The notes under the pieces: generated by a model
Databases searched by the model: none
Seen by the model: the letters and a program-made list of their open reading frames with translations, nothing else
What the model was told of the DNA's origin: nothing
Position numbers and translations under genes: made by a program
Assembly: GCA_964570065.1 (NCBI GenBank)
Contig: CAZMVZ010000002.1
Span: 20,813 to 84,812 of the forward strand
From: an uncultured Candidatus Poseidoniales archaeon
GTDB lineage: Archaea > Thermoplasmatota > Poseidoniia > Poseidoniales > Thalassarchaeaceae
Length of the DNA stretch: 64,000 nt
Direction: 5' to 3'
In this document: positions 1-64,000 of the stretch, piece by piece
Layout of the letters: each line of letters opens with the position of its first letter
How positions within the stretch are numbered: the stretch's first letter is position 1

Positions 1-518
1 GATTCGGATTAAAGAAAGTAGGAGGGATGAGGGAAATCTGGAGGGAGAAGTCCTCCCTTAGAAGGCACCGTAACCAAGCAATGAAGCTCATCGGCAGGGT
101 TGATTCCTCAGAGGGGCACTATGCAAAGGAAAAGGAGCAGTTGCTGGGATCCCTAACAAGAAAGGGTCTTTTGCAGACAGGAGCCGACATAGGAGACGTG
201 CTAGAGATAAACGTCGAACACATGCTTTCCAGGAGGTTCCAGTCGGTGGTATACTACAAGGGTCTTGCACCTTCAATGAGAGCGGCGAGAAATCTGATTG
301 TTCACGGGCACATTTGCATCGGCGAACAACGTATGACCGTCCCCGGATATCATGTCCTAAAGGAAGAGGAGGATTCGCTGCAATATAGTCAGAACTCTCC
401 TTTTGCTGATCCTGAGCATCCATTTAGGAAGGATTTGGAGTCAATGAGGTTCCAAGAGGAAGATGAGAGTGAGGAATCTGATGAAGCTGAGGCCACAGCG
501 GACAAGGAGGAGAAGTGA
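1..518 (+). CDS. rps4: 30S ribosomal protein uS4 (archaeal S4); the 5' end runs off the window
   Basis: The frame is open back to nt 1. 'EIWREKSSLRRHRNQAMKL' and the S4 RNA-binding domain 'ARNLIVHGHICIGEQRMTVPGYHV' are present. S11 and RpoD follow, as in the conserved archaeal cluster. The C-terminal tail is acidic. Confidence 0.9.
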   Translation, partial: FGLKKVGGMREIWREKSSLRRHRNQAMKLIGRVDSSEGHYAKEKEQLLGSLTRKGLLQTGADIGDVLEINVEHMLSRRFQSVVYYKGLAPSMRAARNLIVHGHICIGEQRMTVPGYHVLKEEEDSLQYSQNSPFADPEHPFRKDLESMRFQEEDESEESDEAEATADKEEK

Positions 519-898
519 TGGGCCACAAAGCGATTCTGCATATTTACAGCACTTTCAACAATGTGCTAATTACCGCTACAGACCTGACTGGCGCTGAGAC
601 AGTTTGCAAGGTCTCTGGGGGGATGGTGACCAAGGGGGGTAGTGACTCTGGTGGTCAGTTTGCAGCTACTAGAGCTGCAGAGAAGATTGCTGAGATGCTT
701 TCTGAGAAGGATTTCGACCAAGTAATCGTGAAGTATCGAGGTGCTGGGGGCAACAGATCAAACAGTGCTCCTGGTGCGACGGCTGCCATTAGAGCATTGA
801 CTCGTGCAGGAGTTAGAATTACGAGAATCGAAGATGTGACACCCATGCCAACCGATGGAACCAAGAGCAAGGGTGGACGAAGGGGCAGAAGAGTTTGA
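518..898 (+). CDS. rps11: 30S ribosomal protein uS11
   Basis: 'AILHIYSTFNNVLITATDLTG' and the C-terminus 'IEDVTPMPTDGTKSKGGRRGRRV' are typical uS11. The ATG at 518 overlaps the S4 TGA (TGATG), and GGAGG lies 7 nt upstream. The ORF track starts at an alternative GTG at 515. Confidence 0.95.
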   Translation: MGHKAILHIYSTFNNVLITATDLTGAETVCKVSGGMVTKGGSDSGGQFAATRAAEKIAEMLSEKDFDQVIVKYRGAGGNRSNSAPGATAAIRALTRAGVRITRIEDVTPMPTDGTKSKGGRRGRRV

Positions 899-912
899 AT
901 TGAGGTGAAAAG

Positions 913-1800
913 ATGGTGAAAATCAAGATACTAAAAGAAGCAGAAGAGAAGATACAGATCCTTCTCTCAAAAACCGACAGAAGTTTTGCCAATGCACTGA
1001 GGAGATCTCTAATTTCTGATACTCCTAAGATGGCAATAGACAGCGTCACATTCCAACTCGGGACAAAGGAGCAAGATGAGGAGATATGGGAGACTACGGG
1101 ACCTCTTCCCGACGAGATGATTGCCCAGAGGCTAGCAATGATACCAATTCCCACTGTACATGACAAGTTCCACTTCCAAAATGAGTGCCCCAACTGCAAA
1201 GATGTGGTGGAGGAAGAAAGAGGATGTGTGGAATGCCAGATGATTTACACTTGTGTTGTATTTGGTTCTGAAGAGGGTCGCTGGGTTACTGCTGGGGATA
1301 TGAAGTACCTAGGAGAAGGATCACTGGAGATTCCAGATGAGTACAGGAGCATCCCAATTACCAAGCTCCTAAAGGGACAGATGATTGAGTTCTATGCTAC
1401 TGCAATAATGGGACGTGGTAGAGAACACACAAAGTGGTCTCCAGTCTGTGGAGTCTCATTCCACCCACGAAGAATAGGGGTCATCAATAACAAAAAGAAG
1501 TCCAAGATCCTATGGGACATGGACTTGGAAATAAACGCCAAAGACTTCGACAAGGATGGGAAGCTGAAGGACATCGACAAGGTTGCAATCCTGGTCGATG
1601 AGTTGAACCATGTTGGAGAGGGTACAGAGGCTTCCAGAGAATTCAATGACGCAGTGACACTGGAAGAAGTCTCTGGGGAGTTCATCTTGGAGTTCGAAAC
1701 AGATGGCTCAATGGAGCCCAAAGTTGCATTCATGAAGGCAGTTGAAGAGCTCGCAGGAAGGTTTGGCTCCCTTGAGCAGGATCTCGCAACAGCACTTTGA
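913..1800 (+). CDS. rpoD: DNA-directed RNA polymerase subunit D (Rpo3)
   Basis: 'FANALRRSLISDTPKMAIDSV' is the RpoD/Rpb3 dimerisation motif. A Cys cluster 'CPNCKD..CVECQ' fits the archaeal subunit D domain 3. The gene follows S4-S11. Confidence 0.9.
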   Translation: MVKIKILKEAEEKIQILLSKTDRSFANALRRSLISDTPKMAIDSVTFQLGTKEQDEEIWETTGPLPDEMIAQRLAMIPIPTVHDKFHFQNECPNCKDVVEEERGCVECQMIYTCVVFGSEEGRWVTAGDMKYLGEGSLEIPDEYRSIPITKLLKGQMIEFYATAIMGRGREHTKWSPVCGVSFHPRRIGVINNKKKSKILWDMDLEINAKDFDKDGKLKDIDKVAILVDELNHVGEGTEASREFNDAVTLEEVSGEFILEFETDGSMEPKVAFMKAVEELAGRFGSLEQDLATAL

Positions 1801-1833
1801 ATTCCAACAATTCATTACCCATTCACTGGATGA

Positions 1834-2811
1834 GTGACTATGCCTACTGCACTGGGTAGAGGACAATGTGGCGGCCATATTACACTATTCTTCACGATTG
1901 AGGATGTCGTGGATGACCCTGTTGCACAGGGAAGCAGAGGTGCTGGACTTTGCTTGAAGGATGGAGTGGAATCTATAGCGAAAGGCGAAGATGGAGAAGG
2001 AGAACTGGTTGTCAGATTCCAAGGTGGAACCTATGACTCCACAATGTACGAAGATGTTCTAGAGGAGTTGATTAGAGAGATTCCTGAAATTCGATCATTC
2101 AATTGGGAATTAAACATCAGGATGTCTTTGCCTGCGTCACAGGGATTTGGCATGTCTGCTTCTGGTGCAATTGCATCTGCAATATCTGTCCAGAGGGCAA
2201 TAGGGATTCCCCACGAAGAATGTCTCAGAAGGTCATTCTTGATTGCCCATATTGTTGAGAGGAAGAGGTCTAGTGGTCTGGGGGACACAACTGCTCTTTC
2301 ATCGGGAGGTGTCGAAAGAAGGATTGCTGCAGGCTCTCCCTTTTCTGGAAGTTTTCTCGATCGGGGGCCGGGGATTTCTGAAGGCTGGGCTGCCGATACG
2401 CCCGTTCTTCTAGTCTGGAAGGAGAGAACTGGTAAGCATACTTCGAAATATATTGATCACCCTGAATGGAAAGTGAAAATTAGCGAAGCTGGAGCATCCG
2501 CAATGGAAATTATAGGGAAAGGAAATTGGGACTCAGGGAGGTGGTCGGAACTTATTGATAGGTCACTGATTTTTGCTTTTGATAGTGGTTTGGAGTTTGA
2601 TGCGTCTAGAACCGAAATAATCGGTGCGGCTAATGAGGCAATTGGAAATTCTGGTTTATCCGATAGATTGTCGACGATGCTTTGCATGTTGGGAGAGAGT
2701 GTTGTCATTGTCCCTAATGACTATCTTGACGAGGATGATTGGTTGGGTGAACTATCTGCAGCTCTCGAAAGAGTGGGTTTCTCAACTTTCTCAAGTAGGA
2801 TTGGTCCTTGA
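1834..2811 (+). CDS. GHMP-family kinase, probably archaeal pantoate kinase
   Basis: The GHMP motif 'PASQGFGMSASGAIASAISV' is present. The N-terminus 'GHITLFFTI..GSRGAGLCL' resembles pantoate kinase (COG1829) as I recall it. The partner enzyme gene lies at 53.5 kb. Confidence 0.6.
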   Translation: MTMPTALGRGQCGGHITLFFTIEDVVDDPVAQGSRGAGLCLKDGVESIAKGEDGEGELVVRFQGGTYDSTMYEDVLEELIREIPEIRSFNWELNIRMSLPASQGFGMSASGAIASAISVQRAIGIPHEECLRRSFLIAHIVERKRSSGLGDTTALSSGGVERRIAAGSPFSGSFLDRGPGISEGWAADTPVLLVWKERTGKHTSKYIDHPEWKVKISEAGASAMEIIGKGNWDSGRWSELIDRSLIFAFDSGLEFDASRTEIIGAANEAIGNSGLSDRLSTMLCMLGESVVIVPNDYLDEDDWLGELSAALERVGFSTFSSRIGP

Positions 2812-2821
2812 GTTAGATGGC

Positions 2822-3874
2822 TCAGGACTTCGAATTCTCATGGAAATCCTCAAGCGGTTTCAAGTCAAGAGGGCTGGAATCTAGCTTTATTGCCCCCCTC
2901 AGCCTTAGTCCATCACAGAATCCGTGCCGATAAACAAGAGCTCCCTGGCCGTATTCTGCGACATACCTGTCTACCTGCTTCTGGGTCTTCTTCTTCGGGA
3001 ATTTTAGATCTGCACCGAAGAAGTGCTTTGCATCGATCCATGCACAAGGAATTCCATTGATTCTAACGTCATCAAGGAGAAGAAGGTCGGGCGTAATTAT
3101 TGCCCTACCCTCGCTCTTGGTCTGTTCTCTCAGAAGTTCTTCCTGGCGCCTGAATCTGACACCTACTGATTCGAAATAGCTGCACAGGATCTCCTCAAAG
3201 ACCTCGGCTGCAGTCTGGGTCTCGGTTTGGTTTACCGAGCTTACTCTGTCTACTGATTCTGCTAGTTCGAACTGTTCCTTGTCCCTTTTGTTTAACTTAG
3301 ATGGGTTCTTGTTTAGTGTATCCTTGATTCTGGTCTTTGTCCACCCTCGACCTGTAAGTATGGCTCTGAAAGTATTGACCGGTGGAGCATCGAACCTCTT
3401 TGAGAGGGCGATTACGCTTTCTCCGGAGTCGTACCTTCTACTGAGCTCATTGCTTCTACGCATCAATTTTGAATGAGAATATACACTCTTCTCCTGATTT
3501 AATGCTGCCCTCAGAGAAAGAGCCTGTTCCAGACTGATTGGAAGTCCGTCGAGTTTTGCTGCAATCTCCTGAACTCTTTTCTCGGGAAGGAATCCGAATT
3601 CTCCAGGGATGCAGGCTATCTTCCCAGCCTTACTTTGAACTTCCTTGGTGACTGCTTTGGTTCTCCATTTGATTTCTACCTTCTCCGGAGGTGGGTTGAT
3701 TTCTTTTGGTATCCCCATTGGTCTGGGATTAACAGTAAACCTCTCTAGGGCTCTTTCAATCTCCTCTGATTTAGCGCCTTTACCGTTCCCCTTCGGAGGG
3801 TTGTTTTCCTTCCTCGGGCGGCGGCGGCGCCTCCGACGCCCTCGGCGTCGCTTGGCACTCTCGTCTTCACTCAA
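2822..3874 (-). CDS. CDIN1/C15orf41-like TPD-motif PD-(D/E)XK nuclease-fold protein with a poly-Arg N-terminus
   Basis: The C-terminal 'ITPDLLLLDD..NGIPCAWIDAKHFFG..GALVYRHGF' gives PD...D-x-K geometry. It matches the remembered TPD-family pattern (TPDF-L...WIESKA-FG...Y-YGF). The central 'LSRRYDSGESVIALSKRFDAPPVNTFRAIL' looks HTH-like. The N-terminus is 'RRRGRRRRRRRPRK'. Confidence 0.55.
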   Translation of the reverse strand: MSEDESAKRRRGRRRRRRRPRKENNPPKGNGKGAKSEEIERALERFTVNPRPMGIPKEINPPPEKVEIKWRTKAVTKEVQSKAGKIACIPGEFGFLPEKRVQEIAAKLDGLPISLEQALSLRAALNQEKSVYSHSKLMRRSNELSRRYDSGESVIALSKRFDAPPVNTFRAILTGRGWTKTRIKDTLNKNPSKLNKRDKEQFELAESVDRVSSVNQTETQTAAEVFEEILCSYFESVGVRFRRQEELLREQTKSEGRAIITPDLLLLDDVRINGIPCAWIDAKHFFGADLKFPKKKTQKQVDRYVAEYGQGALVYRHGFCDGLRLRGAIKLDSSPLDLKPLEDFHENSKS

Positions 3875-3920
3875 TGGTCATGCCAGATATCGGAGCCCCA
3901 TGAACCCACCGAGTGAACGA

Positions 3921-4265
3921 CTACTTCCTCATGCGGGCGTAGACGTCGTAGAAGTAATCCCGAATTGGCCATGGTAGCAGTGCCATTGCTGATGCCATGG
4001 GCCATGGAAATCTGAGCTTTCCACAGACTCTCCAGATCGCCGCGCTCTTGGAATACCACTCCCCTGTGTTGGAGATAAGAAAAATGGAGTCTAGTCCCTC
4101 AAGTCTCTTTGGTATCGCTTTCAAAATTTCAACGCCATCGGGGCTATTCTGCCCGATTAGAGTTATTCTTGATTCTTGGCCTCTCCTTCTGATGAATTCT
4201 GCCCACCGATTGCATTTGTTGCATTGATCGTCGAAAAGGACGATATCGGATTTTCTCAAATGCAT
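3921..4265 (-). CDS. DCC-family thiol-disulfide oxidoreductase (DUF393)
   Basis: An N-terminal 'VLFDDQCNKCNRWAEFI' DxxCxxC motif is present, and the size (114 aa) is typical of the family. Confidence 0.7.
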   Translation of the reverse strand: MHLRKSDIVLFDDQCNKCNRWAEFIRRRGQESRITLIGQNSPDGVEILKAIPKRLEGLDSIFLISNTGEWYSKSAAIWRVCGKLRFPWPMASAMALLPWPIRDYFYDVYARMRK

Positions 4266-4272
4266 GCTTCAC

Positions 4273-7128
4273 CTAGACAAATGCTATTCCCGGTGCTAGG
4301 GGAAATGAAATTCGGGCCTTACCTCCCACATCCTCGGCTTCTCCGGCGGTGTACACCTCGACCGATTCAACCTCTAAGGAAGACGCAATGAAATCTGAGT
4401 TCTGCTTGATTATCTCGACCTCGTCAATACGTTCTGAAATTAGTGTCCTCTCGCCCTCTAACCAAGTGTGGATTCGCCCCCTAGTCTTCTTCCCCCCCAT
4501 GGTGATAGAGTTCCAAGTCTGGAAGACTTCGCCTCTAGTTGATTCCTCCTTGAATGCCTCTAGCGACTTGACGTGAGACTGGCCCGCTTCTTTGAAGTCA
4601 AAACCTTCTTGGTGCAGACTGATTGCCTCTGATGCTAAGTCGTTTTTCCATTCGGGAGATGTTTGGATTACCACCTTCGTGATTTCATTCTCCGAGTGCC
4701 TTTCTGCAAGAGTTCTGAGATTTCTACCGCTCGAGATTATTTCTTTGAGGTAATTCTCAAGTGCCAATACTCGAATGTCGTTAGAATCTGGCTGAAGAAT
4801 AGGTATCACAAACTTTGCTAGGATGTCATCTCGACCAGTTTTCTTCCAGAATTCTTCAGCAATATGGGGGGTCGCTGGTGCTAGCATAGGTATCCATCCC
4901 TGTAAGAATGTCATTGCAGTGACTCGATCACACCCTCCTCTACGTAGATACCAATTCCAATCTGATAGCATCTCGAAGTGGCTAATCATAACGCCCTCTC
5001 GAAGGCTAACGTCGGACATTACCTCGACCCATTTCTTCTGATTAACCCTCATCCTGGACATTAGCCAATCATCAATCTCAGAAGGTGAATCTGAAAATCT
5101 TAATGCTCCATCAACTGCGTCGATTAAAGAAAACATCTGACGATGGTTTGCTTCAAGAGAACTGTCTGACCAATCCATTCCTGCCTCCGGATTTGCCCCA
5201 AACAGAATGAATAGCCTGACAGTGTCGGCTCCGAATCTAGAAATCATCTCTTCTGGACTGACCGTGTTTCCTAGTGACTTACTCATCTTTGCTGAACGGC
5301 TGGAGAGGGGTTCCCCACAGGAAGGGCAATCCAAATCAAATTTGTCTACATGATACTCAGAGTTACAATCCGCGCAGTATGGTGCTGGTGCGTTGAGCAT
5401 TCCCTGACACACTAGTCTACCGAAGGGCTCTCCAACCTCATTCATCCCGGCATCTCTGGTGAATTTTGTAAAGAATCGAGCATAGAGAAGGTGCATTACT
5501 GCATGCTCAATCCCTCCTATGTAGAGATCTACACCACCCCCCATCCAGTAGTCGACTGCTGCACGGTCGAATGGAGAGGTCTCGTTGTTCGCATCACAAA
5601 ATCTCATGAAATACCAAGAAGAGTCGTAGAATGTATCCATTGTGTCTGTCTCCCTCTTTGCATCTCCTCCACAGGAGGGGCATTTGGTCTGAACAAAGGA
5701 ACTGTGTGATTCTAGAGGATTCCCACTCTGTTCCTCAGTAAAGACAACGTCTAGTGGGAGTTCCACTGGAAGGTTTTCTCTGGGAACCGGGACGACTCCG
5801 CAGGAATCACAGTGAATCATGGGAATTGGGGTTCCCCAGAACCTCTGCCTGCTCAGAAGCCAGTCCTTCAGACGATACTCCACAGTCCCATAGCCTGATT
5901 TATTATTCTCAAGAGCAGCAATGACTGCATTCTTTGCATCGTCTCCGGAAAGACCGTCGAACCCGTCTATCGATGAATTGATCATGGGGCCATACCCTTC
6001 GAATGCCCTAATTAGTGGTGAATGATGGTCTGAATCCTCTTTTTCTTGAAGGACTTGCCTAATCTCTAGATCGTAGGCTTTGGCAAATTCGAAGTCTCTC
6101 TGATCATGTCCCGGGACTGCCATTACCGCTCCAGTCCCGTACGAAGCGACCACGAAGTTTCCAGCATAAATTGGGATCTCTTCACCGTTCATTGGGTTGA
6201 TTGCATGCCTTCCAAGGAAAACCCCCTTCTTTTCCTTCAACATGTTGATTCTCTCGAATTCTGACATCCTGGCGCATTCGTCCCTTAGGTTTCTCCATCC
6301 TTGTTCCCAATCGGTCCCCATGCACAACTCCTCACATAGTGGGTGCTCAGGAGATAGTGTGACAAAGGTGGCTCCAAAAATTGTGTCAGGCCGGGTGGTA
6401 AACGCCCCGATTAATGACTCAGAGTCGACAACTGGGAAGTCAATATGTGCCCCATGTGAACGACCAATCCAGTTTCTCTGCATTGTCTTGACATTCTCTG
6501 GGAAGGAGATGCTGTCTAGTTCTTCGAGTAACTCATCGGAATACTCCGTCATTCTTACGAACCATTGGGCCATGTCCCTCTGAACTACTTCCAAGCCACA
6601 CCTCCAGCATCTGTTGTTCTTGACCTGCTCATTTGCCAGGACCGTATCACAGTCCACGCACCAATTTACAGGAGCCATTCGCCTTTCGACCAGCCCCTTC
6701 TCGTTTAGGGTGAGGAACATTTCCTGATTCCAACGATAGTACTCGACATCGGACGTAGCTAGGAATCGCCGCCAATCGTATGAGTACCCCATCCTTTCCT
6801 GATCGGAACGTATGCTTGAGATGTTGCTGTGGGTGACTGCATTTGGATGGCCACCCTCCTTCTTGGCAGCATTCTCAGCGGGCATTCCAAATGAGTCGTA
6901 TCCCATTGGATAGAGTACATTCTTCCCCATTAGCCTGTGAAAGCGAGCCATTGCGTCTCCGATAGAGTAGTTTCTGACGTGTCCCATGTGCATGTGACCA
7001 GATGGATATGGGAACATCTCGAGGCAGTAGAACTTGGGCTTTGACTCGTCTATTTCGGCCTCGAAAACACCCGCATCGGACCATTCCTTCTGCCAGCGCG
7101 ATTCAAGCTCTTGTGGGTCGTATGCCAT
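4273..7128 (-). CDS. leuS: Leucyl-tRNA synthetase
   Basis: The class I signatures 'PYPSGHMHMGH' (HIGH) and 'AKMSKSLGN' (KMSKS) are present. The 951-aa protein has a CP1 editing insertion and Zn-binding Cys pairs. Confidence 0.95.
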   Translation of the reverse strand: MAYDPQELESRWQKEWSDAGVFEAEIDESKPKFYCLEMFPYPSGHMHMGHVRNYSIGDAMARFHRLMGKNVLYPMGYDSFGMPAENAAKKEGGHPNAVTHSNISSIRSDQERMGYSYDWRRFLATSDVEYYRWNQEMFLTLNEKGLVERRMAPVNWCVDCDTVLANEQVKNNRCWRCGLEVVQRDMAQWFVRMTEYSDELLEELDSISFPENVKTMQRNWIGRSHGAHIDFPVVDSESLIGAFTTRPDTIFGATFVTLSPEHPLCEELCMGTDWEQGWRNLRDECARMSEFERINMLKEKKGVFLGRHAINPMNGEEIPIYAGNFVVASYGTGAVMAVPGHDQRDFEFAKAYDLEIRQVLQEKEDSDHHSPLIRAFEGYGPMINSSIDGFDGLSGDDAKNAVIAALENNKSGYGTVEYRLKDWLLSRQRFWGTPIPMIHCDSCGVVPVPRENLPVELPLDVVFTEEQSGNPLESHSSFVQTKCPSCGGDAKRETDTMDTFYDSSWYFMRFCDANNETSPFDRAAVDYWMGGGVDLYIGGIEHAVMHLLYARFFTKFTRDAGMNEVGEPFGRLVCQGMLNAPAPYCADCNSEYHVDKFDLDCPSCGEPLSSRSAKMSKSLGNTVSPEEMISRFGADTVRLFILFGANPEAGMDWSDSSLEANHRQMFSLIDAVDGALRFSDSPSEIDDWLMSRMRVNQKKWVEVMSDVSLREGVMISHFEMLSDWNWYLRRGGCDRVTAMTFLQGWIPMLAPATPHIAEEFWKKTGRDDILAKFVIPILQPDSNDIRVLALENYLKEIISSGRNLRTLAERHSENEITKVVIQTSPEWKNDLASEAISLHQEGFDFKEAGQSHVKSLEAFKEESTRGEVFQTWNSITMGGKKTRGRIHTWLEGERTLISERIDEVEIIKQNSDFIASSLEVESVEVYTAGEAEDVGGKARISFPLAPGIAFV

Positions 7129-7201
7129 TTACTCAAACTCACCGCTGAGTATGGGTTGTATATGCATTACGACTTTGTTTGATGCCTGTCTCGGAGAAGA
7201 T

Positions 7202-7909
7202 ATGCTGTCAGACGGAGAGTTCCATTCAGCAATTTGGGATGATGGGGTGGAGGTCTGGGTCACTCAGATGGGGTCACTCATGAATATGAATACAGCCTTT
7301 GTTGACAGAGCAAATGGTGTTGTTGCAATCATAGATCCATACGATGCGAAAAAATGGATTTCAAAACTAGAGCAAGAGGGTTTGGAGCCAACTCACCTAC
7401 TCTACACGCACACCCATAGGGATCACGCAGCCGGTTACCCGGGGATGATCAAGAGATACCCCAATCTGGAAGTCTGGGGGCATGAGGATGCCAGAGTTCC
7501 GAACTTACTTGGTCACATAGTTTTCAGGAATGTAGACTTCACAGATACTTGGAGAGTTTCTCCTGGAGAGAGTGTTGATTGGTCCGCAGGATCAATTTTT
7601 CTTACTGTGACGCATTCTCCAGGGCATGCTCCTGGTCATGTTACATTCCATGGTCATGGGGTCTACCATGCAGGTGATTTGCTATTCGTAAGAAGCGCAG
7701 GCAGGGTTGATCTTCCAGGGGGAGATCCCCAAGCCCAACAGAGGAGCCTCATTCGGGCTAAAGAAATCCTCCAAGGACTGCCTCCGGACTGGAGGCTCAT
7801 TCCCGGGCACAGGTATGATGACTTCAAGGGCGAGGTACCGGACTGGATTAGTCTAGGTGATGCGTTGAAGCACAACTACTTCCTTTCTAATATCACAATG
7901 ATTGACTAG
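7202..7909 (+). CDS. MBL-fold metallo-hydrolase (glyoxalase II-like)
   Basis: 'LYTHTHRDHAAG' is the HxHxDH motif, and downstream 'HSPGHAPGH' and 'GHRYD' are metal ligands. I moved the start to ATG 7202 because the track ORF start (7034) lies inside leuS. ATG 7151 is an alternative. Confidence 0.8.
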   Translation: MLSDGEFHSAIWDDGVEVWVTQMGSLMNMNTAFVDRANGVVAIIDPYDAKKWISKLEQEGLEPTHLLYTHTHRDHAAGYPGMIKRYPNLEVWGHEDARVPNLLGHIVFRNVDFTDTWRVSPGESVDWSAGSIFLTVTHSPGHAPGHVTFHGHGVYHAGDLLFVRSAGRVDLPGGDPQAQQRSLIRAKEILQGLPPDWRLIPGHRYDDFKGEVPDWISLGDALKHNYFLSNITMID

Positions 7910-7912
7910 AGG

Positions 7913-8398
7913 CTATCTTCTCAGAAGTCGCCTAACCAAACTGCTTTCTTCATCGAGGGAGGATGATTCTTCCTCCCTGACCTTCTTCAATGCATTAATT
8001 GGGACCCAATCATCTGGTACCAACCTCCATGGTGTTACTCTTGCCATTATTCCAAGGAGGACTTGGCTGCCTGGAATCATGAAAACTCTGAGAGGTGGGA
8101 CGACCAAGCTCAGTGCAGCTAAGTCTTCTCTGGCCTGTATTTTCTCCGTCCGGCTAACTCTTCGTCCGATTAGGATGCTGGAGAGTGTGGCCGATGTGCG
8201 CTTGAAGTGCTCAGCACCGATTTTCGATGTGTCCCAAGCCTTCTCAATAGATTCACCCCACTTGTTAGGCTCCTTTGCTACTTCCTTGATTTCGTTCTGT
8301 GATTTATCGGGGAGGCGTCGATATGCTGCAGCAGTTCCAGTTGCCACCCATGGCAACCACCTAACCATGAATCCTGCGAATTTCCTAAACCTGCCCAT
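7913..8398 (-). CDS. Hypothetical protein, tentatively LETM1-like
   Basis: 'SRTEKIQAREDLAALSLVVPPLRVFMIPGSQVLLGIMARVTPWRLVPDDW' loosely parallels the LETM1 core 'SRRER..DLFRLVPF.VF..VPFMEFLLP....FPNMLPSTF' recalled from memory. Confidence 0.35.
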   Translation of the reverse strand: MGRFRKFAGFMVRWLPWVATGTAAAYRRLPDKSQNEIKEVAKEPNKWGESIEKAWDTSKIGAEHFKRTSATLSSILIGRRVSRTEKIQAREDLAALSLVVPPLRVFMIPGSQVLLGIMARVTPWRLVPDDWVPINALKKVREEESSSLDEESSLVRRLLRR

Positions 8399-8402
8399 AG
8401 AA

Positions 8403-11057
8403 TCACTCGGTCTTGTCTATCCTTTGAGATGAGACTCCTCTCGTCTTCATTTCTTTCTCTACGGTTCCCGATGGCAATTCCCCATCCTGCTCCAATGCGG
8501 AGAGTGCAGCTATCACAATGCTGTCTGTGTCGATTTCGAAGAAGGTGCGAAGGGCTTCTCTAGAGTCTGAGCGCCCGAATCCATCGGTACCTAGGACGAC
8601 GTACCGTCCTCCAACCCATCTTTGAATCATTTCGGGAACGGAGGAAATGAAATCTGAAGTTGCGATGGTCGGAGTCGCATCTCCAAAACATTCGGAAACG
8701 TATGGTTTCGATTCTTCCCCAGGATCGAGACGCTTCTTCCTCTCGTGTTCCATGCCAATTCGTCGAAGTTCTCCATAGGAAGTCACCGACCAAATTTCCG
8801 ATCCGATTCCATGATCGCGCAATAGTTCCATGGCAGCCTCTCTTACAAGATTCAGAATTGGTCCGGAACCTAGTAATCTGACCTTGGAGCCTTTGCCCTC
8901 CATCTCTTCAACAATATAGGCGCCTCTGATAATCCCCTCATCGGAGTCTGCCGGCTTTGGCATCTGCTGTTGATTCTCGTTGTACAGCATGATGTAATGG
9001 AACACATCCAGGTTCTCGCCCCACATCTCATCGATTCCATGTCTTATTATTGTCGCGAGTTCGTATGCATAAGCAGGATCCCATGCTCGACAGTGGGGAA
9101 CTGCAGAGGCCATCAGGAGGCTGTGACCGTCTTGATGCTGCAATCCTTCGCCATTCAGTGTCGTCCGACCTGCAGTTGCGCCCATGAGGAACCCCCGAGC
9201 CCTAGCATCGGCAGCACTCCATATCTGGTCCCCTACTCTCTGGAAACCAAACATTGAGTAGAAGGTGTAGAAGGGGATTGTTGGTGAGTTGGCGTTCGAG
9301 TAAGACGTAGCGCTAGAAATCCATGAGGCTATTGCTGCAGCCTCCGAGATCCCTTCCTGAAGCACCTGTCCAGATTCAGATTCCTTGTAATTCAGTAGCA
9401 TCTTGTGGTCGACTGGGGTGTACTTCTGCCCCTTTGATGCAAAGATCGCGAACTCACTGAAAAGAGGGTCCATGCCGAATGTCCTCCCTTCGTCGGGGAT
9501 GATCGGGACTACCTTGTCACCTATCTCTGACTTCAAGAGGTTCCTCAATAGTCGAACGAAGGCCATGGTGGTAGAAACCTCTTGTCCCTCTGGGGTTCCT
9601 CCATCGAATGCTGCGTAGGTTCCCTCGCCTGGGAGATTAGAGGTGATGTTAGCGGGTCTTCTCGAGGGCAGGTACCCTCCGAGGTGTTTTCTTCGCTCGA
9701 ACAAATATTCGATTTCATCTGACTCTTCTTCTAGAATGACGAATGGATCATCCTCTAGTCTGGAATCATCCAAGTTTAGCCCGAGTGCGTCACGATAAGC
9801 AACTAAGTCTTCGAGATTCATCTTCTTCTTCTGGTGTGTGGAGTTTCTTCCCTCGAATGAGTCGATTCCCCATCCCTTTACGGTATGTGCAAGGATTACA
9901 GCTGGCCCATTGGCAGCCAGAGCTGCTTGGTAAGCAGAATATACCTTTATTGGGTCGTGCCCCCCTCTGGTCAATTGCTCGATTTCTGTGTCGGAGAGAG
10001 AGGTCCCCAATGCTTGAAGTGATTCACTCCCCGAGAACAACTCATCTCGGAATTCACTAGCGGAAAGGATACTGAGTCGTTGCCAGTCTCCATCTGTGAT
10101 TGCCTCTATTCTTTTCAACAGCTCACCGTTTGAATCTAGTTGGAATAATCTGTCCCACCCAGAGCCCCAGATGACTTTGATAACCGTCCATCCTGCGCCC
10201 CGATATAGCCCCTCCAACTCTTGAATAATGTTGGAGTTTCCTCGAACGGGGCCGTCTAGTCTCTGAAGGTTGCAATTGACCACGACAACCAAATTATCCA
10301 ACTGTTCTCTACCGGCTACTGCTATGGATGCGATTGCCTCGGGTTCGTCCATCTCTCCATCGCCTAGAAAAGCGAAAACACGACTCTCCGAAGTATCGGC
10401 GAGATTTCTCTGATGGAGGTACTTCCAGAATCTGGCCTGCATTACGGCACCAAGCGGCCCAAGGCCCATGGAGACTGTTGGATACTCCCAGAATTCTGGC
10501 ATCAGACGAGGGTGTGGGTATGAAGAAAGTCCGTCTTCGAAGGCTTCCTGCCTGAAGTTTGAGATTTGCTCCCTAGTAATCCGGCCCTCTAGGAATGCCC
10601 GGGAGTAGATTCCAGGGCTAGCATGACCTTGGATGTAGAGTGCGTCTCCTATCCCATTGTGGTCCTTTCCTCTGAATACATGATTGAAGCCAACCTCGTA
10701 CAATGTGGAGCTCGAGGCATAAGTGGAAATGTGTCCACCGATTCCATCCATTCTTCTATTTGCATCTGAGACCATTGCTGCTGCATTCCAAAGAACGTGG
10801 TTCTGGATCTTCGTCTCAATTTCCAGATTTCCAGGATACGGTTTTTGCTGCTCGATAGAAATTGAGTTTAGATATGGCGTCCTTGAGGAGGAAATATCGA
10901 TTCCAAGAGCCTTTGCCTCTGACAACAGTTCCTGAAGGAGTAGACGGGCCCGGGAACTGCCAGAGGAAGAGGTCACGGTCCTCAATGACTCTAGCCACTC
11001 ATCGGTCTCTTCTGGGTCCGTATCAGGTAGGGTCTGACGAGGTTTGGTTGGAGACAT
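8403..11057 (-). CDS. aceE: Pyruvate dehydrogenase E1 component, homodimeric (bacterial AceE type)
   Basis: The protein is near-colinear with E. coli AceE as I recall it: 'DPEETDEWLESL', 'YIQGHASPGIYSRAFLEGR', 'LSSYPHPRLMPEFWEYPTVSMGLGP', 'FLGDGEMDEPE', 'NCNLQRLDGPVRGN', 'GTDGFGRSDSREALR'. Confidence 0.85.
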   Translation of the reverse strand: MSPTKPRQTLPDTDPEETDEWLESLRTVTSSSGSSRARLLLQELLSEAKALGIDISSSRTPYLNSISIEQQKPYPGNLEIETKIQNHVLWNAAAMVSDANRRMDGIGGHISTYASSSTLYEVGFNHVFRGKDHNGIGDALYIQGHASPGIYSRAFLEGRITREQISNFRQEAFEDGLSSYPHPRLMPEFWEYPTVSMGLGPLGAVMQARFWKYLHQRNLADTSESRVFAFLGDGEMDEPEAIASIAVAGREQLDNLVVVVNCNLQRLDGPVRGNSNIIQELEGLYRGAGWTVIKVIWGSGWDRLFQLDSNGELLKRIEAITDGDWQRLSILSASEFRDELFSGSESLQALGTSLSDTEIEQLTRGGHDPIKVYSAYQAALAANGPAVILAHTVKGWGIDSFEGRNSTHQKKKMNLEDLVAYRDALGLNLDDSRLEDDPFVILEEESDEIEYLFERRKHLGGYLPSRRPANITSNLPGEGTYAAFDGGTPEGQEVSTTMAFVRLLRNLLKSEIGDKVVPIIPDEGRTFGMDPLFSEFAIFASKGQKYTPVDHKMLLNYKESESGQVLQEGISEAAAIASWISSATSYSNANSPTIPFYTFYSMFGFQRVGDQIWSAADARARGFLMGATAGRTTLNGEGLQHQDGHSLLMASAVPHCRAWDPAYAYELATIIRHGIDEMWGENLDVFHYIMLYNENQQQMPKPADSDEGIIRGAYIVEEMEGKGSKVRLLGSGPILNLVREAAMELLRDHGIGSEIWSVTSYGELRRIGMEHERKKRLDPGEESKPYVSECFGDATPTIATSDFISSVPEMIQRWVGGRYVVLGTDGFGRSDSREALRTFFEIDTDSIVIAALSALEQDGELPSGTVEKEMKTRGVSSQRIDKTE

Positions 11058-11132
11058 GTCTGCACTACTGCCCCGCAGGGCAGAATCACCAGCCGAGGCG
11101 TGTTTTTTGAATGGGTCGTCGTTCTAATCTGC

Positions 11133-11744
11133 TCAAACAGGGGATGGTCCGGGTCCGACCTCGATGAGATGACACTCGTGCATCGTCCTCACGCCGGCTA
11201 CGGTGATAGCGGAATCCCCCGAAACGCATCTCTCACCCTTCCACTTCCTAACGGTCCTAATCACGGTCTTTGAACCCGGGGCGTTGTTGGGATCGACCTT
11301 TACCTCGACAATTAGCTCTCCGACCTGTCCCAACCAACCCAAAACGGCATCAATACTTCGTCGGGCATATCCATGCCGCTGCTCAGAACTGCGTACCCAA
11401 TATCCCAAGTTCCACGTAGCCCTATCGGACCTAGTCACTCTATCGAAACCTATCACTCCAAGCACATAGCCGTCCCATGGTCGTATCATTGTCCAGTGAT
11501 GGAGGAGTCCGGAGCGCCCCTTGCGCTCGGTATCCTCGATAAAATTCTCAATCTGCGGCCTAATTTCGTTGTCCGGATTTATCCAAGGCATGGCCCTAAT
11601 GACATCAGGCCAAGTTTCTTCAAAAGCCTCGACGATTTCTGCGGTATGTGACTTGGATGCTGGTCTAAGGACCAAGGCTTCGTCGACCCTGATAGACGAG
11701 GTTGCCCTCCTATGCATTATTTTCGGGGACGGGTTCCATCGCAT
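11133..11744 (-). CDS. GNAT family N-acetyltransferase (RimJ/RimL-like)
   Basis: 'LVLRPASKSHTAEIVEAF', 'NLGYWVRSSEQRHGYARRSIDAVLGWL' (acetyl-CoA motif A) are present, and the size is about 200 aa. Confidence 0.7.
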   Translation of the reverse strand: MRWNPSPKIMHRRATSSIRVDEALVLRPASKSHTAEIVEAFEETWPDVIRAMPWINPDNEIRPQIENFIEDTERKGRSGLLHHWTMIRPWDGYVLGVIGFDRVTRSDRATWNLGYWVRSSEQRHGYARRSIDAVLGWLGQVGELIVEVKVDPNNAPGSKTVIRTVRKWKGERCVSGDSAITVAGVRTMHECHLIEVGPGPSPV

Positions 11745-11767
11745 CAGTTCTGCGTATCAGAACTTGG

Positions 11768-12937
11768 TTAAGAAGTCAGTTTCTCCTTTGCTCGAGCGAC
11801 GTCTGGGTCTTCTGGGTTAATTTCGTAGGCTGATTCAACCATCCTTTTTGCCTCAGTATTCCTTCCAATTGACATTAGTAGCTTACCGACGGAATAAATC
11901 AAAGAAGTCCTATTCCCCAAGTGAGGGCCGACCTCATCAAGAAGGACGGTGGTCTGAGCTTTGTTCTGCTCTTTTGCAGATCTGAAGGCTGCCTGAAGCT
12001 GTTTGATTACTTCCGGAACGGGCCATTCGTCCTGCTGCTGCCAGGGCCAGAAAGAGGGGTCGTTCTGGTACAGGGACGAAGCAGGTTCCTCTTCTTCCGG
12101 AGGGAGGACTGGTGCGGATGGCAGTTGAACTGGTCTTTCTATGTCCGCCTCAGGCTCCTTTTCTTCGTGGATTGGGACCGCATTAAGTTTCGGGATGGGA
12201 ATCGATGGGGCTGGTGGAATTGAGTTCGCATTTGTTAATGGTGAGACTCCTCTTGCAAATGCTTCCTCGAATTCGTCTATCTTTCCGTCCCCATCAAAGT
12301 CATCCTCTCCAATACCCTCAACTTCTCTGACAGGAGAGCCAATTTCGTTGGCTTCAATAATCTCGTTTGGATTCATTGGTTGGGTGAAAATTGGGGTCTC
12401 AGCGTTTGGTTGGATTAACTCAATTGTTCTGTGATCAAATATCTCTTCCCCTTCCTCTTCAAGTGGGCTTTTGGGTACTTCGAATTTCTGAACGAATTGG
12501 GGGATATCGTCTGCCGTAAGCTCGTACTCCTCATCGATTTCTTCGATTGGAGGGGTGAATGAGTCAAAATCTGGTTTTCTGTCCAATTGGACTTCATCGC
12601 CTTCTCCATATTGCGAGACTTCTACGGTTAAGTCGTCAAATGCAAATGAAGGAGCAATAGTTTCACTCTCCACTTCATCCTCTTCAATCTCGCTCATCAG
12701 TTGATCCAATAGGTCCGTGGACTCGTCATCTCCAAGTCCTGAACTCTGCTGAAAGGAAGGTCGATCTATCTGGTAATAGCATCTGGTGCAAACCTTGGTT
12801 CCCTCTTGGTTCAAGTGCTGACAGGAAGGACATACGATGCCCTTGGTGTTAGAATTACTCCATGACTTAAATCTGTCAAATACCAATCCCGTCCCCCCAG
12901 CATTCCCTCTCGACAGTGGTGAACGTTTAATTCTCAC
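11768..12937 (-). CDS. Hypothetical protein: N-terminal zinc ribbon, long acidic low-complexity linker, C-terminal TPR-like helices
   Basis: 'CPSCQHLNQEGTKVCTRCYY' is a zinc ribbon. A D/E/P-rich middle of about 250 aa follows. The C-terminus 'IYSVGKLLMSIGRNTEAKRMVESAYEINPEDPDV' is TPR-like. Confidence 0.5.
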   Translation of the reverse strand: MRIKRSPLSRGNAGGTGLVFDRFKSWSNSNTKGIVCPSCQHLNQEGTKVCTRCYYQIDRPSFQQSSGLGDDESTDLLDQLMSEIEEDEVESETIAPSFAFDDLTVEVSQYGEGDEVQLDRKPDFDSFTPPIEEIDEEYELTADDIPQFVQKFEVPKSPLEEEGEEIFDHRTIELIQPNAETPIFTQPMNPNEIIEANEIGSPVREVEGIGEDDFDGDGKIDEFEEAFARGVSPLTNANSIPPAPSIPIPKLNAVPIHEEKEPEADIERPVQLPSAPVLPPEEEEPASSLYQNDPSFWPWQQQDEWPVPEVIKQLQAAFRSAKEQNKAQTTVLLDEVGPHLGNRTSLIYSVGKLLMSIGRNTEAKRMVESAYEINPEDPDVARAKEKLTS

Positions 12938-12942
12938 TGGGA

Positions 12943-14940
12943 ATGGTTTGTTTTGTTTTGACGAGGACTCGCCAAGTAACCGTGATAGGGGGCAGGGTTA
13001 GACGGGCATACGTGGGCGACTCTGAGAAAACGGTTCCAAGTCGGTTCAAAAGGAGCCAGGACCATCACGAATCTTACCTGCGTCTGATTCGATGGGAATT
13101 AGACGATGAGTTGGCTGTGACTGAGGAGAGGCTCAAGAATTGGTCAGAAAAGAAATTAGAAGCGAATGGAATTGCCCTTTTCGGACTGAATGCCAAGACC
13201 GATGGTTGGTTGTTCGGTCAGCAAATCATTAGGCTTCGACAAGGAGCTGGGAAAGACCTTGGTTCCCATCGTTTCAGACAGGGTGACATAGTGATGCTTA
13301 GCAGAGGAAGCCCGCTGACAGAGAGGCCAATTGAGGCCATAGTGAGCAATAGGAACCGGAACTCGATTCGAATCGTACTTCCTGAGGCGCCGCAGGGCCT
13401 GCGAAAGGGAACATGGAGGATTGATAGAGGGGCCAACCGGGTTGCATTCGACAGGATGAGGGATGCGCTCAATTCAATCTTCGAAGAAGATGGAAGTGCC
13501 CCCCTGAGAGAATTGCTCCTAGGGCTAGTTCATGACCCGGTGGGAACTGCTTCTCTAATTCCTGAGCTAGGAGGGGTGAAGGAAAAAAGCGCCACACTGC
13601 CAAGTGACATGAATAAGGCTCAGAGGGATGCTGCAAAGAGAGCGATAAGTAGTAGGCTGACATTGATCCAAGGCCCCCCAGGAACAGGGAAGACTCACAC
13701 TGCGGTTAGGATTCTAGAGAACTGGGCGATACTAGACACTGGTACAGTTCTCGCAGTAGCAGACTCAAATGTGGCTGTTGACAACTTACTGGAGGGTTTG
13801 CTGGAAAGAGGCGTCAGGGCAGTGAGACTGGGGCAGCCCGTCAAGGTTAGAGAGAATCTGAGAACTGCTACAATGGATGCTAGGATGGAAAGTCATGAGT
13901 TGAATAGAGATCTAGTGGAGGAGATTGAAAGGAACGAGAAATTGTCTAGAAGGATTAAGGGCATGAGGGGAGGGAAGGAAAAGGGCCTAGCCCACAGGGA
14001 CCTGAGCAGGGGGTGGAAGGAAGTGAAGAGGCTCGAAAGGCAAATTAGAGATGACATTCTAGATAGGGCTCAGGTTCTTTGTTGCACGTGCATTGGTTCT
14101 GGACATGAGTTACTCGATGGGAGAAGGTTTTCCCGGGTGCTAATTGATGAGGCAACTCAGGCAACGGAGCCTGCGGCATTGGTGCCTATTGTGAAGGGGG
14201 CCAGGCAGATCGTGTTGGTTGGTGATCACAGACAACTGCCTCCGACTGTGATTTCTCGACGGGCGGGAAATGGGGGTTTGAATCGATCTCTATTCGAACG
14301 ACTGGTGGAAATGGGAATCAAGCCTCTGCTGCTTAACACCCAGTATCGAATGCACCCCTCAATTTCTGAGTTTCCGAATTCGCAATTCTACGGAGGAATG
14401 CTTCAGGATGGTGTAGATGAGTCTGAAAGAGAGGCGCCTCCTGGGATGCTTTGGCCCAATTGGGACTCACCGTTAGCGTTCCTTCCAGTCGATGGTGATG
14501 AGTTGCTTTCACCCGATGGAGCCTCGAAGGAGAATGCAGCAGAAGCATCATGGGTGGTAAAAATTCTGATGGGATTTGTGGACGATGGTGGGCTTGATCT
14601 CACAGACGTTGGGATAGTTACTCCATATGCTGGACAGGTTAGGGCGATTAGGGACATTCTGCCAGATTCTATGCAGGGGGTTGAGGTTAGGACTGTTGAT
14701 GGATACCAGGGTAGAGAGAAGGATGTGATAATCTTCTCTTGTGTTAGGTCAAACTCAGATGGAAATGTCGGTTTTCTCTCTGATCGGAGAAGGCTTAACG
14801 TGGCACTTACCAGATCTAAGCGTGGCCTAGTGGTAGTTGGAAACCCGGATACCTTGAGGCATGATGAAAATTGGAGAGCTTGGATTGAACACGTGAGGAG
14901 TCGTAAACTTGAGGCATGGCACCTCCTGGGTACAGCATGA
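12943..14940 (+). CDS. Superfamily 1B helicase, Upf1/IGHMBP2 (Smubp-2)-like
   Basis: Helicase motifs 'GPPGTGKT', 'DEATQA', 'VLVGDHRQLPP', 'YRMHP', 'VDGYQGREKDVIIFS' and 'NVALTRSKRGLVVVG' are present. The N-terminal beta-barrel region 'HRFRQGDIVML' resembles IGHMBP2. The exact start is uncertain. Confidence 0.85.
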   Translation: MVCFVLTRTRQVTVIGGRVRRAYVGDSEKTVPSRFKRSQDHHESYLRLIRWELDDELAVTEERLKNWSEKKLEANGIALFGLNAKTDGWLFGQQIIRLRQGAGKDLGSHRFRQGDIVMLSRGSPLTERPIEAIVSNRNRNSIRIVLPEAPQGLRKGTWRIDRGANRVAFDRMRDALNSIFEEDGSAPLRELLLGLVHDPVGTASLIPELGGVKEKSATLPSDMNKAQRDAAKRAISSRLTLIQGPPGTGKTHTAVRILENWAILDTGTVLAVADSNVAVDNLLEGLLERGVRAVRLGQPVKVRENLRTATMDARMESHELNRDLVEEIERNEKLSRRIKGMRGGKEKGLAHRDLSRGWKEVKRLERQIRDDILDRAQVLCCTCIGSGHELLDGRRFSRVLIDEATQATEPAALVPIVKGARQIVLVGDHRQLPPTVISRRAGNGGLNRSLFERLVEMGIKPLLLNTQYRMHPSISEFPNSQFYGGMLQDGVDESEREAPPGMLWPNWDSPLAFLPVDGDELLSPDGASKENAAEASWVVKILMGFVDDGGLDLTDVGIVTPYAGQVRAIRDILPDSMQGVEVRTVDGYQGREKDVIIFSCVRSNSDGNVGFLSDRRRLNVALTRSKRGLVVVGNPDTLRHDENWRAWIEHVRSRKLEAWHLLGTA

Positions 14941-14949
14941 GGTGCGTGA

Positions 14950-15522
14950 ATGAGCGATCATGACTCTCCCATCTCAATTCATGGTGGAGGGACGCTGGCG
15001 AAAGCGATAGTCTCTCAGGAGAATGATCATTGGTCGGTTCCAGATGGGGCAATCCTAGCCTCATGGGCAAGGAGGTTAGTGGCCTTCGTGATTGATGTCA
15101 CAATCGTATACTCGGTACTGAATCTTTCAACAGGAGGGATGGTGGCGAATGCCTTGAATGTGAATATATGGGTATCTTCTGACTTTCACTACTCGGTTGC
15201 ATTCGCTGCTATATTGCTTGCCAGTCACTGGCTATACTGGAGAGTGACTGGTTTGATTTTCTCAAGATCCATAGGCCAGAAGTTACTTGGGATCGCGATA
15301 GTGAAGGATAATGGGGATGCGGTGTCCAGTGAGATGTGGGACATTAGGGCAGCGGGAAAGCTCCTGTACCTAATACCCGTATTGAACCTCTACTTCGGCA
15401 TCTATGAGTTGGCTAGAATTTCACAGAGACACACACATCAGTCAAATCTTGACCTTCGTGTAGGGACGATTGTTGCGCATTCTGCTTCTCTACCTCCAGG
15501 AAGTAGGAGGCATATCGGATAG
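14950..15522 (+). CDS. RDD-family membrane protein
   Basis: 'ASWARRLVAFVIDVTIVY' is followed by hydrophobic helices, and the C-terminal 'HQSNLDLRVGTIV' fits the family. Confidence 0.6.
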   Translation: MSDHDSPISIHGGGTLAKAIVSQENDHWSVPDGAILASWARRLVAFVIDVTIVYSVLNLSTGGMVANALNVNIWVSSDFHYSVAFAAILLASHWLYWRVTGLIFSRSIGQKLLGIAIVKDNGDAVSSEMWDIRAAGKLLYLIPVLNLYFGIYELARISQRHTHQSNLDLRVGTIVAHSASLPPGSRRHIG

Positions 15523-15530
15523 GTGGAAGT

Positions 15531-16133
15531 ATGGATGATGTCATTGAGTGGGTACATTCTGGGAAGTGCATTGTCTATCCTACCTCCACACTTCCTGCTC
15601 TGGGTTGCATCCCGGAGCCAAGTGCTCTAGATGCGTTATTTGAGATAAAGGGCAGACCTCGGAGTGCGCCTGTAAGTCTGGGGGTAGCCAATCTTAGCCA
15701 AGCTAGTGAAATTGTCGAGGTCCCAGATGATGTGTACGAAATAATAGAGGAGTTCCCAGACGGGTCTCTGACCATTGTTCTCAGCCCGAAAGAAGAGATG
15801 GACGTTCGTCTAGGATCTAAGGGCGTAGCTGTTCGTGTGGTCTCAGACCCAAGGGCTAGAGGGCTTCTCCTCAGGACCGGCCCACTGACTGCCACCAGTG
15901 CGAACCATACAGGTGAAGAGCCCCTGCTGGATTGCATCGCAGCCGCGGATTATCTATGTACCTCGGAACATGCTGTTTTGGGGGTTGATGGGGAATGTAA
16001 TGGGGGTCTACCCAGTACTTTGATAGCATGGCATACGGTCTGCAGTACGCCTGAGTCGCTGAAGATAGAGGTAGTTAGAGAGGGGAAGGTCGGTTCCGAG
16101 GAAGTTTTAGCATGGTGGAAGAGGAGGACCTGA
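15531..16133 (+). CDS. YrdC/TsaC-domain protein (threonylcarbamoyl-AMP synthase family, short form without a Sua5 domain)
   Basis: 'VYPTSTLPALGC', 'KGRPRSAPVSL' and 'LTATSANHTGEEP' are YrdC-fold signatures. The protein is 200 aa. Confidence 0.8.
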   Translation: MDDVIEWVHSGKCIVYPTSTLPALGCIPEPSALDALFEIKGRPRSAPVSLGVANLSQASEIVEVPDDVYEIIEEFPDGSLTIVLSPKEEMDVRLGSKGVAVRVVSDPRARGLLLRTGPLTATSANHTGEEPLLDCIAAADYLCTSEHAVLGVDGECNGGLPSTLIAWHTVCSTPESLKIEVVREGKVGSEEVLAWWKRRT

Positions 16134-17125
16134 AGCAATGGAGAGACGCGGGCCACGTTGCCAGAAGAACGCTAGAGGGGATCAAAGGCGAGATTGTAGC
16201 TGGGAAGCAGTGGTCAGAAGTCATAGAATCTGCTGAGAGGTTCATCAAGAGGCATGGGGGTAAGGCCGCCTTCCCCGTGACGATCTCAGTTAACGATATG
16301 GCTGCCCACTATACAACGAACACCGAACTGACTCCTCCCGAGGGATTTGAGGGAGAGATGGTTTTCCAGAAGGGTGATCTTGTCAAGCTCGATGTTGGGG
16401 TTCACATCAAAGGAGCATTGGGGGACAATGCTCTAACGATCGAGGTCGGGAACGGAGGGGAGCACACTGAACAAATTAGGGCAGCCAGGGATGCCAGGGA
16501 TGCAGCGATCGAGAAGATGCACCCTGGCACTCCTTGGCATGTGATTGGAGAGGCCGCCCAGCAAGCATCAGTGGATGCTGGGTTTGAGCCAATCAGAAAT
16601 CTAAGTGGTCACAAGATGGAGCGTTGGAACCTTCACTCAGGTGTGTCAATACCCATGCATGCATGTGGCCCGAGAAACCCGGGCTACAAAGGAGAAGTGG
16701 AAGCAGGAGGGGTGTATGCAGTGGAGCCGTTCAATACCACTGGAAAGAGTGGGATGATTGAGAATGTCCCGCCCTCCGATTCAGCCAACATTCTACGAGT
16801 GACTGGGGATGTTAGGATTAGGAAGGCCCTCTCGAAGGGCAAGTTGAAGCCTCTTGGGGCAACCATGGCAAGATACATAGAAGAGCGATACAACACTCTT
16901 CCATTCGCAGAGAGGTGGGCATCCCCACTGCTAAGCAAGCCGTTCCCGGAAGAGGATGCCGAGTCACTGAAGAGGAAATGGAACGCTCTTGTCAAGAAAT
17001 TGACCTCGATTAGGTTTCTTGAGGTCTATAGTGCTCTAAGAGATGTCGATAGAGGGGATGTTGGGCAGTTCGAGCATACTGTTTTCATTACTGAAGGCGG
17101 TCCAGAAATCCTTACCGTAGAGTGA
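16112..17125 (+). CDS. map: Methionine aminopeptidase, type 2
   Basis: 'AAFPVTISVNDMAAHYT', 'DVGVHIKGALGDNA', 'SGHKMERWNLHSG' and 'FEHTVFITEGGPEILT' are present. The helical insert is typical of the archaeal/eukaryotic type. Confidence 0.9.
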   Translation: MVEEEDLKQWRDAGHVARRTLEGIKGEIVAGKQWSEVIESAERFIKRHGGKAAFPVTISVNDMAAHYTTNTELTPPEGFEGEMVFQKGDLVKLDVGVHIKGALGDNALTIEVGNGGEHTEQIRAARDARDAAIEKMHPGTPWHVIGEAAQQASVDAGFEPIRNLSGHKMERWNLHSGVSIPMHACGPRNPGYKGEVEAGGVYAVEPFNTTGKSGMIENVPPSDSANILRVTGDVRIRKALSKGKLKPLGATMARYIEERYNTLPFAERWASPLLSKPFPEEDAESLKRKWNALVKKLTSIRFLEVYSALRDVDRGDVGQFEHTVFITEGGPEILTVE

Positions 17126-17294
17126 ATTCTCAGAATAATAAGAAAACTGGCGATTACCGGCTAATTTCTCACAACGATTAACTATTGCCGCCTTTCTGGT
17201 CCGACCGTACAGGACGAAAGGTTCTCGCTGAGTGCATCCCATCCCCTCGCAATTATCTCTCTCCTGTACACCTTACTAGGGCGGCCGGAGGGCT

Positions 17295-18218
17295 CTATTC
17301 AGCCGCATCTCTGGTGGCTTCAGCAGTGCCAAACACGGTTACTGCAATTATCGCCGCGAATATCAGTGACATACCTCCAATCTGCTGAATTGATGGCTTC
17401 TCAGAGAGAATGATGACCCCCCATAGAATTGTTAGAACGGGTTGGAGAAGGATGGCGAATGAGGTGTGGGCGGCTGGAAGTCTTGGTAGGGCGTATGTGA
17501 TGGCGATCCACCCAATTACCTGGCAAGAGACAGCGAGCAGGATAATCCAACCGTGTCCAGGCCAAGTGAACGAGAAGTCAATTGGTTCTATGTCAAGACT
17601 GGAGAGAGGCAGTATTCCAACAACGAGAAGTCCCGTTGCTGCTCCCGCAGTAGCATCCAATTGAAGATTGACTGATGGTGCACGGATTCGATTTGAGAAT
17701 CTGTAGAGGATGAGGAATGAGGAGTAGAATATCGCTGCAACTATCCCTCCTACTACGCCCTTTATTGGGTCGTCTCCATATGGTTCATCGTCCCAAATTC
17801 CTGAGATGAACAGTAGGCCCAGCATTACCATTGGTAGAGCTAGTAGTATCATTCGATTCGGCCTTTCTCCAAGCAGCCACCAACTGACCAGAGTTACGAT
17901 AATTACCTGAGAGTTGCCAATCAACGTTGCGATTCCACTTCCAATGTAGTCAATAGCACTGTGATATCCAGCGAAATCGATTGCCAGAAGCAAACCAGCA
18001 GAAAAGGCAAGCATCCTATTCTTTCTCTCCCTCTGGTCATCCTGATTCAAGTACCAGACGAGGAATATCAGGATTGGGAGAGCGTATAGCATCCGGAAGA
18101 ACGCTCCTGTGATGGGGCTGGTGTCGGATTGAATATACAACAATGGTGCGAAAGAGAGCAGCATGGCTCCGAACAGCGCGATAAGCATGATTCGCCGGTC
18201 ATCAGCCGGCGTAGACAT
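17295..18218 (-). CDS. EamA/DMT-superfamily transporter
   Basis: The protein has about 10 hydrophobic helices in two EamA-like halves. I moved the start to ATG 18218 ('MSTPADD'), 9 nt after the Grx stop, because the track ORF start at 18347 overlaps the Grx gene. Confidence 0.75.
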   Translation of the reverse strand: MSTPADDRRIMLIALFGAMLLSFAPLLYIQSDTSPITGAFFRMLYALPILIFLVWYLNQDDQRERKNRMLAFSAGLLLAIDFAGYHSAIDYIGSGIATLIGNSQVIIVTLVSWWLLGERPNRMILLALPMVMLGLLFISGIWDDEPYGDDPIKGVVGGIVAAIFYSSFLILYRFSNRIRAPSVNLQLDATAGAATGLLVVGILPLSSLDIEPIDFSFTWPGHGWIILLAVSCQVIGWIAITYALPRLPAAHTSFAILLQPVLTILWGVIILSEKPSIQQIGGMSLIFAAIIAVTVFGTAEATRDAAE

Positions 18219-18226
18219 ACAATCCC

Positions 18227-18568
18227 TCACTCTGGAGCAAGAATCTTCTGGAGGTCTCCAGATTGATACATCTCTAGAACTATGTCTGAACCCCCAATCA
18301 GTTCTCCGTTGATGAATACCTGAGGTATTGTTGGAAAATCTGACCACTCCTTCAATGCTGGTCTGGCTCTGGGATCAAGAAGGACATTTACGCAGGCAAA
18401 GGTCTCCATCCCTAGTTCTGCGATAACAGAGCTGAGAACCTGTGCTCCTCTTGCGGAGAAGCCGCACTGGGGCTGTTCTGGTGTGCCCTTCATAAAAATC
18501 ACAATTTGGTTTTCGTCAACAACTTGTTGCAGCTCTTCAGGCGTCCAGTCAAAACTCATCTCAATCAC
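18227..18568 (-). CDS. Monothiol glutaredoxin (Grx4/GrxD type)
   Basis: The 'GTPEQPQCGFS' CGFS active site is present, together with 'WSDFPTIPQVFINGELIGGSDI'. Confidence 0.9.
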   Translation of the reverse strand: MIEMSFDWTPEELQQVVDENQIVIFMKGTPEQPQCGFSARGAQVLSSVIAELGMETFACVNVLLDPRARPALKEWSDFPTIPQVFINGELIGGSDIVLEMYQSGDLQKILAPE

Positions 18569-18888
18569 TCCTTCCTTGGTCTGCGGATATGCACCCCATA
18601 GAACTCATGCTCTTGACCATGTGGGTCGAAAGCCGTTTGAGTGGATGCTTCGGCTTGCTCCGGGGTCATGCACTTCAGATCAAGAGCATGGACGGTGTTG
18701 TTGGAAATGTACTCCTTGAAGTGATTCAGTATAGGTTTCTGCCTCTGAAGGGGCAACACACCCTCATAGGTTTCTGATGTCACTCTGACATGGAAGTGGT
18801 CACCGGAACCGTGCAAATCGGTTGCTTCGACCATGGCATCGGGAACGACCTTGAGAATCTCTTGCCGCATCCACTCGACTGTGACCAT
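18565..18888 (-). CDS. bolA: BolA-family protein
   Basis: 'DLHGSGDHFHVRVTSETYEG..LQRQKPILNHF..VHALDLKCMTPEQ' is BolA-like. The stop overlaps the Grx start (ATGA, 18565-18568). Confidence 0.8.
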   Translation of the reverse strand: MVTVEWMRQEILKVVPDAMVEATDLHGSGDHFHVRVTSETYEGVLPLQRQKPILNHFKEYISNNTVHALDLKCMTPEQAEASTQTAFDPHGQEHEFYGVHIRRPRKE

Positions 18889-18918
18889 TGAGTTCGGAAG
18901 AAGTGGTTCAGATATAAA

Positions 18919-19599
18919 TTACATTTCGAGAGAGTTTGTGATGGAAATGAGATTTTCGCGGATTGATGCTTCGTTGTTGATTAGTCCTGATCCAACTACT
19001 GCAATATCTATCCCCCATTCGGATACCAATGCCGCATTGTGATCTTTTATCCCGCCGTCTATCATCAGTTTTGTCTCTCTACCACCATTTTCAATCTGAG
19101 AGTCAATTGCCTCGCGGAGTGATCTTACCTTTCCCTCTACTTCGGGGATGAAAGATTGACCCCCCTTTCCAGGGACTACGGACATTACCAGAACTAAATC
19201 AAGTTCAGGAAGGAAAGGTAGAAGCCCGTCAATTGAGGTGTCGGGGTTAATCACGCATCCAGATTGAACTCCTGAACCATGCAAATCAGAAATCAATTTT
19301 GGAAAATCCTCTACTGCCTCGATATGTGCAATTACCATATCGGCGCCGGCATTTGCATATTGCTCCCACGTATCCTCGGCATTTGTTATCATCAAGTGAC
19401 AATCTATGAACACCGCGGGGCCAACTCTTTCTCTGACTGATTTGATCAATGCGGGTCCAAAGGTGATTGTGCGATTGACGACCCAATTCCCATCCATGAC
19501 GTCCATGTGCAACCAACCAATTCCAGCCTCTATCGCCTCATCGATGGTTTCGCCTAATCTGCAGAAGTCTGCCGTAAGTATGCTAGGTGTAATTTCCAT
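18919..19599 (-). CDS. rpe: Ribulose-phosphate 3-epimerase
   Basis: 'ITPSILTADFCRLGETI', 'LHMDVMDG', 'DCHLM', 'VMSVVPGKGGQSF' and 'DGGI' are present. Confidence 0.9.
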   Translation of the reverse strand: MEITPSILTADFCRLGETIDEAIEAGIGWLHMDVMDGNWVVNRTITFGPALIKSVRERVGPAVFIDCHLMITNAEDTWEQYANAGADMVIAHIEAVEDFPKLISDLHGSGVQSGCVINPDTSIDGLLPFLPELDLVLVMSVVPGKGGQSFIPEVEGKVRSLREAIDSQIENGGRETKLMIDGGIKDHNAALVSEWGIDIAVVGSGLINNEASIRENLISITNSLEM

Positions 19600-19711
19600 A
19601 CTCGCTCGTTGATTGGGAAGGGGTTTCGGTTCTCAATCTCTTCTAATCCAACCTAACCAATAACACACATGTTGATAGGATGGGAAACAATGGATTGTAG
19701 TAGGTGGCATT

Positions 19712-20029
19712 ATGGGCAAGGTTATCGATACTGGTGATGCAGACTTTGATGTAACAACAAAGAGCGATGAGTGGGTGCTAGCTGATTTCTGGGCACCATG
19801 GTGCGGGCCATGCAGAATGGTTGGTCCAGTCCTTTCACAGATTGCCCAAGAAAGAGAAATCACCATTGCGAAGATAAATACCGATGTCAATCCTCTTACT
19901 TCAGGGAGATTTGGCATTAGGGGCATTCCGGCACTGATTCTATTCAGGAATGGTGAGATGGTGGATAGAATGACTGGTGCGATGCCCAAGCAGAGTATGG
20001 ATTCCTGGCTAGACAGGCATATGTCCTAG
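19712..20029 (+). CDS. trxA: Thioredoxin
   Basis: The '[11 protein letters not shown]' active site and '[16 protein letters not shown]' are present. The protein is 105 aa. Confidence 0.9.
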
Positions 20030-21582
20030 TCCGCGGCATTGTTCAGTTTTCTCAGGCGCTCTTCTAATGGCTTCCCTACATCTCTCAGTAATCTGGACCT
20101 GAGGGCCTCATGCAACCACATCCCTTCTTCCAAATCTAACATTAAACCCCTCTCAATGAGCTGTGCTGGGGGCGTTCCATCAATATCTGCAGCAATTGCC
20201 AGCTTCTCCCAGGGAACCGGGCGTTCGGAAGTGGCTAGAATTGAAAGAATCTCCCTATGCTCATCTGGGAGGACATTCAGAATTTCTTCATCCAAGAATC
20301 TGAGCCAGTCCTCGTGTAGAGTCTGCCCGTACATTTCCAGTAATTCTACTGCAAGGGGGTGACCCCCGGTAATCCTATGGATTTCCGATGCAGCAGCATT
20401 TTCTGGGACTTGGATCATTTCTATCCAAGTTTCAATTTCTTCAGGCGAGAGGCCTGATAGTGCCAATTCCGAAACCTTGTCCAATGTGTGCACATATCGG
20501 CGATCATAGAAGGCTAGACTTGTTCTGGAAATCATCAATAGCCTTAGTTTAGTTTTCTCAGCAGTCTGAAGGAGAGCACCGAAGAGGTGATCTCCCTTAG
20601 TTCCGATATTGTGGACATCATCTAACACTACAAGAATCTCATCTGATTGGTCTCCATCCTCAGTGTCATTGATGTTATTCTTTTCATCCAACAAGTGTGC
20701 TGTTAATCGTCTCCTAAAGGAGTCTATCTCCAGTCTAGCTGCAGGCTTGTAGGGAAGAGTCTCCAAGATTCTGTAAGGATCTTCTGAATCCCCAGTGATG
20801 CCAATTCGGTGAAGTAGGCTTGTTGCAATCCCTAGTGGAGAGTCCCATGGATGGCAAGGATAGTACATCGTTTTGAGATTGGGATTTGCATCCATCGTCT
20901 CTGAAATCCAATGGGATGCTAGTGTTGTCTTGCCGCATCCAGCGATACCAGATATTACTAGCAATGGTTTTTCGGAATTAAGCCACTTGTCCAGTTCTCT
21001 CAACTCATCCTTTCTCCCATGGACCGTGCGTGTCTTTGGAGGATTTGTATGGTAGGTGGAATGAGCCCCAGTGAGTACAGAGATTGATCCTGGTTCTGGT
21101 TTATCTTCGTTTTTTCTAACTAGCGCACCGAATCGAATATCTCCAAAATTTAGGACGCCCTCGTGTTGGGCGTGCATCAAGATTTGAAGCAGGCTGAGTC
21201 CGGCATGCAACTTATTGGCGGCCTCATCGGCTCTGATTTCCAGAACATTGCCCTCTTTCGATCTTACCAAGATATTGAGCGAACGTAGTTCAGAAATTCT
21301 CTCTCTTGCTAGTTCCCTACCATCATCTGTTAGTTGCCATGTCTTTTGTCTGCGATTGTCTCCCCTGACCGACCTACTGTGTTGAGAAATATATCCCTGA
21401 GAAATCAATTGCCTCATCGCTCTCGAGACATTTGGGGGGTGCAATGCGCAAGATTCTGCAATCCCAGAACGAGTGACGTCGGATGTGACTGAGTAATGAT
21501 CGGCTTGGAAGTCCTGTTCCCAAAGATGCAGAACTATTCTATCAATAACGGGCACGTTAGGTCGAGAATCGTTGCGTGCCAC
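20026..21582 (-). CDS. wHTH-fused STAND (NB-ARC/MalT-like) P-loop ATPase, putative regulator
   Basis: The N-terminal '[27 protein letters not shown]' is wHTH-like. '[34 protein letters not shown]' is Walker A, 'ILVVLDDVH' is Walker B, and '[12 protein letters not shown]' is the GxP motif. A C-terminal winged-helix-like segment is present. Confidence 0.6.
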
Positions 21583-21658
21583 AGAAATAACGGTGGAGGA
21601 TTAGAGCATCAAGGTTCGGGACTAATGGATGAAAGACTTTCATGTGCCAAGGGGAGTG

Positions 21659-22117
21659 CTAATCCTTCAGCATCATCCTCAATTCCTCGACTGATCGCTG
21701 TTCATCGAAGTACACTACTTCCAGTGAATCATAAAGCTCTGTATCTCCAATTTTCTCCACTAATGGCAATATCTGACGATACGTCTCAACGGCTTTCTTT
21801 TCGGTTTCATATGCCTCAACCAGCATCTCCTTGTAGTTCGAAGTGTGGACAATTGGAGTATCATCACGCTCTGTAATTGCGGTGCCATCTAGTTTGACAA
21901 TTGCAGAACGGACAGTTGCAGCATGAGTAACGGATTCGTTTACCTCGTTGTTGAAATGGGCAGTTAAATGAAGCCTGTGAATACCAGAAACATATGCAGA
22001 GTAATGAGCATACAATGCTATTGCTCTGAGCTCCCATGCAAGTGCTCGATTGAGGGCATTGACAAGTTGCTTCTCCGACATCCCTTCTGCCTCAATGCTT
22101 GAATGGTGGCGAGTCAT
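21659..22117 (-). CDS. Ferritin-like / bacterioferritin-like four-helix-bundle protein
   Basis: 'LVNALNRALAWELRAIALYAHYS', 'NNEVNESVTHA' and 'EAYETEKKAVETY' fit E..E/H ferroxidase-type spacing. An alternative start is ATG 22081 ('MSEKQL'). Confidence 0.7.
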   Translation of the reverse strand: MTRHHSSIEAEGMSEKQLVNALNRALAWELRAIALYAHYSAYVSGIHRLHLTAHFNNEVNESVTHAATVRSAIVKLDGTAITERDDTPIVHTSNYKEMLVEAYETEKKAVETYRQILPLVEKIGDTELYDSLEVVYFDEQRSVEELRMMLKD

Positions 22118-22189
22118 ATCAACGCTCGCTTTGGGGGAAGATTTCAGATTGGCCGGAACATATGTGTCTTGGTCCTCTTTGGATGGGTC

Positions 22190-23692
22190 ATGGGTGCATA
22201 CGAAGAACTGCTTGTGAGGCTGAAGGATATTGACTTGATTGGGCAGATTGGAAGTCTTCTAAGCTGGGATCAAGAGGTACTAATGCCCCCCAAGGCTGCA
22301 CCATTGAGAGCAGAGCAGCTAGCATGGATCTCAAAGACCGCACATCAGAGACTCACTGACTCTAAGATTGGATCTTGGTTGGAAATGCTTGAGTCGGATG
22401 ATGATCTTAATGAGGTTCAGAGGGCGAATATTAGACTCGCAAGGGAGTCTTACGACAGAGCAACCAAGTTGCCGACAGAATTCGTCGAAGAGATGGCGAA
22501 GCACAGATCTAAGTCGCTTGTTTCTTGGACTGAAGCTCGTGAAAAGGACGATTTCTCTATTTTCCGAGATGACCTTGCCATAGCGATTGAGCACGCCCGG
22601 ATGAGGGCGGACTTCTATGGTTACGAAAACCTGCGATATGATGCGTTGCTTGACTTGTATGAAAGTGGTCTTACCGTGCAGAGGTTGGATCCTCTTTTCT
22701 CTGGCCTCAGGGACAATGTTGCCCCGCTAATCAGAGCGGTAGTTGAAAGTGGGAATAGGCCTGATATGTCATGGGTAGAGGGGAACTCTTGGGATCAGAC
22801 TGCTCAAGAAGAGTTGAGCCAGAGAGTTTCAGAAGCAATTGGCTTTGACTTCTCAGCGGGAAGGAGGGACCTGTCGACCCATCCTTTCTGTGGCGGACCA
22901 AATCCAGATGACGTTAGGTGGACAACTAGATACAGGGAAGACGAGCCCTTCGGTTCTTTATTTGGTTCGATGCATGAAACTGGGCACGGCACCTATGAAC
23001 AAGGGCGACCCAGAGACTTTGACTTCCAACCGGTCGGAAAGGCGAATGGACTGGGTGTTCATGAGAGTCAGAGTCGCCTTTGGGAGAACCAAGTAGGGAG
23101 GTCAAGGGAGTTTTGTGAGTGGTCCCTACCTCTTTGGAAGCAGTGCTTCCCGGACAACATGGAGGGGATTGGAGCTGAGCAGTTGTGGCAAGCAGTGAAT
23201 TTAGTAGAGCCTGGCCTAATTAGAGTAGATGCGGATGAGGCTACTTACAACTTACACATCATGATTAGGTATGAAATTGAAAAACAATTAATCGCAGGTG
23301 AAATAGAAGTTGACGAATTGCCTGACGCTTGGGATGAGATGTATCAGGAATACCTAGGAATAAAGGCCCCAAACCGTTCTCTTGGGGTTCTGCAGGATGT
23401 TCATTGGTCAATGGGTGCAATCGGTTACTTCCCCACATATACCCTGGGAAATCTATACGCAGCCCAACTACTTGAGGCTGCAAGGGAGGATCTGCCCGAT
23501 TATAATGGTCAGATTAGAAGCGGTCAATTCAGAAATCTTCTAGGTTGGATGAGAGAGAATGTCCACAACAGAGGGAGCGTGCTAAAACCAGCGAATCTAA
23601 TCGAAGAGGCTACTGGTTCGGCCCCATCTCCCGATGCTTTCGTAAGATACCTGACTTCGAAGGTAGAGAGGCTTTACGGGGTAAGTGCTTGA
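22190..23692 (+). CDS. Carboxypeptidase Taq-type metallopeptidase (M32)
   Basis: 'STHPFCGG', 'HETGHGTYEQG' (HExxH), 'HESQSRLWEN', 'IRVDADEATYNLHI' and 'GYFPTYTLGN' are present. I moved the start to ATG 22190 to avoid overlap with the ferritin-like gene. Confidence 0.85.
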   Translation: MGAYEELLVRLKDIDLIGQIGSLLSWDQEVLMPPKAAPLRAEQLAWISKTAHQRLTDSKIGSWLEMLESDDDLNEVQRANIRLARESYDRATKLPTEFVEEMAKHRSKSLVSWTEAREKDDFSIFRDDLAIAIEHARMRADFYGYENLRYDALLDLYESGLTVQRLDPLFSGLRDNVAPLIRAVVESGNRPDMSWVEGNSWDQTAQEELSQRVSEAIGFDFSAGRRDLSTHPFCGGPNPDDVRWTTRYREDEPFGSLFGSMHETGHGTYEQGRPRDFDFQPVGKANGLGVHESQSRLWENQVGRSREFCEWSLPLWKQCFPDNMEGIGAEQLWQAVNLVEPGLIRVDADEATYNLHIMIRYEIEKQLIAGEIEVDELPDAWDEMYQEYLGIKAPNRSLGVLQDVHWSMGAIGYFPTYTLGNLYAAQLLEAAREDLPDYNGQIRSGQFRNLLGWMRENVHNRGSVLKPANLIEEATGSAPSPDAFVRYLTSKVERLYGVSA

Positions 23693-23711
23693 AATTTGAA
23701 AGAGGTGCTCA

Positions 23712-24800
23712 ATGACTTTGGCAAGTCTGGAGAGTTATTCCTCCTACGTTAGAGAGGTTGACGGCGAATGCGTTTTCGTGAGGATTACGAATAATCTTCT
23801 TTTCTCGGGCTCCAGGTCTGGGGAAATTGCGTGTTGGGACATCCCCAGTGGCATGGAGATGTGGAGGTTGAGTTTTGAAGGACCGTGCTCCGATTCAGAC
23901 TGCGATAATGAAGTGTTTTTCTGTACTGAATCCGATAACATTCACGCAATTGCGACGGGTTCTGGCGATGTAATTTGGAGTCTCAAATTGGAAGGTTCGA
24001 GTGACTTTGTTCGCGTATCTAATGGATTTGTCTGGGTCACAACCTCGGTCTACAACTTTGAGATCCAAGACTACACAGAAGGGGCTGTCTGGCAAATCGA
24101 TTTTGAAGGAGAGTTGCGGAATAAGTGGGAGAACCCTGGCAGAGCATGGTCATTATCGGATCAGGGGGGTAAATTGGTAATGGGCCTCAGTCGCCCTAGA
24201 TCCGGTTATGCGCTAGTTTCTGATAGTGGGTTAGACTATCCGGAGTTGGAACATCCCCAACCGGTGACAATTGGAAACGGAGGAGGGGATGAGCCCGTAG
24301 TACTAGGTCATAGCAATGGGATGGTCACAGAGGTTGTTGGCCATAGAGTAGAGTCTGTTTCTCAAGTTGAGTCGTCGGTTCGAGCAATCGACTACTTTGG
24401 TGGTTGGGTAGTAGGAATGGATTCTGGAGGTGTTTCTTCTAGCGAATATTTTGGTTCGTGGTCCATTAATCTGAATGGCGAAATTGATGTTCTCTGTTTT
24501 GGCCCTTCGTTAGATTCTGACAAGGGCGTATGGGTACCTTCATCGAGAGATGGTAAATCTGTAATCTCACTGATTAATCCCAAGGGAGGAGTTGTGGAAA
24601 TGGAGACCTCCCATCATTCTAGAATTGTATCTGCTTTCAGTGATGAAGAGGTGATTTGCTTTGGAGATGATGCTGGTTGCATTTGCATTGTCGAGGGTGA
24701 TGTGCTTCGGCGTCGTTTCTCCAGACCAGTGGAAGAAATAGCAGAGGAAAATAGTAATTCGGAGCTGCGAAGGAAAATCCGCGGACTGCGCGGAGGTTAA
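23712..24800 (+). CDS. PQQ/WD40-like beta-propeller repeat protein
   Basis: Recurrent 'G.(I/V).(C/A).D...G...W' blades are seen, e.g. 'GEIACWDIPSGMEMWRL', 'IHAIATGSGDVIWSL' and 'GAVWQIDFEGELRNKW'. Confidence 0.6.
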   Translation: MTLASLESYSSYVREVDGECVFVRITNNLLFSGSRSGEIACWDIPSGMEMWRLSFEGPCSDSDCDNEVFFCTESDNIHAIATGSGDVIWSLKLEGSSDFVRVSNGFVWVTTSVYNFEIQDYTEGAVWQIDFEGELRNKWENPGRAWSLSDQGGKLVMGLSRPRSGYALVSDSGLDYPELEHPQPVTIGNGGGDEPVVLGHSNGMVTEVVGHRVESVSQVESSVRAIDYFGGWVVGMDSGGVSSSEYFGSWSINLNGEIDVLCFGPSLDSDKGVWVPSSRDGKSVISLINPKGGVVEMETSHHSRIVSAFSDEEVICFGDDAGCICIVEGDVLRRRFSRPVEEIAEENSNSELRRKIRGLRGG

Positions 24801-24879
24801 TTTGCAGTGGAAAAACACTCCCAATTACCTCTATTTCCAGTGAACTGCGACAATATTTACGAAACGTTTATGAGCCACC

Positions 24880-25485
24880 CATTACCCTGTGTTCTTTGCC
24901 GCTCCGGGGGAGTGGTGTGAGGGCGCTTCGGCGCGACTCGCGGGCCACAAAAACTGAGCCTCGAAACCGAGGCGGTAGAACCGAGAAACGAAAGGATCTC
25001 GGGGAAAGGCTGGAGCGTCTGTGGACGCGAAGGCCGCGGCGAATAAATCGGACGAACTGGAGGAAACGAAAGGGAGAGCGAGATAAGAGCTGAAGAGATA
25101 CATGTGCGTAGGGGGAAGAGAATAATCCTGGGTCACATAAGTGGGGAACGAAGGGGAGAGAACCGGAGGAAACGAAGGGGAAGGAAGCTGAGGGAAACAC
25201 TGGGCAACAAGGGCGGGGAGACCCGTGGAGAAGCCAGTATCGAGACGTGGAGGGAAAAGCGGAGACGAAGTACCCGAAACGGATGCGGCGAAAGAGAGAG
25301 AGATCTCACATGAGTCGGAAAATGACAAAGGAAGAGCACGAAGTTCCAGAGTCGTCTACCCGGGGAAACCTGGGCCTTCGGGCCCAGGTGACACCCGGAC
25401 CCTGCGGAGTTAACAGGGGGGGAAGCTCCCCCATGTGCGGAACCCCCTGTTGCTCCCACCTGATTCGGCCCATATTCTTCTTCTT
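24880..25485 (+). ncRNA. Candidate large structured non-coding RNA, family not recognised
   Basis: A 0.7-kb gap contains only low-complexity pseudo-ORFs and is strongly purine-rich on the + strand. Hairpins include cUUCGg at 24923-24934 and 25369-25388 (8 bp), cGGG-GAGA-CCCg at 25214-25225, and others at 24958-24973, 24981-25002 and 25015-25028. A 9-bp helix pairs 25412-25420 with 25443-25451. The 17-nt motif GGAGGAAACGAA(A/G)GGGA occurs at 25059 and 25165. A/T boxes lie at 24852-24873 upstream and a T-rich run at 25475-25485 downstream. Boundaries are approximate. Confidence 0.45.
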
Positions 25486-25510
25486 GACAGAAACGTAGTC
25501 GTCTGTCTTT

Positions 25511-27112
25511 TTACGAGCTCGGGCCTGTCATTTCCCTAGGTTTTACCCATTCTGTAAACTGATCATCGGTGAGAAGCTTGAGTTGGATTGCACTCTCTCT
25601 AAGGGTCAGCCCTTTCTCGTGAGCGTTCTTTGCAATTTTAGCAGCATTGTCGTACCCTATGTGAGGGTTTAGTGCAGTTACTAGCATCAATGAGTTCTCC
25701 AAATGGTCAGATATTTTCTCTTCGTTCGCTTTCAAACCGATAACACACTTGTCGGAGAAGGATACGCAAGTGTCGGAAAGTAGTCTTATGCTGTGCAAGA
25801 GGTTGTGAATCATCATTGGCTTGAATACATTCAACTCGAAGTTTCCCTGACTTCCGCCTATAGAAATTGCAGTGTGATTACCCATAACCTGGCAGCAAAC
25901 CATTGTCATCGCTTCCGATTGGGTTGGATTCACCTTTCCAGGCATGATACTTGATCCTGGCTCATTAGCTGGAAGAGCGATTTCTCCAAATCCGCACCTG
26001 GGCCCAGAACCTAGCCATCGAATATCATTGGCGATTTTCATGAGAGATGCTGAGAGGGCGTTGAGTGCCCCTGAGGCAGCGACTATGGCATCGTGTGCAG
26101 CGAGTTGGGCGAACTTGTTTTCGGCACTAATGAAAGGGAGGCCGGTCTTCTCGGCTATCTTCTTGGCGACCAAGTCTGCGAAGTCGGGATGGGTGTTCAG
26201 TCCCGTACCAACGGCAGTTCCGCCCAGAGCGAGTTCAAGTAGGTCATTCAGAGCTGTTTGGATCCTAATTAGGCCAGCATCCAACATCGAAACATATGCT
26301 CCGAACTCTTGGCCTAGAGTTAGCGGGACGGCATCCATCAGATGAGTTCGTCCAATCTTGACAATGTGTGCGAACTCATCTGCCTTTTCGGCCAGGGAAG
26401 TTCGAAGTTTCTGCACAGATGGGATGAGTCGGTGCTGGATCTCCTCTGCTGCAGCGATATGCATTGCAGTGGGGAACGTGTCATTGCTCGACTGGGCGCG
26501 GTTAACATGGTCATTCGGGTGGACTGGGGATTTGCTTCCCAGCTTCCCTCCTGAAGACTCTATGGCTCTATTTGCAATTACCTCATTTGCATTCATGTTA
26601 GTCTGGGTTCCCGAACCGGTCTGCCAAACCCTGAGTGGGAAATGGTCGTCAAGGGACCCAGAAATTACCTCTTCGCATGCCTGTGAAATGAGGTTTCCAA
26701 CATCATCGTCGAGAGATCCCAGAAGTACGTTTGTCTCGGCGGCTGCCTGCTTAAGAATCCCAAACGCTCGGATGACTGATCGGGGCATCTGGTCTTCACC
26801 GATATCGAAGTTGATTAGCGACCTAGCAGTTTGTGCGCCGAAATATCTGTCTGTTGGCACCTCAACCTCCCCCATAGTGTCTAGCTCAATCCTAACCTTA
26901 CCACGGACACCCTTGGGGGTCCTTGAAACGGGTGATTTGGTAGCTATCTGATGGGCATTGCCCCCGGTGAGCGAAGACTCAATCATCTTGGAGACAGTTG
27001 CCGATCTGCCCTTCTCACGTCCCTGACCAACCCGTGCATCCAATCTTCTAGCCAAATCCTCTGGAATGCTGACAGTGATTATTCTACGATCGCCGACTCT
27101 GTGCTTTGCCAT
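25511..27112 (-). CDS. fumC: Fumarate hydratase class II with an N-terminal ribbon-helix-helix-like extension of about 70 aa
   Basis: '[16 protein letters not shown]' is the signature, and '[25 protein letters not shown]' aligns to residue ~5 onward of E. coli FumC. The preceding 72 aa include '[20 protein letters not shown]...[13 protein letters not shown]' (beta-alpha-alpha, CopG-like). Confidence 0.9.
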
Positions 27113-27158
27113 GTTGTTTCTATTAATAACTTATTAATAAATCTATTCTTTCTTGGTT

Positions 27159-27668
27159 TCAGACTCGTTCTACCTTGATGATCTTCTGAGGTGACGACGG
27201 CCTGTCACCAGGAAGTGTCTCTGTGGATTCGATTGACCTAACCACTTCCATCCCCTTGGCGACCTCTCCGAATACTGCATGTCTACCGTCGAGCCATGGA
27301 GTGACTACGGTGGTGAGGAAGAATTGCGACCCCCCGGTGTTCGGACCTGCATTTGCCATTGAGAAGATGCCTGGCTTGTCATGCTTCTTTCCCAATGCTG
27401 AAGGCTCACAAGGAATTTTCCAACCCGGACCCCCCGTCCCGGCCCTTCCATTGTTTGCATCACTGGAGTGGGGGCACCCTCCTTGGATCATGAAGTCCTT
27501 GATGACACGATGAAAGTGTAATCCGTCATAGAATCCGTCATCCACCAATTTTAGGAAATTCCCAGTAGTCTCTGGGCATTCATCAGTATACAACTCTATG
27601 TCAATTTCTCCAGCGCTTGTAGTCATCCTCACGTAAGTCATATTGTGTATCGGCCGTTCCAAGTTCAA
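27159..27668 (-). CDS. Peptidyl-prolyl cis-trans isomerase, cyclophilin type
   Basis: 'FHRVIKDFMIQGG', 'SMANAGPNTGGSQFF' and 'LDGRHAVFGEV' are present. Confidence 0.9.
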   Translation of the reverse strand: MNLERPIHNMTYVRMTTSAGEIDIELYTDECPETTGNFLKLVDDGFYDGLHFHRVIKDFMIQGGCPHSSDANNGRAGTGGPGWKIPCEPSALGKKHDKPGIFSMANAGPNTGGSQFFLTTVVTPWLDGRHAVFGEVAKGMEVVRSIESTETLPGDRPSSPQKIIKVERV

Positions 27669-27685
27669 TATGGTATGGTTGGTGG

Positions 27686-28084
27686 CTATGCTACCGTTGA
27701 ACCGGGAGGTGTCCCCTCTGGAAGCTCCAGAAGCCTAACAGTTCCGTCTGCATCGAGAGCACCCAGAATAAGGAATTGGGAAACGAACCCTGTCGGTAGT
27801 GTCTTTTCTCCAAGATTTATCGCGGCTACTACTGATCTGCCGATTAGCTGCGATCGGGAGTAGTTTGTGATTTGTGCAGAGCTCCATAGTTTTCCTACCA
27901 CGGGTCCGAAATCCACTCTAATCTTGTAAGACGGCTTTCTCATCTCCGGGAACTCTTGAACATCATCGATAACTCCAGACCTCATATCTATGGAGAAGAA
28001 CTCCCCTATCCCGATGTACTCCTTTCGATCTAGCTTGGAGGGATGATAAGGTAGGCTATCAGAGTCTATTTCATGCTGCCCCAT
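27686..28084 (-). CDS. tRNA-binding (OB-fold, CsaA/Trbp111-like) protein
   Basis: 'FFSIDMRSGVIDDVQEFPEMRKPSYKIRVDFGP..WSSAQITNYS..LIGRSVVAAINL' is CsaA-like. I moved the start to ATG 28084, just after the pyrE stop. Confidence 0.75.
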   Translation of the reverse strand: MGQHEIDSDSLPYHPSKLDRKEYIGIGEFFSIDMRSGVIDDVQEFPEMRKPSYKIRVDFGPVVGKLWSSAQITNYSRSQLIGRSVVAAINLGEKTLPTGFVSQFLILGALDADGTVRLLELPEGTPPGSTVA

Positions 28085-28088
28085 TTGT

Positions 28089-28673
28089 TCAACTCGCAAT
28101 TTCTGACTTGAGAGTAAGTGGGATGAGGGGGATTCCTGCTTCTTGAAATGCTTCCAAGCCCCCTTCCTGCCTGTCCAATATGGTGATGCAGGATGCCACA
28201 TCACATCCCATCTCCATTAGCCTCTTCGCTGCCTTCAATGCGGATCCTCCGGTAGTGGTCACATCTTCCAAGAGTACTATTCTGTGGCCCCTCTCAAGAC
28301 TTGAGCCCTCTATTCCAGGTGGGTTTCCTGTCTTCCTTCCTCCTCTTCCCTTGGGCTCCTTCCTAACTATGAATCCCTTGAGTGGGGAGCCTCGTCCAGC
28401 CTTTGCAATTGCAATCCCAGTGAGGGGGACTGCTCCCAGTTCGAGCCCCCCGACAGCATCTACTTGACCGATTGTCTCAATTTGGTGATGAATAAGCACC
28501 CCCAATAGATGGGCACATTCGGGATCCATCATCACTGGTTTCATGTCGAAGAAGTGCTTGCTCTTCCTTCCACTCGCAAGGGTAAAGTCCTCTTTTTCGG
28601 AGTAAAGATAGGCCAAGTCTCGAATCCTCTCGATCAGCCTTTCTCTCGCCTGCTCTACTGTAGTTGATGTCAT
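28089..28673 (-). CDS. pyrE: Orotate phosphoribosyltransferase
   Basis: The 'IVLLEDVTTTGGSALKA' PRPP-binding loop is present, together with 'FTLASGRKSKHFFD'. Confidence 0.9.
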   Translation of the reverse strand: MTSTTVEQARERLIERIRDLAYLYSEKEDFTLASGRKSKHFFDMKPVMMDPECAHLLGVLIHHQIETIGQVDAVGGLELGAVPLTGIAIAKAGRGSPLKGFIVRKEPKGRGGRKTGNPPGIEGSSLERGHRIVLLEDVTTTGGSALKAAKRLMEMGCDVASCITILDRQEGGLEAFQEAGIPLIPLTLKSEIAS

Positions 28674-28801
28674 TCTACCTGTTATGGCCTAGACGGAATG
28701 GGATGAAGGTTGCCTTAGTTGGAATGGATTTTCGACGAGATGGCGGTCAATGTTCTTGGACGGTCGTCTCCGAGTGGGGGGTGCTGTAGCGAGGAAGAGC
28801 C

Positions 28802-31800
28802 ATGACCAATAGCCCAAAAATCGCGGAAATGGACATTGACAGGCTCGAGTCAGAGCGAATTGCATACTATGAATCACTGGACGAGAGGATAGAGCAGGCA
28901 TATTCAATCGCTAGCGTTGCAAAGAAGAAGGGTTTGGATTTTTCAGAGTCGGTCGAAATTCCCAGAGCATCTGATTTGGCAAGCAGGACGGAGAAGCTAC
29001 TCGAAGACCCGTACCTATTCATTGACCCGACAAAGCGGAGTCGCCCGCCTTTGAAAATCGAGGGTCACCTCAGGAGTCTTCTCCAGGAGCACGACAGGGA
29101 AACAGCGGCAATCATGATCGCAATTTCTGTGACTAAGGAAATGCATGCGGCAACCGGTGATAGAAGGAGGGCCATAGACTCTGGTCTGAGAGTTGGGCTT
29201 GCAGTACTTACCGAAGCAGTCCTGGTTGCTCCTCTGGATGGAATTGGGGATGTCAGAATCATGAACAATGCTGATGGTTCTGAGTTTCTTTCAATCGACT
29301 TCTGTGGGCCAATCCGGGCTGCAGGGGGTACAGCCCAAGCCCTAGGTGTCCTCATTGGGGACATTCTGCGAAGGGAAATTGGAGTAGGCAGGTACATCCC
29401 AACAATCCCCGAAGTGGAGAGAGTGAAGGAAGAATTTGGACTATATCGGGCCAATCTCCAATACAAGCCTCCTCCTGAGGAGACGGAGACTATTGTCAAA
29501 GAGTGCCCGGTAATGATTAACGGCGAAGAGACAGAGAGAATGGAATGTGCTGGCTACAAAGAAGTCAAGAACATAGTCAATGAAAATGGCACCTTCAGAA
29601 CCAGAGTTAGGGGTGGCGTAATGTTGGTAATTGGTGAAGGGTTGTGCCTCAAGGCACCAAAAATTCAGGCTCACACGGAGAGGCTGGACGTCCCGGGTTG
29701 GGAATTCATTTCCGAATTCGTTGACAAGCAGAAGGGTGGAGACTCCAAGGGACCGGAGGAGAAGCGAAGGCTGATCAAAAAGGAGGGAAAATACATGGAA
29801 GACGTGATTGCTGGAAGACCGGTTTTTGGTGAACCGCGTGAGCCTGGTGGATTCCGACTCAGATATGGGAGAAGCAGGGCGACTGGACTCGCTGCTGCAG
29901 GTATTAATCCGATTACGATGGAGGCAATGGGGGGTTTTCTGGCAGTTGGCACTCAAATGAAGATTGAGGGGCCTGGTAAGGCATGTGCAGTCACCCCCTG
30001 CATTGAGATTGATGGGCCGACCGTGCTCAAGAAGGACGGAAAGTTCCTGAGGGTATGTTCTGAGAACCAATGGACTGAGTGTGAAGGTGAGCTGGATTCA
30101 ATTTGGGATGCTGGGGAAATACTGCTGGGTTATGGGGAATTCCTAGAGAACAACAAACCACTGGCCCCCTCATCATACTCCATAGATTGGTGGGCGGTAG
30201 ATGTTGCAGATTCGCTTGACACACATGAAAAGGTCGAGGAATTCTCTGATATTCTTGGAGTGAAAAGGTCCGAGCTCCCTCCTGGAATGCCCTTCAATGG
30301 AGCAATTAAACGTGGGGGAGAGTCATCGTTGGAGAGATATTGGAGACGGAGGGAATGGATTTCTTTCCTCAAGGTTTTGGACCTATCTTGGAGTCGGGTT
30401 CGAGACATCGCGATTTGTCACGGCACGGCTGTCCCCCCTCCTTGGAATCATTGGTGGTCTGATCTACCAATTCAGTTCGTTCCTGAATTAGTTGATTCGA
30501 TAATTGAGAAAGGATGTATCGAAGATTCGATGCTTAGAATTAGAGATGTAGTGGCTGGATGGCCATACTCGCCGGATGGGGAAAAAATCTCTTTCGGGCA
30601 ACCGATATTGGGGGAGTGGCCTCGTTGGACAGAAATATCACGACATGGACTGGTCAAATCATCTCTAATGACACTGGGAATAGAGCATCTACACGAAGGC
30701 GCAGACATATTGGTTCCAAAACACTGGGAGAGTCTATTGGATGGACTGGGGCTGGATGATTCTCTTGGGAAGATTGTTGCCCGGAAGGACGTGAAGCCTA
30801 TCGTATCTGATATTGCAGACAAGATCTCCAACTACCAAAATGAGGTTCGATCTGCTGAACTGGGTTCAGAAGGGCTGGAGGCACGGAGTAGATTGGATGA
30901 CTACCTAGTAGAGCGAACTCTGCAAATAGTCAGAAGAGTCTCCGTTCTTCCCAGATGGGAGGATTCAATCCCCTGTAGAATTGGGGCTAGGATGGGGAGA
31001 CCGGAGAAATCGGGAGCCAGGGAGATGAGTCCCCTCGTACACTCGATATTCCCGATTGGTGAGAATGGAGGGCCACAGAGGCTAGTATCAGAAGCCTCGA
31101 AAAAGGGATCAATTAGAATCGTGGTAGGTCCTAGGATCTGCCAGACATGCGGGAAGGAAAGCCCGCATGTCACATGTCATCACAGACCGGATCCATCTGA
31201 GCCAGTGGAATGCGGCGGGAAGACTGTCAGTGCCCCTAGAAGGAAGAGGGGGAGAAGGAAAGGGGAGAGGACCGCTGTAAATATTGGTTCCATTATCGAG
31301 GCAAAGAGAAGGAAGCTTGGACTGGATAGAATCCCAAAGAAGATCAAAGCCGTCAAGGGACTATTCTCCGAAGAGCAGTCTCCTGAGCAATTGGAGAAGG
31401 GAATTCTCAGAGGTCTGCACGGAGTTTCTGTTTTCAGAGACGGAACCTCTAGATTTGACATGAGTGATGTCCCGGTCACACACTTCAAACCATCAGAAAT
31501 AAAGACACCATGGAAGAGATTGGTGGAACTGGGTTATACTCACGATTTCATGGGAGATCCATTGAAGAATGACGATCAGATACTGGAGTTGCTACCTCAG
31601 GACTTCATTCCTTCTAGTTTGGCTTCCGACCACCTTCTATCCACTTGCTCATTTGTTGATGACCTACTGGTTAGGTTCTATGGGATGGGTGCTTTCTACG
31701 AGGCAAAGAGTCTGGACGACATAGTGGGGCATATCGCCATTGGCCTCGCTCCCCACACCTCTGGAGGGGTTGCATGCAGAATCATCGGTTGGACTGATGC

Positions 31801-32653
31801 TTCCGCTGGGTATGCCCACCCCCTCTTCCATGCTGCAAAGAGGCGGAATTGCGATGGTGACGAAGACAGCATAATGATGCTGATGGATGGTTTGCTAAAC
31901 TTCACTCAAACGATACTACCGGCAAACAGAGGAGGGAGGATGGATGCCCCCCTTGTCCTGACAACTAGATTGAATCCGAGTGAAATTGACAAGGAGGCAT
32001 TGAACGTGGACTGCTCTTGGAGTTACAGCAGGGAGTTCTACGAGTCGACCCTTGGACAACCACATCCAAAGGAGGTCCGGGGTTTGGTGGATATAGTCGA
32101 GAATAGGCTTGGGATGATCGGAGAAATACGAGGGTATGGGTGGACTCATGATTCTGGTCCACTGGACGCTGGTCCGGAAAACTCCTCTTACAAGACTCTC
32201 GTTACCATGAAGGACAAGTTGGACAGTCAGTTGAGTCTGGGGAGGTTGTTGCGTCCTGTTGCGGCAGAGAGAGTCGCGAAACAAGTGATTGAGTCTCACT
32301 TCCTACCAGACATGAGGGGGAACCTGATGGCATACACGAGACAGAAGATTAGATGCGTAAAATGTGGCGAGTCGTACCGTAGGATGCCGCTGGCGGGAAA
32401 GTGCATCAAGCACAAGGCTAGGCCTTCAGGTGGTTTCACAGGAGGGGAAATAGACTCCGGATGCGGTGGAAACATTGTACTTACTGTCTCAGAGGGAGCA
32501 GTCAGGAAGTATATCCAGATCACCGAGGAAGTGATGGAGGAATATGGAGTGGATGACTACACGAAGCAGAGGGTCGGATGGATGTCGTCGAGTGTAGATT
32601 CGCTGTTCAACAACGACAGGGTCACTGTGATGACCCTAGAGGACTTCATCTGA
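28802..32653 (+). CDS. polC: DNA polymerase II (PolD) large subunit DP2
   Basis: The 1,283-aa protein has an N-terminal 'YYESLDERIEQAYSIASVAKKKGLD' and Zn modules 'CQTCGKESPHVTCH' and 'CVKCGESYRRMPLAGKC'. The catalytic region includes 'AKRRNCDGDEDS'. No intein-like insertion is obvious. Confidence 0.95.
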   Translation: MTNSPKIAEMDIDRLESERIAYYESLDERIEQAYSIASVAKKKGLDFSESVEIPRASDLASRTEKLLEDPYLFIDPTKRSRPPLKIEGHLRSLLQEHDRETAAIMIAISVTKEMHAATGDRRRAIDSGLRVGLAVLTEAVLVAPLDGIGDVRIMNNADGSEFLSIDFCGPIRAAGGTAQALGVLIGDILRREIGVGRYIPTIPEVERVKEEFGLYRANLQYKPPPEETETIVKECPVMINGEETERMECAGYKEVKNIVNENGTFRTRVRGGVMLVIGEGLCLKAPKIQAHTERLDVPGWEFISEFVDKQKGGDSKGPEEKRRLIKKEGKYMEDVIAGRPVFGEPREPGGFRLRYGRSRATGLAAAGINPITMEAMGGFLAVGTQMKIEGPGKACAVTPCIEIDGPTVLKKDGKFLRVCSENQWTECEGELDSIWDAGEILLGYGEFLENNKPLAPSSYSIDWWAVDVADSLDTHEKVEEFSDILGVKRSELPPGMPFNGAIKRGGESSLERYWRRREWISFLKVLDLSWSRVRDIAICHGTAVPPPWNHWWSDLPIQFVPELVDSIIEKGCIEDSMLRIRDVVAGWPYSPDGEKISFGQPILGEWPRWTEISRHGLVKSSLMTLGIEHLHEGADILVPKHWESLLDGLGLDDSLGKIVARKDVKPIVSDIADKISNYQNEVRSAELGSEGLEARSRLDDYLVERTLQIVRRVSVLPRWEDSIPCRIGARMGRPEKSGAREMSPLVHSIFPIGENGGPQRLVSEASKKGSIRIVVGPRICQTCGKESPHVTCHHRPDPSEPVECGGKTVSAPRRKRGRRKGERTAVNIGSIIEAKRRKLGLDRIPKKIKAVKGLFSEEQSPEQLEKGILRGLHGVSVFRDGTSRFDMSDVPVTHFKPSEIKTPWKRLVELGYTHDFMGDPLKNDDQILELLPQDFIPSSLASDHLLSTCSFVDDLLVRFYGMGAFYEAKSLDDIVGHIAIGLAPHTSGGVACRIIGWTDASAGYAHPLFHAAKRRNCDGDEDSIMMLMDGLLNFTQTILPANRGGRMDAPLVLTTRLNPSEIDKEALNVDCSWSYSREFYESTLGQPHPKEVRGLVDIVENRLGMIGEIRGYGWTHDSGPLDAGPENSSYKTLVTMKDKLDSQLSLGRLLRPVAAERVAKQVIESHFLPDMRGNLMAYTRQKIRCVKCGESYRRMPLAGKCIKHKARPSGGFTGGEIDSGCGGNIVLTVSEGAVRKYIQITEEVMEEYGVDDYTKQRVGWMSSSVDSLFNNDRVTVMTLEDFI

Positions 32654-33638
32654 TTAGGTATGCAAGAGGGTCGCCAAGAAGCAGCATCGGCAGAATTGCC
32701 AAGAATAGGTACACCAGGAAGGGGTGCTTCCTGGTAATCCAGACGCTATCCAAGCCCATTTCCTCCAATAGTGCCAAATCGGCTTCCCTCTCTGTGCCAA
32801 TGGTCGACTTGCTGGACGGGAGGATTCGGTTCACAACGGCGTTTTCACCGTTCTTCTGGGTTATCTCGGTTAGAATCCAAGATGGGTTGTCATCCATTTC
32901 TGAGAATTGGCTAACCTCGGAGATTTTCTCCTTGGTGGCGTGCCATGCCATCTTCAAATCGGGGATAGAGGTGATGTTGCCCCTGGTTGCATTGTGAATG
33001 AAAATCACGGGTGGTGCGATGAGGAATGCTGCTGCTGCCCATACGAACATGACCATAGATGGTGGCATCCTGAATATTGGGTCTTCAGCTAGTGGGTAAA
33101 TCTGCTCGGGAACGAAAGCCCAAGATGGGAAGAAGAGTGTCACTAGTATGAGCGCCTTCACATCCGCACCTCCTGGTATTAGTCCGAATCTCCATGAGCC
33201 GTAGAATACGGTTGCAGTCAATAACGCCCCGATCATGCTCCACCAAAGTGCGGTGTTAGGGGACTCGTCGCCGAGTAGCAGATCGACAAAGTCTGTTTCG
33301 GAGTATGAAATCGCACCGCCAACCAGACCCAAGGCACCTATGGAATAGAACACCGAGAGGATCGCCTCTCGTCGACCCCATTCTCCTAATTCTCTGGGGT
33401 CAGGAGGAGGCGAGAAGCAGAATGAGAAGATAGTCAATAGGGCGAAGGTCATGCATATGTTCTCAATCCCTGCGTTTGATGAGGTCAACTCGAGCAATAG
33501 TACCAGGGAGGCCGGTATTGACCATCTGATCCAGTGATCATCCCGGACAGAGAGAGTTTGGAAATCTGATCTAGCCGCTGCGAACATGCATAGAACGAGA
33601 AGAGATATCCGGAGAGTCGAGAGGAGTGGGTCGGCCAT
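32646..33638 (-). CDS. flaK: Preflagellin/prepilin peptidase (A24 family, FlaK/PibD-like)
   Basis: This is a polytopic membrane protein. The first Asp sits in 'AAARSDFQTLSVRD' and the second in 'LIPGGADVKALILV' (GxGD-type). It is the last gene of the archaellum cluster. A soluble insert of about 90 aa lies before the last helix. Confidence 0.7.
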   Translation of the reverse strand: MADPLLSTLRISLLVLCMFAAARSDFQTLSVRDDHWIRWSIPASLVLLLELTSSNAGIENICMTFALLTIFSFCFSPPPDPRELGEWGRREAILSVFYSIGALGLVGGAISYSETDFVDLLLGDESPNTALWWSMIGALLTATVFYGSWRFGLIPGGADVKALILVTLFFPSWAFVPEQIYPLAEDPIFRMPPSMVMFVWAAAAFLIAPPVIFIHNATRGNITSIPDLKMAWHATKEKISEVSQFSEMDDNPSWILTEITQKNGENAVVNRILPSSKSTIGTEREADLALLEEMGLDSVWITRKHPFLVYLFLAILPMLLLGDPLAYLIR

Positions 33639-33683
33639 GCCGATAGGCTAACCTCCGGTGTCATCAAGGCTTCTGCGCTATCG

Positions 33684-35486
33684 CTAGCCGGCGGTTTGGA
33701 ATAGGCCGACAGACTGATCCAGTATCCATGCACTGAAGAAATTCGCAATTCCGGCAATCCACATCATCTGAATCATCTGCCCAAGGACGAGGGTCGTGCC
33801 CCCTCCCCTGATCCTCGCAGTGATAAGCCCGAGTACCACGATGGAAATCACCACTAAGAATGAACCCATGTAAGTGAAGACCCGGATATTCTGCTCAATT
33901 CCACCGGTCTCCGATAGAGCAGGGAGGGCCACATCTACGCCACCGGCGGCTGTTCCCACCTCCCCCGTGCTATCCACTAGCCCCTGGGCGACCGATGCGA
34001 TCGTCTCTCCCAGTCCTGCTATGATGGAAGTTGTGATGTTCAGTGCGATGATCATAGCAATCAGTAGGCCATAGGACACACTCCTCATCACATTGGCAGA
34101 TATCTGTCTCCTCTGCCGCAGTCCGAGGAGGGTGGTCGTGCTTTGGGAGACCATGTCCCCAACAAGACCAGCCTCTCCGGTAGAGGATGAGCCTTCGATG
34201 AACACCCTCGTGAATCGTGAGACGAGCATCGAGTTGTTATCGGCTGCGAACCAGTCCCATGAGTAATCGCTGTCGATCCTCATCGAAAGCCGCTTCTCCA
34301 GATTGGAGATTGAGTTGTCAAGTGCCCCGAAGTCGATACCCGAGAGAGCTTTCACCATAGCACTTGGCTCCTGTGCCCTTGCCTGAGCAGTACCGCCGAA
34401 AGCCCTAATGAACTCGGGGAATGCCTCGTCTCTCCTCCTCACTCGCGCCTCCTCCTGTTGGACGAGCAGTGATGGTGCTAGGAGAGGGGACATCATTGCT
34501 GCGATAACGAGAAGGCCATAGTACTTCCATTGACTGAATAGGATGTCTGTCCCGAAGACGAAGAATACCCCCAGAAGCATGGATACCATCATGACCCCAA
34601 GGATCGCGGCGAAAATCCACGATCTTCGCATATCGATAGCCTGATCGGTGTTGAAGCCGTGCTTGGCGAACAGGTCCTCATCTGGGATCACCAGTGTGAA
34701 CAGATACCACGCACCTACCTGTAGCACGGCGAACATTAGCCCCGCCAAGAGGACCCACCGAGCCCTTAGGATTACTTCGAACGGATTGTTGGTATCTGCT
34801 CCCGTCTGGAAGAGGATTAGGTGGAGTCCCGCTACCACCAGCAGAAGCAGGCCCGTGGTGGTAAGAGATACGAAAGTCTCCCTGAGAGTGTCAAGCTGCT
34901 CTAGTCTGGCATCGTAGATAGTTGTAAATGCCTGGTCGAATGTCTCGTTCTCGCTGGAGAAGAACTCTCCGATAGGCTGGCCGACCTCCACAGAGAAAGC
35001 CATTCTATCCAGGAAATCGCTCCAGATCGCGGATGGGCTCTGACGCCCTACAATCCTAGCTGCCTCGGGCAGATTTGTGTGCCACTTGGTCACTAGGGTC
35101 TCAATCGCTTGGATCTCATGTGCAAGGGCACCGTAGTCGCCCATCTCCTTCAGAACGTCGAACATCCCCTTCTCTGCGGATTCGCCCATCGAGAGAATCC
35201 CCATCCTTGTCATGAACATGTGCATGTCCTGCTCGATCTGGATAGCCTCTGCGGAGACCTGTGCTACTGGGTATGCTATCGTCGCAGAGAAAGAGAGTAG
35301 GGGGAAAACAAGTATCAGGAAGACTGCGCTGGCACCGGTAATGACATCGCTAACCGTGAACCAGACCGCGAGGCCTGCGATTAGCCCAAGCATCGTCGCA
35401 GGGAAGGAGAAGAAGAGCAGGTATCTGCTGAATGGCATCCCAAGTCGCAGGAGAGCGATTTCCCAGGTGGTCGCCTTGTCCTCCAT
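33684..35486 (-). CDS. flaJ: Archaellum assembly membrane protein FlaJ/ArlJ (TadC/GspF-like)
   Basis: The 600-aa polytopic protein has two cytoplasmic domains and lies immediately downstream of flaI. Confidence 0.85.
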   Translation of the reverse strand: MEDKATTWEIALLRLGMPFSRYLLFFSFPATMLGLIAGLAVWFTVSDVITGASAVFLILVFPLLSFSATIAYPVAQVSAEAIQIEQDMHMFMTRMGILSMGESAEKGMFDVLKEMGDYGALAHEIQAIETLVTKWHTNLPEAARIVGRQSPSAIWSDFLDRMAFSVEVGQPIGEFFSSENETFDQAFTTIYDARLEQLDTLRETFVSLTTTGLLLLVVAGLHLILFQTGADTNNPFEVILRARWVLLAGLMFAVLQVGAWYLFTLVIPDEDLFAKHGFNTDQAIDMRRSWIFAAILGVMMVSMLLGVFFVFGTDILFSQWKYYGLLVIAAMMSPLLAPSLLVQQEEARVRRRDEAFPEFIRAFGGTAQARAQEPSAMVKALSGIDFGALDNSISNLEKRLSMRIDSDYSWDWFAADNNSMLVSRFTRVFIEGSSSTGEAGLVGDMVSQSTTTLLGLRQRRQISANVMRSVSYGLLIAMIIALNITTSIIAGLGETIASVAQGLVDSTGEVGTAAGGVDVALPALSETGGIEQNIRVFTYMGSFLVVISIVVLGLITARIRGGGTTLVLGQMIQMMWIAGIANFFSAWILDQSVGLFQTAG

Positions 35487-35497
35487 TTGACCACAAC

Positions 35498-37243
35498 CTA
35501 GTGATTAATTCCAGTCCATGTCTCAATAGAGGAGGCGAACCTATCCCATCCTTCCTTGTAGTAGACGTCCAGAAGGTCGAACACGTCGTCGTAATGAGTG
35601 AGGTCGCGGTCGCACATAACCTGAATTGCCTTGGTCCTCCTATCAAGCTCGTCGTAGATGTCCCTCTTACTCCTGAATCCCATCCTAGGTGCGATCTTGT
35701 TCTCCAGCATGTCTGATTGGAACATCCCCCTGAAGTAGACCTCGTCCGCAACTGGATCCCACTCGAACATGTTCCGAGTCAGGATTCCATCTGCGGTCTT
35801 GTCGAATCCGATGACCTCGCTTACTCCGGTGATCCTCCGTGCAATCCCACCTCCAGGCGCCTCGACGACTTCTTGGAAGATTGCGAAATTGAGATTGTCG
35901 AAGAATCGGGCTGGGACGTTGATGGGGTCTCCAGTAAATCTCTGAATCAGTTTGACTATGTTTGAGGCGTGGAATGTTCCCATGACTGGGTGCCCTGTCT
36001 GCATTGCTTGGAAGGCGATTGCGCCCTCCACACCCCTAATCTCGCCGATGATGATGTATCGGGGCCTGGATCTGAGGGCAGCCTTCAACAAGTCGAACAT
36101 CTCCACCCTGGAGTCCTCGTTCTTCGAGTCTCTGGTGATCAGTCGCTGCCAGATGGTGTGGGCGACCTTCACCTCGGGAGTGTCCTCTGCGGTGTATATC
36201 TTCACGTTGTGATCGATGAACGGGAGAACGGCATTGAGAGTAGTTGTCTTCCCGGATGCGGTCTCTCCGGATACCAGACACGACATCCCCGACTCTAGCC
36301 CTAGCCAGATATAGGCAGCCATCTGGGCGGATAGCGTCTTCCACTTGATCAACTGGATGATTGAGATAGTTTCCTCGGCGAACTTCCTGATAGTGAACGA
36401 AGAGCCCTGAATCGACACGTCATCGCTGTAGATGATGTTTATTCTCGAGCCGTCTAGTAGGGCCCCGTCGACGATTGGCTTGCTGTCGGAGACTGGTCTC
36501 CCGATCCGCTCTGACATCGATCTGAGGTACTTGGTAAGTAGTTCCTGGTCCTTGAATGCGATGTTCGATGTCAGCATCGGGAATACCTTGTGGTCCATGT
36601 TAATCCTCGTAAGCCCGATGGAGTGTATGTCCTCTAGCATCTCGTCAGCCAGAAGCGTCTCTAGTGGGCCGTTGTTGACCAGATCCCTCACTACGACGTA
36701 CTTCAGCCGGTCGAGTTGCTCTGGCGTCACCTTGAGTGGCGCCTCTCCCAATCCGATTAGTTCCCTGGCTTGGTTGACTAGGGGGTTGGAAAGCAGAGAA
36801 GATGTAGTGGTGGTGGTCATCTCGTCCATCATCTCGTGGATCATAGCGATGAACTCGGCGTCGTTATCGAAGCGTTCCTTCTGAGGGGCATCTCGGAGCA
36901 GTCTCTCTACGATCTGATCCCTGATATCCTCCTCCTCTGGAGTGATGGCTGGCTCTAGGCCGAACCAGAAGGTGTTACCGGCACCCTCGGCTCCCTCGGG
37001 AGGGGAGTAGACGTGTGCGAAGCATGGTGGCCTGGTAGCGTAGATCAGGTTCCGGGGGCTGACGCTCTTCGCATCCCTGTCTAGGGGACCGTAGTATATC
37101 GGTCTGGAACCGTGCTCTGCCTCGAAAGTCTCGACCCACTCGCGGATGTGTGGGTATTCGGCCATAAGCCCGCCCAAGTCACCTGGCTCGATTTTGAATG
37201 TCGGCTCTTCTGGTTCTTTTCCCTCTTCCTGCTCTGTGACCAT
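35498..37243 (-). CDS. flaI: Archaellum ATPase FlaI/ArlI (type II/IV secretion ATPase)
   Basis: Walker A 'VSGETASGKTTTLNAV', the Asp box 'IYTAEDTPE', Walker B 'RPRYIIIGEIRG' and the His box 'GHPVMGTFHA' are present. Confidence 0.95.
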   Translation of the reverse strand: MVTEQEEGKEPEEPTFKIEPGDLGGLMAEYPHIREWVETFEAEHGSRPIYYGPLDRDAKSVSPRNLIYATRPPCFAHVYSPPEGAEGAGNTFWFGLEPAITPEEEDIRDQIVERLLRDAPQKERFDNDAEFIAMIHEMMDEMTTTTTSSLLSNPLVNQARELIGLGEAPLKVTPEQLDRLKYVVVRDLVNNGPLETLLADEMLEDIHSIGLTRINMDHKVFPMLTSNIAFKDQELLTKYLRSMSERIGRPVSDSKPIVDGALLDGSRINIIYSDDVSIQGSSFTIRKFAEETISIIQLIKWKTLSAQMAAYIWLGLESGMSCLVSGETASGKTTTLNAVLPFIDHNVKIYTAEDTPEVKVAHTIWQRLITRDSKNEDSRVEMFDLLKAALRSRPRYIIIGEIRGVEGAIAFQAMQTGHPVMGTFHASNIVKLIQRFTGDPINVPARFFDNLNFAIFQEVVEAPGGGIARRITGVSEVIGFDKTADGILTRNMFEWDPVADEVYFRGMFQSDMLENKIAPRMGFRSKRDIYDELDRRTKAIQVMCDRDLTHYDDVFDLLDVYYKEGWDRFASSIETWTGINH

Positions 37244-37254
37244 TCAAACCCCTC

Positions 37255-37953
37255 TCATGCAACTGCTGTGATATCCACGATGAATCCCATCTCTGGCATC
37301 ACCTTCCAGCCTATTCTCTCCGTCACCGGTCCCGCTGCCCTTAGGAACCTAGTTACTCCCACGGTTCTCACCATCTGCCCTCCGACGACTGCAGTCATCA
37401 TATCCAAGACGATTTCAGCGGAGTTCTTCATGTCCCTGAGGACTCCGCCTTCCATCTCATCTGGATCGATGGTGAGTATCAGTGTCCTCCCTTCGGATGT
37501 GAATCTCCTGAGGATCCTCATCAGATCCTTGCCGGACATCTCTTCGGGCATCAGTTCGGAGGCCCTGTCGATGATGACGACCTCGGCCTCTTTTGATGCC
37601 GGGGAATCCAGTATGTCGAGTAGTGAGACGCTCTCTTCAGATGGTTCTGCTATGACTCCGAAGCTGGATATCAGATGGAATGAGCCCTCGTCGATCCTCT
37701 TGTCCATGTAGTAACCGATGCTGGCAACCTGCTCGAGCCACCCCCTAGTGGTTAGTTCGGTTGTGAATAGAGACACCCTGACGTCGTTTGCCGTCATGCC
37801 GAAAGACATTCTCTGGCCGATGATGCTCTTCCCGGAGCCTATCCCCCCGCAGACGAGCATGAGTGCCCGGTTCGGGATTGCAGTGCCCATGCTCTGGCCT
37901 AGGCTGTCTTGGATGACGCCGAACTCGAAGTTGTCAACGTTAGGGCTTGACAA
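37255..37953 (-). CDS. flaH: Archaellum protein FlaH/ArlH (RecA/KaiC-like ATP-binding)
   Basis: 'LVCGGIGSGKSIIGQRMSFG' is Walker A, followed by 'VSLFTTELT'. The protein is 232 aa and sits between the FlaG-like gene and flaI. Confidence 0.85.
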   Translation of the reverse strand: MSSPNVDNFEFGVIQDSLGQSMGTAIPNRALMLVCGGIGSGKSIIGQRMSFGMTANDVRVSLFTTELTTRGWLEQVASIGYYMDKRIDEGSFHLISSFGVIAEPSEESVSLLDILDSPASKEAEVVIIDRASELMPEEMSGKDLMRILRRFTSEGRTLILTIDPDEMEGGVLRDMKNSAEIVLDMMTAVVGGQMVRTVGVTRFLRAAGPVTERIGWKVMPEMGFIVDITAVA

Positions 37954-38425
37954 TTCGGACTTCCTCCCTTAGTGTATCTTGTCCGGTGTAGCCGGTCGCA
38001 GTGGATGAGACGCTGACTGACATCAACAGGTCGTTGTCCCCCTCCGATAGGTCTGTGTCGAGCCCGGAATTGGTGAGGGTAAACTGGACGGTTTCTCCCG
38101 GCAGCCATTCCGTAGTAACCCCATCAGTGACTGTCACGGTCATCGTTGCGCCTCCTAGTGTAGCACCCACCGAGTTGACGTCCAAGAAGGTGTCCCCCGA
38201 GTTCTGCAGGTGTATCTTCGCATTATCGGTCCCCTCCCATTGGATGTTGATCGGGTCGCTGACTAGGGAAACGCGTGTCCTGACGTCCTCCGCCCCCTGT
38301 TTCCCCCTCTCGTCCAGAACGTCATCCATGTCATCCCATGTCTGAAGCAGGATTCCAGAGACCAGTGCTGCAACGATTAGCCCAGCGCTCAGTAGGATCA
38401 TTTCTGAGGGTCCGCTTGCTGCCAT
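37940..38425 (-). CDS. flaG: FlaG/ArlG-like archaellin-domain protein (assigned by position)
   Basis: An N-terminal helix 'MILLSAGLIVAALVSGILL' is followed by a beta-sandwich with 'IHLQNSGDTFLDV' and 'WLPGETVQFTL'. Distinguishing FlaF from FlaG on sequence alone is not secure. Confidence 0.55.
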   Translation of the reverse strand: MAASGPSEMILLSAGLIVAALVSGILLQTWDDMDDVLDERGKQGAEDVRTRVSLVSDPINIQWEGTDNAKIHLQNSGDTFLDVNSVGATLGGATMTVTVTDGVTTEWLPGETVQFTLTNSGLDTDLSEGDNDLLMSVSVSSTATGYTGQDTLREEVRIVKP

Positions 38426-38435
38426 TCTTTCCGCC

Positions 38436-39134
38436 TCACGTTATGGTTACGGTCTCCGCGTCGTTGTAGTCGTATATAGCAAGGAAGGCCCTGTCTGGGT
38501 CGTCTCCTATTGCGAATCCATGAGTGGTGGGATCCAATGGGAATGCGTCAGTGGATAGTTGCTCGCCGGGAAACAGGTACAGATTGGTGCCGGAATAGTG
38601 GTTCACGAAGGGGGTGAATGGGGTTCCTTGGGCTTTTGTCCCAGTGTCTGAGAGAGTCAAGAAAATGTGTGAGAGGTCTACCGTTTCAGAACCGGTGTTC
38701 CTGATGGTTATGGTGTTCTGATCATGGAGGGCATCTATTGTCCCAGTAGCATCGTTATTACCGCATCCAGAAATGGTGATTGTGTTTCCAACTGCGTAGT
38801 CAGAACCCGGTTGCTCTACTGTAATCGAGTCAACCGCACCCGCAGTTTGGGTTACTGACACCACCAGTCCGGAACCGTCTCCACCAGTTGTTGTACACCC
38901 CCCGCCGGTGACATATCCTGATCCGCCAGAGTCAACTGAAAGGGAATTTACTGGACCTGTTGATTCGACCTTGTCTGTAACGCTCAGGAGTACCACTTCT
39001 GGTTCGCTCAGCTCGAACTCGGAGTTCTTCACGGACTCGTCGATGCTCTCGACCATGGTCACGGTGGCCATTCCGAACACCATTATGAAAACGGTGCCGA
39101 CGACCATTGCCCCGACGCTTGACCCGGCCATCAA
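38436..39134 (-). CDS. flaF: FlaF/ArlF-like archaellin-domain protein with an extra Gly-rich insert
   Basis: The N-terminal helix is 'VGAMVVGTVFIMVFGMATV'. The C-terminal part has 'ITIRNTGSETVDLSHIFL' and 'LFPGEQL'. An insert of about 80 aa reads 'VDSGGSGYVTGGGCTTTGGDGSG...PGSDYAVGNTITISGCG'. Confidence 0.5.
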   Translation of the reverse strand: MMAGSSVGAMVVGTVFIMVFGMATVTMVESIDESVKNSEFELSEPEVVLLSVTDKVESTGPVNSLSVDSGGSGYVTGGGCTTTGGDGSGLVVSVTQTAGAVDSITVEQPGSDYAVGNTITISGCGNNDATGTIDALHDQNTITIRNTGSETVDLSHIFLTLSDTGTKAQGTPFTPFVNHYSGTNLYLFPGEQLSTDAFPLDPTTHGFAIGDDPDRAFLAIYDYNDAETVTIT

Positions 39135-39143
39135 ATCCCCCCC

Positions 39144-39956
39144 CTAGGGAGTCCCCTGGGCCCTCCAAGCCTCGATCATCGCAGCGAATGTCAGCAGGGT
39201 CCTGTTGTCGACGGATGGCGCCCCTTCGGATGCCTCTCCGGGCTCTGCCAGGGAGACTATGGCGCTGAGCGCCTTGCCCTCCGTTGGGGTGATGACTCCC
39301 GACTTTGAGGCTGCGCCCAGGAAGACGAGGGCGTCCGTCCCGCTCAAGCGGTCAAGCAGGAGGGCGGCTATCTTCGTCGGATCGACGCTGGGCCCATGCA
39401 TCAGGGCCTCCTCCTCGGAGCTCCTCAGGAATGGGTTCACTGCTAGGGACTGTGCCTCGTAGAGGTCTAGCAGGCCCGGGCCCCCAGCCAGCCCTCCGGC
39501 GACCTGTCCCCCTCCGGAGGCATCGTCCGCCACCGGTCGGCTCGTTACCGAGCCATCGTCCCCCACTGTGTGGATTACGTCGCCGCCTCCCGCATCGGAA
39601 GCGGCGGGAGCGGAGACGGACACCGACTCCGCGGCGATCTTGGCGGTCTGCTGGGCGGTCATCTTGATGTTGGCCTCCATCAGGTCCATGGCGGTCTCCA
39701 GCCTCTCGAACCTGTCCTTCACCATGTCAACGAGCTCGGGGATCTTGTCCTGTCCCTGGCTCGCCTGTGGGTCGCCCAGAACCCCCACCCTAGTCCCGGA
39801 TGGGGCGAAGAGCCAGGCCTCTAGGTCGGTCGGCCTGAACTCCGTGGGTATGTCCACGTGCTCCACGGATAGCCTAGCGGCCTTGTCCAGACGGGAGGCC
39901 ATGCCGGAGTCGGCATTGGTATCAGAGGAGGAACGGAACTTGTCCATTATCCCCAT
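39144..39956 (-). CDS. Hypothetical archaellum-operon protein in the position normally held by FlaC/D/E
   Basis: The 270-aa protein has no TM segment. A coiled-coil-like 'VDMVKDRFERLETAMDLMEANIKMTAQQTAKIAAE' is followed by a G/A/D/S-rich linker and a C-terminal helical domain. I recognise no FlaD/E motif. Confidence 0.4.
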   Translation of the reverse strand: MGIMDKFRSSSDTNADSGMASRLDKAARLSVEHVDIPTEFRPTDLEAWLFAPSGTRVGVLGDPQASQGQDKIPELVDMVKDRFERLETAMDLMEANIKMTAQQTAKIAAESVSVSAPAASDAGGGDVIHTVGDDGSVTSRPVADDASGGGQVAGGLAGGPGLLDLYEAQSLAVNPFLRSSEEEALMHGPSVDPTKIAALLLDRLSGTDALVFLGAASKSGVITPTEGKALSAIVSLAEPGEASEGAPSVDNRTLLTFAAMIEAWRAQGTP

Positions 39957-40009
39957 CTGAGCACCTCATTCTGCCATCACCCTTTCTTTCTCCGTTGGTT
40001 CTTTCCTGA

Positions 40010-40870
40010 TCACATCATGGATGAGCCAAGAGTCAGCGAGTCGATCTTCAGCGTTGCGAGAGTCTCTCCGCCGCCGTCGACGACGATTCTCATGTCCAGC
40101 TCCTGTCCTGTTCCTGCCTCAGCATCGCAGCCAGGGTCGTCGCCTAGATCGAAGTCGTCTCCGTCGATTTCGCCGTCGTCGTCGTGGTCTGTTACCCCCA
40201 GGGCAATTTCGAACTTGAAGACGGTGCCCGCGGTGAGCTCCTCTCCCGAGAAGAATGCGTCATCCCGAACTATGCCGTCATCAAGCCCAGTTGTTAGATC
40301 CCAATCGTCTATTACGGTAATCTCGTCACCATTACCATAGTCTACGAGAGCCTTGCCTCCAGCGCTGTTGGTGTCCCCATTGGTGTCGATGTCATTCCAA
40401 GCGGTAGCGGATACATCCGTGATAACGTAAGTCCCGCCAGGGAGCATGTCCTCGTCCTCTATGCCGGTGGTGTCACCGACTCCCTTCAGGTCCGCAGTGC
40501 CCGAGTCGACTACAGCGAAGGTGTTCGAGGCATCGGTGTAAGTCACCTTGCAGGATATGGAGTACTCGATGTCCCCATCGGCCACCCCTATCGAACCTGA
40601 CGAGATCCTGCCGATGACCTCCATGGTGGACACGTCCGTGGAGGACCCGGCGTGCAATGGGTCAGCAGCGGTCTTGACGAACACGTCTACCACGGAGACC
40701 TTCCCGGAGATCTGCTTCCTTGTGTCGTCGCTGGTATTCTCTGCGTTCTGCTGGAGCTCCTCAGCGGTCTTGATTATGATGGTAGAGGCGACTGCGGCCA
40801 CGAGGATCAGTGCGATGAAAACGATCATCGCGCCGATACCGATCGAACCGGATTCGTTGTCTCTATCCAT
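40010..40870 (-). CDS. flaB: Archaellin (FlaB/ArlB) paralog 2
   Basis: The class III signal is 'MDRDNESG|SIGIGAMIVFIALILVAAVASTIIIKTAEELQ'. I prefer ATG 40870 because GGAGGAGG lies 9 nt upstream. The track ORF starts at 40888. Confidence 0.9.
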   Translation of the reverse strand: MDRDNESGSIGIGAMIVFIALILVAAVASTIIIKTAEELQQNAENTSDDTRKQISGKVSVVDVFVKTAADPLHAGSSTDVSTMEVIGRISSGSIGVADGDIEYSISCKVTYTDASNTFAVVDSGTADLKGVGDTTGIEDEDMLPGGTYVITDVSATAWNDIDTNGDTNSAGGKALVDYGNGDEITVIDDWDLTTGLDDGIVRDDAFFSGEELTAGTVFKFEIALGVTDHDDDGEIDGDDFDLGDDPGCDAEAGTGQELDMRIVVDGGGETLATLKIDSLTLGSSMM

Positions 40871-40888
40871 GATATAAGCCTCCTCCAT

Positions 40889-41602
40889 TCAGACCACCGC
40901 CTTTCCGGAAACGACGGAATCTATCGATAGCTCTGAGATGGTAGTACCGCCTCCATCGACGATCATCTTCAGTTGAAGGGTCTCCCCGACTCCAGACAGG
41001 GTCGCGCATGGGCCTGACCCGGCAGTGCCCAGGTAGTCCTTGTCGAGGTCTATGTCGAACTTGAACACGGTTCCAGCAGTGAGCTCTTGTGAAGAGGTAA
41101 AGGCCGCTCCTGCCAGAGTCTCGGCGTTTGGCTGGGACCAGGTCCCTGCTCCGTCGTCACCATTTCCGTTGACCCCGTCTGCCCCGTCGACATTGGTCCC
41201 TGCTACCCCTGCTATGACCTGCCCCCATGGGGACTCTGTCCCCAGGTTGGCGGTCACGATGCCGAAGCTGGCAGTGTCTCCGCAGGTTACCATGAAGTCG
41301 ATGTTGTTGACGAGCACATCGGTCGAACCGGATGCCACCTTGGCGGTAACTATCACGCTGTTGATGTCCGTGCCATCGCTACCATTGACGATCATGTTGA
41401 TTATCGATATCTTACCGGAAATCTCCTTTCTCGTGTCGTCGCTGGTTGACTCGGCGTTCTGCTGTAGCTCTTCGGCGGTCTTTATGATGATCGTCGAGGC
41501 CACGGCGGCAACTAGGATCAGGGCGATGAAAACGATCATCGCACCAATACCGATGGAGCCCTCCTCTTGGTTTCTTTCTACTGTCTGGTCGTATTCGCTC
41601 AT
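40889..41602 (-). CDS. flaB: Archaellin (FlaB/ArlB) paralog 1
   Basis: 'MSEYDQTVERNQEEG|SIGIGAMIVFIALILVAAVASTIIIKTAEELQQNAE' has a hydrophobic N-terminal helix identical to paralog 2. It is the first gene of the operon. Confidence 0.9.
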   Translation of the reverse strand: MSEYDQTVERNQEEGSIGIGAMIVFIALILVAAVASTIIIKTAEELQQNAESTSDDTRKEISGKISIINMIVNGSDGTDINSVIVTAKVASGSTDVLVNNIDFMVTCGDTASFGIVTANLGTESPWGQVIAGVAGTNVDGADGVNGNGDDGAGTWSQPNAETLAGAAFTSSQELTAGTVFKFDIDLDKDYLGTAGSGPCATLSGVGETLQLKMIVDGGGTTISELSIDSVVSGKAVV

Positions 41603-41635
41603 TGCGTGTTCACCCGTGCCCCCCTGTGAATGCTA

Positions 41636-41660
41636 ATCATTTATGATATTACTGTAATAA
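41636..41660 (-). promoter_or_regulatory. Candidate archaellin promoter: TATA-like box plus a perfect palindrome
   Basis: This is the only A/T-rich patch in the 89-nt gap upstream of flaB1. On the minus strand 'TCATAAATGA' (41637-41646) lies about 37 nt from the ATG, GGTGA lies 8 nt before the ATG, and the palindrome ATTACtGTAAT lies at 41648-41658. Confidence 0.3.
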
Positions 41661-41691
41661 TCAAGGAAAAATGAAGTTCGGGGTATCGAAT

Positions 41692-42735
41692 CTAGCTTCC
41701 GATCCCGACCGCTTCCCTGAGGTTAATTACCTCGATTGGGACGTGTACGACCTCGCCCGGCCCGAGGTTCTCAACCAGTGGGAGCCGGAGGGTCTCGAAG
41801 CCCTCTGGCATCCACGGGTCGAGGAGGAGGCCATCCATCATGTTCGGCGTCCTGTTCTCCAGCCTAGTCTGGACTCTCAGGGAACCGTAATCCACATGAT
41901 ACCCGGTGGCGATGTTCAGGCTGCTGCCGAGAAGAGCGGTCTGGGGGAACGATCCCGATGGGCGGATCTCGATCCCGATTTCTATGAATCCCTCGGGGGG
42001 TATCTCTGGGATCTCACACATCTTCGGGGTGGATGTCCATCCGTACGGGATTGGCGGTGCCAGCCTCATCGTGGAGATGTTGTTCTCACCGGTGTTCTCG
42101 AGTGTGATTACCATCAGGGCGTGGTCCTTGCCCTCTGGCCATGTTGTTCCTATGGAGAGGAAGAAGGCGTTCACGAGGAATGGGCTGGTCGCTTCGTTCA
42201 CTGCTACGGGTCCTAGTGCGCTAATTGCGTCCTCGAAGGCCTTGGCGGAAGACGACATGTCTGAGTCCAGGGATTTCTTTCCCTGGTTGACCAGTGTGAG
42301 TGCTATCTCCTCTATGTCGCTTAGCTCACCCATCTCGTTGAGGTGCCTTCCGAGCGTGTTTAGTGAGCGTTCCAAGCCATCCCTCCCCATGGAAGCGACG
42401 GCCCCCTCCACGCAATCGGCAGCTGCCCCCCAGTTGCCCTCTCTGAGGTGCTGTAGTCCCAGCATCGTTAGGTCCCAGGCACTGCGGTCCCCCTCGGACA
42501 TCTGCTCGAGCTCCTCCAAGGAGCGTTCTAGCGAAGACAGGGCCCTGTAGAGGTCCATGATTTGGCCCTCAGCATCATCGACCTCCTTTGACAGTGTCTT
42601 CAGCATCTTCTTGGCGCTTATCGGCCTGTTGGCCCATATTGCGAACTGGATGTTCTCCGCCTCTTCCTCGATGTAGTCTATCCTCTTCAGGGTGGCCTCG
42701 GCGCCTCCGATAGCTGGTGCTTGTTCTCTGGACAA
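41692..42735 (-). CDS. Hypothetical protein: helical N-half plus two CARDB/NEW3-like beta-sandwich signatures
   Basis: A TTG start lies 1 nt after the giant gene's TGA, with GGAGGAGGA just upstream. 'VITLENTGENNISTMRLAPPIPYGW' and 'LGPGEVVHVPIEVIN' are beta-sandwich-like. No signal peptide or TM segment is seen. Confidence 0.5.
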   Translation of the reverse strand: MSREQAPAIGGAEATLKRIDYIEEEAENIQFAIWANRPISAKKMLKTLSKEVDDAEGQIMDLYRALSSLERSLEELEQMSEGDRSAWDLTMLGLQHLREGNWGAAADCVEGAVASMGRDGLERSLNTLGRHLNEMGELSDIEEIALTLVNQGKKSLDSDMSSSAKAFEDAISALGPVAVNEATSPFLVNAFFLSIGTTWPEGKDHALMVITLENTGENNISTMRLAPPIPYGWTSTPKMCEIPEIPPEGFIEIGIEIRPSGSFPQTALLGSSLNIATGYHVDYGSLRVQTRLENRTPNMMDGLLLDPWMPEGFETLRLPLVENLGPGEVVHVPIEVINLREAVGIGS

Positions 42736-42736
42736 T

Positions 42737-45700
42737 TCAGTTTCCTCCTCCTGGCTTGTTTCCGGCCCTTCCCAGAATCTTCTTGATTCGTATCGCTCGC
42801 AGTTCGATGTCCGCTAGTTGGCTGTATAGCGTGTCGTATGAGCTATCGAGGAACCGCAGAATCATGTGGACGAGGATCGGGGATATCGCCAAGAAGGATA
42901 TTATCGTGACAATTGAGTCCGTCCCGGTGTCTATTGCGAGTGCTGGGGTGATCAGTACGAACGGCAGGAAGGCATATGGGGCGCAGGAGATTATTGCTCG
43001 TAGCTCCTTCCGAGTGTTTTTCTGTTCCTTGTCGTGGTCCTCCAGTATTGACATCGTCCCTATCCTGGATTTCTTCCTGTCATCATGGATGGCCTGAAGC
43101 TCGCTCGAGGAGAGCCATGCCACCAAGGCAGCGAATGCTACTGAGGCAATTGCGCAAATCAGGGTCAGCCATGTTGAGAGGCCGGTTAGCGAGAGCATCC
43201 CGAACCCCATAGATGCCACGTATGCAGAAGCATGTAGGCGCCCCTCTGCCTCATCCAACCCCTGTCTTAGTAGGGAGATTGCCACGAAAAGGATGGCTAG
43301 TGCGGCTAGAATAGCTGATGGGAAGCCGACCCCCGAAAGGGTGATGCTAGGCGTAGACCATGATTTGATTGATAGGTCGGCTTGGAGGTTGTCGTTGTCC
43401 ACTATGTTCCCGAATATCCCTCCCTGTTGGATAATGTCCGGTGGGAACGCCAAGGATGCCGTGCACTCCAGTGCCTCTGAGGATGAGAACCATGGGATTG
43501 GGTTCAACTGGATGGCCCACGATGCAGTGGCATTTTCCCCGGGCCCTAGAATAGGCAGTGTCTCTGATGAATATGGGTTGATGATCGTCGCGTATGGAGT
43601 CGCAGAGCAGTCCAGAATGACGTCGACGTTTGTTGGCATGACTGCATTGCCCGCATTGATCACCGTGACATCGACCCACGTCAGGTCTCCCTCTTCTCCG
43701 TCGCTCCTGAATGAGATACTGTCGATGAGGGGGTCGGTAGATTCCGACATCCTGAGTTTGACCACGAGATCGGTGGAGTATTCCGTGTTCGTACTCTCCT
43801 GGGGGTTCCTTAGTTGCAGGAAAATATTCCACCCGTCACCTGGAGCGAGGTTCTTCTTGTCTGGGATGATTATCTGGATGGTGATCGTCCCCCCATGGCC
43901 CTCACGCGCCCCTCCGTCATACGGGGTAGATGACTCTAGGTCCCATGCTGAGTTGCAAGTAGTTACGGTTGCCGTGGTAGCGGCGATGCCCTGACCCTGG
44001 TCTGCAAGGAGACACATGCCGCCGGTGGAGGGGTCGTGGTCTATGCTCATCCCCCAATGCACGAGGGGGTATGAAACCGATGGCACCAACCTTTCCGGAA
44101 GGTCGGCAGCGGAGTCATAGGGGTCCCTCTTCCCGTTCATGGCCAGGGTGAAGGTCCTCTCTGCGTCTGATGAGTTGCCCCATGAGTTGATGTTGGTCCA
44201 TGGAATCTCTATCTGTCGGCAGTTCGGGTCGGTGTTGCCCTCGCATGCAAAGTCCCCGGCTGTGTCGGAGTTGATTTGGTACTCGTCATCGGTCTGAGCC
44301 CTGACCACGATGATCGGGGTGGTGTCCTGCTGTGGGTCGACATCAACCCCGACCGGTGTGCGAATTAGTGTGAAGGACCCGGTCTCCCCTTGCCAATGGT
44401 CTGCTTGCAGAGTATTGAATGTGAACGTGAATGAGCTGGTCTGGCCGATGCCTAGAGTTAGGCTGGTTGAGCCAATGTTGTTGGCTACGCTGAACCTATC
44501 CATAGTTAGATCGAGGTCTTCCGTCTCCCACTGTACGGTCAATTGCATCTGGGCATTGCCCATGTTCTCCATCACGAAGTTGATCTCTCGGTCAACTCCG
44601 GGAACGATTGCAATCCTCTCCGGTGACTCCACCAACCGCACGTCGAACACCGGGAGCACCTCGATGACAATCGTCTTCGATCCCGCAGGGACCCCACCCC
44701 CCATGGCGACCCTGTCTTGGAGTGGGACGCTCTGAACGGTTCCATTGACCGAAATCGTAGATGGCCATGTTGGGTATGGGTCCGTGATGTTGACTGCCCT
44801 CAGTGTGATGTTGTGAGCCACGTATGCCTCGAGAATCTCGCCCCCATTGTTCAGATCGGGGAGCGTGATAGTGAGCATGACCTTGTGACTCGTTTCCGGC
44901 TCGATAGTGAATGCAGATTCGTTAACTGTGTAGGTCCAGTTGTTCGAGTTCCCGAAGTCTGCTGTCAGATTAAGCGTCTCCAACAGGTTTCCCCTGTTGA
45001 TCATGGTCACCTCGATTTCCACCGAATTACCGGGAGCGGCTTCGAATTCGGATGCTCCAATGAAGTCGATACGATGCTCGGGTGCGACTTGAACGTTCCA
45101 TTCGCTGGTGGACAACAGCGTGCCGTTGTAGTGTGCCGTGATATTGAAACTCTGAATCACATCGGCCCTAGCGAGTGAGCTTGCCTTTGCATAGACCCTC
45201 ACAATCCCCTGTGAACCGGGTGGAACCAACTGGGTTGTGTTCGTATCACAACCATCCGCATCCTCATTGAAGCAGACTTGGAGTTTGTCCGAATCTGAGA
45301 GGTGCAGAGCGAGGTCGTAGGTAATGTTGGTATTTCCAGTGTTGTTTAGAACTGTGATTATTGTTTTCTGACCCACCCTGTTTATCTCCGAGAGGTCGGG
45401 AGAGTCCGAGGGTGCGATCACCGCCGTCGATTGGATAGGGTAGAACTCTGCTGAGATGACCTCAGTTAGCCGGAATAAGGCGGACGCGTACGCCAGCAGT
45501 TCTCCGGTGTCAGTAGAATTCGCATAGACCCATATTTCGTGCACCTCATCGGCACTGGCTGAATCTGGGGGGGTTGCTGTAACCACGAGTTCGAACTGGT
45601 CTAAGGTGGCCCTTCCACCGGTTCCATTGTCGGGGAAAAGATTGGTTCTGGACGGCAGCATGTTGGCTGCTGGGGGGATGGAGATTGTCCAGCCTTCCTT

Positions 45701-47893
45701 TGGCACGTACCCCAATGTGAAGTTTGCAGGGTCGTTGCCCGTGTTCTTCAGAGTCAGGCTGGAGGTGATGGACTCTCCGGGGTCGCCGACGGACACACCA
45801 GAAGATATCAGCTCTGCTGAGTAGATTTCATCTATGTTCACCGAGGCGGAAGCGGTTGCGTTTTGGGAGATGGTTCCGGGGAAGGTCCCCCAATCGGATG
45901 TGGCTTTGAATGAGAATGTTAGTGTGCCTGCTGAGGGGTATGGGAACTCGGCCGGGTTGGGGGTGAATGCTAGTGCGACCCTTCCGAATCCTATCTCCCC
46001 TGGCTCCAATTCCAGTGTGGAGGGTGCCATCGTCGCGGTCCACCTCTGTAGCTCAGCGGAACTGGAGCCAGACAGAGGGGTGTCCTGCTCGAATGTCATG
46101 CCGTTTCCTTCGGATGGGGCCAGGGAGATTTGGGCGAGGGTGTCGTTGGACCCGAGGTTGTGCTCAATGGTGACCTCAAAGTCAATCCAGCGAGCGATGT
46201 TCCCTCCTATGATATCGTCAACGGTGATGTCATTGTTGCCCCCTATTACGGAGATTTCCAAGTTGACGATGCTGTCAATCATAAGAGTAGTCTGGTTCCA
46301 CGATGGCACCCCTCCCTCCATGGGTATCGCCTGAACAATGAGATCGACCTCTTCTATCGATGACACCTTCCAAGCCGGGTTCAGTGGCATCACCAGGTGT
46401 GGGGTCGAGATCGTGACAGGGATTGCGCGGGTCTCGTCGGGCATCAAGACGTCGGTGATTGTCACAGGGGAGTGTATGTTCCAGAACGGGACTGCCTCTA
46501 ATGCTCCGACGTCGATCTGATACTGAGCAGGGGCTGTCCCGGTGTTCTTTAGGGTGTACTCGAGGGTCCTATCGGACCCTGGGGTGAGGTTTGCGAAATT
46601 CGCCCCCAAATGGTGGCTGTGGTTCTGGTAGATCTCGGAAGAATAGGTTCCTCCGGCCATCACCATCGTGGAGGCTTCCAAGACATAGCCCGCTGTTTGG
46701 CTTTGGACGGTCACTGTGACCAGCACCGAATCCCCATTGGAGGCATCGGCCGGAACGTCTACGTTGATTTGAATCGCCTCTGTATCTCCTGCTGCTACGG
46801 TGAGAGGGGAAGATGAGGGGTAGATTGTATCAGAGGCTATGACCCAGTAGTCGGTAGGTGCCGAGTTGTTCGACTGGAGAACCTCGAAGTCGTCGCTGAC
46901 TGTTCCAGAGTTCTGCAGGATGAAGTTCAGGACCAGCTCAGAACCCGGGTCAACGTTCCTATTGTTGGCTGGGAGAAGGGAGGCCCTCAGGGCAACGAAG
47001 TTTACTAACCTTGATTCTATTGTTACTGTGTCCTGAGAAACCCCCGAGATCAGGAGATTGCCCCCCAACGTGTAGTCGCCCTCTAGGTCGGAGCCATCGA
47101 AGGAGATGGTGATGTTCTGCGGTGTAGGAGGGCTTGCTAGGCTTCCGGGCAATAGTTGCTCAGTGGAAGAGGAGAGGGAAACGCTAGGACCTCCGAGGGA
47201 GGGGGTCAGGGTTAATTGCGCCGTGACATCTACTGGTTGGTTCCCCGTATTAACCGCTGTAATGGCCCCCACCCACATGGCTCGAGCCAGGGATGTGCCG
47301 TCTGCTGGTAGGGAGTCGGCAATGTCTGTGGCGTCTTCAACAGCAACAACGTTGACATTGTCGAGAGACATCACGTCGTTGCTCGAATTTGAATCCGAAG
47401 AAGAAGACGCAACCTCCCAAGATGCGGTGATTTGCAATCCTGAATCTATCACTGAGGAGGCGTCCCAGTATAGCAAGTGGTTAGCGCCTGCTCCGGGATT
47501 TATGGTTACGGTTCTGTTGTCAACTAACACCCCGTCGATCTTCAGAGTAACGTTCCCCTCCGCTACCGAACCTCCTATGTTCAGGATTCCAACTCTGATA
47601 ATATGATTCTGAGGGGCGAGTGTGGGTACACCTGCGATGAGGGCAGAAGGGGTGGTGACATGGAGATCGGTTACTGCAACATCCGGATCCAGAGAGCGCC
47701 CCGATGTCATCATCGGAACATCTTCAGATGGTGACGCTGGAATACCAGCTAACAGGGGAGACAGGAAGAGCAGGGCGACCAGAATCGTGGCCTTGCTAGC
47801 CCTGTCTGAGGCCTTTTGCGAGTAAGTGACAAGGTTTGAATTGACTTGTGTTCCCATCGCTTGCGCTCCCCTCCTCGTAGAGGAGACTACCAA
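42737..47893 (-). CDS. Giant (1,718 aa) surface protein with at least 9 CARDB-like repeats and a polytopic C-terminal membrane module
   Basis: The N-terminal signal/anchor is 'ATILVALLFLSPLLAGIPASP'. Recurrent 'NTGN'-type strands include 'AVNTGNQPVDV', 'LKNTGTAPAQY', 'LKNTGNDPANF', 'LNNTGNTNITY', 'MINRGNLLETL', 'MENMGNAQMQL' and 'VINAGNAVMPT'. The last ~230 aa contain about 5 hydrophobic helices. Confidence 0.8.
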   Translation of the reverse strand: MVVSSTRRGAQAMGTQVNSNLVTYSQKASDRASKATILVALLFLSPLLAGIPASPSEDVPMMTSGRSLDPDVAVTDLHVTTPSALIAGVPTLAPQNHIIRVGILNIGGSVAEGNVTLKIDGVLVDNRTVTINPGAGANHLLYWDASSVIDSGLQITASWEVASSSSDSNSSNDVMSLDNVNVVAVEDATDIADSLPADGTSLARAMWVGAITAVNTGNQPVDVTAQLTLTPSLGGPSVSLSSSTEQLLPGSLASPPTPQNITISFDGSDLEGDYTLGGNLLISGVSQDTVTIESRLVNFVALRASLLPANNRNVDPGSELVLNFILQNSGTVSDDFEVLQSNNSAPTDYWVIASDTIYPSSSPLTVAAGDTEAIQINVDVPADASNGDSVLVTVTVQSQTAGYVLEASTMVMAGGTYSSEIYQNHSHHLGANFANLTPGSDRTLEYTLKNTGTAPAQYQIDVGALEAVPFWNIHSPVTITDVLMPDETRAIPVTISTPHLVMPLNPAWKVSSIEEVDLIVQAIPMEGGVPSWNQTTLMIDSIVNLEISVIGGNNDITVDDIIGGNIARWIDFEVTIEHNLGSNDTLAQISLAPSEGNGMTFEQDTPLSGSSSAELQRWTATMAPSTLELEPGEIGFGRVALAFTPNPAEFPYPSAGTLTFSFKATSDWGTFPGTISQNATASASVNIDEIYSAELISSGVSVGDPGESITSSLTLKNTGNDPANFTLGYVPKEGWTISIPPAANMLPSRTNLFPDNGTGGRATLDQFELVVTATPPDSASADEVHEIWVYANSTDTGELLAYASALFRLTEVISAEFYPIQSTAVIAPSDSPDLSEINRVGQKTIITVLNNTGNTNITYDLALHLSDSDKLQVCFNEDADGCDTNTTQLVPPGSQGIVRVYAKASSLARADVIQSFNITAHYNGTLLSTSEWNVQVAPEHRIDFIGASEFEAAPGNSVEIEVTMINRGNLLETLNLTADFGNSNNWTYTVNESAFTIEPETSHKVMLTITLPDLNNGGEILEAYVAHNITLRAVNITDPYPTWPSTISVNGTVQSVPLQDRVAMGGGVPAGSKTIVIEVLPVFDVRLVESPERIAIVPGVDREINFVMENMGNAQMQLTVQWETEDLDLTMDRFSVANNIGSTSLTLGIGQTSSFTFTFNTLQADHWQGETGSFTLIRTPVGVDVDPQQDTTPIIVVRAQTDDEYQINSDTAGDFACEGNTDPNCRQIEIPWTNINSWGNSSDAERTFTLAMNGKRDPYDSAADLPERLVPSVSYPLVHWGMSIDHDPSTGGMCLLADQGQGIAATTATVTTCNSAWDLESSTPYDGGAREGHGGTITIQIIIPDKKNLAPGDGWNIFLQLRNPQESTNTEYSTDLVVKLRMSESTDPLIDSISFRSDGEEGDLTWVDVTVINAGNAVMPTNVDVILDCSATPYATIINPYSSETLPILGPGENATASWAIQLNPIPWFSSSEALECTASLAFPPDIIQQGGIFGNIVDNDNLQADLSIKSWSTPSITLSGVGFPSAILAALAILFVAISLLRQGLDEAEGRLHASAYVASMGFGMLSLTGLSTWLTLICAIASVAFAALVAWLSSSELQAIHDDRKKSRIGTMSILEDHDKEQKNTRKELRAIISCAPYAFLPFVLITPALAIDTGTDSIVTIISFLAISPILVHMILRFLDSSYDTLYSQLADIELRAIRIKKILGRAGNKPGGGN

Positions 47894-47987
47894 TCATTAT
47901 GAAGCAACCGGAGAAAAATTGTAGTCTTGGTGATCGTCAAAGGGTTACGACCGATGTTATGAAAAGACACCGCTCACGTTCGGTAAC

Positions 47988-49160
47988 GTGGCGGACGCTG
48001 TATCCATCATTATCATCGTGCTTATTCTGCTAGCCACATTCAATGGCTTATTCAGAATAATGCGTTCTCAATCAAGGAGGACCATCCTCCCGTCAACAAG
48101 AAGAAACGTGCCCGATGAGATTCTATTAGGTGCGGTTTCGAGAAGAAGCAGGGCGAGGGGTAGAGACAGGTCTGACAGTCCAACCGTTGCAGGTTCACTG
48201 GGCGACGGAGCAGAGGCTATCGGTCCTGGTGTCCAGGAGGCTGAAATATCAACTAAAGGTGCTACTGCACTGGAGAAGAGGCTGGAGAGGGAAGGTGCAA
48301 AGAGGGGGTCTGTGCAAATCAGTCTGATGTGGGACAACTGGAATGATCTGGATCTCCATGTGATAACCCCCGCCGGAGAGCACATCTACCACGACAACAG
48401 GACTTCGGGTTGTGGAGGGGAGTTAGATATCGACATGAACTTCAAACCGACATCAAAGTCTCCTGTTGAGAACATCGTTTGGACAAAGACCCCCCCTCCA
48501 GGAGTGTACAGAGTTGGAGTAAGGCACTACAAAATCCACACGAGAGGGATCTTCTCATGGGTCCCCTTCCTATCTAGGATTCATAGGAAGAATTCTACCG
48601 ATTTCACAGTTAGCCTGACCATTGGGGAGAGTAAGCGTTTCTACGAAGGGTCATTGGAAAAGAGCAACGACTTGCAATTCGTAGCGAAGTTCGCAATTGC
48701 AGGGCCCGATGGAGAAGTCCCAGAACTGATATTACCTCAGGAAGAGGAGGGCTCGGGGGATTTCACTGAAGCTAGAGACGTTGATGCACTTCGCAGGCGA
48801 GTCGGTACGGTCCAAGATGGCGTCTCGGTCAACCTGAGTTGGGAGGGAGCTGGTGACCTGGGTTTGTCCGTTGTTGATTCAAGCGGCGATCAAGTGTCCT
48901 TCTTCAGTCCCGAAGGAATGGGCGGAGGACACTTCGACATGGCTGACTTCGACCCGAAATCTGGAAGGAGGTCAATTACATGGGAGAATGCCCCCCCGAC
49001 TGGGTCTTATTCCGTGCATGTCAGGCATTTCGAAACTGAAGGCGATGCTGGAGAAATAGGCTTCAAGGTGGTTGTAAACAATAGGGGCCAGTCTGAAGAG
49101 TACTCTGGCGTGGTTCAGCCGGATGGTTCCACTGTCGAAGCCGGCAGTTTCGAAATCTAG
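47988..49160 (+). CDS. Membrane-anchored protein with two DUF2135 (YfaP)-like domains
   Basis: A GTG start leads into the N-terminal helix '[18 protein letters not shown]' and then a basic stretch. The repeats are '[43 protein letters not shown]...[13 protein letters not shown]' and '[28 protein letters not shown]...[14 protein letters not shown]'. Confidence 0.55.
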
Positions 49161-49996
49161 TCTTCCCAAAGGCCCTGGATGCTCAGGATCCGCCTCATCC
49201 ACTGGAGTTTCTCGATTTTCATCTTTTCTTGCGTCTTTCCTGACCATCGGCCGACGACGTCTGCCCGTGTTCCAAGCATCTTGATTCGATTATTGCTAAC
49301 CCCAAGGGCCGTTAGGATGCAAGCAGCGCGATCCCCATCGGTGAATCCCCCTGGGTTGTGCATTCCAGGAATGCTTTCTGGAGTCTGGTGAGTGAGTATC
49401 AGGTCAGGAGGATTTGCCTGTTCTTCTGCAAATTGCAATAATGAGTCCCAGTCCTTTCGATTGTCCCCGTGAGCATGGAGGAAAAAGGGGACTGTCCTTC
49501 TAACAGCCTCAATTGTTCCCTCTCCTCCATCGGCATCGCTCACGATGAATGCCACCCTGGACCATGCCTTTTCGGATAGTGAGTCGGGAAGCTCCGAGAT
49601 CACTCCAGCCGCGCCGTCAGCAGGAACTATCAGAGTTGGCTCGGAAAGTATGCTCACCAACTCTTCTGGCTCGATTGCCGCTCCGAGGATTGCGACTCCA
49701 GCCTTTCTAATGACAAGCCTCCTGAATAGTCTGGATAGAGAAACCGCCCTATTGTGTCTGGCCCATTTGTCCAAGTGAGAACCCTCCACTCTGCGGATCA
49801 TCGCTTGCGCGCTCTCTGAGTCAACGGATTCATCCCAGCCAAAATGCTCCCTCACATCTCCTTGCAAATCGACCAAAGTAGTCAAGGACGGTTCCAAGTA
49901 AGTGAGTCTTTGCGCGTACGTCATGCTCTCCAGTGGAAGGGCTCGGTAAGTATTGAAGAACCCTCGCGGAACTCTGATAGACGTGCCAATGCCCAT
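49157..49996 (-). CDS. MptE-like 6-hydroxymethylpterin diphosphokinase family protein (DUF115)
   Basis: 'IVPADGAAG', 'FIVSDADGG', 'LHAHGDN' and '[15 protein letters not shown]' match the remembered DUF115/MptE pattern. The start may be the later ATG at 49924. Confidence 0.6.
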
Positions 49997-51152
49997 CAGC
50001 GCTCCGGAAATCGATGACGAAGGGCTACTAGCGCGCTATCCGTTCCTCCCACAAGGAAGCGCGTACATCAGGTCTATGCTGGATGAAAATGGGATTACCG
50101 TTGAGGACCTGATAGATGCTCCTTGGCTGGAGGACGTCAGGGTCAGAGGCATGTTGAGGCTGGTGGATTCCGTTCTACAGCAGGAAGGCGAAGGAGCATC
50201 GTCCAGCATTGATATCTCCACAGAGGTAGGGAGGATGACAGAATCTCTCTCTTTCCTTCATGCTATGCTGATAGTTTGCGCTTCGTTCGACGAGCGGCTA
50301 CTTTCGAGATGGATAGAGGGTGAGTCCAGCAGAGCGGACAGGCTCCTGGGGATGGACTCTGCCAACTTCGAGTTGATTTCGTCCTCATTCCTCTCTGGAA
50401 TTGTTACCAAAGTTGATTCAAAGGGTTCGGAGGATTACTGGATCCCTATGGTGGATTTCATCGAGCTTAGTCCCAAGATTTCTGGAAAATACTGGAGACT
50501 AGTGAACAGGCCGGTGAAGGGGGGATGGGTGTGCTTGGACGCTGGTGCGGGAGAATCGGGCCGTGGAAGGGCCTCGCGATTGATCAAAGAGAGGATTAGA
50601 GAGAGCCTGAGGGAAAGTTGCGAGGAGAGGATGGCAAGGATGGATGATGAGTTCGCTGCTAAGTTCGCCGACCCGGTGGAGAGGATTGTTGGTCTGCTTT
50701 CAGAGAGGGTCAAGGAGGAGATGCCGATGACGGCAGCAATTAGGGACGATTGGCCCCCCTGCTTCGAATCTGCGGTTTCGGAATTGAACCAGGGGGTTAA
50801 CGTCAACCACGTTGGTAGGGTCTTCCTTGCGGCCTTCTCCCGTTCCATTGGTCTGCAGCAGGAACAGACCTGCAATTTCTTCGCAAATGCTCCAGACTAC
50901 AATGCAGACACTACTTCTTACCAAGTGAATCAGATTTACGAAAGGGAGTACACCCCCCATGGGTGCTCTGCTCTGAAGACCAATGCGAGATGCCCGGTTC
51001 AAACTGGAGAGGATCGGTTGTGCGACCAGGAATGGCTGACCCACCCGCTGAAGTACATCAGGGCTAAGCAGAGAAGGCGGTTCAATTCTGATAGAGACGA
51101 GTCCAGTGATACCGATAACGGTCAAAGTAGCAGTTCGGCCAATTCCTCATAA
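49989..51152 (+). CDS. priL: DNA primase large subunit PriL
   Basis: 'LARYPFLP', 'WPPCFESAVSELNQGVNVNHVGRVFLAAFSRSIGL' and the Fe-S Cys residues 'GCSALKTNARCPV...LCD' are present. TTG 49953 is the track start; I prefer ATG 49989. Confidence 0.8.
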   Translation: MPISAPEIDDEGLLARYPFLPQGSAYIRSMLDENGITVEDLIDAPWLEDVRVRGMLRLVDSVLQQEGEGASSSIDISTEVGRMTESLSFLHAMLIVCASFDERLLSRWIEGESSRADRLLGMDSANFELISSSFLSGIVTKVDSKGSEDYWIPMVDFIELSPKISGKYWRLVNRPVKGGWVCLDAGAGESGRGRASRLIKERIRESLRESCEERMARMDDEFAAKFADPVERIVGLLSERVKEEMPMTAAIRDDWPPCFESAVSELNQGVNVNHVGRVFLAAFSRSIGLQQEQTCNFFANAPDYNADTTSYQVNQIYEREYTPHGCSALKTNARCPVQTGEDRLCDQEWLTHPLKYIRAKQRRRFNSDRDESSDTDNGQSSSSANSS

Positions 51153-51232
51153 GGAGGTGCTCTCCAACCCTCTCCAAGGGGGACGGGGGTATAGTACGAA
51201 CACTTGTAATCACAATCGACAGAGATAACGAC

Positions 51233-52309
51233 TTGGGTGTCAAATCTGGCATTAGGGGACCGGTCGTTGGGAGGAAATCATGCCTAACGGCTGCTCTCAG
51301 ATTGGGGATTGCAGATCCGGAGGAGTCAGACACCAATGCGATTCTAGGGGCTCTCCACCACCATGATAGGTTGTCCGAGGGAGCCAGTGCAAGCGATGAG
51401 GTCCAGATAGCGATTCTCACTGGCGACGTTCGTGTTGGCCCTAGGAGCGATCGTGCCATTGCTAGTCAATTGGACGAAGTCATCCAGGACTTCCAACCCG
51501 ATGCAGCCGTGCTAGTTACCGATGGTGCGGATGACGAAGCTTCCCTTCCGATTGTGACTTCCAGAGTGAGGGTGGACACGGTTGAGAAGGTTATAGTCAG
51601 GCAATCGAAAGGAATAGAGGGGACTTACTACTACATTGTGAAGGCGATCGAGGACCCCCGGTTCCGATCCAGGTTGCTCGTTCCCCTTGCAGTATTCCTA
51701 ATCATCATCGGACTGGGCCTGATCCTCCCAAATGGCATCGCCCTGATAGGATCGCTGCCGCTTCTGATAGGGCTGTGGGTTTTGGGGAAGGGACTAGGCC
51801 TAGAGGCGCAAATGGAGCGTGTAGCGATGGAGATGAGGGACAGTGCGACGGGTGGGCTTTTCTCATCATTGCTATGGGGGATGTCGATAGTCAGCCTGTT
51901 TCTGGCTGTTGCAACCATTTGGGCCGGATGGGATGACTCGGTGCCCAAGGACGAACGGTTCGAGCACCTCGTAGGGCTATTCGACGATGTCCTGCAGTGG
52001 TTTGTTGGGGGTGCACTATCTTTCTTGCTGGCACTCGGTGTGCTGAGGTGGAAGGAGGGGACGTTCACTGGGAGAAGCGTTCTGCTGATTGGCCTCTCTG
52101 TGGTGATATACACCTTCCTCTCGGCCACTATTGACGTGGTGCTGGCGATTTCTTCGGGAGAACAGTATAGCCCTACGTTCGATCAATTGGGTGACGACTG
52201 GGGGCTTCCCATCGTTTCGATGATGATGTACTATCTTCTCAGGACTATCGTGCAGTCATTTGTCGAAGATGACGAGTTGGCACAAGGAAACCGGTTCTGG
52301 GGAGTCTGA
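51233..52309 (+). CDS. DUF373-like archaeal membrane protein (true start probably upstream; see findings)
   Basis: The soluble N-domain 'GIRGPVVGRKSCLTAALRLGIADPEESDTNAILGAL' is followed by about 6 TM helices. The in-frame upstream sequence reads 'IVRTLVITIDRDNDLG' with no canonical start codon. Confidence 0.6.
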   Translation: MGVKSGIRGPVVGRKSCLTAALRLGIADPEESDTNAILGALHHHDRLSEGASASDEVQIAILTGDVRVGPRSDRAIASQLDEVIQDFQPDAAVLVTDGADDEASLPIVTSRVRVDTVEKVIVRQSKGIEGTYYYIVKAIEDPRFRSRLLVPLAVFLIIIGLGLILPNGIALIGSLPLLIGLWVLGKGLGLEAQMERVAMEMRDSATGGLFSSLLWGMSIVSLFLAVATIWAGWDDSVPKDERFEHLVGLFDDVLQWFVGGALSFLLALGVLRWKEGTFTGRSVLLIGLSVVIYTFLSATIDVVLAISSGEQYSPTFDQLGDDWGLPIVSMMMYYLLRTIVQSFVEDDELAQGNRFWGV

Positions 52310-52548
52310 TGGGCGAGGTCAAGACATCGATAATCTGGAAGGGCGAATTTTCCCGTGGAGAGGCTCTACTAGCGGCAATTTCCCCCGACGATCCGGAGGA
52401 TTTCATTGTCGAATTGAGGGAGGATGGTGATCGGTCTCAGTTGAGAATTGTCGTTTCCTCTGAAGGCCTGGGGAGATCAAGGGCGTCTGTAGATGACATA
52501 CTGGCTTGCTTGGCAGCCGCTGAATCAGGGTTGGACTCCCTAGGATAG
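52309..52548 (+). CDS. pcc1: KEOPS subunit Pcc1-like protein
   Basis: The 79-aa protein has 'ALLAAISPDD..VELREDGD..LRIVVSSEGLGRSRASVDDILACLAAAE', which fits the Pcc1 beta-beta-beta-alpha pattern. Its ATG overlaps the upstream stop. Confidence 0.5.
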   Translation: MGEVKTSIIWKGEFSRGEALLAAISPDDPEDFIVELREDGDRSQLRIVVSSEGLGRSRASVDDILACLAAAESGLDSLG

Positions 52549-52599
52549 TTTCTATCGAAAACTAGGACCATTCAAGGAGGGGTTTCCATTCGAACGCAC

Positions 52600-53541
52600 G
52601 TGGGAAGACTGCCGCACGATCGATCTCACCTGCTAATCCGACCGGGGGGGTCTGAGGCTCCCACCGAGCTTTTCAGAAAGTCAATCACAAGGTGGTTGAT
52701 TGCCCATTTGTCTGACGATCTGGCATCCGACGAGGGTTCGGGAGATATCGTGGAGTCAATGGCCTACTCCAAGGCAGGGGGGGTTGTTTGCGGGAAAGTG
52801 CCGATTGACGTACTGATAGAGGACTTCTTTCCAAGTTGCAACATCAATTGGTTTGTAGAGGATGGGGATAGAATTTCCATCGGAGATAAGATTCTATCCC
52901 TGAGTGGTCCCTCCGCAAGCGTGCTAAGTTGCGAGAGGGTGCTTCTAAACATCCTAGGCAGACTGTCGGGGATTGCGACCCTTACGTCTGAATGGGTTAG
53001 AGAGGCGGACGGGATCGGGGTTGCCTGTACAAGGAAGACATCGTGGGGTCTGTTAGACAAATGGGCGGTTCACATTGGAGGTGGACTCACGCATAGGCTC
53101 AGCAGAAGCGATGCGCTGATGATCAAGGAGAATGACTTGAGTGTGAGCTCACCAGAAAGCGAGCCGGAGAATTCCATTCCAACTGCAATATCCTCTATTA
53201 ATTTGGAAGCCAATGCAAAATTCACCGTGATAGAGGTCCAAGATGCAAGCCAAGCAATTCTTGCTGCGAGAGCATGGTCACAAAGTCAGAAAACTAGGAA
53301 TGGCTCAGAGCCGATTGTGATTCTTCTAGACAACATGGGGCCATCCGCGTGTGGGAGCACTGGGGAGTCTCTGAAGAGCCTGGGTTTGAGGGAATGGTGC
53401 ATCCTAGAGGGGTCTGGTGGTGTCAAAAGAGAGGATCTGCCGTCTTGGAAGGCCGTTTCCGGAGTTGACGTTGTCTCCTCGAGCGAGGTGAACATGAACT
53501 CCGGAACATTTGATTTTTCGATGCTAATAGGGGGGGTTTGA
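52600..53541 (+). CDS. nadC: Nicotinate-nucleotide pyrophosphorylase (quinolinate phosphoribosyltransferase)
   Basis: 'ERVLLNILGRLSGIATLT', 'CTRKTSWGLLDKWAVHIGGGLTHR', 'MIKEND' and 'ILLDNM' are present. Confidence 0.85.
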   Translation: MGRLPHDRSHLLIRPGGSEAPTELFRKSITRWLIAHLSDDLASDEGSGDIVESMAYSKAGGVVCGKVPIDVLIEDFFPSCNINWFVEDGDRISIGDKILSLSGPSASVLSCERVLLNILGRLSGIATLTSEWVREADGIGVACTRKTSWGLLDKWAVHIGGGLTHRLSRSDALMIKENDLSVSSPESEPENSIPTAISSINLEANAKFTVIEVQDASQAILAARAWSQSQKTRNGSEPIVILLDNMGPSACGSTGESLKSLGLREWCILEGSGGVKREDLPSWKAVSGVDVVSSSEVNMNSGTFDFSMLIGGV

Positions 53542-54329
53542 TGGTCAAGATTCCCGACAGCCATCCGAGGAAAAAGTCGCTGCTATCTCGTCAAAAGATT
53601 GTGGAAGGGAACGACAGGGGCCTCCTAGCCGACTCCGCAATGATTGCCCATGGGAGAGGGGAGGCCTTTGACTATCTGTTAGGAGAGAGGACCACCGAAC
53701 CAGCCGAATCGGCAATCAGAGAGTCGGTGGCTCGTCTAAGGACTGCCAATAATCCAGTCATCTCTGTCAATGGAAATACGGTGCTGCTAGCAGGTAAGAA
53801 GGCCTTGAGGTTGGCTGCGTTTCTCGATTGCCCCATAGAAGTGAATCTCTACTACAGGACACCCGAGCGAATCTCTGGTCTGCTTTCCCTTTTGGAGGAG
53901 CAGAGGATTTTGGTATTGGAGGAATCCGAACCTTCAGGATTCGAAGGAGACTGGCGAGAATCAGTTAGGAATGTGCCTCTACTTGGAGATTCCCCCGACT
54001 TCAGAATAGAAGGCCTTGAGGGGCCACGCTCACACTGCACCGAGGAGGGTATTGGAAATGCTGATTCGATACTTGTCCCCCTAGAGGACGGAGACAGGTG
54101 CGAGGCCCTAGTTAATCTGGGCAAGGAAGTGATAGTAGTGGATCTAAACCCACTCTCGAGGAGTGCAAAGATGGCTACTGTTACTATCGTAGATGAGGTC
54201 TCTAGGGCTTTCGAGGGTATGCTTGCTGAGCTTATTGCTAATCCAAACTGCGTCCCGACTGATTGGGACAATGCTTCCGTGCTTAGGGACTCCCTTGTTG
54301 AAATCACCGAGTTTCTCAGCAAGTCCTAG
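53538..54329 (+). CDS. 4-phosphopantoate--beta-alanine ligase (archaeal phosphopantothenate synthetase)
   Basis: 'HPRKKSLLSRQKIVEG', 'IAHGRGEAFDYLLGERT', 'VISVNGN' and 'VVDLNPLSRS' match the COG1701 family as recalled. The ATGA start overlaps the nadC stop. Confidence 0.8.
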   Translation: MMVKIPDSHPRKKSLLSRQKIVEGNDRGLLADSAMIAHGRGEAFDYLLGERTTEPAESAIRESVARLRTANNPVISVNGNTVLLAGKKALRLAAFLDCPIEVNLYYRTPERISGLLSLLEEQRILVLEESEPSGFEGDWRESVRNVPLLGDSPDFRIEGLEGPRSHCTEEGIGNADSILVPLEDGDRCEALVNLGKEVIVVDLNPLSRSAKMATVTIVDEVSRAFEGMLAELIANPNCVPTDWDNASVLRDSLVEITEFLSKS

Positions 54330-54335
54330 GTCAGG

Positions 54336-55523
54336 CTATCCCGACATCTCTTGGAGGATGTCTGAGCATCTTGATGAGATTGCCTCGCCCACTTGAGTCG
54401 TTGAGGCCTTCCCCCCTAAGTCGTATGTTACCAGACCCCCCTCTGACATGTGTTCAGAGATCGCACGCTCTAGGACATCCGCGCACATCGTAGCTTTCTC
54501 GTCATTATGACGCGATCCCAGCGAGTCGAACATCAACTGTACTGATGAGATTGATGCGATTGGGTTCACTTTGTTCTGACCAGCATATTTCGGACTGGAA
54601 CCGTGAACAGGTTCGAACAGCATGTGGTTATCCCCTATGTTGGCACTGGCTGCCATTCCCATCCCGCCTTGGAGTACGGATGCAAGGTCAGTTGCTATAT
54701 CTCCGAACATATTGGGCAGAACCACCACATCGAGGTCCTCCGGATTTCGGACGAGCCACATAGTGAATGCGTCGATGAAGGCTTCGTTGGTCTCCATTCC
54801 TTCGTACTCGGAGGAGACTGCCCGGAAGACCTCTCGGAAGAGCCTGCACCCCCTAGTTACGTTGCTCTTGTCCACGCAAGTTACCTTCTGAGTTGAGCCG
54901 AGCCTGGATTGTCGTCGCTTTGCGAGTTCGAATGAGTATCGAATGACGCGCTCGCTCCCCTTGCGAGAAATCGGTCTAACGTCCCATCCGACCTCGCCCT
55001 CTAAGCCGGGAAACCCATCGATGACCAATGGCTCGTCTCTTTCGCCACCCCTCGCCGCCATTCCAGATCTTCTGAGGAGTGCGTGGTAGAGGCCCTCTGT
55101 GTTTTCTCGGACCATTACGATATCAACCAGTTCGTGGTTCCACACATCAGAGAATGTTCCGTGAACCTTGTGTTTCACTCCCTTGTATAGCTTGACTGGC
55201 CTAACATTTGCATAGAGGTCGAGTGCGGATCTGAGGCCCAATAGTGCCTGTCCACCTGCAATATCCCCATTTGGCAGTGTCGCGCCTGGCCATCCGACTG
55301 CTCCCACTACAATTGCATCCGACTCATCACGGCAGAATTCGAAAGATCCCGATGGCCACTCCTCTCCGGTATCGAGATAATGTTGGCCCCCGCAAGGAAT
55401 CTCCGAGATTTCGAGTGAGATTGCACCAGATTCTTGGAAAACTGAGAGGACTCGCTTGACTTCTTCCATCACTTCACGGCCCGTCCCGTCCCCGGGAAGA
55501 AGGGTCAAACGATATGGCGCCAT
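54336..55523 (-). CDS. Isocitrate/isopropylmalate dehydrogenase family oxidoreductase (LeuB / tartrate-DH-like)
   Basis: 'LLPGDGTGREV', 'VRENTEGLY', 'NMFGDIATDLASVLQGGMGMAASANIG' and 'FEPVHGSSPKYAGQ' are present. Confidence 0.85.
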   Translation of the reverse strand: MAPYRLTLLPGDGTGREVMEEVKRVLSVFQESGAISLEISEIPCGGQHYLDTGEEWPSGSFEFCRDESDAIVVGAVGWPGATLPNGDIAGGQALLGLRSALDLYANVRPVKLYKGVKHKVHGTFSDVWNHELVDIVMVRENTEGLYHALLRRSGMAARGGERDEPLVIDGFPGLEGEVGWDVRPISRKGSERVIRYSFELAKRRQSRLGSTQKVTCVDKSNVTRGCRLFREVFRAVSSEYEGMETNEAFIDAFTMWLVRNPEDLDVVVLPNMFGDIATDLASVLQGGMGMAASANIGDNHMLFEPVHGSSPKYAGQNKVNPIASISSVQLMFDSLGSRHNDEKATMCADVLERAISEHMSEGGLVTYDLGGKASTTQVGEAISSRCSDILQEMSG

Positions 55524-55589
55524 GTCTTCGGCAAGACCTTTTCATTCATCAATCCGACCCCCTGCGAAACTGACCGTTCTAGGAGATAA

Positions 55590-56225
55590 TTGATAGACGG
55601 TCAAGCGAACACCACCTGTATGGACACCAACTCCGAAGAAGGGCAAGGCGGACCGAAGATAGATATCAGAACTCTACCCGAGTCGGTTTCCCTTCTATGG
55701 GAGTCAATGCTGAGGAAGAATCCCAACTGGGATCTGGCCAAGTGGCTAGACGAAAGGGCCAATGAGGAGTTGGAGTTATTGGAGTCTCACCTAGGAAGGG
55801 AGAAGTTGAGGTACGAACAACGCCTGCATAGGATTGAGAACCTATCGAAGCAGATGAGGCGGCGGCGGGAGAGCATCAGCGGATCGCAGATTGCAGACCC
55901 CAATCAACGGAATCTATTCGATGTCTACGAGCCTACTGACAAAAAAGAACGGTCCGGAGACTACGATCCAGAGACTGGTCCATTAGTGGATCTTGGGAAC
56001 CTATCTACAGACGATGATCTACTGCTGGCATACATCAGTCAGAAGATTCTGATTGCGATTGAGGACTCGAATGGAAGGGGCGGTGGCTTGCACTTTGACG
56101 AAATTATCCAGCTTCTTGAGTCGCCGGGAATCAATTCAGAAGATATCGATGAGGCGATATCTTGGTTGCTTCAGAATAAAGAAATTATCGAGATAGAAAG
56201 GGACGTATTTGTTGTTGACGGATGA
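55590..56225 (+). CDS. Hypothetical acidic protein with a C-terminal winged-helix-like domain
   Basis: The track starts at TTG 55590; ATG 55620 is an alternative. A coiled-coil middle is followed by the C-terminal 'LHFDEIIQLLESPGINSEDIDEAISWLLQNKEIIEIERDVFVV'. The stop overlaps the next start (ATGA at 56222). Confidence 0.5.
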   Translation: MIDGQANTTCMDTNSEEGQGGPKIDIRTLPESVSLLWESMLRKNPNWDLAKWLDERANEELELLESHLGREKLRYEQRLHRIENLSKQMRRRRESISGSQIADPNQRNLFDVYEPTDKKERSGDYDPETGPLVDLGNLSTDDDLLLAYISQKILIAIEDSNGRGGGLHFDEIIQLLESPGINSEDIDEAISWLLQNKEIIEIERDVFVVDG

Positions 56226-58261
56226 GAAGTCTGGACGTTTGCAATACAACCATTGAAAGAAGAAGAGCGAGTCGGGCAGACTACCTCATGACAAGCGAAA
56301 CTTCAGGGTGGTACGCTAGGCTCGACCACGAGTGTCCAGAAAGGACCGAGCAGATACAGATATGGCTAGATTCTTGGTTAGAAGCTACCAAGAAGAGGCA
56401 GCCAATTGCAGCGGCGCTTCCAAACAATTGGCCGACCCTTCCCGCTGGTCTTCTTAGCAACCCAGGCAATGTCCTTGACCACCTGCTGGCAAGGTTCGAC
56501 GCCCAGAGGGATGGTCGTTCCCCAAGGGGTGTTTACGCACCTCCTGCAAGATTTGTCGATGCCGTTCTGCATGATGAGTTGCACCATGGCAATAGCAAGA
56601 AGAAGGAGCCCCCTGCAACCCTGTCCCTAGCGGCATTGCCACCAAGTTTCAGAGGATTCGCTAAGCAGTTCAACGAGGATATCAGTGAAGAAGGCGCGAT
56701 AGATGGAAACGACGAGTCGCCAAAGAACCGAACAGAATCTGGGATCCCAATTCCATTTGCTGATCCCTGTGTTGGGGCGGGACTATTTGCGGAGAGGATG
56801 CTGCGGATACATGCTGAAAGATTAGCGAACCATGAACCAACAGAGAGGAGGGAGGACACACTTCGGCTGTTGGAGGGCCTGCAGCTGGTTGACACATCTG
56901 AAGTGGCCGTGAACAGTGCCAGAAAGAGGATTGTGATTGTTTTGGCAAGGCTTGGCCTTGTGGACCTGGAGGATGAAGACGATGATGGCATGATTGGTCT
57001 GAGCGAGGCTGAGATGATTGTCGAAAGTAACGTCAGATGCATAGACCCACTAATGGGAGAGTGGCCTTGGAATGAAAGGCCAATGCTACTAATCTCTCGA
57101 CCCCCCTGGCTTCGGATAAAGGACAGGTTCAGAGGCCACCCGGATGGAAGCGCCCTGAGAAAGGAGTTATCCAGCCAACTAAGGGAATTCAAAGGAACGG
57201 ATGGAAAGGCCAGGTTCTCCACCATTAAGGGGAATGTGAATCTATACAGGCTCTACATTGAGAGGTCCCTGCAGATCTCTCAGAGTGGCGGGAGAGTGAG
57301 GCTAGTAGTTCCGAGTTCAGTTCTAAGGGAAAAAAGCAGCCTTCCCCTCAGGAAGCTCCTGGTAGAGTCTAACTGTTGGGATTCTGTCTGGTCGTTCCCG
57401 GAAGACTCGAGGCTTCTTTTTGGGGGGTCACAAGGAGTTTCGGTAATCGGGATCACCGTCGGTGAAGAGACTGACGTTCTGACTAGCTTCGGACCTCTTT
57501 TGATCGATGACATTGCACCTGGAAGGGGAATCGCATCAGATGCCCCCTTCTTCGAGCTCGAGAGGGGCCCTTGGTCGTCCTGGACTGACACTTCATGGGC
57601 GGTTCCGAAGATGCCTAGAGACGACGTGGGCAGAGACAGGACAATCACGGCGATTGGTAATCTAGCCGACAAGCCCAGATTGGTCGAAGAGGGGACTGGC
57701 CTGAACCCTAGCGGCAGAGCAATCAAGGTTAGAGTGGGCGAGGTAGAGAGGTCCGTCTGGAAAAAGGAAATCTGTGATTGGTCCGGTAAGGACGGCGAGA
57801 TCCCATTCATCAGGGCTGCTCATATCAATTTCATAGATGGGAAAGGTGTTCTTGGGCATCCTGCCTTTGAGTTGAGCTCAGAGGGTAGTAAATCTGCATG
57901 GAAGGGACCTAGCGAGATGTCGGTCCAAAGCCGTATTGTTTGTCAGTCCGTTGTTAATCCTCAATCTGAGAGGAGACTAGTGTGGGCAGTGGTTCCTGAG
58001 GGATGCGTGTTGGGAAACTCGGTTAGCTTCCTGGATCTTCCGAAAGAAGTCAAGGACAGTCTTAGTGAAAAGTTCGGTTCTCTGGAAGGGGGTTTGGGTT
58101 TCTTAGCGGATCGTCTAAATTCCGAAGAGCTTGATTTGTGGTCCAGGGCTTGGGCTGCAAACAACAATGTGAACAACTACGAGATTGAGATGCTTCCGTT
58201 CGAGGTTGAAGAAGACGGCGGTCCCTTCTCCCTACTGAGGAACGAAGGTCATCTTGATTGA
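56222..58261 (+). CDS. Eco57I/TaqI-like (gamma-class) N6-adenine methyltransferase homolog with an atypical motif IV
   Basis: 'RGVYAPPARFVDAVL' is motif X, 'FADPCVGAGLFAERML' is motif I (about 56756-56790), and 'LLISRPPWLRIKD' is motif IV (SRPPW at 57095-57109). 'NLYRLYIERSLQISQSGGRVRLVVPSSVL' follows. No nuclease domain is recognised. Confidence 0.6.
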   Translation: MRSLDVCNTTIERRRASRADYLMTSETSGWYARLDHECPERTEQIQIWLDSWLEATKKRQPIAAALPNNWPTLPAGLLSNPGNVLDHLLARFDAQRDGRSPRGVYAPPARFVDAVLHDELHHGNSKKKEPPATLSLAALPPSFRGFAKQFNEDISEEGAIDGNDESPKNRTESGIPIPFADPCVGAGLFAERMLRIHAERLANHEPTERREDTLRLLEGLQLVDTSEVAVNSARKRIVIVLARLGLVDLEDEDDDGMIGLSEAEMIVESNVRCIDPLMGEWPWNERPMLLISRPPWLRIKDRFRGHPDGSALRKELSSQLREFKGTDGKARFSTIKGNVNLYRLYIERSLQISQSGGRVRLVVPSSVLREKSSLPLRKLLVESNCWDSVWSFPEDSRLLFGGSQGVSVIGITVGEETDVLTSFGPLLIDDIAPGRGIASDAPFFELERGPWSSWTDTSWAVPKMPRDDVGRDRTITAIGNLADKPRLVEEGTGLNPSGRAIKVRVGEVERSVWKKEICDWSGKDGEIPFIRAAHINFIDGKGVLGHPAFELSSEGSKSAWKGPSEMSVQSRIVCQSVVNPQSERRLVWAVVPEGCVLGNSVSFLDLPKEVKDSLSEKFGSLEGGLGFLADRLNSEELDLWSRAWAANNNVNNYEIEMLPFEVEEDGGPFSLLRNEGHLD

Positions 58262-58377
58262 GGAAAGCGGATTTCGGTTTCCTAGTTCCGGAAAACTGCT
58301 CATTTTGAGAATGGATTAATATCCTTGGTTTGCATACGCGGTACGTTCCCAACTCGGAATTGACAAAGGAGAGACGC

Positions 58378-58956
58378 ATGGGAATAAATCCAAAGATTGG
58401 AATCACAGGTCTACCCCGTTCTGGAAAGTCTGCCGTCCTCCAGAAGGTTGTCGACATGATTTCCGACGAAGGGAGCGGTTTCAGGAGGACCAGGGGCCCA
58501 TCCCCGCCAGAACACGTCGTAGGGGGGATGAGGTGCGAGCCAGTGATCGAGAACGGAGAGAGAGTCGGATACGCCTGCGTCAACATCCTCACTGGTGAGA
58601 AGGGGGTAATGGCACACCGGGAGATTGACTCTAGGAATCGAATTCTCGGATTTGGAATAGACCCTACTGAGATTGACAGAGTTGGCGTTCCTGCGATAAT
58701 GGACAGCATTGGGAATTGTGAGATTATGGTGATTGACGAGGTAGGGAAGTTCACTGTTGAATGCGAGGGTTTCGTCAATGTAGTCAGACTTGCTCTTCAG
58801 CATGACATGCCCACGCTACTCACTCTGCACAAGAAGAGCAGGCACCCTCTGCTTCAAGACATCCGAAGGAGGGATGACGCGCGGATACTGGAGGTGACTC
58901 CGGTCAACAGATCGCTTCTGCCATACAAGATTCACAAGCTTATCCAAGAGTTGTGA
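58378..58956 (+). CDS. THEP1-type nucleoside-triphosphatase (COG1618)
   Basis: 'IGITGLPRSGKSAVLQKV' is Walker A and 'MVIDEVGKFTVECEGF' is Walker B. 'LLTLHKKSRHPLLQDI' and 'VTPVNRSLL' follow. ATG 58378 is preceded by AAGGAGAG. Confidence 0.75.
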   Translation: MGINPKIGITGLPRSGKSAVLQKVVDMISDEGSGFRRTRGPSPPEHVVGGMRCEPVIENGERVGYACVNILTGEKGVMAHREIDSRNRILGFGIDPTEIDRVGVPAIMDSIGNCEIMVIDEVGKFTVECEGFVNVVRLALQHDMPTLLTLHKKSRHPLLQDIRRRDDARILEVTPVNRSLLPYKIHKLIQEL

Positions 58957-59002
58957 ACGATTCTTCGGTCAAGTTGATGCGAAATGCCGGATTCGTCGAG
59001 GC

Positions 59003-59356
59003 ATGGAGTCGGCAGCATCCAGATTGACAAGACTCCTCATTGGATTCATCCTCGCCCTGATGGTGATGACTTCGATTTCGATTCTGAATGAAGGACGGTT
59101 CTCATTTTCAGACACGCTGGTGGCGGCCCCCATTGCGATTGGCGTAATGGCTTGCATCCTTCTTGTGGTGATTGTTGCAGGTCGGGGCCGCCCACAGGGA
59201 GCCTGGATGATCGACCCTTGGATTAGCAGGGAACCCGAGGATGAAATGCGTTCAAGGCTTGAAAGAGAGAGGGACGAGGCTAGTATGCAAGACCTTGGAT
59301 CCAAATGGGCTAGGATGGAAATGGAGCATCTCGAGTCCAAACACGGTGAGGAGTAG
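59003..59356 (+). CDS. Small hypothetical membrane protein
   Basis: It has two hydrophobic helices ('LLIGFILALMVMTSISIL', 'LVAAPIAIGVMACILLVVIVA') and a charged C-tail. Confidence 0.4.
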   Translation: MESAASRLTRLLIGFILALMVMTSISILNEGRFSFSDTLVAAPIAIGVMACILLVVIVAGRGRPQGAWMIDPWISREPEDEMRSRLERERDEASMQDLGSKWARMEMEHLESKHGEE

Positions 59357-59406
59357 AGAGCGAAACCTTGACCCTGTTCCCCCTGCTCGAATGACTGGGT
59401 GGTAGT

Positions 59407-59790
59407 GTGGTAGACGTTCCTAATGACTTGAGATACACCAAAGAACACGAGTGGGTAAGAGTAGAGGGTGACGAGGTCAGTATCGGAATTACCGATTTCG
59501 CCCAGAACGCTCTGACGGAAGTAGTGTGGGTGGAACTCCCCGAAGTGGATTCGGTCGTCGAAGTGATGGAGTCATTCGCTAGTGTCGAATCTGTGAAATC
59601 GGTCAGCGAGATCTACGCGCCTGTGGCAGGAACAGTGATCGAAGTTAACGAGTCGCTCGAGGATGCGCCCGAGCAGATTAATGTAGACCCGTATGGGGAG
59701 GGGTGGATCTGCAAAATCAAGACAGATGCGGATGTTGAAGTGAGTGGGCTTCTCGATTCGGAAAGTTACTCCGCATTGATCGGAGACTGA
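59407..59790 (+). CDS. gcvH: Glycine cleavage system H protein
   Basis: 'YTKEHEWV' and the lipoyl-Lys motif 'ASVESVKSVSEIYAPVAGTVIEVN' are present, followed by 'DPYGEGWI'. The start is GTG. Confidence 0.9.
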   Translation: MVDVPNDLRYTKEHEWVRVEGDEVSIGITDFAQNALTEVVWVELPEVDSVVEVMESFASVESVKSVSEIYAPVAGTVIEVNESLEDAPEQINVDPYGEGWICKIKTDADVEVSGLLDSESYSALIGD

Positions 59791-59792
59791 AG

Positions 59793-60332
59793 ATGAGCGA
59801 AGTAAGAAGCGTTCACATCTACGTAGACGGTTCTTGCAGCGAGAATCGCAATGTGACCTCAGAGACGAAGGCTGGCTGGGGCCTTTGTGTGATAGTCAAT
59901 GACGGGGGTTCCGGCAATGGCAAGGGGCACCTTCTCACAGAGCTGAATGGAGAAGTGATCACAAATCAAGGTGAGAAGGGGTATTTGGGAGCTGAAGTAG
60001 GTTCGAATAACACGGCAGAGCTATCGGCGATAGCACACGCCCTGAGATGGATACTGAGCGAATCGGGGATAGAGTCTGTAACCATAAGGGGGGACTCGAA
60101 CTACGCTCTGAACATAGCCTCTGGTATGTGGACGGCGAAGGCCAATCAGACCCTCGCGCGAAGAGTCAGAGATTTGTGGGATGAGGTCGCGGGAATAATC
60201 TCGCTAGTGGGGGAGCACGTGCCCGCACATAGGGGGCACCGGTGGAACGAGCGAGCAGATCACCTTGCGTTCCGTGCGATGCAGGGAGAAGCCCCGCTCC
60301 CACTTCAGTTCTGGAAGCCGGGAAAGAGATAG
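59793..60332 (+). CDS. rnhA: Ribonuclease HI
   Basis: The DEDD residues lie in 'IYVDGSC', 'TNNTAELSAIAHAL', 'IRGDSNYALN' and 'WNERADHLA'. Confidence 0.85.
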   Translation: MSEVRSVHIYVDGSCSENRNVTSETKAGWGLCVIVNDGGSGNGKGHLLTELNGEVITNQGEKGYLGAEVGSNNTAELSAIAHALRWILSESGIESVTIRGDSNYALNIASGMWTAKANQTLARRVRDLWDEVAGIISLVGEHVPAHRGHRWNERADHLAFRAMQGEAPLPLQFWKPGKR

Positions 60333-60334
60333 GT

Positions 60335-60835
60335 TCAGTCTTCCTTCAGGGGCCCCAATGAGAGATAGGCGTATATCGACTGAAGCGCAAGAAGAAGGCC
60401 GATCAGGGTTAGTACCAAGCCCGTTGGTTCGGGCAAGTATGATTGCAATGTGTTCCCCGAAACCCAAGCCAAGAACAGAGTGGCCAAGGCTGCTGCGAAA
60501 ACTCGTCTGACGGATTCCTCCGGTTTCTGCCATAAGTCAATCCACGGAATCAGTCCCTTTCTCTTGAACGTGTATCGGTACCATGCTACATAGCCCATCG
60601 AAAGCCCTGCAATTCCAATCACACCAGTGGAGAACCCAGGATCATCCCAGGGACCTCTCGGAGCGACTCTGAAGACCAGTGAATCCAGAATCATGAGCAT
60701 TGAAGCGATTGCAAGCGGAAGCCACTCGGGATCGTGAGATTCGATGTTCGTCTTCTCTTCCACATATTGACGAGGCCGTTCCGTAGTAATGATGTATTGC
60801 TCTTGGTTGCGAAGCATGAGTATAATGACCAACAT
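60335..60835 (-). CDS. Hypothetical membrane protein (4 predicted helices)
   Basis: Hydrophobic segments include 'LPLAIASMLMILDSLVF', 'VIGIAGLSMGYVAWY', 'VFAAALATLFLAWV' and 'LVLTLIGLLLALQSIYAY'. No recognised motif is present. Confidence 0.5.
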   Translation of the reverse strand: MLVIILMLRNQEQYIITTERPRQYVEEKTNIESHDPEWLPLAIASMLMILDSLVFRVAPRGPWDDPGFSTGVIGIAGLSMGYVAWYRYTFKRKGLIPWIDLWQKPEESVRRVFAAALATLFLAWVSGNTLQSYLPEPTGLVLTLIGLLLALQSIYAYLSLGPLKED

Positions 60836-61778
60836 CCACTATTCAGACGTGATCGACGCCTCGAAGAGGCTGGATGGTGTTGTTCTGAGGACCCCAGTGG
60901 TGAATTCACCAGAGATCGATGAAATGGCCGGTAGGAGGGTGTTCATGAAGTGCGAAAACCTTCAGCACGTGGGTGCGTTCAAATTCAGGGGAGCGACTAA
61001 TGCCGTGAAGATGCTAGGAGAGGGTGCCGAGTTTGGCCTGTGCACCCATAGCAGCGGCAATCATGGGCAGGCGGTTGCATTAGCGGCTAAGCAGAGAGGG
61101 GTTCCAGCATTCATCGTGATGCCGAAAAATGCGCCCAAGGTGAAGGTCAACGGGGTCAGGAGCCATGGAGCCGAGGTGATTCTGTGTGAGCCAAACCTGG
61201 AGGACAGGGTTGCGACTGCGAACTCAGTTCTGGAGAGAACCGGGGCGACCTTCATCCATCCATTTGACAATACGAACGTCATAGCTGGCCAGGGAACCGC
61301 AGCGAAAGAGATGATTGAGGAGTGTGGGGATCTGGATGCTGTCTTATCGCCCATAGGAGGTGGCGGATTGATGTCCGGAACTTGCATCTCCACTAGGTCT
61401 CTGCTTCCAGATGCACTGATTTTCGGAACGGAGCCCGAAGGGGCCGATGATGCCGCTAGGTCATTGGAGTCTGGTGAATATGTGCCACAGACAGGACCGG
61501 ATACGATCTGCGACGGGCTCCTCACAAGCATGGGGGAAATAACGTGGCCAATCATCAAGAGTCACGTTGAGGAAATCATCAGGGTGGGCGATGATGAGGT
61601 CCTGATTGCGATGACCTTGATTCACGAGGCCTTCGGGATGGTCGTAGAACCTAGTGGCGCCATCTCTCTAGCTGCGGTGCTGAAGGAGGAGTTCAGAGCC
61701 AAGGAAGGAATTGGCTCGATTGGGATAATCCTGTGTGGTGGCAACGTAGACCCTGAGAATCTCCCGTTCACCCCCTAG
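60825..61778 (+). CDS. PLP-dependent serine/threonine dehydratase family enzyme (IlvA / serine-racemase-like)
   Basis: 'KCENLQHVGAFKFRGATNAV' carries the PLP Lys. 'HSSGNHGQAVALAA' and 'SPIGGGGLMSG' are also present. I prefer ATG 60825; the track ORF starts at 60789. Confidence 0.8.
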   Translation: MTNIHYSDVIDASKRLDGVVLRTPVVNSPEIDEMAGRRVFMKCENLQHVGAFKFRGATNAVKMLGEGAEFGLCTHSSGNHGQAVALAAKQRGVPAFIVMPKNAPKVKVNGVRSHGAEVILCEPNLEDRVATANSVLERTGATFIHPFDNTNVIAGQGTAAKEMIEECGDLDAVLSPIGGGGLMSGTCISTRSLLPDALIFGTEPEGADDAARSLESGEYVPQTGPDTICDGLLTSMGEITWPIIKSHVEEIIRVGDDEVLIAMTLIHEAFGMVVEPSGAISLAAVLKEEFRAKEGIGSIGIILCGGNVDPENLPFTP

Positions 61779-61821
61779 AAATGGGCTAACAAATAATAGT
61801 TGAATTTAGTACCGCCACCCA

Positions 61822-62841
61822 ATGGCCCTAGTTTTTGATAGGATTAAATCAACTCCTGGCGAAGCACTGCTTCTACTGACTGCCCTAGTAACACTCGTTT
61901 ACTCATTGAACTTCATGTTCTTCTCCGCGTGTTACACGACGGGAGGGGAGGGAGACTGCTTCACCATGCTGAGCAATGGTCTGGGAGGCACGACGGCGGA
62001 TGTGGCCTATGGGGCGGGGGCTCCAGAAACGGCATTCAACGGGATACTGATGTTCGGGATTTTCATGTCAACTGGTCTAATCCTCAATGAGGGTGCTCGT
62101 GGGATGTGGAAGGTGATGCTCCCAGTTCTCGCAGGACTCGTTGTCGCCAGTGCGGTAATCTGGATGTTCTGGAACGATGCCAGTGAGGCGAGTGAGGCTC
62201 CCAAGTTCCTAACTCCAATCGTGACCATCACCTATGCGGCGGCATACCTCATGCTGCGCGCAGAAGACGAGGTTGACGAGGGGCTGGACTCAATCTCATT
62301 TGGAATCGGAATCAAAGACCCAGTCGCTTTGATGGGTCTGATCATAGTTATCGCTACGGGGCTCTTCTACGTGTTCCGGCAGATCGTTAACCCCGAGTCT
62401 GTGATTGACGCAGTCACTCCCGGGGCTGCAAGCGATGGTTTGCTAGCGCCCACAAAAGTGACTGTTGCCTTCACTGGAGCGCTTCTCCTTACTTACGTGC
62501 TATGGGCGACCATGATCCTGACACAGGGGGCCAGGGGGATGTGGCCAGTAGCCCATCCCGCGCTATTCGCTTTCCTTACTATTACGATCGCCAACTACTT
62601 CGGTTTCGTCTTCGGCCCGTTGAGGGAGTTCTCTGAGCAAAATGAGATGGATGCGATTTCCGGACCAGCGACTATGCTCCTGTTCCTGCTGGTCTACCTC
62701 AGGCTGAGGGACGAGGGCATCGAAGAAGGTATGACTTACCAAGGTGAGCCTATGGATTCGAGATCGTTCGATCGTTTCTTCGTGATGGGTGCGATTGCGA
62801 TATCGGCTGCATTCATGCTCGTAGAGATCTCAGGACTGTGA
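61822..62841 (+). CDS. Hypothetical polytopic membrane protein (about 9-10 helices)
   Basis: The 339-aa protein is continuously hydrophobic. The motif 'GARGMW(K/P)V' occurs twice (residues ~92 and ~236), suggesting an internal duplication. Confidence 0.55.
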   Translation: MALVFDRIKSTPGEALLLLTALVTLVYSLNFMFFSACYTTGGEGDCFTMLSNGLGGTTADVAYGAGAPETAFNGILMFGIFMSTGLILNEGARGMWKVMLPVLAGLVVASAVIWMFWNDASEASEAPKFLTPIVTITYAAAYLMLRAEDEVDEGLDSISFGIGIKDPVALMGLIIVIATGLFYVFRQIVNPESVIDAVTPGAASDGLLAPTKVTVAFTGALLLTYVLWATMILTQGARGMWPVAHPALFAFLTITIANYFGFVFGPLREFSEQNEMDAISGPATMLLFLLVYLRLRDEGIEEGMTYQGEPMDSRSFDRFFVMGAIAISAAFMLVEISGL

Positions 62842-62846
62842 ATAGG

Positions 62847-62920
62847 TGGAGCACGAGCCGGGATTTGCACCCGGGTCCATGGATCTGCAGTCCATTGCAT
62901 AGCTGCTCTGCCACTCGTGC
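62847..62920 (-). tRNA. tRNA-Cys (GCA) with encoded CCA
   Basis: The minus-strand sequence is GCACGAG-UG-GCAGAGCAGCUAUGCA-AUGGA-CUGCAGA-UCCAU-GGAC-CCGGG-UGCAAAU-CCCGG-CUCGUGC-U-CCA. It has a 7-bp acceptor stem, a 5-bp anticodon stem, a 7-nt loop with U33 and the GCA anticodon, and the U73 discriminator characteristic of tRNA-Cys. Confidence 0.75.
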
Positions 62921-62995
62921 TTAGCCTCGCCGAGCCTACTTTCTTTCTTGAAGACTATCCGAGCGACGGCATACCTTCATTGAGTGACTACTCGT

Positions 62996-64000
62996 GTGAA
63001 AGACGTGCCTCGTGTGTCTTCCCGGTTCGAGGGACTGGGTGTTGGTTTCGCCCCCTATCTGCAGCCCCCTGGGGCGGGAGTGGTCAGATGGACCGTGGGA
63101 GAGCCCGGTTTCGACACGCCGTCCCCGATCATCGATGCTGCAATCAGCGGACTCGAGGAAGGGAAGACGAAGTACACGAGGGGAGCTGGTTCGATGGACC
63201 TCTGCGAGGCCGTGTCGGGCTACCTCAGGAAGCACCATGGCATCGAGGCCCCTGCTGAAGACATCGTCGTGACCCCGGGAGCGAAGCAGGCTCTGCTCTA
63301 CTCCTTCCTGATTACGACCATGCCCGGTGACGAGGCGATTTTGCTTTCTCCTTCGTGGGCATCCTACGAGCCTATGCTGGAGTTCATCGGTGCGAAACCA
63401 GTTCACGTAAAGGTGAACATGGAAAACTTCCATCCTGATTTGGATGCAATCAGGGAAGCGATAACGGACAAGACCACGATGATCCTGGTCAACTCGCCTT
63501 GCAACCCCACAGGTGCGGTCTTCACTCCCGAGGAGATTGCTGGGATAGTTGATATCGCAGTCGAGCATGACCTCTGGATAGTTTCTGATGAGATATACGG
63601 GCGAATGATCTGGGTCGACTGGCCGCACGTTTCCCCCTCGACCCTGTCGGGAGGGAAAGAAAGGACCATCGTGATCAACGGATGGTCCAAGTCATGGGCA
63701 ATGACCGGCATGCGAGTCGGATTCCTCACTGGCCCTAGCGAGGCGATGAAGGCTGCCGTGAAGAGCCAGGCAAACTCCGCCTCGCACATCCCTACATTCA
63801 TGATGGATGCAGCCAGGGTTGCTCTGGAATGCGAAGACTCGGTTTTGGAATTCAACGAAGAGTATCTCAAGAGGAGGAAGATGATGATGGAAGGTTTGGA
63901 CTCCCTGCCTGGAATAAGGGTCCCCGAGCCCGAGGGGGCCTTCTACGTCTTCGCGGATGTGACTGGCACAGGGATGAGTGACGTAGAGTTCGCAGATGGG
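62996..64000 (+). CDS. Class I/II (aspartate-type) aminotransferase; the 3' end runs off the window
   Basis: This gene is absent from the ORF track because the frame has no stop before nt 64000. My manual translation gives 'VGEPGFDTPSPIIDAA', 'KYTRGAG', 'LVNSPCNPTGAVF' and 'INGWSKSWAMTGMRVGF' (PLP Lys). GTG 62996 ('MKDVPRV') or GTG 62984 is the likely start, after the in-frame TGA at 62981. Confidence 0.85.
   Translation, partial: MKDVPRVSSRFEGLGVGFAPYLQPPGAGVVRWTVGEPGFDTPSPIIDAAISGLEEGKTKYTRGAGSMDLCEAVSGYLRKHHGIEAPAEDIVVTPGAKQALLYSFLITTMPGDEAILLSPSWASYEPMLEFIGAKPVHVKVNMENFHPDLDAIREAITDKTTMILVNSPCNPTGAVFTPEEIAGIVDIAVEHDLWIVSDEIYGRMIWVDWPHVSPSTLSGGKERTIVINGWSKSWAMTGMRVGFLTGPSEAMKAAVKSQANSASHIPTFMMDAARVALECEDSVLEFNEEYLKRRKMMMEGLDSLPGIRVPEPEGAFYVFADVTGTGMSDVEFADG

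Follow-up and report, generated by a model that had tools for sequence, protein, structure and literature searches.

A probable gene for a large structured RNA of an undescribed family beside a beta-propeller gene in Marine Group IIb archaea

What is encoded by the longest apparently non-coding gap of the window, the 64,000-nt stretch of DNA analysed here, and is its product an RNA? Large (>500 nt), intricate RNAs with rRNA-like conservation are rare, and past cases have proved to be ribozymes, RNP cores and, lately, self-assembling RNA cages; to our knowledge, almost no such large RNA of unknown function has come from Archaea. The uncultivated archaea of Marine Group IIb (MGIIb) can form a large share of the surface-ocean plankton, and an abundant unrecognised RNA of theirs would therefore alter the reading of marine metatranscriptomes.

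Positions 24801-25510 (710 nt) form the longest stretch of the window without ORFs of at least 150 aa. The runners-up measure 571 and 426 nt and each contains small real genes, so the gap is indeed the longest, as a sequence-only reading of the locus had claimed. The same reading described the gap as free of ORFs, which holds for ORFs of at least 150 aa but not for those of 100-148 aa, which are present and were judged to be composition artefacts. The GC content of the locus is 0.55-0.60 against approximately 0.47 in the flanks, and the purine skew reported earlier for the + strand was confirmed (GC skew up to 0.49, AT skew up to 0.61). The upstream neighbour is a fast-evolving PQQ-like beta-propeller gene with its stop codon at 24798-24800, whose protein carries a conserved Arg-rich C-terminal helix of the form (L/I)RxRhRxLR, and fumC lies downstream in convergent orientation. 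The features that delimit the predicted RNA gene are as follows.

24860..24872, + strand: putative promoter, BRE-like CGAAACG then TATA box TTTATG, about 28 nt before the RNA 5' end
24898..25480, + strand: predicted ncRNA gene of about 580 nt (conservation block, 130-pair covarying fold, covariance-model match)
25467..25485, + strand: 3' end, conserved GGCCC followed by the T-rich tract TATTCTTCTTCTT, recurring in most loci

The 5' end was placed where the invariant sequence begins (GCCGCUCC), and the 3' end is approximate, lying inside the oligo-T tract at a distance of about 30 nt or less from the fumC stop codon. The boundaries first proposed, 24880-25485, were nearly right, the data placing the RNA at about 24898 to 25480.

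Homologous loci were collected by protein-anchored searches and one pattern search, which yielded some 100 full-length copies (91 unique). The element was found in about 100 loci of Thalassarchaeaceae (MGIIb), one copy per locus, at every locus with room for it, always on the same strand as the propeller gene and 101-120 nt (in a few cases 147-182 nt) 3' of it. Among the loci that keep this linkage, the identity of the propeller to that of the window drops to 26%. The median nucleotide identity of the RNA to the window was 0.909 in 28 loci, whereas the medians of fumC, M32 and the propeller gene in the same loci were 0.753, 0.753 and 0.643, respectively. The conservation of the RNA thus exceeds that of the neighbouring housekeeping genes, and the comparison of syntenic loci that had been suggested as a check came out in favour of an RNA. 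Across Marine Group IIb, the RNA is conserved about as tightly as ribosomal RNA. Identities are 73-84% between length classes and >90% within the 5' and 3' domains. In the 3' domain, about 68 nt do not vary across all syntenic loci found via the neighbouring protein. Because the metagenome loci were fetched by an exact 21-mer from the 3' core, the apparent invariance of this core is inflated; the protein-anchored loci L001-L021, which are free of that bias, are still invariant there. One locus, L041, proved to be a chance 21-mer match inside an unrelated gene and was discarded. The RNA locus disrupts metagenome assemblies.

A covariance model of the 5' domain (R1) matched the window once, at 24898-25044 on the + strand with 164.8 bits, and also matched the divergent homologues L131, L133 and L036 (E 1e-34 to 1e-39). 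The model gave no match in the Poseidoniaceae-like locus L132, which has a propeller paralogue and lacks the RNA. The search of viral contigs with the 3' core pattern gave 0 matches, so nothing points to an origin from phages or mobile elements. The family has so far been found only in Thalassarchaeaceae (Marine Group IIb, Poseidoniales).

Gene callers place ORFs of 62-200 aa in the region, some of them deposited as 'hypothetical protein', and the locus is at present mis-annotated as assorted proteins of this kind on either strand. Several gene callers and NCBI annotations would accordingly imply a low-complexity protein, rich in R/K/E/G if read from the + strand or in S/P/F if read from the - strand. 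However, the calls at homologous loci disagree in strand, frame and length, and none of the called ORFs has a Pfam match on record. When 91 copies were read in six frames, no frame was consistently open (minimum longest open stretch per frame, 26-74 codons). The unusual openness of all six frames is explained by the base composition, U making up 11% of one strand and A 11% of the other. The length classes are separated by indels of 82, 109 and 131 nt, which are not multiples of three, and the substitutions in helices are compensatory, not three-periodic. The chance that the region is coding is negligible, and the earlier view that its ORFs are low-complexity artefacts agrees with the lack of a conserved frame in the 91 copies.

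The elements of the predicted fold are given below.

24898-24916, + strand: hairpin H1; pair 8-12 with 64 C-G and 17 U-A among 81 diverse copies
24917-24941, + strand: hairpin H2 with the apex GCGC-UUCG-GCGC at 24923-24934; pair 23-42 with 48 A-U and 33 G-C among 81 copies
24942..25034, + strand: 5' domain; pairs 64-73 (C-G 23, U-A 21), 61-76 and 84-105 covary
24942-45, + strand: GGGC, 5' strand of a tentative closing helix
24953-24976 (with 24958-24973), 24981-25002 and 25009-25034 (with 25015-25028), + strand: hairpins of the 5' domain
25037..25092, + strand: module arm 1, first copy of a 17-nt motif
25097..25241, + strand: central domain, closed by GAUAC/GUAUC, with covarying pairs
25103-25137, + strand: hairpin of the central domain
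25140-25201, + strand: module arm 2, second copy of the 17-nt motif, inside the central domain
25213-25226, + strand: GNRA hairpin of the central domain, capped by GAGA
25246-25281, 25286-25317 and 25324-25353, + strand: three stem-loops with double changes
25360..25458, + strand: 3' domain, near-invariant (about 68 nt invariant)
25360-63 with 25395-98, + strand: bracketing helix CCGG/CCGG of the 3' domain
25369-25388, + strand: hairpin CCUGGGCC-UUCG-GGCCCAGG; third pair C-G in 25 and U-A in 20 sequences
25403-25420 with 25443-25458, + strand: 16-pair helix of the 3' domain
25427-25436, + strand: C-rich loop UCCCCCAUGU, with a GC/GC mini-helix, within the 16-pair helix

Folding of 45 unique copies with RNAalifold gave a consensus of 130 pairs, in which 99.4% of cells are paired and 29 pairs show compensatory double changes. 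Shuffled alignments gave 14.4±1.9 such pairs, with 0/500 shuffles reaching 29, and slid controls gave 2-7; the covariation sought as a check on the sequence-only reading is therefore present. About 30 helices on the + strand are backed by covariation, and all hairpins listed in that reading are present where it placed them and lie inside the covariation-supported consensus. Ten consensus pairs are predominantly G-U, which assigns the RNA to the + strand, as had been proposed. The MFE z-score was -3.1 for the + strand and -1.3 for the - strand, from 20 shuffles only.

In the central domain, three consecutive pairs covary (211-245, 212-244 and 213-243), pair 250-312 occurs as A-U (29 sequences) or G-C (12), pair 278-283 occurs as C-G (24) or G-C (21), and pairs 326-328 with 333-335 covary as well. 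The double changes of the three following stem-loops fall at pairs 372-379, 373-378, 410-419, 411-418, 443-460 and 445-458. Little covariation is seen in the long 3' helix, in H1 and H2 (553-nt class) and in the closing helix because these are invariant in most sequences. The 81 diverse copies added covariation in H1, in H2, where two more pairs covary, and in the 3' helix, where the AACAGGGGG/CCCCCUGUU helix (AACAG/CUGUU) changes from A-U to G-C in 33/81 copies (48 vs 33). GGGC at 24942-45 has two candidate partners in the tentative closing helix, the 3'-terminal GCCC according to RNAalifold on the 553-nt class and the CCC of GGACCCUGCGG in a diverse chimeric alignment.

The suggestion that the G-run of the long 3' helix pairs alternatively with CUCCCCC was not borne out: covariation supports the long helix, and the C-run forms a conserved hairpin loop, retained in the divergent homologues L131 and L133. 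Pseudoknots sought by eye between this C-rich loop and GGGGGAG of H1, the variable loop GGGGGAAG (25112-25120) or GGGGA of the module were rejected, as was one between the CCCAC of the 3' tail and GUGGG at 25141-45. These candidates are unsupported because the complementarity is lost in variants or all partners are invariant.

The 17-nt repeat reported earlier is real and represents a hairpin module in which the pair that closes the loop alternates between G-C and C-G. In arm 1, the helices CGGC/GCUG, UCG/CGA and CU/AG are split by symmetric purine-rich loops, and the tip is GGA-G(GAAA)C-GAA. In 31 sequences the loop-closing pair of this arm, 170-175, is G-C and in 14 it is C-G, and pair 166-179 is C-G, U-G or U-A. 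Across the family, 285 instances of the module were found, with the consensus C(Y)-GGA-S(GNRA)S-GAA-GG; 170 of them have C-G and 98 have G-C as the loop-closing pair, and the loops are mostly GCAA, GAAA or GUAA, with CUUG or UUCG in a few. The modules are peripheral arms between the invariant 5' and the invariant 3' domain, and their copy number varies from 1 to 6 depending on lineage, which accounts for the range of RNA lengths, approximately 550-840 nt. A K-turn reading of the module fails on the pattern of C-stem, 3-nt bulge and G·A-A·G pairs. A 3x3 tandem G·A loop (5'-GGA/5'-GAA) fits better than a K-turn and may be what the module forms. The RNA is extreme in composition (67% purines, U at 11%), and so low a U content, like a GA/GNRA module of variable copy number, is uncommon in the design of a folded RNA.

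The motif GAAA(C/G/T)G-TTTA(T/A)G is found at fixed spacing in all loci, and the 24 nt between it and +1 vary. Judging from known archaeal promoter geometry, this BRE/TATA block would be an archaeal promoter. Two TATA-like boxes had been noted upstream, of which the one at 24866-24873 (TTTATG) is conserved and the other is not. The downstream T-rich tract noted at the same time recurs in most loci, where G(G/A)CCC is followed within 3-10 nt by a run of T, and it is likely to be an archaeal terminator. Promoter and oligo-T tract bracket exactly the conserved block. The transcription, exact ends and stability of the RNA are inferred from sequence.

The element could instead be part of an mRNA in cis, either a 3' UTR of the propeller gene (or a 3' fragment processed from it) or an antisense or termination element acting on fumC. 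The constant linkage to the propeller gene, on the same strand and at a short distance, would fit the former, and the closeness of the RNA 3' end to the convergent fumC stop codon would fit the latter. However, the conserved BRE/TATA box has the correct spacing to the invariant 5' end, what separates this box from the propeller stop codon is an element of another kind, and the RNA is far more conserved than the propeller gene that it would serve. Moreover, the RNA persists in loci L014/L015, where PTH2 replaces fumC, and a covarying structure of 580-840 nt far exceeds the needs of a UTR. A cis-acting role is thus very improbable, and a separate RNA gene is preferred.

The search of Rfam 15 was made at gathering thresholds for the whole window, at E<=10 for the locus (24700-25600) and at E<=1 for eight divergent homologous loci, and no family matched in any of them. 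The sole sub-threshold match, Scr5676, is on the wrong (minus) strand, scores 17.6 bits (E = 1.1) where the gathering score is 56, and is due to chance. The call of an unrecognised family therefore stands.

An archaeal RNA of this kind could be a highly divergent, expanded RNase P or SRP RNA. It resembles them in its single-copy, housekeeping-like conservation at the level of rRNA, its stable-looking fold, its conserved core with lineage-specific peripheral insertions and its association with metagenome assembly breaks, as at other ultra-conserved RNA genes. The model RF00373 captures the P1-P4 core of archaeal RNase P RNA with the pseudoknot of CR-I (GAGGAAAGUCC) and CR-V (ACAGAA), and RF01857 captures the Alu domain, helix 5, and helices 6 and 8 with the SRP54-binding loops. 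RF00373 gave no match in the window, none at E<=10 on 24700-25600 and none at E<=1 in the eight loci; RF01857 likewise gave none in the window, in the locus searched at E<=10 under permissive filters, or in the eight homologous loci, and the length of 550-840 nt compares with about 300 nt for archaeal SRP RNA. By inspection, the P4/CR-I/CR-V and SRP helix-8 signatures are absent; GGAGGAAACGAA has a superficial likeness to CR-I, and GGACGCAAGGAA stands in its place in other lineages. The RNA is also about twice as long as RNase P or SRP RNA and restricted to one family. In addition, MG-II archaea express separate canonical RNase P RNAs of 292-306 nt in their metatranscriptomes, matching RF00373, and canonical SRP RNAs of 305-315 nt, matching Rfam (PMC5069720). 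The identification with either is effectively refuted, in line with the sequence-only reading.

A closer candidate is Tan1 (Thalassoarchaea ncRNA 1), an abundant 229-nt ncRNA with a complex predicted secondary structure that was found by metatranscriptomics of Red Sea MG-II (Hou et al. 2016, PMC5069720). Its homologues, 75-79% identical, occur only on contigs of Ca. Thalassoarchaea (MGIIb) (PMC5069720). Were the locus to be or to contain Tan1, the RNA would already be known but reported too short and never characterised. The MGIIb host clade, the complex predicted structure and the apparent absence of an Rfam family are shared, the high abundance of Tan1 would suit such an RNA, and the identity among Tan1 homologues fits the 73-84% between length classes here. 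On the other side stand the difference in length (Tan1 has 229 nt, the present RNA 550-840 nt), the conservation of the first 229 nt of the present RNA, which in most of the family is much higher than 75-79%, the >90% identity of its 5' and 3' domains, the lack of a matching family in Rfam 15 and the lack of a positive link in a comparison with the published description of Tan1. Identity with Tan1 is rather unlikely. The work of Damashek et al. 2021 on MGII transcription holds no information on non-coding loci (PMC9723583). The RNA of this locus is probably the first described member of a family absent from Rfam.

No match was obtained with the Rfam 15 models of OLE, GOLLD, ROOL, HEARO, raiA and IMES-1 to IMES-4. 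The RNA resembles the large orphan RNAs of bacteria (OLE, approximately 600 nt; ROOL, 580 nt; GOLLD, 800 nt; raiA; HEARO) in its size, its many covarying helices amid highly conserved unpaired nucleotides, its abundant GNRA and UUCG loops and its narrow phylogenetic range. Like them, it is a stand-alone gene with no obvious target, found as a GC- and structure-rich gap between ORFs. It differs from them in its archaeal host and BRE/TATA promoter, in its purine-rich, U-poor composition and in its repeated hairpin module of variable copy number, and its fixed chromosomal synteny sets it apart from GOLLD, ROOL and HEARO, which occur in phage or mobile contexts. The variable number of short GGA-containing hairpin repeats on one RNA also recalls CsrB/RsmZ. 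Here, however, it is a 3x3 GA loop inside the stem, and not the hairpin loop, that contains the GGA; the caps are interchangeable stable tetraloops, and there is a large invariant core. We know of no CsrA in Archaea. A sponge of the CsrB/RsmZ type was rejected, as the hairpin loops are GNRA tetraloops and do not expose GGA.

In summary, the proposal of a large structured ncRNA of an unrecognised family on the + strand is supported by the fold, the synteny and the negative Rfam search, and we give a structured ncRNA gene of an undescribed family a probability of roughly 0.85. The explanation that best covers the locus is a probable, independently transcribed gene for a large structured ncRNA (24898 to about 25480, + strand), whose product would act as a scaffold. 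By analogy, the RNA would be stable and trans-acting, and its invariant core, including the C-rich loop, might bind a conserved partner, protein or RNA. The GA-rich, tetraloop-capped modules could then be peripheral elements for multivalent docking or assembly, comparable perhaps to the expansion segments that surround the core in RNase P or rRNA. Given an ncRNA gene of an undescribed family, a scaffold or RNP role would have a little less than an even chance, a protein-titrating regulator would be unlikely and a ribozyme more unlikely still, with other roles taking up the rest.

As a catalytic RNA, the molecule would have its active site in the invariant 5'/3' core and its peripheral stabilisers in the modules. 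In bacteria, large, ornate and conserved RNAs have been argued to mark ribozymes, and the size, the ornate structure, the extreme conservation of the core with its invariant 3' domain and the variable periphery would suit this reading. However, neither a substrate nor a cleavage site nor any associated signature of processing can be seen, and the large orphan RNAs studied best to date, OLE, ROOL and GOLLD, have proved to be components of RNPs or RNA complexes that self-assemble (PMC12286853, PMC9723947). Catalysis is doubtful on this evidence, and the scaffold remains the preferred role. A broader suggestion, tentative and rather improbable, is a new class of large archaeal RNA, a ribozyme or a self-assembling RNA or RNP machine, built from an invariant core and GA-rich tetraloop modules in variable number and possibly working with the beta-propeller protein whose gene is always adjacent. 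If true, this RNA would be confined to an archaeal group that ranks among the most abundant in the surface ocean. An alignment and a covariance model of the family are now available, which makes the question testable.

A further element lies between the propeller stop codon and the promoter.

24804..24849, strand not assigned: inverted repeat GCAGTGGAAA...N20...TTTCCAGTGAACTGCG

An RNA hairpin was considered for this repeat and rejected, as its arms do not covary, which makes a site at the DNA level likelier. The repeat is kept in all diverse Thalassarchaeaceae loci and is a candidate regulator-binding site.

The interval from 24801 to 25510 (710 nt) was confirmed as the longest stretch of the window without ORFs of ≥150 aa, the size taken as the gene proxy for comparing gaps. 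The next-longest gaps (571 and 426 nt) hold small real genes (glutaredoxin-, BolA- and thioredoxin-like), and both strands of the gap region are overlapped by ORFs of 65-148 aa. Direct inspection showed that the hairpins and the 17-nt repeat motif listed by the sequence-only reading were all located where it had placed them, as were the TATA-like box (24866-24873) and the T-rich tract (25473-25485). The proposed RNA element (24898 to ~25480, + strand) has a GC content of 0.55-0.60, compared with ~0.47 in the flanks, and a strong purine skew on its + strand. By minimum free energy the + strand folded more stably than its shuffled versions (z = -3.1), unlike the - strand (z = -1.3), using only 20 shuffles.

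Homologous loci (numbered with the prefix L) were retrieved using as the anchor the product of the upstream gene (23712-24800), a cytoplasmic PQQ-like beta-propeller (PF13360). The anchor yielded five MAG loci named Thalassarchaeaceae or Poseidoniales, and propeller homologues with identities down to 42% added 16 loci. The gene order common to these loci was M32 carboxypeptidase, propeller, a gap of 700-900 nt, and convergent fumC and PPIase, except in L014/L015, where fumC was replaced by PTH2 with the gap element still in place. Exact matches to one 21-mer of the 3' core were sought in metagenome contigs and yielded 109 loci, with a single false positive (1/109): in L041 (Ga0256404_1010867), from an unrelated high-GC organism, the 21-mer matched by chance inside an FtsK/EssC-like ORF, and this locus was rejected as a homologue. 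In total, 101 full-length copies were obtained, 91 of them unique. Wherever a locus extended far enough upstream, the element lay downstream of the propeller gene and on its strand, at a distance of 101-120 nt (147-182 nt in a few); propeller identity to the window ranged from 96% down to 26% across linked loci. Judged by the names of flanking proteins, every length class belongs to Thalassarchaeaceae, Ca. Thalassarchaeum or Poseidoniales.

Conservation of the syntenic gap, as expected of the proposed ncRNA, was borne out: it aligned end to end across loci and was conserved far better than the surrounding genes, and the identity of the element exceeded that of fumC in 27 of the 28 loci compared.

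Identity to the window at the nucleotide level, as the median of 28 loci in the common length class
element: 0.909
fumC: 0.753
M32: 0.753
propeller gene: 0.643

Of the 80 metagenome contigs listed, at least 14 start or stop inside the element, as do MAG contigs L002 and L005 (L002, L005, L023-L025, L033, L040, L042, L045, L051, L066, L075, L077, L085, L089 and L097). Contig breaks of this kind are familiar from rRNA genes and rRNA operons, and are consistent with near-identical sequence common to co-occurring strains.

A protein gene was considered and rejected. No frame stayed open on either strand across the 91 unique copies, in which the longest open stretch fell as low as 26-74 codons, depending on the frame, and the length classes were separated by 82, 109, 131 and 177 nt. 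Gene callers disagreed on strand and length: depending on the locus, they gave a - strand ORF of 160-200 aa, a + strand ORF of 62-141 aa, or none. No Pfam match was found among the called ORFs of the element in any locus. Stop codons require U on one strand and A on the other, and the unusually long open stretches in all six frames occur because the RNA strand contains only 11% U. ORFs had been called within the RNA at L006 4120-4722, L012 4180-4734, L016 4450-4755, L131 4784-5209 and equivalent positions. Pieces of the RNA have also been deposited as "hypothetical protein" on either strand (MDP6662084.1, MAK88940.1, MAE97641.1), and such records are mis-annotations that arise from the low U content.

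The consensus fold, calculated with RNAalifold on alignment A1 (45 unique copies of the 553-nt length class), comprised 130 pairs in 30 helices. Compensatory double changes were found at 29 pairs, as against 14.4±1.9 in shuffled alignments (0/500 reached 29), which confirmed covariation in the fold. The proportion of paired cells was 99.4% vs 96.9% in shuffles, the covariation score was 0.128 vs 0.080 (0/500), and sliding the partners by 1-3 columns left 2-7 double-change pairs.

Strongest covarying pairs in alignment A1
64-73: C-G 23 / U-A 21; hairpin 24953-24976
170-175: G-C 31 / C-G 14; closes the tetraloop in motif copy 1
278-283: C-G 24 / G-C 21; closes the tetraloop in motif copy 2
211-245, 212-244 and 213-243: three covarying in succession; helix 25103-25137
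250-312: A-U 29 / G-C 12; module arm 2
485-500: C-G 25 / U-A 20; second UUCG hairpin

Ten pairs are predominantly G-U, and on the opposite strand these would become A·C mismatches; therefore, the + strand, previously named as the likely transcript, is the RNA. A second alignment, of the 5' plus 3' parts of 81 diverse copies, extended the covariation to helices that are invariant in the 553-nt class: the first 5' hairpin, H1 (pair 8-12: C-G 64, U-A 17), the second, H2 (pair 23-42: A-U 48, G-C 33), in which another two pairs covary, and the 3' helix AACAGGGGG/CCCCCUGUU, in which one A-U pair (48) is swapped for G-C (33). The helix closing the molecule is ambiguous, as GGGC at 24942-45 pairs with the 3'-terminal GCCC at 25468-71 in the A1 fold or with CCC of the invariant sequence GGACCCUGCGG in the 81-copy alignment.

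The near-invariant 5' domain comprises H1, H2 with its UUCG cap, and a further three hairpins. The 3' domain, of which ~68 nt are invariant among protein-anchored loci, has a UUCG hairpin inside a CCGG/CCGG helix, and its 16-pair helix surrounds a mini-helix of two pairs together with a C-rich loop of 10 nt, UCCCCCAUGU. Between the domains, arms in which helices of 2-4 bp alternate with symmetric purine-rich internal loops each terminate in a module, C(Y)-GGA-S(NNNN)S-GAA-GG. Among 285 module instances, the loop-closing pair was C-G in 170 and G-C in 98, and the loop was GCAA in 115, GAAA in 86, GUAA in 17 and now and then UUCG or CUUG, within the almost invariant flank GGA...GAAGGGGA. Each RNA carries 1-6 modules, tracking a total length of ~553 to ~840 nt (measured to the 3' core), and long forms carry near-tandem runs, e.g. 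GGAGAGAACYGGAGAGAACUGGACGCAAGGAAGGGGAAGGAAGGGGAAGGAAGCGG. The architecture is thus a conserved core with copy-number-variable, expansion-segment-like peripheral modules.

A second protein search, with a distant propeller as the query, recovered the divergent members L131 and L133, both with an altered 3' core, and L132 (contig Ga0308025_1000484), a Poseidoniaceae-like (MGIIa) locus. The covariance model R1, comprising the 5' 147 nt and built on 37 diverse copies, was compared with these and other loci.

Matches of covariance model R1
window: single match, 24898-25044, + strand, 164.8 bits
L036: 132 bits
L133: 131 bits
L131: 117 bits

R1 gave zero matches in L132 and L041. The element is absent from L132, where a propeller paralogue (31% identity) stands in a different, MGIIa-like context and precedes a real membrane-protein ORF; the family may therefore be limited to Thalassarchaeaceae (MGIIb) or be sited elsewhere in MGIIa. 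These results show that the element is a gene for a structured RNA on the + strand, present in single copy and with boundaries of its own, under constraint like that of rRNA and with a modular periphery. The finding made from sequence is real, and its interpretation as a large structured ncRNA is supported.

The RNA had been thought to belong to no recognised family, and a search of Rfam 15 (4227 families) with the window and eight divergent homologous loci agreed, returning for the locus only a match below threshold, on the wrong strand and attributable to chance. The sole Rfam or ARAGORN match within the 64-kb window was tRNA-Cys(GCA) (62847-62920, - strand). Metatranscriptomes of MG-II yielded three ncRNAs: a canonical RNase P RNA (292-306 nt, matching RF00373), a canonical SRP RNA (305-315 nt, matching RF01857), and Tan1, an abundant 229-nt ncRNA of no known kind with homologues 75-79% identical (Hou et al. 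2016, PMC5069720). Since MG-II has separate canonical RNase P and SRP RNAs, the element is neither. Tan1 might be a fragment of, or the same as, the present RNA, but its length and conservation level speak against this, and the identity is unlikely. Literature searches for a large ncRNA described in MGII, Poseidoniales or Thermoplasmatota turned up none besides Tan1. Subject to Tan1, compared by its published description alone, the family appears to be undescribed. By kind, the element is closest to OLE, ROOL and GOLLD, large ornate orphan RNAs of bacteria that, as recent work has shown, form part of RNPs or assemble as RNA homo-oligomers (PMC12286853, PMC9723947).

Upstream of the RNA, the following conserved features were found.

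24804-24849: inverted repeat GCAGTGGAAA...N20...TTTCCAGTGAACTGCG, between the end of the propeller ORF and the predicted RNA promoter, in all Thalassarchaeaceae loci
24860-24872: GAAA(C/G/T)G-TTTA(T/A)G, 3' of the inverted repeat
24898: invariant RNA 5' end, GCCGCU, after a variable stretch of ~24 nt

The geometry of 24860-24872 (TATA box centre ~28 nt upstream, pyrimidine-purine start) agrees with that of an archaeal BRE/TATA promoter, a reading we take from established knowledge of archaeal promoters. As the arms of the inverted repeat lack covariation, the repeat is probably a DNA site to which a regulator of the RNA gene's transcription would bind. The DNA coding for the propeller C-terminus is not kept in distant loci, and thus the conserved block does not continue the propeller gene. 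In most loci the 3' end carries G(G/A)CCC and, no more than a few nt beyond it, a T-run. A terminator scan also picked up the hairpin UCCGCG-GACUG-CGCGGA (24778-24794) in the last codons of the propeller gene, which is kept only in close relatives and is therefore probably incidental.

We infer that the RNA would be made from its own promoter, be stable and work in trans. Its invariant core, including the exposed C-rich loop, would touch a conserved partner, and the GA-rich tetraloop modules would provide multivalent docking, either between RNAs via tetraloops or for protein. The RNA may instead be a protein-titrating regulator or a ribozyme. As for a partner of the structured RNA, the propeller protein is a candidate by constant adjacency only, a lead rather than evidence. 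This protein evolves very fast (26-96% aa identity vs 73-98% for its neighbours; window and L006-L088), yet its C-terminus (~24750-24797) always comprises an acidic linker and then an Arg-rich helix, (L/I)RxRhRxLR, conserved at 26-40% overall identity (e.g. ELRRKIRGLRSG, EIRARLRMLRNR and RLMERLRQLRSA).

Among the neighbouring genes, fumC (25511-27112, - strand) encodes an N-terminal extension of ~80 aa without a Pfam match, Lyase_1 starting from residue 81; these archaea normally have the 533-aa form, and some annotations begin at 491 aa. The longest ORF of the M32 carboxypeptidase gene (22103-23692, + strand) is 529 aa, and homologous loci are called at 500 aa; the upstream start is probably unused.
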